In this document: positions 1-7,255 of the stretch, piece by piece
Layout of the letters: each line of letters begins with the position of its first letter
Position numbering within the stretch: the stretch's first letter is position 1
DNA from: a virus
Taxonomy: Duplodnaviria > Heunggongvirae > Uroviricota > Caudoviricetes
Direction: 5' to 3' (one strand)
DNA: 7,255 nucleotides
IMG/VR virus record: IMGVR_UViG_2706794667_000003
Notes under the pieces: generated by a model
Seen by the model: only the letters and a program-made list of their open reading frames with translations
What the model was told of the DNA's origin: nothing
Databases searched by the model: none
Position numbers and translations under genes: made by a program

Positions 1-69
1 CTTTAGAGTAACGTTGGGTTTTTCTGCTCATTATTAGCTCCTTCTGATGCCATTCTATTTCAGGAAGGA

Positions 70-435
70 GTGTCCGTTAAACTCAGGCTACCTCAGTCTG
101 CTGATTTGAGTCGCTACAGTGGCACGGTGGTTAACCGTCCGACGTTTTTTGCTTTTGCAAAAGGCGCGGGTGTGATGGGGGAAGCGGGACCTGAAGCCAT
201 TCTGCCACTGCGTCGCGGTGCTGATGGTAAGCTGGGGGGTGTGGCGGATACTGGTGGTTCAGGCATGGTGATGTTTGCCCCGCAGTACAACATTGAGATC
301 AATAACGATGGCACGAACGGGCAGATAGGTCCGGCTGCCCTGAAGGTGGTTTATGACCTCGGGAAAAAAGCGGCCGCGGACTTTATGCAACAGCAGGCCC
401 GTGATGGTGGCCGGTTAAGTGGAGCATACCGGTAA
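70..435 (+). CDS. H: Tail tape measure protein (lambda gpH-like), C-terminal ~121 codons only; possibly a 3' remnant
   Basis: ORF ends with TAA at 433-435, overlapping the ATG of the gpM homolog (TAATG), the arrangement expected at an H/M junction. Gly-rich C-terminal sequence (GADGKLGGVADTGGSG) is typical of tape measure C-termini. The frame is closed by TAG at 4-6 and all three + frames have stops within nt 1-40, so only the last ~121-143 codons are open. The track start is GTG at 70 with a GGAAGGAG motif immediately adjacent, which is too close for a normal RBS. Confidence 0.55.
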   Translation: MSVKLRLPQSADLSRYSGTVVNRPTFFAFAKGAGVMGEAGPEAILPLRRGADGKLGGVADTGGSGMVMFAPQYNIEINNDGTNGQIGPAALKVVYDLGKKAAADFMQQQARDGGRLSGAYR

Positions 436-764
436 TGGAGACGTTTCACTGGAAAGTGCGCCCGGATATGAATGTGGTATCAGAGCCGAAAGTGGTGACA
501 GTGAAGCTGGGCGATGGTTATGAACAGCGTCGTGCGGCGGGACTGAATAACCAGTTGTCGACTTACAGCGTGAAGATACGTGTTCGTAAAGGTGAACACC
601 CATTTTTAAAAGCCTTTCTGGAACGGCACGGTGGCGTCCGCGCATTTCAGTGGACGCCACCTTATGACTGGAAGCCGATCAGGGTGGTTTGTCGTAAATG
701 GTCGGCAAGCGTGGGGGCGTTGTGGGTAACCATAACGGCAGATTTTGAACAGGTCGTGGCATAG
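435..764 (+). CDS. M: Tail tip assembly protein M (lambda gpM homolog), 109 aa
   Basis: Translation METFHWKVRPDMNVVSEPK...FLERHGG...WTPPYDW...CRKWS...DFEQVVA matches lambda gpM as recalled, with the same length (109 aa). Its start overlaps the H stop, and it sits directly upstream of the L homolog. Confidence 0.9.
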   Translation: METFHWKVRPDMNVVSEPKVVTVKLGDGYEQRRAAGLNNQLSTYSVKIRVRKGEHPFLKAFLERHGGVRAFQWTPPYDWKPIRVVCRKWSASVGALWVTITADFEQVVA

Positions 765-773
765 GAGGCTCTG

Positions 774-1472
774 ATGCAGGATATTCCACAGGAAACACAT
801 CATGAGACGACACGCCTCACTCAGTCAGCCCAGGTGGTGCTCTGGGAAATCGATCTGACAGAGGTCGGTGGTGAACGTTATTTTTTCTGTAATGAGCAGA
901 ACGAAAAAGGTGAGCCGGTTACCTGGCAGGGGCGGCAGTATCAGGCATACCCCATTCAGGGGACGGGATTTGAACTGAACGGCAAGGGCAGTGCTGCCCG
1001 TCCGACACTGACGGTTTCTAACCTGCACGGAATGGTCACCGGGATGGCGGAAGACCTGCAGAGTCTGGTCGGCGGAACGGTGGTCAGGCGTAAGGTTTAC
1101 GCCCGTTTTCTGGATGCGGTGAACTTCGTCAACGGAAACAGCGACGCCGATCCGGAACAGGAGGTGATCAGCCGCTGGCGCATCGAGCAGTGCAGCGAAC
1201 TGAGCGCGGTCAGTGCCTCTTTTGTGCTGGCCACACCAACGGAGACGGATGGCGCGGTTTTCCCGGGGCGTATCATGCTGGCGAATACCTGTATGTGGAC
1301 TTACCGTTCTGATGAGTGTGGTTACACGGGCAGGGCAGTGGCTGACGAGTTCGACAAACCAACGACGGATATCCGGAAGGACAAATGCAGCAAGTGTATG
1401 CGCGGGTGTGAGTTGCGCAACAATACCGGTAATTTCGGCGGTTTCCTTTCCATCAATAAACTTTCTCAGTAA
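774..1472 (+). CDS. L: Tail tip protein L (lambda gpL homolog), 232 aa, with C-terminal Cys cluster
   Basis: Translation MQDIPQET...VVLWEIDLTEVGGERYFFCNEQNEKGEPVTWQGRQYQAYPIQGTGFELNGKG...FGGFLSINKLSQ is nearly identical to lambda gpL as recalled, with the same length. AGGAGG lies 5-10 nt upstream of the ATG. Cysteines in CMWTYRSDECGY...DKCSKCMRGCE are consistent with the Fe-S cluster site described for gpL. Confidence 0.9.
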   Translation: MQDIPQETHHETTRLTQSAQVVLWEIDLTEVGGERYFFCNEQNEKGEPVTWQGRQYQAYPIQGTGFELNGKGSAARPTLTVSNLHGMVTGMAEDLQSLVGGTVVRRKVYARFLDAVNFVNGNSDADPEQEVISRWRIEQCSELSAVSASFVLATPTETDGAVFPGRIMLANTCMWTYRSDECGYTGRAVADEFDKPTTDIRKDKCSKCMRGCELRNNTGNFGGFLSINKLSQ

Positions 1473-1476
1473 ATCC

Positions 1477-2220
1477 ATGACACAGACAGAATCAGCGATT
1501 CTGGCGCACGCCCGGCGATGTGCGCCAGCGGAGTCGTGTGGCTTCGTGGTAAGAACGCCGGAGGGAGACAGGTATCTTCCCAGCGAGAATATCTCCGGTG
1601 AGCCGGAGGAACGGTTCCGGATGGCTCCGGAGGACTGGCTGCGGGCACAAATGCAGGGTGAGATTGTGGCGCTGGTCCACAGTCATCCCGGTGGTCTGCC
1701 CTGGCTGAGTGAGGCTGACCGGCGGCTGCAGGTGCAGAGTGATTTGCCGTGGTGGCTGGTCTGCCGGGGGGCGATTCACAAGTTCCGCTGTGTGCCACAT
1801 CTTACCGGGCGGCGCTTTGAGCACGGGGTGACGGACTGTTACACGCTGTTCCGGGATGCTTATCATCTGGCAGGGATTGAGATGCCGGATTTTCATCGCG
1901 GGGATGACTGGTGGCGTAACGGTCAGAATCTCTATCTTGACAATATGGAGGTGACGGGTTTTTACCGTGTCGCACTGACAGAGGCACAGCCGGGCGATGT
2001 GCTGCTGTGCTGTTTTGGTTCATCGGTGCCGAATCATGCCGCCATTTACTGCGGTGACGGCGGGCTGCTGCACCATATTCCTGAACAACTGAGCAAACGA
2101 GAGAGGTACACCGACAAATGGCAGCGACGCACACACTCCCTCTGGCGTCACCGGGCATGGCGCGCATCTGCCTTTACGGGGATTTACAACGATTTGGTCG
2201 CCGCATCGACCTTCGTGTGA
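1477..2220 (+). CDS. K: Tail tip assembly protein K (lambda gpK homolog), JAB/MPN metalloprotease-like N-domain plus NlpC/P60-like C-domain; long form 247 aa
   Basis: ATG at 1477 lies 5 nt after the L stop and gives MTQTESAILAHARRCAPAESCGFVV... The JAMM-like motif HSHPGG...SEAD (in EIVALVHSHPGGLPWLSEAD) is present. The C-terminal half carries an NlpC/P60-like Cys/His set (TDCYTLF ... NHAAIY ... LHHI). An alternative in-frame ATG at 1621 (MAPEDW...) would give the 199-aa form matching the classical lambda K annotation as I recall it. The 3' 103 nt overlap gene I in another frame. Confidence 0.8.
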   Translation: MTQTESAILAHARRCAPAESCGFVVRTPEGDRYLPSENISGEPEERFRMAPEDWLRAQMQGEIVALVHSHPGGLPWLSEADRRLQVQSDLPWWLVCRGAIHKFRCVPHLTGRRFEHGVTDCYTLFRDAYHLAGIEMPDFHRGDDWWRNGQNLYLDNMEVTGFYRVALTEAQPGDVLLCCFGSSVPNHAAIYCGDGGLLHHIPEQLSKRERYTDKWQRRTHSLWRHRAWRASAFTGIYNDLVAASTFV

Positions 2221-2562
2221 AAACGGGGGCTGAAGCCATCCGGGCACTGGCCACACAGCTCCCGGCGTTTCGTCAGAAACTGAGTGACGGCTGGTATCAG
2301 GTGCGCATTGCCGGGCGTGATGCAGGTGAAACCGAATTGTCTGCCCGTCNNNNNNNNNNNNNNNNNNNNNNNNNNNNNNNNNNNNNNNNNNNNNNNNNNN
2401 NNNNNNNNNNCGTATTTCTCGTCACTGGATAACATGGTTGCCCAGGGCAATGTTCTGCCCGTTCTGTACGGTGAAATGCGCGTGGGGTCACGTGTGGTTT
2501 CTCAGGAGATCAGCACGGCAGACGAAGGGGATGGTGGTCAGGTTGTGGTGATTGGTCGCTGA
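2118..2562 (+). CDS. I: Tail tip assembly protein I (lambda gpI homolog), interrupted by a 61-nt N run; N- and C-terminal segments are in different frames as given
   Basis: N-terminal segment 2118-2349 translates MAATHTLPLASPGMARICLYGDLQRFGRRIDLRVKTGAEAIRALATQLPAFRQKLSDGWYQVRIAGRD..., matching lambda gpI as recalled. C-terminal segment 2411-2562 translates ...YFSSLDNMVAQGNVLPVLYGEMRVGSRVVSQEISTADEGDGGQVVVIGR*, matching the gpI C-terminus. The two segments are offset by one frame, so the N run does not preserve length. The start is embedded in the 3' end of K, as in lambda. Confidence 0.75.
2350..2410. other. Run of 61 ambiguous bases (N): assembly gap or masked segment inside gene I
   Basis: Direct observation of n characters from 2350 to 2410. 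Flanking coding frames differ (start at 2118 is frame 0, stop at 2560-2562 is in frame 1). Confidence 0.95.
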
Positions 2563-2580
2563 TGCAAAATGTTTTATGTG

Positions 2581-2608
2581 AAACCGCCTGCGGGCGGTTT
2601 TGTCGTTT
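2581..2608 (+). terminator. Intergenic hairpin between I and J (AAACCGCC-TGCG-GGCGGTTT followed by a T-rich tract); candidate intrinsic terminator or attenuator, or mRNA stabilising stem-loop
   Basis: Perfect 8-bp inverted repeat with a 4-nt loop, followed by TTTTGTCGTTT, in the 60-nt I-J spacer. The J RBS (GAGGA at 2615-2619) follows. Confidence 0.4.
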
Positions 2609-2622
2609 ATGGAGCGTGAGGA

Positions 2623-5600
2623 ATGGGTAAAGGCAGCAGTAAGGGGCATACCCCGCGCGAAGCGAAGGACAACCTGAAATCCACGCAGTTGCTGAGTGTG
2701 ATTGATGCCATCAGCGAAGGGCCGGTTGACGGTCCGGTGGATGGATTAAAAAGCGTGCTGCTGAACGGTACGCCGGTCCTGGACAGCGAGGGGAAGACAA
2801 ACTTTTCCGGTGTTACGGTGGTGTTCCGTGCAGGTGAGCAGGAGCAGACACCGCCGGAGGGTTTTGAATCCTCCGGCTCCGAGACGGTGCTGGGTACGGA
2901 AGTGAAATATGACACGCCGATCACCCGGACCATCACGTCGGCAAACATCGACCGTCTGCGCCTGACCTTCGGTGTGCAGGCACTGGTGGAAACCACCTCA
3001 AAGGGTGACCGGAATCCGTCGGAAGTCCGCCTGCTGGTTCAGATACAGCGTAACGGTGGCTGGGTGACGGAAAAAGACATCACCATTAAGGGCAAAACCA
3101 CTTCGCAGTATCTGGCCTCGGTGGTGGTGGGTAACCTGCCGCCGCGCCCGTTTAATATCCGGATGCGCAGGATGACACCGGACAGCACCACAGACCAGCT
3201 GCAGAACAAAACGCTCTGGTCGTCGTACACCGAAATCATCGATGTGAAACAGTGCTACCCGAACACGGCGCTGGTCGGCGTGCAGGTGGATTCAGAGCAG
3301 TTCGGTAACCAGCAGGTGAGTCGCAATTATCATCTTCGCGGGCGCATTCTGCAGGTGCCGTCGAACTATAACCCGCAGACGCGGCAATACAGCGGTATCT
3401 GGGACGGAACGCTTAAGCCAGCATACAGCAACAACATGGCCTGGTGTCTGTGGGACATGCTCACTCATCCGCGCTACGGCATGGGGAAACGTCTTGGTGC
3501 GGCAGATGTGGACAAATGGGCGCTGTATGTCATCGGCCAGTACTGCGACCAGTCAGTGACGGACGGATTTGGCGGCACGGAGCCGCGCATCACCTGTAAC
3601 TCTTACCTGACCACACAGCGTAAGGCGTGGGATGTTCTCAGTGATTTCTGCTCGGCGATGCGCTGTATGCCGGTATGGAACGGACAGATGCTGACGTTCG
3701 TGCAGGACCGACCGTCGGATAAGGTGTGGACCTATAACCGCAGTAATGTGGTGATGCCGGACGATGGCGCGCCGTTCCGCTACAGCTTCAGCGCCCTGAA
3801 GGACCGCCATAATGCCGTTGAGGTGAACTGGATTGACCCAGATAACGGCTGGGAGACGGCGACAGAGCTTGTGGAGGATACGCAGGCCATTGCCCGTTAC
3901 GGTCGTAATGTCACGAAGATGGATGCCTTTGGCTGTACCAGCCGGGGGCAGGCACACCGAGCCGGGCTGTGGCTGATTAAAACGGAACTGCTGGAAACGC
4001 AGACCGTGGACTTCAGCGTGGGCGCAGAAGGGCTTCGCCATGTACCGGGTGATGTCATTGAAATCTGCGATGATGATTATGCCGGTATCAGCACCGGTGG
4101 TCGCGTACTGGCGGTGAACAGCCAGACCCGGACGCTGACGCTCGACCGTGAAATCACGCTGCCGTCCTCCGGTACCACGCTGATAAGCCTGGTTGACGGA
4201 AGTGGCAATCCGGTCAGCGTGGAGGTCCAGTCCGTCACCGACGGCGTGAAGGTGAAAGTGAGCCGGGTTCCTGACGGCGTTGCAGAATACAGCGTGTGGG
4301 GGCTGAAGCTGCCGACGCTGCGCCAGCGTCTGTTCCGCTGCGTGAGTATCCGTGAGAACGACGACGGCACGTATGCCATCACCGCCGTGCAGCATGTGCC
4401 GGAAAAAGAGGCCATCGTGGATAACGGGGCACACTTTGACGGTGACCGGCGCGGCACGGTGAATGGTGTCACGCCGCCAGCGGTGCAGCATCTGACCGCC
4501 GAAGTCACCGCAGACAGCGGGGAATATCAGGTGCTGGCGCGATGGGACACGCCGAAGGTGGTGAAGGGTGTGAGCTTCCTGCTTCGCCTGACCGTGGCAG
4601 CGGACGACGGCAGTGAGCGGCTGGTCAGCACAGCCAGGACGACGGAAACCACATACCGCTTCAGGCAGCTGGCGCTGGGGAATTACAGTCTGACAGTCCG
4701 GGCGGTAAATGCCCGGGGGCAGCAGGGCGATCCGGCGTCGGTATCGTTCCGGATTGCGGCACCGGCAGCGCCTGTCACTATTGAACTGATACCGGGGTAT
4801 TTTCAGATAACGGCGGTCCCGAAACTGGCTGTATATGACCCGACGGTGCAGTTTGAGTTCTGGTTTTCGGAAAAGCGGATTGCGGATATCAGGCAGGTTG
4901 AAACCAGCGCCCGCTATCTTGGCACGGCGCTGTACTGGATAGCCGCCAGTATCAATATCAGGCCGGGCCATGATTATTATTTTTACGTTCGCAGTGTGAA
5001 CACCGTTGGCAAATCGGCATTTGTGGAGGCCATCGGTCGGGCGAGCGATGATGCAGAAGGTTATCTGAATTTTTATAAAGGGTTGATCAATAAAACGCAT
5101 CTCGGCAAGGAGTTGTGGACGCAGATTGATAACGGTCAGCTTGCGCCGGACCTGACTGAAATCAGGACGTCCATTACGAATGTCAGCAATGAAATCACGC
5201 AAACCGTCAATAAAAAACTGGAAAATCAGAGTGCTGCAATCCAGCAGATACAGAAAGTTCAGGTTGATACAAATAATAACCTGAACAGCATGTGGGCTGT
5301 GAAGCTGCAACAGATGAAGGACGGACGCCTTTATATTGCGGGTATCGGTGCCGGTATTGAGAATACGCCAGCAGGAATGCAGAGTCAGGTGCTGCTGGCG
5401 GCAGACAGGATTGCGATGATTAATCCTGCGAATGGCAACACAAAGCCGATGTTTGTTGGTCAGGGCGATCAGATATTCATGAACGACGTGTTCCTGAAAT
5501 GCCTGACGGCTCCGACCATTACCAGCGGCGGTAATCCTCCGGCATTTTCCCTGACACCTGGCGGACGGCTGACGGCGAAAAATGCCGATATCAGCGGTAA

Positions 5601-6102
5601 CGTGAACGCGAACTCCGGGACGCTCAACAACGTCACGATTAATAAGAACTGTCGGGTTCTGGGAAAATTGTCCGCGAACCAGATTGAAGGCGATCTCGTT
5701 AAAACAGTGGGCAAACCTTTCCCACGGGACTCCCGGGCACCGGAGAGGTGGCCATCAGGGACCATTACCGTCAGGGTTTATGACGATCAGCCGTTTGATC
5801 GGCAAATTGTTATTCCCGCGGTGGCGTTTCGCGGTGCTAAACATGAGCGGAAGAATAACAATATTTATTCGTCATGCCGCCTGATAGTGAAGAAAAACGG
5901 TGCTGAAATTTATAACCGAACGACCCTGGATAATACGCTGATATATACGGGTGTTATTGATATGCCTGCCGGTCACGGTCACATGACGCTGGAGTTTTCT
6001 GTATCGGCATGGCTGGTAAATGGCTGGTATCCCACAGCAAGTATCAGCGATTTGCTGGTTGTGGTGATGAAGAAAGCCACTGCAGGCATCACGATTAGCT
6101 GA
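2623..6102 (+). CDS. J: Tail tip host-specificity / central tail fibre protein J (lambda gpJ homolog), 1159 aa, with divergent C-terminal receptor-binding region
   Basis: Translation [54 protein letters not shown]... is near-identical to lambda gpJ as recalled over roughly the first 800 aa. GAGGA RBS lies 4 nt upstream of the ATG. Length is similar to lambda J (about 1130 aa). The last ~350 aa keep only islands of similarity ([58 protein letters not shown]). Confidence 0.92.
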
Positions 6103-6120
6103 ATTTTATAACCCAGATAC

Positions 6121-6148
6121 GGGCACCAGAAATGGTGCCTTTTTTATT
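6121..6148 (+). terminator. Rho-independent terminator downstream of J
   Basis: Stem GGCACC (6122-6127) / GGTGCC (6134-6139) with loop AGAAAT, immediately followed by TTTTTTATT. It lies 19 nt after the J stop. Confidence 0.6.
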
Positions 6149-6169
6149 GCAGAAAAGCGAGAGGTAATT

Positions 6170-6769
6170 ATGCGTAAAGTTTGTGCAGCCATTTTGTCCG
6201 CAGCCATCTGTCTGGCCGTATCCGGTGCGCCTGCATGGGCGTCTGAACATCAGTCCACGCTGAGCGCCGGGTATCTTCAGACCCATACTGATATGCCAGG
6301 CAGCGATGACCTGAAGGGCATTAACGTGAAATACCGTTATGAGTTTACGGACACGCTGGGGCTGATTACGTCATTCAGTTATGCCAACGCTGAAGATGAG
6401 CAAAAAACGCATTACAGCGATACCCGCTGGCATGAGGATTCCGTGCGTAACCGCTGGTTCAGCGTGATGGCGGGGCCGTCTGTGCGCGTGAATGAATGGT
6501 TCAGCGCGTATGCGATGGCGGGCGTGGCTTACAGCCGTGTGTCGACCTTCTCCGGGGATTATCTCCGCGTAACTGACAACAAGGGGAAAACGCACGATGT
6601 GCTGACCGGAAGTGATGGCGGTCGCCACAGCAACACGTCTCTGGCGTGGGGGGCTGGCGTGCAGTTTAACCCGACCGAATCCGTGGCCATTGACCTTGCT
6701 TATGAAGGTTCCGGCAGTGGTGACTGGCGCACTGACGGTTTCATCGTGGGTGTCGGTTATAAGTTCTGA
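6170..6769 (+). CDS. lom: Lom outer membrane protein (Ail/Lom/PagC/OmpX family beta-barrel), 199 aa; lysogenic-conversion moron
   Basis: N-terminal signal peptide MRKVCAAILSAAICLAVSGAPAWA. C-terminus ...AYEGSGSGDWRTDGFIVGVGYKF ends in the Phe typical of beta-barrel OMPs and matches the lambda Lom C-terminus as recalled. GAGAGG RBS lies 7 nt upstream. The gene is flanked by hairpin terminators and sits at the lambda lom position between J and stf. Confidence 0.9.
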   Translation: MRKVCAAILSAAICLAVSGAPAWASEHQSTLSAGYLQTHTDMPGSDDLKGINVKYRYEFTDTLGLITSFSYANAEDEQKTHYSDTRWHEDSVRNRWFSVMAGPSVRVNEWFSAYAMAGVAYSRVSTFSGDYLRVTDNKGKTHDVLTGSDGGRHSNTSLAWGAGVQFNPTESVAIDLAYEGSGSGDWRTDGFIVGVGYKF

Positions 6770-6796
6770 TTAGCCAGGTAACACAGTGTTATGACT

Positions 6797-6822
6797 GCCC
6801 GCTGGTTCAGGCGGGCTTTTTG
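6797..6822 (+). terminator. Rho-independent terminator downstream of lom
   Basis: Stem GCCCGC (6797-6802) / GCGGGC (6811-6816) with loop TGGTTCAG, followed by TTTTTG. Confidence 0.6.
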
Positions 6823-6832
6823 TGGGGTGAAT

Positions 6833-7159
6833 ATGGCAGTAAAGATTTCAGGTGTACTGAAAGATGGGGCGGGTAAACCTGTCGTAAATTGTGCGATTGA
6901 ACTGCGGGCCAGAAGAACCAGTCCGACCGTTGTGGCACACGTTGTTGCCACTTGCGTGACGGACAATAACGGTGCTTATGTGATTGAGGCTGAGCCGGGG
7001 TATTACGAGGTTGCGCTTCACTGTAACGGCTGGCAGCCAACCCGTGTCGGGGATATTGATGTGGCACCGACTGATGCACCGGGGACACTGAACGCGTTTC
7101 TGAATGCACCAAAGGATGGTGATTTACGTCCGGAGGTGATGAAGTGTCAGCGCCAGTGA
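6833..7159 (+). CDS. stf: Side tail fibre protein, N-terminal domain only (lambda Stf / orf-401 N-terminus homolog), 108 aa; truncated or recombined relative to full-length stf
   Basis: Translation MAVKISGVLKDGAGKPVVNCAIELRARR... matches the lambda Stf N-terminus (MAVKISGVLKDGTGKPVQNC... as recalled). Similarity continues to ...PGTLNAFL...RPEV, then the ORF ends (MKCQRQ*) at 7157-7159. GGGGTGA RBS lies 5-6 nt upstream of the ATG at 6833. The upstream in-frame ATG at 6791 lies inside the lom terminator hairpin and is unlikely to be the start. Confidence 0.65.
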   Translation: MAVKISGVLKDGAGKPVVNCAIELRARRTSPTVVAHVVATCVTDNNGAYVIEAEPGYYEVALHCNGWQPTRVGDIDVAPTDAPGTLNAFLNAPKDGDLRPEVMKCQRQ

Positions 7160-7245
7160 TATAAGACGGTAATTCGCCATTTGGATTGTCCGCTCCACCC
7201 AACATGTTGTTTCCTTAAGGTTCTCACACCAGAAAGGACATCAAC

Positions 7246-7255
7246 ATGCTGAGCA
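7246..7255 (+). CDS. First codons (MLS...) of an unidentified ORF running off the 3' edge of the window
   Basis: ATG at 7246 is preceded by GAAAGGA at 7232-7238 (7-nt spacing). Only 3 codons are visible, so no identification is possible. Confidence 0.2.

Follow-up and report, generated by a model that had tools for sequence, protein, structure and literature searches.

Tape measure proteins of the lambda gpH type are described from the viable phage mEp460, from cdtI and HannyBb and from others, and are covered by the models TIGR01541, PF06791 and PF09718. In mEp460 the protein is 1021 residues long and contains the domains TMP_2 (residues 228–426), TMP_4 (616–693) and Tape_meas_lam_C (811–885). 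At loci of this type the stop codon of the tape measure gene H overlaps the start of the minor tail gene M in the motif TAATG, and L, K, I, J and lom follow in canonical order. The second system that concerns us here is IS600, an element of the IS3 family (IS3 group) and one of five insertion sequences that have expanded in all Shigella species, where the expanded elements disrupt genes and cause deletions between homologous copies (PMC7373316). As a reference for an undisrupted arrangement we used the prophage that lies beside sitABCD in E. coli FDAARGOS_944 (NZ_CP065613.1, 5.018–5.047 Mb; locus L008 below).

We analysed the left edge of a 7,255-nt stretch of DNA (the window), in which the gene order from M on is the same as in the reference prophage and in mEp460. 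It is highly probable that nucleotides 1–435 represent the junction of IS600 with the 3′ stump of the tape measure gene H, in a defective lambdoid prophage beside sitABCD of Shigella sonnei from which about 15 kb has been deleted. The features on which this reading is based, in the window and in one of the complete chromosomes described below (locus L004), are collected in Table 1.

Table 1. Features at the junction of IS600 with gene H. Positions are those of the window unless locus L004 is named.
Feature	Position	Strand	Details
IS600 (IS3 family) left end	1..95	-	Element positions 95 to 1, orfA leader included; rest of the element beyond the window edge
IS600 terminal inverted repeat, TGAGG...	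95 down to about 69	-	Inside the IS600 left end
Sigma-70-like promoter match, TTAACG-17-TAGAAT	52..80	-	Consensus match only, putative function; points to orfA, away from the tail genes
IS600 orfA start	ATG at 31-29	-	First 10 codons MSRKTQRYSK; matches the N-terminus of the 100-aa orfA product
Junction microhomology, CA	94..95		Fits the IS600 terminus (...CCTCA) and intact H (...ACCAGTCTG)
Chimeric 121-aa ORF from GTG at 70	70..435	+	Codons 1-8 from the IS600 inverted repeat, codons 9-121 from H
3′ remnant of lambda-type tape measure gene H	96..435	+	Codons for residues 909-1021 of 1021 aa, and TAA
Minor tail protein M, intact	435..764	+	PF05939 Phage_min_tail, E 5.7e-39, full length
Partial IS600 touching H	L004 7276 to 6795/8		Element positions 1 to 479-482 (479-482 bp)
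Complete IS600	L004 6797 to 5535		Same orientation as the partial copy, which it directly adjoins
Q-tRNA region	L004, abuts the far end of the complete IS600		Matches the late-regulatory segment of lambdoid prophages at 98% identity

We examined the reading frames and composition at the window edge. Frame 1 contains a TAG at 4–6 and is then open up to the TAA at 433–435, which shares bases with the ATG of M at 435–437. Frame 2 is closed by a TAG at 35 and frame 3 by a TAA at 9, so that stops occur within nucleotides 1–40 in all three forward frames, as the initial annotation had read them. The same annotation had described the first ~69 nucleotides as AT-rich and unlike a tape measure gene, which agrees with a G+C content of 39.1% in nucleotides 1–69 versus 56.5% in nucleotides 96–435 and with the assignment of nucleotides 1–95 to IS600. 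It had set the discontinuity at about position 70, but the end points of the IS600 and H matches place the real junction at 95/96. Alignment of nucleotides 1–435 to the 3′ end of H, the check that had been proposed, located this breakpoint: IS600 homology spans nucleotides 1 to 95, and tape measure homology begins at nucleotides 93–94. The CA at 94–95 is common to both partners, and the breakpoint therefore lies between 93/94 and 95/96. Both matches are far beyond what chance could produce. Frame 1 stays open over nucleotides 7–95 because the IS600 end happens to have no stop there in that frame.

The element at the edge has no differences from IS600 as expanded in Shigella and EIEC, nucleotides 1–95 being identical to the left ends of those copies. 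The same 95 nucleotides match positions 1–95 of the full 1263-bp IS600 copy in L004 at 95/95 positions. A megablast search with window 1–100 against 5,426 complete E. coli genomes found 6,068 places, the best 100% identical, and the best matches are annotated as ‘IS3-like element IS600 family transposase’. Within the window IS600 is limited to these 95 nucleotides, which hold codons 1–10 of orfA and the left inverted repeat (IRL) ending ...CCTCA at nucleotide 95. The minus strand of this segment opens with TGAGGTAGCCTGAGTTTAACGGACAC, and along it the inverted repeat is followed by the promoter-like TTAACG-17-TAGAAT, by a GAAGGAG ribosome-binding site and by the ATG of orfA. The IS600 transposase reads leftward, away from the tail genes. 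In a consensus promoter scan of window 1–800 this minus-strand match was the sole site; no forward promoter-like site was found in that interval, hence none upstream of the ORF that starts with GTG at 70. We considered an outward promoter from the IS600 end into the H remnant and rejected it, given that window 1–800 holds no forward consensus match.

The full upstream copy in L004 has TG...CA termini, with IRL TGAGGTAGCC... and right inverted repeat (IRR) TGAGGTGTAC..., which are imperfect inverted repeats matching at 20 of their first 30 positions. Its orfA product of 100 aa matches PF01527 and NF033516 (HTH), and its orfB product of 272 aa (DDE) matches rve and, at 334 bits, NF033516. Ahead of the orfA stop (element position 367), the copy has an A7G slippery site at position 316, and the fused product, 385 aa long, has been annotated in several genomes. 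Identity, terminal repeats and the two-ORF frameshift layout (the latter two seen on the upstream full copy) thus all place the element in IS600 and the IS3 family. In contrast to the usual IS600, what borders H is the 5′ part of a copy, which adjoins a second copy that is complete.

On the other side of the junction, nucleotides 94–435 match the 3′ end of H of E. coli prophages, annotated as ‘phage tail tape measure protein’, with up to 99.7% identity (E 2e-176). Pairwise alignment with an intact H gives complete identity from CAGTCTG on and none before it. The remnant protein is identical to residues 909–1021 of the mEp460 tape measure at 110 of 113 positions (97%), and is likewise close to the tape measures of cdtI, HannyBb and others. 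Since M overlaps the H stop, just as at other loci of the gpH type, the remnant is in its native position. The gene is cut after codon 908 of about 1021, so that 11% of the protein is kept and 89% lost, and every recognizable TMP Pfam domain (mEp460 residues 228–885) lies upstream of the break. For this reason a Pfam search of the 121-aa ORF gave no match, and TIGR01541 aligned to it, from ORF residue 9, over model positions 258–332 only (the last 75), at 81.8 bits versus a cutoff of 104.75. Unlike gpH-type loci, this one therefore codes for no Pfam TMP domain, and its G/T chaperone, tail tube, terminator, head and lysis genes are missing. The initial annotation had argued that a functional lambda-type tail needs a tape measure of roughly 850 residues; it is correct that none is complete here, but the close relatives measure 1021 residues. 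As it stands, the remnant has neither the 850–1020 residues nor the TMP domains of a functional tape measure, nor a place between G/T and M. The H stump is a pseudogene that has lost the whole length-determining body, and not a tape measure.

The upstream context was read from near-identical public chromosomes, found by an exact look-up of the J protein, and not from the window's own contig. We retrieved six loci with 10-kb flanks from five complete chromosomes of ~4.8 Mb, assigned to S. sonnei by the protein names in the collection. The window aligns with these loci at 99.9–100% identity; its first 2349 nucleotides differ from the chromosomes at two positions (1797 and 1803), neither of them in 1–435, and the 80-nt junction (window 61–140) is exact in 6/6 loci. 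The junction is absent from the 5,426 complete E. coli genomes, where no place covers at least 80% of nucleotides 1–435, and an exact 40-nt junction pattern has no match among GTDB species representatives. In all six loci the order from upstream to downstream is Q, tRNAs, full IS600, partial IS600 and H′, the IS600 pair being oriented opposite to the tail genes. The Q-tRNA region carries genes for DUF1367, DUF1364 and a DUF1133/Q-like antiterminator and for tRNA-Ile/Arg/Thr/Gly. In the stretch L004 4832–5534, upstream of the window, the left deletion breakpoint is situated just downstream of the Q-like antiterminator and the tRNA cluster. In Stx phages, the segment after the Q-like antiterminator and tRNA cluster is where stx is carried.

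In none of the six complete loci are G, T, V, U, Z or further H present upstream. The initial annotation had suggested looking there for the rest of H, for G/G-T and V/U, or for an IS; what lies upstream of H′ is IS600, in 1.4 copies, and beyond it the Q-tRNA region. Neither a continuation of H in a shifted frame nor a full-length H ending elsewhere, the two findings that it had named as contrary to a truncation, occurs in the locus. Its reading of a short 3′ remnant of H, left in a prophage with an internal deletion or with a foreign element, is supported by an IS600 that abuts H and by a gap of 15.1 kb.

The extent of this gap was taken from one E. coli genome, FDAARGOS_944, that has both flanks within one prophage, in the same order and orientation. 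On the left, this prophage shares DUF1367, DUF1364, the Q-like DUF1133 protein and the Ile/Arg/Thr/Gly tRNAs with the S. sonnei locus; on the right, it shares the 3′ end of H, M, L, K, I, J, lom, a tail fibre gene, DUF4376 and sitD, with nucleotide identities of 93–98%. In contrast to the S. sonnei locus, it keeps the 15.1 kb from the holin gene to H, several genes of which are annotated as frameshifted, and has no IS600 at either breakpoint. The left breakpoint maps to L008 3449, 182 nt past tRNA-Gly and 111 nt ahead of the holin gene, and the right one to L008 18558, 2,699 nt into the 3,041-nt H. The interval L008 3450–18557 (15,108 bp) is absent from L004, a length that is approximate for the true ancestor, as L008 is 93–98% identical and partly frameshifted. 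The gap comprises the lysis and packaging genes (holin, lysozyme, an Rz-like lysis gene, small and large terminase) and the head genes (portal, a protease-capsid fusion and head-tail joining genes). It further contains one gene for a minor tail protein of the U family and two more genes annotated ‘phage tail protein’ (tail terminator/tube), the genes for the tail assembly chaperones G and T, and the 5′ 89% (2.7 kb) of H. None of the genes of the 15,108-bp gap was found within 10 kb on either side in the retrieved chromosomes, and sit-type ABC transporter genes lie downstream in these chromosomes too.

We also surveyed the remainder of the window and its surroundings in the chromosomes. A run of 61 N (window 2350–2410) falls in the overlap region of the tail-assembly genes K and I, where the six complete loci hold 258 bp (L004 9531–9788); beyond the run the window numbering is therefore off by 197 nt from the real sequence, and gene I is unreadable across it. 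J (window 2623–6102, 1159 aa, with all GpJ Pfam domains) and lom (6170–6769, 199 aa, Ail_Lom) are both uninterrupted though the prophage is dead, and this exact J sequence recurs in 1,582 blocks of the public collection. The window closes (last ~120 nucleotides, ~7135–7255) with the istA-side end of an IS21-like element, which matches E. coli copies at about 99% identity and truncates the N-terminal ORF of a tail fibre at 6791–7159. In the chromosomes this IS21-like piece (L004 14513–14947) is itself cut by another IS600 at L004 14947. Contigs of 7182–7248 nt are the source of partial forms of the H′ ORF.

Within 4 kb downstream of lom, IS600 is present twice more (L004 16887–18063 and 14947–16216): a minus-strand copy is complete, and a plus-strand copy spans element positions 88 to about 1263. 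Both are flanked by the tail-fibre remnant on one side and by the DUF4376 gene and the sit-type transporter genes on the other. With these copies, the prophage is fragmented by at least four copies of IS600, by IS1 and by the IS21-like element. In CP019689.1 (loci L005 and L006) the unit at L005 5500–14920, which contains IS600, partial IS600, H′, M, L, K, I, J, lom, stf′ and IS21′, is repeated at +9417 bp, twice in tandem; the repeat is due either to tandem duplication mediated by IS600 or to an error of assembly.

A simple insertion of IS600 would give the same picture within a window of 7 kb, namely an IS end next to a gene; H would then be whole apart from the insertion, its remaining part and the entire morphogenetic operon would follow just past the element, and precise excision could restore a functional prophage. 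In the chromosomes, the gene does not resume past the element: it is the Q-tRNA region, and not H, that lies beyond the IS600 pair in the six loci from five complete chromosomes. There is also no 3-bp target-site duplication, the IS600 composite being bordered by GTG next to the tRNAs and by GTC next to H, and the 15,108 bp of syntenic prophage are absent; a simple insertion is thus extremely improbable. The window also begins in IS600, ends in an IS21-like repeat and contains a run of N, as is typical of a short-read scaffold, and its end might in principle have been collapsed or mis-joined at the repeated IS600, giving a junction that does not exist in the cell. The probability of such an artefact is close to negligible, as the exact 80-nt junction recurs in six loci from five independent complete chromosomes and the chimeric ORF on hundreds of contigs.

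The remaining alternatives concern function. An exact-sequence look-up of the 121-aa ORF that starts with GTG at 70 found it on 440 contigs, under the names ‘hypothetical protein SSON_1768 [Shigella sonnei Ss046]’ and ‘tail length tape measure protein [Shigella sonnei]’. Across the junction the IS-derived residues MSVKLRLP are followed by QSADL (junction peptide MSVKLRLPQSADLSR). The ORF is a chance product in which sequence from the IS end is fused to the frame of H. We rejected its reading as a separate conserved small gene, because homology to H begins at residue 9 and residues 1–8 are IS600. The initial annotation had offered as an alternative that a C-terminal fragment is expressed from GTG at 70, which is weak in view of the IS600-derived start and of the lack of a forward promoter-like site. 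It is very unlikely that SSON_1768 is a real, expressed and free-standing C-terminal fragment kept for a function such as interaction with the M/L/J tail-tip proteins. Its ORF is uninterrupted and 97% identical to the C-termini of functional phage tape measures, it is called as a gene in public annotations on all those contigs, and a purine run (AGGA/GGAG) precedes the GTG. However, the GGAG overlaps the GTG with essentially no spacer, and the start is accidental, the first eight codons being IS600 inverted repeat; there is no forward promoter-like site upstream, and IS600 orfA with its promoter-like site reads leftward, away from the ORF. Near-identity among the copies that were read, together with the lack of the junction in the complete E. 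coli genomes, is compatible with shared descent no less than with selection, and the locus keeps no other tail shaft, head or lysis genes as partners. Independent expression of a meaningful C-terminal fragment of H thus appears unlikely; that the fragment is not expressed we infer. A broader proposal is that the whole tail-tip block (H stump, M, L, K, I, J and lom) is kept by selection and not by recency, as a store of host-range genes with which incoming lambdoid phages could recombine or for Lom/J surface functions, with the chimeric SSON_1768 perhaps coming from a fortuitous outward-reading signal in the IS600 end. This proposal would fit, because J is unchanged in its 1,582 blocks and the block is in tandem in one chromosome, but we give it little credence.

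The preferred reading, a deletion at IS600 that left the 3′ stump of H, allows a course of events to be proposed that is the simplest one. One IS600 may have inserted into H, and a second one would then have inserted into the first at about position 480. The interval between could have been lost through homologous recombination of the full copy with a further IS600 of the same orientation near the tRNA cluster, or alternatively by an IS-end-mediated adjacent deletion. The sequence past the right end of the full IS600 copy is not the remainder of the truncated copy. The composite shows no target-site duplication because its flanks derive from two sites 15 kb apart. We infer both the order of events and the recombination mechanism from an end state that fixes neither. 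Inversion or translocation in place of deletion was judged unlikely, as the order and orientation of the two flanks agree with those in the intact relative.

Without 89% of the tape measure and without the tail tube, chaperone, head, packaging and lysis genes, the prophage cannot assemble tails or virions on its own. The question of whether it can make tails, which the initial annotation had raised, is therefore answered in the negative for this prophage. In addition, the late operon (M-L-K-I-J-lom) is severed from Q and the pR′ late promoter by two oppositely oriented IS600 units.

The junction is already known, being contained in the published Ss046 genome as an annotated CDS, and involves no new biology. 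All its components can be assigned to known ones at 97–100% identity, namely IS600, the lambda/mEp460-type tape measure and the sit-adjacent lambdoid prophage. The locus illustrates how annotation pipelines come to call spurious ‘tape measure protein’ CDSs, SSON_1768 among them, where an IS meets a gene, and it explains the ~7.2-kb short-read contigs of S. sonnei that run from IS600 to an IS21-like repeat. In S. sonnei it adds a further documented instance of genome decay driven by IS600, here as the ordinary IS-driven decay of a prophage.

Follow-up and report, generated by a model that had tools for sequence, protein, structure and literature searches.

The stretch of viral DNA analyzed here (7,255 nucleotides, called the window throughout) carries the J gene of a lambda-like prophage of the E. 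coli/Shigella group. The reading that we favor, with reasonable though far from complete confidence, is that this J is intact, consists of known exchangeable modules, and ends in a receptor-binding domain (RBD) of the type used in the engineered 1A2 chimera, which most likely binds OmpC. The product is a full-length lambda-type tail tip attachment protein, scoring 2353.6 bits against NCBIfam NF049904 (lambda_TipJ; curated cutoff, 1950), with residues 1-1159 aligned to profile positions 1-1163. Pfam matches were found at aa 86-207, 330-498, 611-714, 716-818, 872-1000, and 1030-1159, and the domain order (FNIII-A, Phage-tail_3 hub, two Ig/FNIII domains, shaft, Phage_Tail_Tip prism, and C-terminal Ig-like RBD) was that of lambda_TipJ. 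The features of J and its 3' neighborhood are as follows.

2623..6102, plus strand: J (tail tip attachment/central tail fiber protein), intact ORF, 1159 aa plus stop
2623..5064, plus strand: lambda-like N-terminal part (hub domains, FNIII-A, Ig_J/FNIII-1, Ig_J_second/FNIII-2), aa 1-814, 96% aa identity to lambda gpJ
5065..5292, plus strand: long alpha-helical shaft (AHS), aa 815-890, 38% identity to lambda, 28 aa longer
5293..5442, plus strand: upper beta-prism central straight fiber, variant form, aa 891-940, 60% identity to lambda
5443..5640, plus strand: conserved island, aa 941-1006 (lambda about 913-978), 88% aa identity to lambda
5641..6099, plus strand: receptor-specificity module of the 1A2/VT1-Sakai type, aa 1007-1159, containing the Ig-like RBD
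5710..6099, plus strand: Ig-like RBD, aa 1030-1159, Pfam Ig_GpJ_C
5848..5862, plus strand: variable loop RKNNN, aa 1076-1080 (lambda 1048-1052), the main difference from 1A2 (KEHTD)
6022..6024, plus strand: Gly1134, aligned with lambda 1107, N or D in relatives (N in 1A2)
5469..5765, minus strand, and 5684..5884, plus strand: short ORFs inside J, taken as antisense or out-of-frame reading frames
6121..6140, plus strand: terminator-like hairpin and T-run directly 3' of J
6170..6769, plus strand: lom (Ail/Lom family outer-membrane protein), from the ORF, E. coli annotation, and synteny with lambda and PhiR55_1
6833..7144, plus strand: N-terminal 104 codons of stf (side tail fiber), starting MAVKISGVLKDG..., cut by an insertion sequence

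Relative to lambda, the C-terminal third of J is a mosaic in which replaced and conserved segments alternate. A preliminary description had given J at 2623-6102 on the plus strand and quoted two peptides from it, all of which proved to be correct, and had placed the end of near-identity to lambda gpJ at about nt 5060; indeed, codon 815, the first beyond the 96% identical part, starts at nt 5065. In sliding comparisons, DNA identity to lambda was mostly 0.9-0.99 over aa 1-814 (about 0.9 or higher over most of 2623-5040, falling locally to 0.76 at 4770-4859), 0.14-0.64 over 5085-5445, 0.86-0.89 over 5445-5625, and 0.48-0.66 from 5625 to the end. The alternation described beyond this point was borne out at the protein level, with successive identities of 38%, 60%, 88%, and 39%. 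Moreover, short patches at 4770-4830 and 5070-5100 were unlike all four reference phages, making the mosaic finer than first described.

The shaft (aa 815-890) was 88-91% identical to those of phage 21, PhiR55_1, and VT1-Sakai, and a Pfam scan of J returned no match in the shaft region between Ig_J_second and Phage_Tail_Tip. In lambda, the corresponding shaft forms a bundle of three helices (PMC11101478). For aa 806-1159 of the window J, AlphaFold2 run on the single sequence placed helices at 811-822, 826-836, and 844-885, at a low confidence (mean pLDDT, 38.8) that led us to use it only as a weak call of shaft helices; since the best 120 homologues listed were all at least 93% identical, there was no informative alignment for a better model of the C-terminal region. 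The upper prism (aa 891-940), which lies inside the Phage_Tail_Tip match, was 94-98% identical to the same three relatives, and the island that follows was 92-95% identical to them at the protein level and 0.81-0.96 identical at the DNA level to all references. This island is likely the crossover zone between fiber and RBD, and the fusion point used in engineered chimeras (lambda residue 964) falls inside it. Cys960 was unique to the window J; relatives carry R or Y.

Base composition changed along with sequence identity. The replaced blocks had been described as AT-rich, and GC and GC3 were 0.420 and 0.547 over 5065-5290 and 0.490 and 0.526 over 5640-6102, compared with 0.588 and 0.705 upstream in J (2623-5064); the drop in GC3 was significant for both blocks (binomial P = 0.005 and 3e-6, respectively), and lambda J's own C-terminal part goes down only to 0.538 and 0.639. 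A C-terminus as lambda-like as the N-terminus and free of a compositional break was thus not seen (39% versus 96% identity, with a fall in GC3). The antisense open frame from 3553 to 5310, which had been offered as a visible sign of the shift, does exist; however, it is not a marker of the mosaic boundary, because the run without TTA, CTA, or TCA codons extends over codons 312-1044 (nt 3556-5754), through the replaced blocks, and because lambda J has an equivalent run of 705 codons. Upon synonymous shuffling of J, a run of equal or greater length arose in 42 of 2000 trials. The antisense frame was therefore rejected as a feature, being a by-product of codon usage that is common to lambda J and crosses the module boundary.

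The distal block, as had been noted, is unlike the LamB-binding C-terminus of lambda (gpJ residues about 980-1132), to which it was 39% identical in amino acids and 0.48-0.66 in DNA. The window RBD (aa 1030-1159) was 63% identical to that of phage 21, 61% to that of A8, 92% to that of VT1-Sakai, and 91% to that of PhiR55_1, and both indels characteristic of the A8/phage 21 type were absent from it. High identity without indels over the whole part beyond lambda residue 964 was found with 1A2: 160 of 172 readable aligned positions (93%) were identical, with a few positions uncertain because the 1A2 C-terminal sequence was translated in pieces from an OCR'd PDF (the Nature 2024 supplement) that contained frameshift errors. 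The 1A2 sequence in turn matched VT1-Sakai at 170 of 172 readable positions. PDB matches for the distal block were 9wca, 8xcj, and 8iyk. Gifsy-1 J was rejected as a close relative or model, its C-terminal region being reported as only 18% identical to that of lambda.

Published chimeras with the junction at lambda residue 964 deliver DNA via OmpC in a lamB/ompC deletion background (PMC11338833), and PDB entry 9wcb contains A8 gpJ(713-) together with OmpC. The 1A2 chimera works with EDL933-type OmpC and not with K-12 OmpC, and it accepts many OmpC alleles (PMC11338833). By inference from this near-identical tip, OmpC is the best-supported receptor of the window J, and the RBD trimer would most likely dock on OmpC, itself a trimeric porin, as encoded by non-K-12 alleles, and not on LamB. 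The further steps would be those of the trigger mechanism known from lambda gpJ-LamB structures (PMC11101478), in which the RBD spreads apart, after which the prism twists and the shaft flips, until finally the tail tip opens. Since A8 and 1A2 are lambda up to residue 964 and nevertheless have an altered receptor (PMC11338833), the shaft is not a specificity determinant, and the proposal that the first replaced block (5065-5290) contributes to receptor choice does not hold. Receptor choice would be set only by the distal module (aa about 1007-1159), and replacement of the shaft would be a structural variant, either linked or independent.

The preliminary description had gone on to propose a different outer-membrane receptor from that of lambda. 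The distal specificity module does differ, and its 1A2 relative uses OmpC, but divergence of the RBD from lambda is not in itself evidence of a new receptor, because phage 21, although equally divergent, is reported to use LamB natively, with one mutation adding OmpC (PMC11336670). The receptor path of phage 21 is given as LamB to OmpC to OmpF (PMC11336670). This precedent, together with the fact that the window RBD is closer to that of phage 21 (63%) than to that of lambda (39%), would allow the window RBD still to use LamB, perhaps a non-K-12 allele. We regard this as quite improbable, given that the 93% identical 1A2 RBD gave only about 5% delivery into wild-type K-12 MG1655 compared to 98% for wild-type lambda particles and worked in a lamB deletion strain provided with EDL933 OmpC (PMC11338833), even though LamB alleles of other strains lay outside that study. 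A different departure from OmpC as used by 1A2 is suggested by where the two tips differ. Of the 11 substitutions that separate the window tip from 1A2, six fall in established specificity hotspots (lambda 1048-1052 and 1107), so that the window carries a sub-variant, an allele other than that of 1A2, and its preferred OmpC allele may therefore differ. Lambda 1048-1049, which coincides with the RKNNN loop, is a natural indel hotspot (Maddamsetti et al. 2018, PMC6646904), and lambda 1107 is required for lambda's gain of function on OmpF (PMC6646904). The sub-allele is also rare, being present at 99% identity or more in only 8 of the 5426 complete E. coli genomes, and occurs in Shigella proteins. 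Carriers at this level include E. coli CFSAN029787 and FDAARGOS_943, O121 201805972, VL and RMDEC strains, and S. flexneri SFBU1023. The hotspot substitutions could have moved it to OmpF or another outer-membrane protein, or to a restricted group of OmpC alleles from Shigella/EIEC that 1A2 misses, but we think this unlikely: the backbone is otherwise of the 1A2 type without indels, porin switches in lambda and phage 21 took several mutations, some of them destabilizing and outside the loops (PMC11336670, PMC6646904), and many OmpC alleles are already accepted by 1A2 (PMC11338833). That RKNNN and Gly1134 represent a natural retargeting of the 1A2-type RBD to an OmpC allele or other porin that 1A2 and A8 both miss is a doubtful, if conceivable, proposition. 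If true, it would provide a part, already available in nature, with which engineered lambda delivery vectors could be extended to Shigella or EIEC. The rare loop variant at two known hotspots is the only mildly useful novelty here, and a candidate natural host-range variant for targeting Shigella or EIEC.

The surroundings of J raised the separate matter of whether its specificity is in use at all. The ORF order M-L-K-I-J-lom-stf, in which the upstream ORFs were placed by order rather than by individual family scans, matches the annotated regions of lambda and PhiR55_1, and E. coli matches to the window are annotated as gpJ, Ail/Lom, and tail fiber N-terminal domain; a terminator is annotated in phage 21 at the position of the hairpin 3' of J. 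Homology to E. coli and Shigella stf stops at 7144, and the left end of an IS21-family element follows at about 7145. Gene I contains a run of N standing for about 260 missing bases. With stf truncated and gene I carrying this gap, the prophage may be defective and J perhaps out of use, and the unique Cys960 would fit a relic in a decaying prophage whose specificity has no present function. Such a relic is highly improbable, however, because J reads through 1159 codons without interruption and scores as a full-length family member, because lambda PaPa lacks a functional stf and is nevertheless fully infectious (PMC12617516), and because the run of N is an artifact of assembly or masking and no sign of damage. 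An intact J with a 1A2-type, probably OmpC-binding tip thus remained the preferred reading.

The C-terminal change had been called a swap, which is apt insofar as the window J differs from that of laboratory lambda; in natural E. coli prophages, however, the window form is the majority and that of lambda the rare one. The long shaft was present in 3541 and the window RBD type in 3349 of 5426 complete E. coli genomes, compared to only 98 with lambda's LamB-type RBD, and the top records among the matches listed for the lambda allele were laboratory strains. Lambda-type RBD alleles were absent from the BASEL completion paper and from a 2026 receptor-prediction preprint. That the J specificity region is exchanged as a module has been published before, the region 960-1132 having been reported as an independently recombining module (PMC6646904), and the window J is an ordinary, common natural form. 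Laboratory lambda is therefore not to be treated as the norm for J. The range of bacteria open to a lambda-like phage, or to a delivery particle engineered from lambda, is determined by the C-terminal module of J, and the presence of the 1A2-type module in the window yields a concrete receptor prediction, namely, OmpC in non-K-12 alleles.

Among the closest relatives, partial proteins from Shigella and E. coli showed 99% aa identity over the last 360 aa of J. The full-length module combination of the window is shared by PhiR55_1 (PV340571), vB_EcoS-640R1 (ON470612), and PhiR46_1 and by prophages of E. coli FDAARGOS_943, E. coli CFSAN029787, and S. flexneri SFBU1023. DNA identity to the window was 93.4% for PhiR55_1, 98.7% for FDAARGOS_943 over J, lom, and the start of stf, 98.2% for S. 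flexneri SFBU1023, and 94.6% for E. coli ECMA0423 (exact-pattern scan of genome contigs). A literature search found nothing on the PhiR phages and no receptor data for any phage that shares this combination. PhiR55_1 has a REHTD loop and D at 1134, where the window has RKNNN and G.

Compared with known systems, the window J would be assembled from a lambda-like hub/FNIII part, a long shaft that is the common natural form also seen in phage 21 and O157 prophages, a conserved beta-prism linker, and an Ig-like RBD of the O157-prophage type (VT1-Sakai, CP-933X) that was also used in 1A2. Lambda gpJ (NP_040600; PDB 8IYK, 8XCJ, and 8XCK) has the same family, domain order, neighborhood, and Ig_GpJ_C RBD fold family, but it binds LamB, its shaft is shorter, and its RBD is divergent. 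Phage 21 J (OL657228) has the long shaft and prism in common with the window (89-94% identity), and both phage 21 and A8 (PDB 9wca) have the same RBD fold family and C-terminal end; in them, 4 aa are deleted near lambda 1012 and 5 aa inserted at 1048-1049, whereas the window has neither indel, and A8 accepts K-12 OmpC, which the 1A2 type does not. A8 and phage 21 show about 30 differences between them in the linker and RBD (identity of roughly 82%) and are reported with different native receptors; a few mutations can change receptor use in the J family. VT1-Sakai (AP000400) has a frameshifted J gene whose N-terminal part is 60-66% identical to that of the window, and it is the J of such O157 prophages, CP-933X included, that the 1A2 C-terminus matches. 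The nearest counterpart is 1A2 itself (Brödel et al., Nature 2024, PMC11338833), with the same RBD type, no indels, and a common C-terminal motif; it differs from the window by 11 substitutions downstream of the fusion point and by having, up to residue 964, the short shaft and prism of lambda in place of the long natural shaft.

The window spans the region of a lambda-like prophage that encodes the tail tip. When its ORFs were compared with annotated regions, the gene order was that of lambda and phage PhiR55_1, and the ORFs 5' of the tail tip gene J were taken from their position as the end of H followed by M, L, K, and I, in lambda tail gene order. J matched NCBIfam NF049904 (lambda_TipJ) over its full length with 2353.6 bits (cutoff = 1950). 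In a Pfam scan of J, aa 819-871 matched no family.

ORFs of the window and Pfam matches in J
2623-6102, plus strand: J, 1159-aa ORF
6170-6769, plus strand: lom, downstream of J
6833-7144, plus strand: start of stf, after lom
J aa 86-207: FNIII-A_GpJ
J aa 330-498: Phage-tail_3
J aa 611-714: Ig_J
J aa 716-818: Ig_J_second
J aa 872-1000: Phage_Tail_Tip
J aa 1030-1159: Ig_GpJ_C

The listed 335-aa ORF at 1213-2220 is gene K plus a spurious upstream GTG extension overlapping L, with K-like sequence starting near MTQTESAILAHARR. Gene I holds a 61-N run (2350-2410) that corresponds to about 260 bases by comparison with Shigella flexneri SFBU1023; the reading frames on either side are out of register, and rather than a deletion, the run is a gap of incorrect length left by masking or assembly. 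J and lom are each followed immediately by a terminator-like hairpin with a T-run (6121-6140 and 6797-6816, respectively), and phage 21 has an annotated terminator at the corresponding position after J. An IS21-family insertion sequence, whose left end occupies 7145-7255 (istA start codon at 7246), interrupts stf after about 104 codons. Since homology to Escherichia coli and Shigella stf ends at 7144, immediately before this element, the prophage has no intact copy of stf, at least here.

Alignment of J with its counterparts in lambda, phage 21, PhiR55_1, and the O157 prophage VT1-Sakai (AP000400) bore out the proposal of the preliminary description that, relative to lambda, replaced and conserved segments alternate in the C-terminal third; the peptides and coordinates quoted there matched the J translation exactly.

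Identity of J to lambda J
nt 2623-5040: DNA, about 0.9 or higher (dip to 0.76 at 4770-4859)
nt 5085-5445: DNA, 0.14-0.64
nt 5445-5625: DNA, 0.86-0.89
nt 5625-6102: DNA, 0.48-0.66
aa 1-814: protein, 96%
aa 815-890: protein, 38% (28 aa longer in the window)
aa 891-940: protein, 60%
aa 941-1006: protein, 88%
aa 1030-1159: protein, 39%

Composition was likewise discontinuous, as had been claimed: GC and GC3 were 0.588 and 0.705 upstream of the replaced blocks, 0.420 and 0.547 in 5065-5290, and 0.490 and 0.526 in 5640-6102 (binomial P values for the GC3 drop, 0.005 and 3e-6, respectively), compared to a smaller drop, to 0.538 and 0.639, in the C-terminal part of lambda J. Given the lower identity and the GC and GC3 drop, the C terminus is not as lambda-like as the N terminus, and the mosaic is real and well delimited. 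The codon-aligned antisense frame, also offered as a sign of this shift, proved uninformative, because J codons 312-1044 (nt 3556-5754) lack TTA, CTA, and TCA in a run that spans both replaced blocks, and lambda J has an equivalent 705-codon run. The run reflects J codon usage, not the mosaic. The minus-strand ORF itself (3553-5310, 585 aa), whose end at 5310 is merely the first start codon after a stop, was rejected as a gene and regarded as a by-product of this codon avoidance, as in lambda J.

Two patches differ from all four reference phages: 4770-4830 (about 20 mismatches per 60 nt), within the otherwise conserved FNIII-2, and 5070-5100 (10 per 30 nt), at the shaft start. Their location and divergence suggest that other short tracts have recombined in from an unsampled lineage. 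Cys960 (TGC, 5500-5502), in a conserved prism motif, is Arg in lambda and in the Shigella and E. coli proteins that are 99% identical and Tyr in PhiR55_1, phage 21, and VT1-Sakai; either a private change or a sequencing error may account for the Cys.

In lambda gpJ, the alpha-helical shaft (AHS), a three-helix bundle, is followed by a beta-sheet prism (the central straight fibre, CSF) and an Ig-like receptor-binding domain (RBD) with four receptor-contacting loops; when LamB is bound, the bases of the RBD move apart, the prism twists, the AHS flips and partly converts to beta-strands, and the tip opens (PMC11101478). The first replaced block (aa 815-890) begins where the second Ig/FNIII domain ends, extends to the start of Phage_Tail_Tip, and, by this position, is the AHS, so the earlier guess of a coiled-coil or fibre segment was right. 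A single-sequence AF2 model placed helices at aa 811-822, 826-836, and 844-885 (mean pLDDT, 38.8, too poor for other use). The distal block comprises the linker and the RBD. Inclusion of the first block in a receptor switch could not be upheld, because the receptor changes even in the engineered lambda gpJ chimeras A8 and 1A2 of Brödel et al. (PMC11338833), which retain the short AHS and the prism of lambda; AHS replacement is therefore not a specificity determinant.

The long AHS and upper prism shared 88 to 98% aa identity with phage 21, PhiR55_1, and VT1-Sakai. The RBD was 91% identical to that of PhiR55_1 and 92% to that of VT1-Sakai but only 63% to that of phage 21, which thus pairs the long AHS with another RBD type, showing that the two modules assort independently. 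Residues 960-1132 of gpJ have been described as an independently recombining specificity module (Maddamsetti et al. 2018, PMC6646904), and the conserved island (aa 941-1006), which holds the engineered fusion point (lambda residue 964), is likely a natural crossover zone. Full-length J matches included PhiR55_1 (93.4% DNA identity), vB_EcoS-640R1, and PhiR46_1; E. coli chromosomes matched at up to 98.7% across J, lom, and the stf start, and S. flexneri SFBU1023 matched at 98.2%. Among 5,426 complete E. coli genomes, 3,541 carried the long-AHS module and 3,349 the window RBD type (median, 2 copies per genome), whereas the lambda RBD occurred in only 98, always at at least 99% identity, the top listed records being laboratory strains. 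Hence, the "replaced" form is the natural norm and lambda the outlier; variation of this kind in J has been described before, and the allele is common.

When the last 345 aa of J were compared with the PDB, the top match, above lambda gpJ, was 9wca ("A8 gpJ 713"; E = 1e-118), the chain that occurs together with OmpC in 9wcb. A8 and 1A2 each carry the C-terminal part of a natural gpJ variant from E. coli, joined to lambda at residue 964. Tested in a lamB/ompC deletion background, both deliver DNA via OmpC; A8 can use the K-12 and the EDL933 form, and 1A2 does not accept K-12 OmpC but does accept the EDL933 type and many further alleles. Delivery by 1A2 to wild-type MG1655 is about 5%, versus 98% for wild-type lambda particles (PMC11338833). 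The 1A2 DNA, taken from the supplement, was recoded and carried OCR errors; translated in pieces, it gave 172 readable positions, of which 160 were identical in the window and 170 in VT1-Sakai. This match identifies the window RBD as the 1A2/O157-prophage type, and an RBD 93% identical to it is thus experimentally characterized. VT1-Sakai J is annotated as two overlapping coding sequences owing to a frameshift, so that natural copy is broken, though its RBD type works when transplanted.

Divergence by itself does not prove a receptor change, since the phage 21 RBD is as distant from that of lambda as the window RBD is and yet the reported native receptor of phage 21 is LamB, with OmpC gained by one mutation and OmpF by further ones (PMC11336670); few mutations can shift specificity. 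Across the linker and RBD, phage 21 and A8 share roughly 82% identity, differing at about 30 positions. The proposed change to a different outer-membrane receptor therefore stands on the likeness to OmpC-using 1A2, not on distance from lambda, and OmpC, in its non-K-12 alleles, is the best-supported candidate receptor of the window J.

The window J differs from 1A2 and VT1-Sakai at aa 1008, 1032, 1070, 1076-1080, 1090, 1101, (1109), and 1134. Residues 1076-1080 (RKNNN versus KEHTD) align to lambda 1048-1052, which is among the four natural indel hotspots; residue 1134 aligns to lambda 1107, one of two residues required for lambda OmpF gain of function (PMC6646904). Because these substitutions fall at specificity positions, the OmpC allele range may differ from that of 1A2; the porin itself may differ, though this is less likely. 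Partial proteins of S. flexneri, Shigella dysenteriae, and E. coli that share 99% identity with the final 360 aa of the window J have its RKNNN loop, and A8 and phage 21 carry a 5-aa insertion at the 1048-1052 hotspot. The rare hotspot sub-variant is the sole remaining point of interest in a J that otherwise belongs to a common allele.

Follow-up and report, generated by a model that had tools for sequence, protein, structure and literature searches.

The side tail fibre gene (stf) of a lambda-like prophage ends after 108 codons in the DNA studied here, and a second open reading frame starts downstream of the stop codon and runs off the end of the sequence. What cut the fibre gene short, and what is the gene that follows it? 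The window, as we call the whole stretch of DNA that was analysed, has 7,255 nucleotides and comes from virus record IMGVR_UViG_2706794667_000003. The initial annotation took the end of stf for a recombination joint where other DNA had taken the place of the distal fibre and tfa, in a region known as a hotspot for cargo genes. Our analysis arrived at a different answer. We are highly confident that an IS21-family element is inserted between stf codons 104 and 105 of a defective lambda-like prophage, and that the gene is thereby a pseudogene.

The tail genes of the window lie in the order H'-M-L-K-I-J-lom-stf', which is the lambda order and is also that of the corresponding segment (L003) of the closed Shigella sonnei FORC_011 chromosome, CP010829.1. 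J encodes 1159 aa, and H is present as a C-terminal fragment only. In the window and in L003 alike, the truncated stf lies directly downstream of J and lom, the location expected of a side tail fibre gene. The surrounding features are as follows.

Positions 1 to 94, minus strand: end (orfA side) of an IS600 copy that cuts the tape-measure gene H and forms the other scaffold boundary.
Positions 6170 to 6769, plus strand: lom, an ORF for an Ail/Lom outer-membrane protein of 199 aa, directly upstream of stf as in lambda.
Positions 6797 to 6816, plus strand: terminator-like hairpin GCCCGCTGGTTCAGGCGGGC followed by TTTTTG, between lom and stf, a consensus match only.

The identity of lom is based on a Pfam match of the identical FORC_011 gene to PF06316 (Ail_Lom) and on the Ail/Lom family annotation in an E. 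coli relative. The hairpin listed above, just 3' of lom, is one of two with T runs, the other being at 6121-6140, just 3' of J; such hairpins are consensus matches only, with 1.1 expected by chance in the scan. An annotated 'terminator' feature is present in the lom-stf stretch of phages mEp460 and Ayreon. No sigma-70-like site was found by a promoter scan of 6000-7255, and an Rfam scan of the whole window gave no match.

The stf ORF extends from the ATG at 6833 to a TGA at 7157-7159. Its residues 1-104 align without gaps with residues 1-104 of lambda orf-401/Stf (52% identity, E 6e-33), in good agreement with the initial annotation, which had the homolog tracking lambda Stf for about 100 residues. 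The same residues are identical (104/104) to the N-terminus of WP_046880233.1, a 470-aa protein of E. coli CFSAN029787. Pfam profile PF08400 ('Prophage tail fibre N-terminal') matched the 108-aa ORF with an E-value of 9.8e-37 and 126 bits (cut-off 26.6), and a CarboxypepD_reg-like fold signature was also detected in the product. When the stub and the intact fibre were scanned against NCBIfam no meaningful family was returned; it was Pfam that gave the match. Because the intact protein covers profile positions 1-131, and the stub only 1-104 of 134 (Pfam), the break lies inside the N-terminal domain and not, as had been proposed, after it. A full-length side tail fibre would continue into a shaft and a C-terminal receptor-binding part and be followed by an assembly gene, whereas this ORF ends at residue 108. 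Judged by its sequence, it is a pseudogene fragment without the shaft and receptor-binding end, and not a functional member of the fibre family. A 132-aa minus-strand ORF (6807-7205) lies antisense to stf and crosses the end of the fibre sequence; it was treated as a chance shadow ORF.

The position of the break was approached with a megablast search of 6770-7255 (486 nt) against complete E. coli genomes, in which the query split in two. Query positions 1-375 matched genes annotated as 'prophage tail fiber N-terminal domain-containing protein' at up to 99.7% identity. Positions 373-486, compared with phage records, showed a 99.1% match to the start of 'istA: IS21 transposase' in phage fiAA91-ss. 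The left junction itself was found in none of the complete RefSeq E. coli genomes (0 records with at least 80% of the 486-nt query). The break was then placed by a three-way alignment of the window, the intact allele of E. coli CFSAN029787 and the IS of fiAA91-ss. The window follows the sequence of intact stf up to ...GGTGATGAAG (7144) and continues as the IS from TGTCAGCGCCAGTGATATAAG, while the intact allele goes on CGCTTTGAGGAAATGG. At the break itself, GATGAAG is followed by CGCTTTGAGG in the intact homolog and by TGTCAGCGCC in the window. The break is between 7144 and 7145, 15 nt before the stop codon, and not after the stop codon as initially annotated. The features around it are listed here.

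Positions 6833 to 7144, plus strand: native part of stf, codons 1-104, the last being AAG (K104, 7142-7144), as defined by the alignments and PF08400.
Positions 7145 to 7255, plus strand: IS21-family left end, cut by the window end; 111/111 identical to IS21 positions 1-111 of fiAA91-ss.
Positions 7145 to 7155, plus strand: terminal inverted repeat TGTCAGCGCCA of the IS21 left end.
Positions 7145 to 7159, plus strand: IS-encoded tail of the stf ORF, TGT CAG CGC CAG TGA (C-Q-R-Q-stop), within the IS21 left terminal repeat.
Positions 7187 to 7197, plus strand: internal copy of the terminal motif, TGTCCGCTCCA, 9/11, within the IS21 left end.
Positions 7232 to 7238, plus strand: istA RBS, GAAAGGA, within the IS21 left end.
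Position 7246, plus strand: istA start ATG, equal to IS position 102; the first 10 nt (ATGCTGAGCA) are inside the window, and the ORF then leaves it.

Since the alignment breaks after K104, it is the terminal repeat of the IS that supplies CQRQ and the TGA stop. The stop given earlier after MKCQRQ is indeed present at 7157-7159, but only MK belongs to native Stf. Our results bear out the initial annotation in that stf is truncated, that foreign DNA is found there and that a new gene starts at 7246, with the GAAAGGA RBS and the ATG in place and the ORF running off the window.

The reference copy of this element is the IS21 of phage fiAA91-ss, which is 2130 bp long (segment L002, 3505-5634). Its ends are the imperfect inverted repeats TGTCAGCGCCA and TGTCAACGCCA (right end as reverse complement), and the 4-bp direct repeat AAGA, a target duplication, is present on both flanks; short direct duplications of 4-8 bp are a feature of IS21-family insertions. 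It encodes a 390-aa IstA and a 265-aa IstB, which scored 284 bits against NF033546 (IS21 transposase, cut-off 160) and 302 bits against NF038214 (IstB helper ATPase, cut-off 200) in NCBIfam. The start of istA in this copy, IS position 102, falls exactly on window position 7246; by this identity, the ORF starting at 7246 is istA, the IS21 transposase gene. Multiple terminal repeats are typical of the IS21 family, and both terminal repeats starting with TGT and internal copies of the motif were observed. The distribution of the element is also that of a multi-copy mobile sequence in unrelated contexts. The 111-nt end was present in 2383 of 5426 complete E. coli genomes, at 1030 chromosomal and 2321 plasmid places, and the E. 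coli copies that are 100% identical carry the annotation 'IS21-like element IS21 family transposase'. The whole element matched 3782 plasmid records, S. sonnei pINV among them. The catalogue of 12 IS types for S. sonnei 53G includes IS21 (PMC7373316).

The closed genome of FORC_011 allows the locus to be followed past the end of the window. There, the stf stump is followed by IS21 positions 1-428, which continue as the IstA N-terminus (MLSREDFYMIKQ...). Annotating the ORF at 7246 from downstream sequence, a check that had been suggested, thus gave the IstA N-terminus in FORC_011 as well as istA in fiAA91-ss. A complete 1264-bp IS600 sits on the opposite strand at IS21 position 427/428, inside istA, with a GTT duplication. 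IS21 then resumes as far as position 1097, where it abuts a second IS600 without its first ~87 bp (L003 10313-13854). The remainder of IS21 beyond position 1097, istB and the right end among it, has been lost, and the FORC_011 copy is dead, unlike the 2130-bp reference in fiAA91-ss. Directly after the second IS600, stf resumes at about codon 250, in a frame whose product shares 97% identity with residues 250-470 of the intact protein. Between the stump and this distal stf, which is followed by an intact 207-aa DUF4376 gene (L003 13855-15099), there are 3.5 kb of IS debris. The DUF4376 gene also follows stf in the intact locus of E. coli CFSAN029787, and it is possible that it is the tail fibre assembly gene. 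As to whether an intact stf/tfa pair exists further downstream, the answer in FORC_011 is a partial one: only residues ~250-470 of stf remain, and the DUF4376 gene is intact.

A 100% identical IS21, likewise split by an IS600, was observed on S. sonnei pINV (CP109776.1, L012 1501-4897). A composite IS21::IS600 shared by pINV and the chromosome was considered and rejected. The IS600 is at ~160 of IS21 on pINV versus 427 on the chromosome, indicating independent IS600 hits into IS21.

Cargo genes were seen next to fibre genes in two relatives. In E. coli CFSAN029787, a frameshifted ipaHe type III effector gene follows the fibre genes (L001 8230-9872). In FORC_011, they are followed by a four-gene operon with ABC-3, ABC-3, ABC_tran and ZnuA domains (L003 15300-18749), which we judged, from domain architecture only, to be a Sit-like ABC metal uptake system. 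Both are located beyond the fibre remnant and are unrelated to the break between 7144 and 7145.

These relatives show that cargo does follow fibre genes (ipaHe in CFSAN029787, the ABC metal-uptake operon in FORC_011), and to that extent the general remark on cargo in the initial annotation holds for relatives. Cargo is not what is found at this breakpoint. If recombination had replaced the distal fibre and tfa with a moron or effector gene, the ORF at 7246 would be that cargo gene; instead, the DNA from 7145 is an IS21 end over 111/111 positions and begins exactly at the terminal repeat, the ORF at 7246 is istA, and distal stf and the DUF4376 gene have been retained downstream in FORC_011. No gene that is neither phage nor IS replaces the distal fibre and tfa: IS21 follows the break, and fibre remnants lie downstream of it. 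We consider a cargo replacement highly improbable.

The FORC_011 layout implies later rearrangements, associated with IS600, that removed ~430 nt of stf together with the right half of IS21. These may have proceeded by adjacent deletion or by recombination between IS600 copies. Insertion of IS21 as such was, we infer, a transposition event. The right end and the expected 4-5 bp target duplication are outside the window, and since the right end has been deleted in FORC_011, simple transposition cannot be demonstrated.

The window is a draft scaffold that starts in one insertion sequence and stops in another. Its positions 1-97 are identical to IS600 ends in L003, and E. coli genomes carry the 1264-bp element under the annotation 'IS3-like element IS600 family'. 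Of gene H, which this IS600 cuts, the C-terminal ~113 codons are left (95-435). Inside gene I, a run of 61 N at 2350-2410 marks a scaffold gap. FORC_011 has 258 bp there (L003 5321-5578), which leaves the window 197 bp short of the real locus. With a gap of this kind, an IS at both ends and the known occurrence of misjoins at repeats, it could be argued that stf and IS21 were wrongly joined where a draft scaffold ends, and that no such junction exists in the genome. The same junction is, however, present in closed CP010829.1 and in seven independent draft assemblies, and more than 1000 contigs have the fibre N-terminus cut at or just before the same point.

In detail, the 108-aa product has been deposited, residue for residue, as ALZ55769.1 ('hypothetical protein FORC11_1838 [Shigella sonnei]') and is encoded by the closed FORC_011 chromosome and by 7 draft contigs. 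Window positions 2411-7255 are 100% identical to FORC_011 and positions 1-2349 are 99.9% identical; the host is almost certainly Shigella sonnei. All seven of the draft S. sonnei contigs (L004-L010) end 31 or 53 nt into IS21, and the window ends 111 nt in, because short-read assemblies cannot cross a multi-copy repeat. Contigs ending at such a repeat, taken together with the closed genome, rule out misassembly, and we assign next to no probability to an artefact. The junction in independent assemblies, like the breakpoint, the IS end, the istA start and the intact allele elsewhere, was observed and is not a matter of interpretation. In one-genome-per-species contigs, a collection that probably has no S. 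sonnei genome, an exact 36-nt search for the left junction gave 0 hits; 0 hits were also obtained when the target-site duplication was sought through the right junction to be expected (IS21 right end, 3-8 nt, stf continuation). Versions of the product recorded as 'partial' (99-104 aa) and cut by contig ends occur on more than 1000 S. sonnei contigs. The 102-aa 'partial' form alone is found on at least 1000 contigs, and a single IS junction has in this way given rise to thousands of spurious 'partial' protein records.

The conservation of the 108-aa product across S. sonnei assemblies, and its retention of most of PF08400 and of the CarboxypepD_reg-like fold signature, might suggest a conserved gene with a function of its own, such as a tail-attached stub or a decoy. 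Set against this, the last four residues and the stop codon are IS sequence, and the other short members of the cluster are 'partial' forms cut by contig ends, not by stop codons. No 108-aa ORF with its own stop was seen in unrelated, IS-free lineages. S. sonnei is clonal, which explains the conservation, and the surrounding prophage is a remnant. A stand-alone family of short proteins has, in our estimate, a vanishingly small probability. Such a family, and a fibre gene continued after a frameshift, were the two outcomes that the initial annotation had named as counting against its own reading; neither was found.

A further scenario, which we rate as very unlikely, is that the stub is still made, e.g., by residual late transcription of the prophage, and has been kept because it would, for instance, take up the place where fibres attach to the tails of lambdoid phages that superinfect or share the host, or that read-through of the tail operon drives istA. 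Clonal descent suffices to account for the fixation of the stub in S. sonnei, and the stub is presumably without function.

Based on these observations, the insertion of IS21 into stf can be pictured as follows. IS21 would have transposed into stf between 7144 and 7145. The stf frame enters the terminal repeat of the IS and takes on the four foreign codons for CQRQ before TGA, which leaves a 108-aa stump. The prophage is already a remnant, with H cut by IS600 and the head and lysis genes missing in the closed genome. In the first part of the FORC_011 segment (L003 1-3040), the YbcO and Q-antiterminator genes lead straight into IS3-family fragments, after which comes the H fragment; no lysis, head or proximal tail genes are found between the Q-antiterminator gene and the H fragment. 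As only IS pieces occupy this interval, the prophage is a remnant.

The biological weight of this finding is small: a further gene inactivated by an IS, within a defective prophage of an IS-expanded pathogen. It does carry a caution for annotation. When a gene breaks off close to a contig end in a draft assembly, and a short, seemingly non-coding stretch then leads to a new start codon, this is the typical signature of an IS at which the assembly broke, and IS ends are worth checking before cargo or recombination is invoked. The stf::IS21 junction, which is apparently common to S. sonnei assemblies, could serve as a lineage marker.

Comparison with known systems places each part of the locus. 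The element is a known one, IS21, and the 111 identical nucleotides, the TGT start, the internal motif and the RBS and start of istA are all as expected; IS21, which is common on E. coli and Shigella plasmids, pINV included, has two consecutive genes, istA (HTH plus DDE transposase) and istB (AAA+ helper ATPase), whereas the window contains the first 111 nt only. The gene resembles stf of lambda (orf-401/orf-314 in lambda PaPa) in the J-lom-stf order, in the 52% identity of its N-terminal 104 aa and in PF08400. In both cases stf has been disrupted, by a frameshift in lambda PaPa and by an IS in the S. sonnei prophage. The intact relative differs from lambda Stf in having 470 aa with a different distal part, and the gene after it is the DUF4376 gene. 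Pseudogenisation driven by IS is a central theme of the Shigella study of Hawkey et al. 2020 (PMC7373316), and the pattern of IS decay described there is repeated here: an IS inactivates a gene, more IS insert or cause deletions beside it, and draft assemblies break at the IS. IS21 is a minor IS in S. sonnei compared with IS1, IS2, IS4, IS600 and IS911, and nothing distinguishes this case from known Shigella decay. The stf::IS21 locus is ordinary genome decay, known in kind and annotated in public records.
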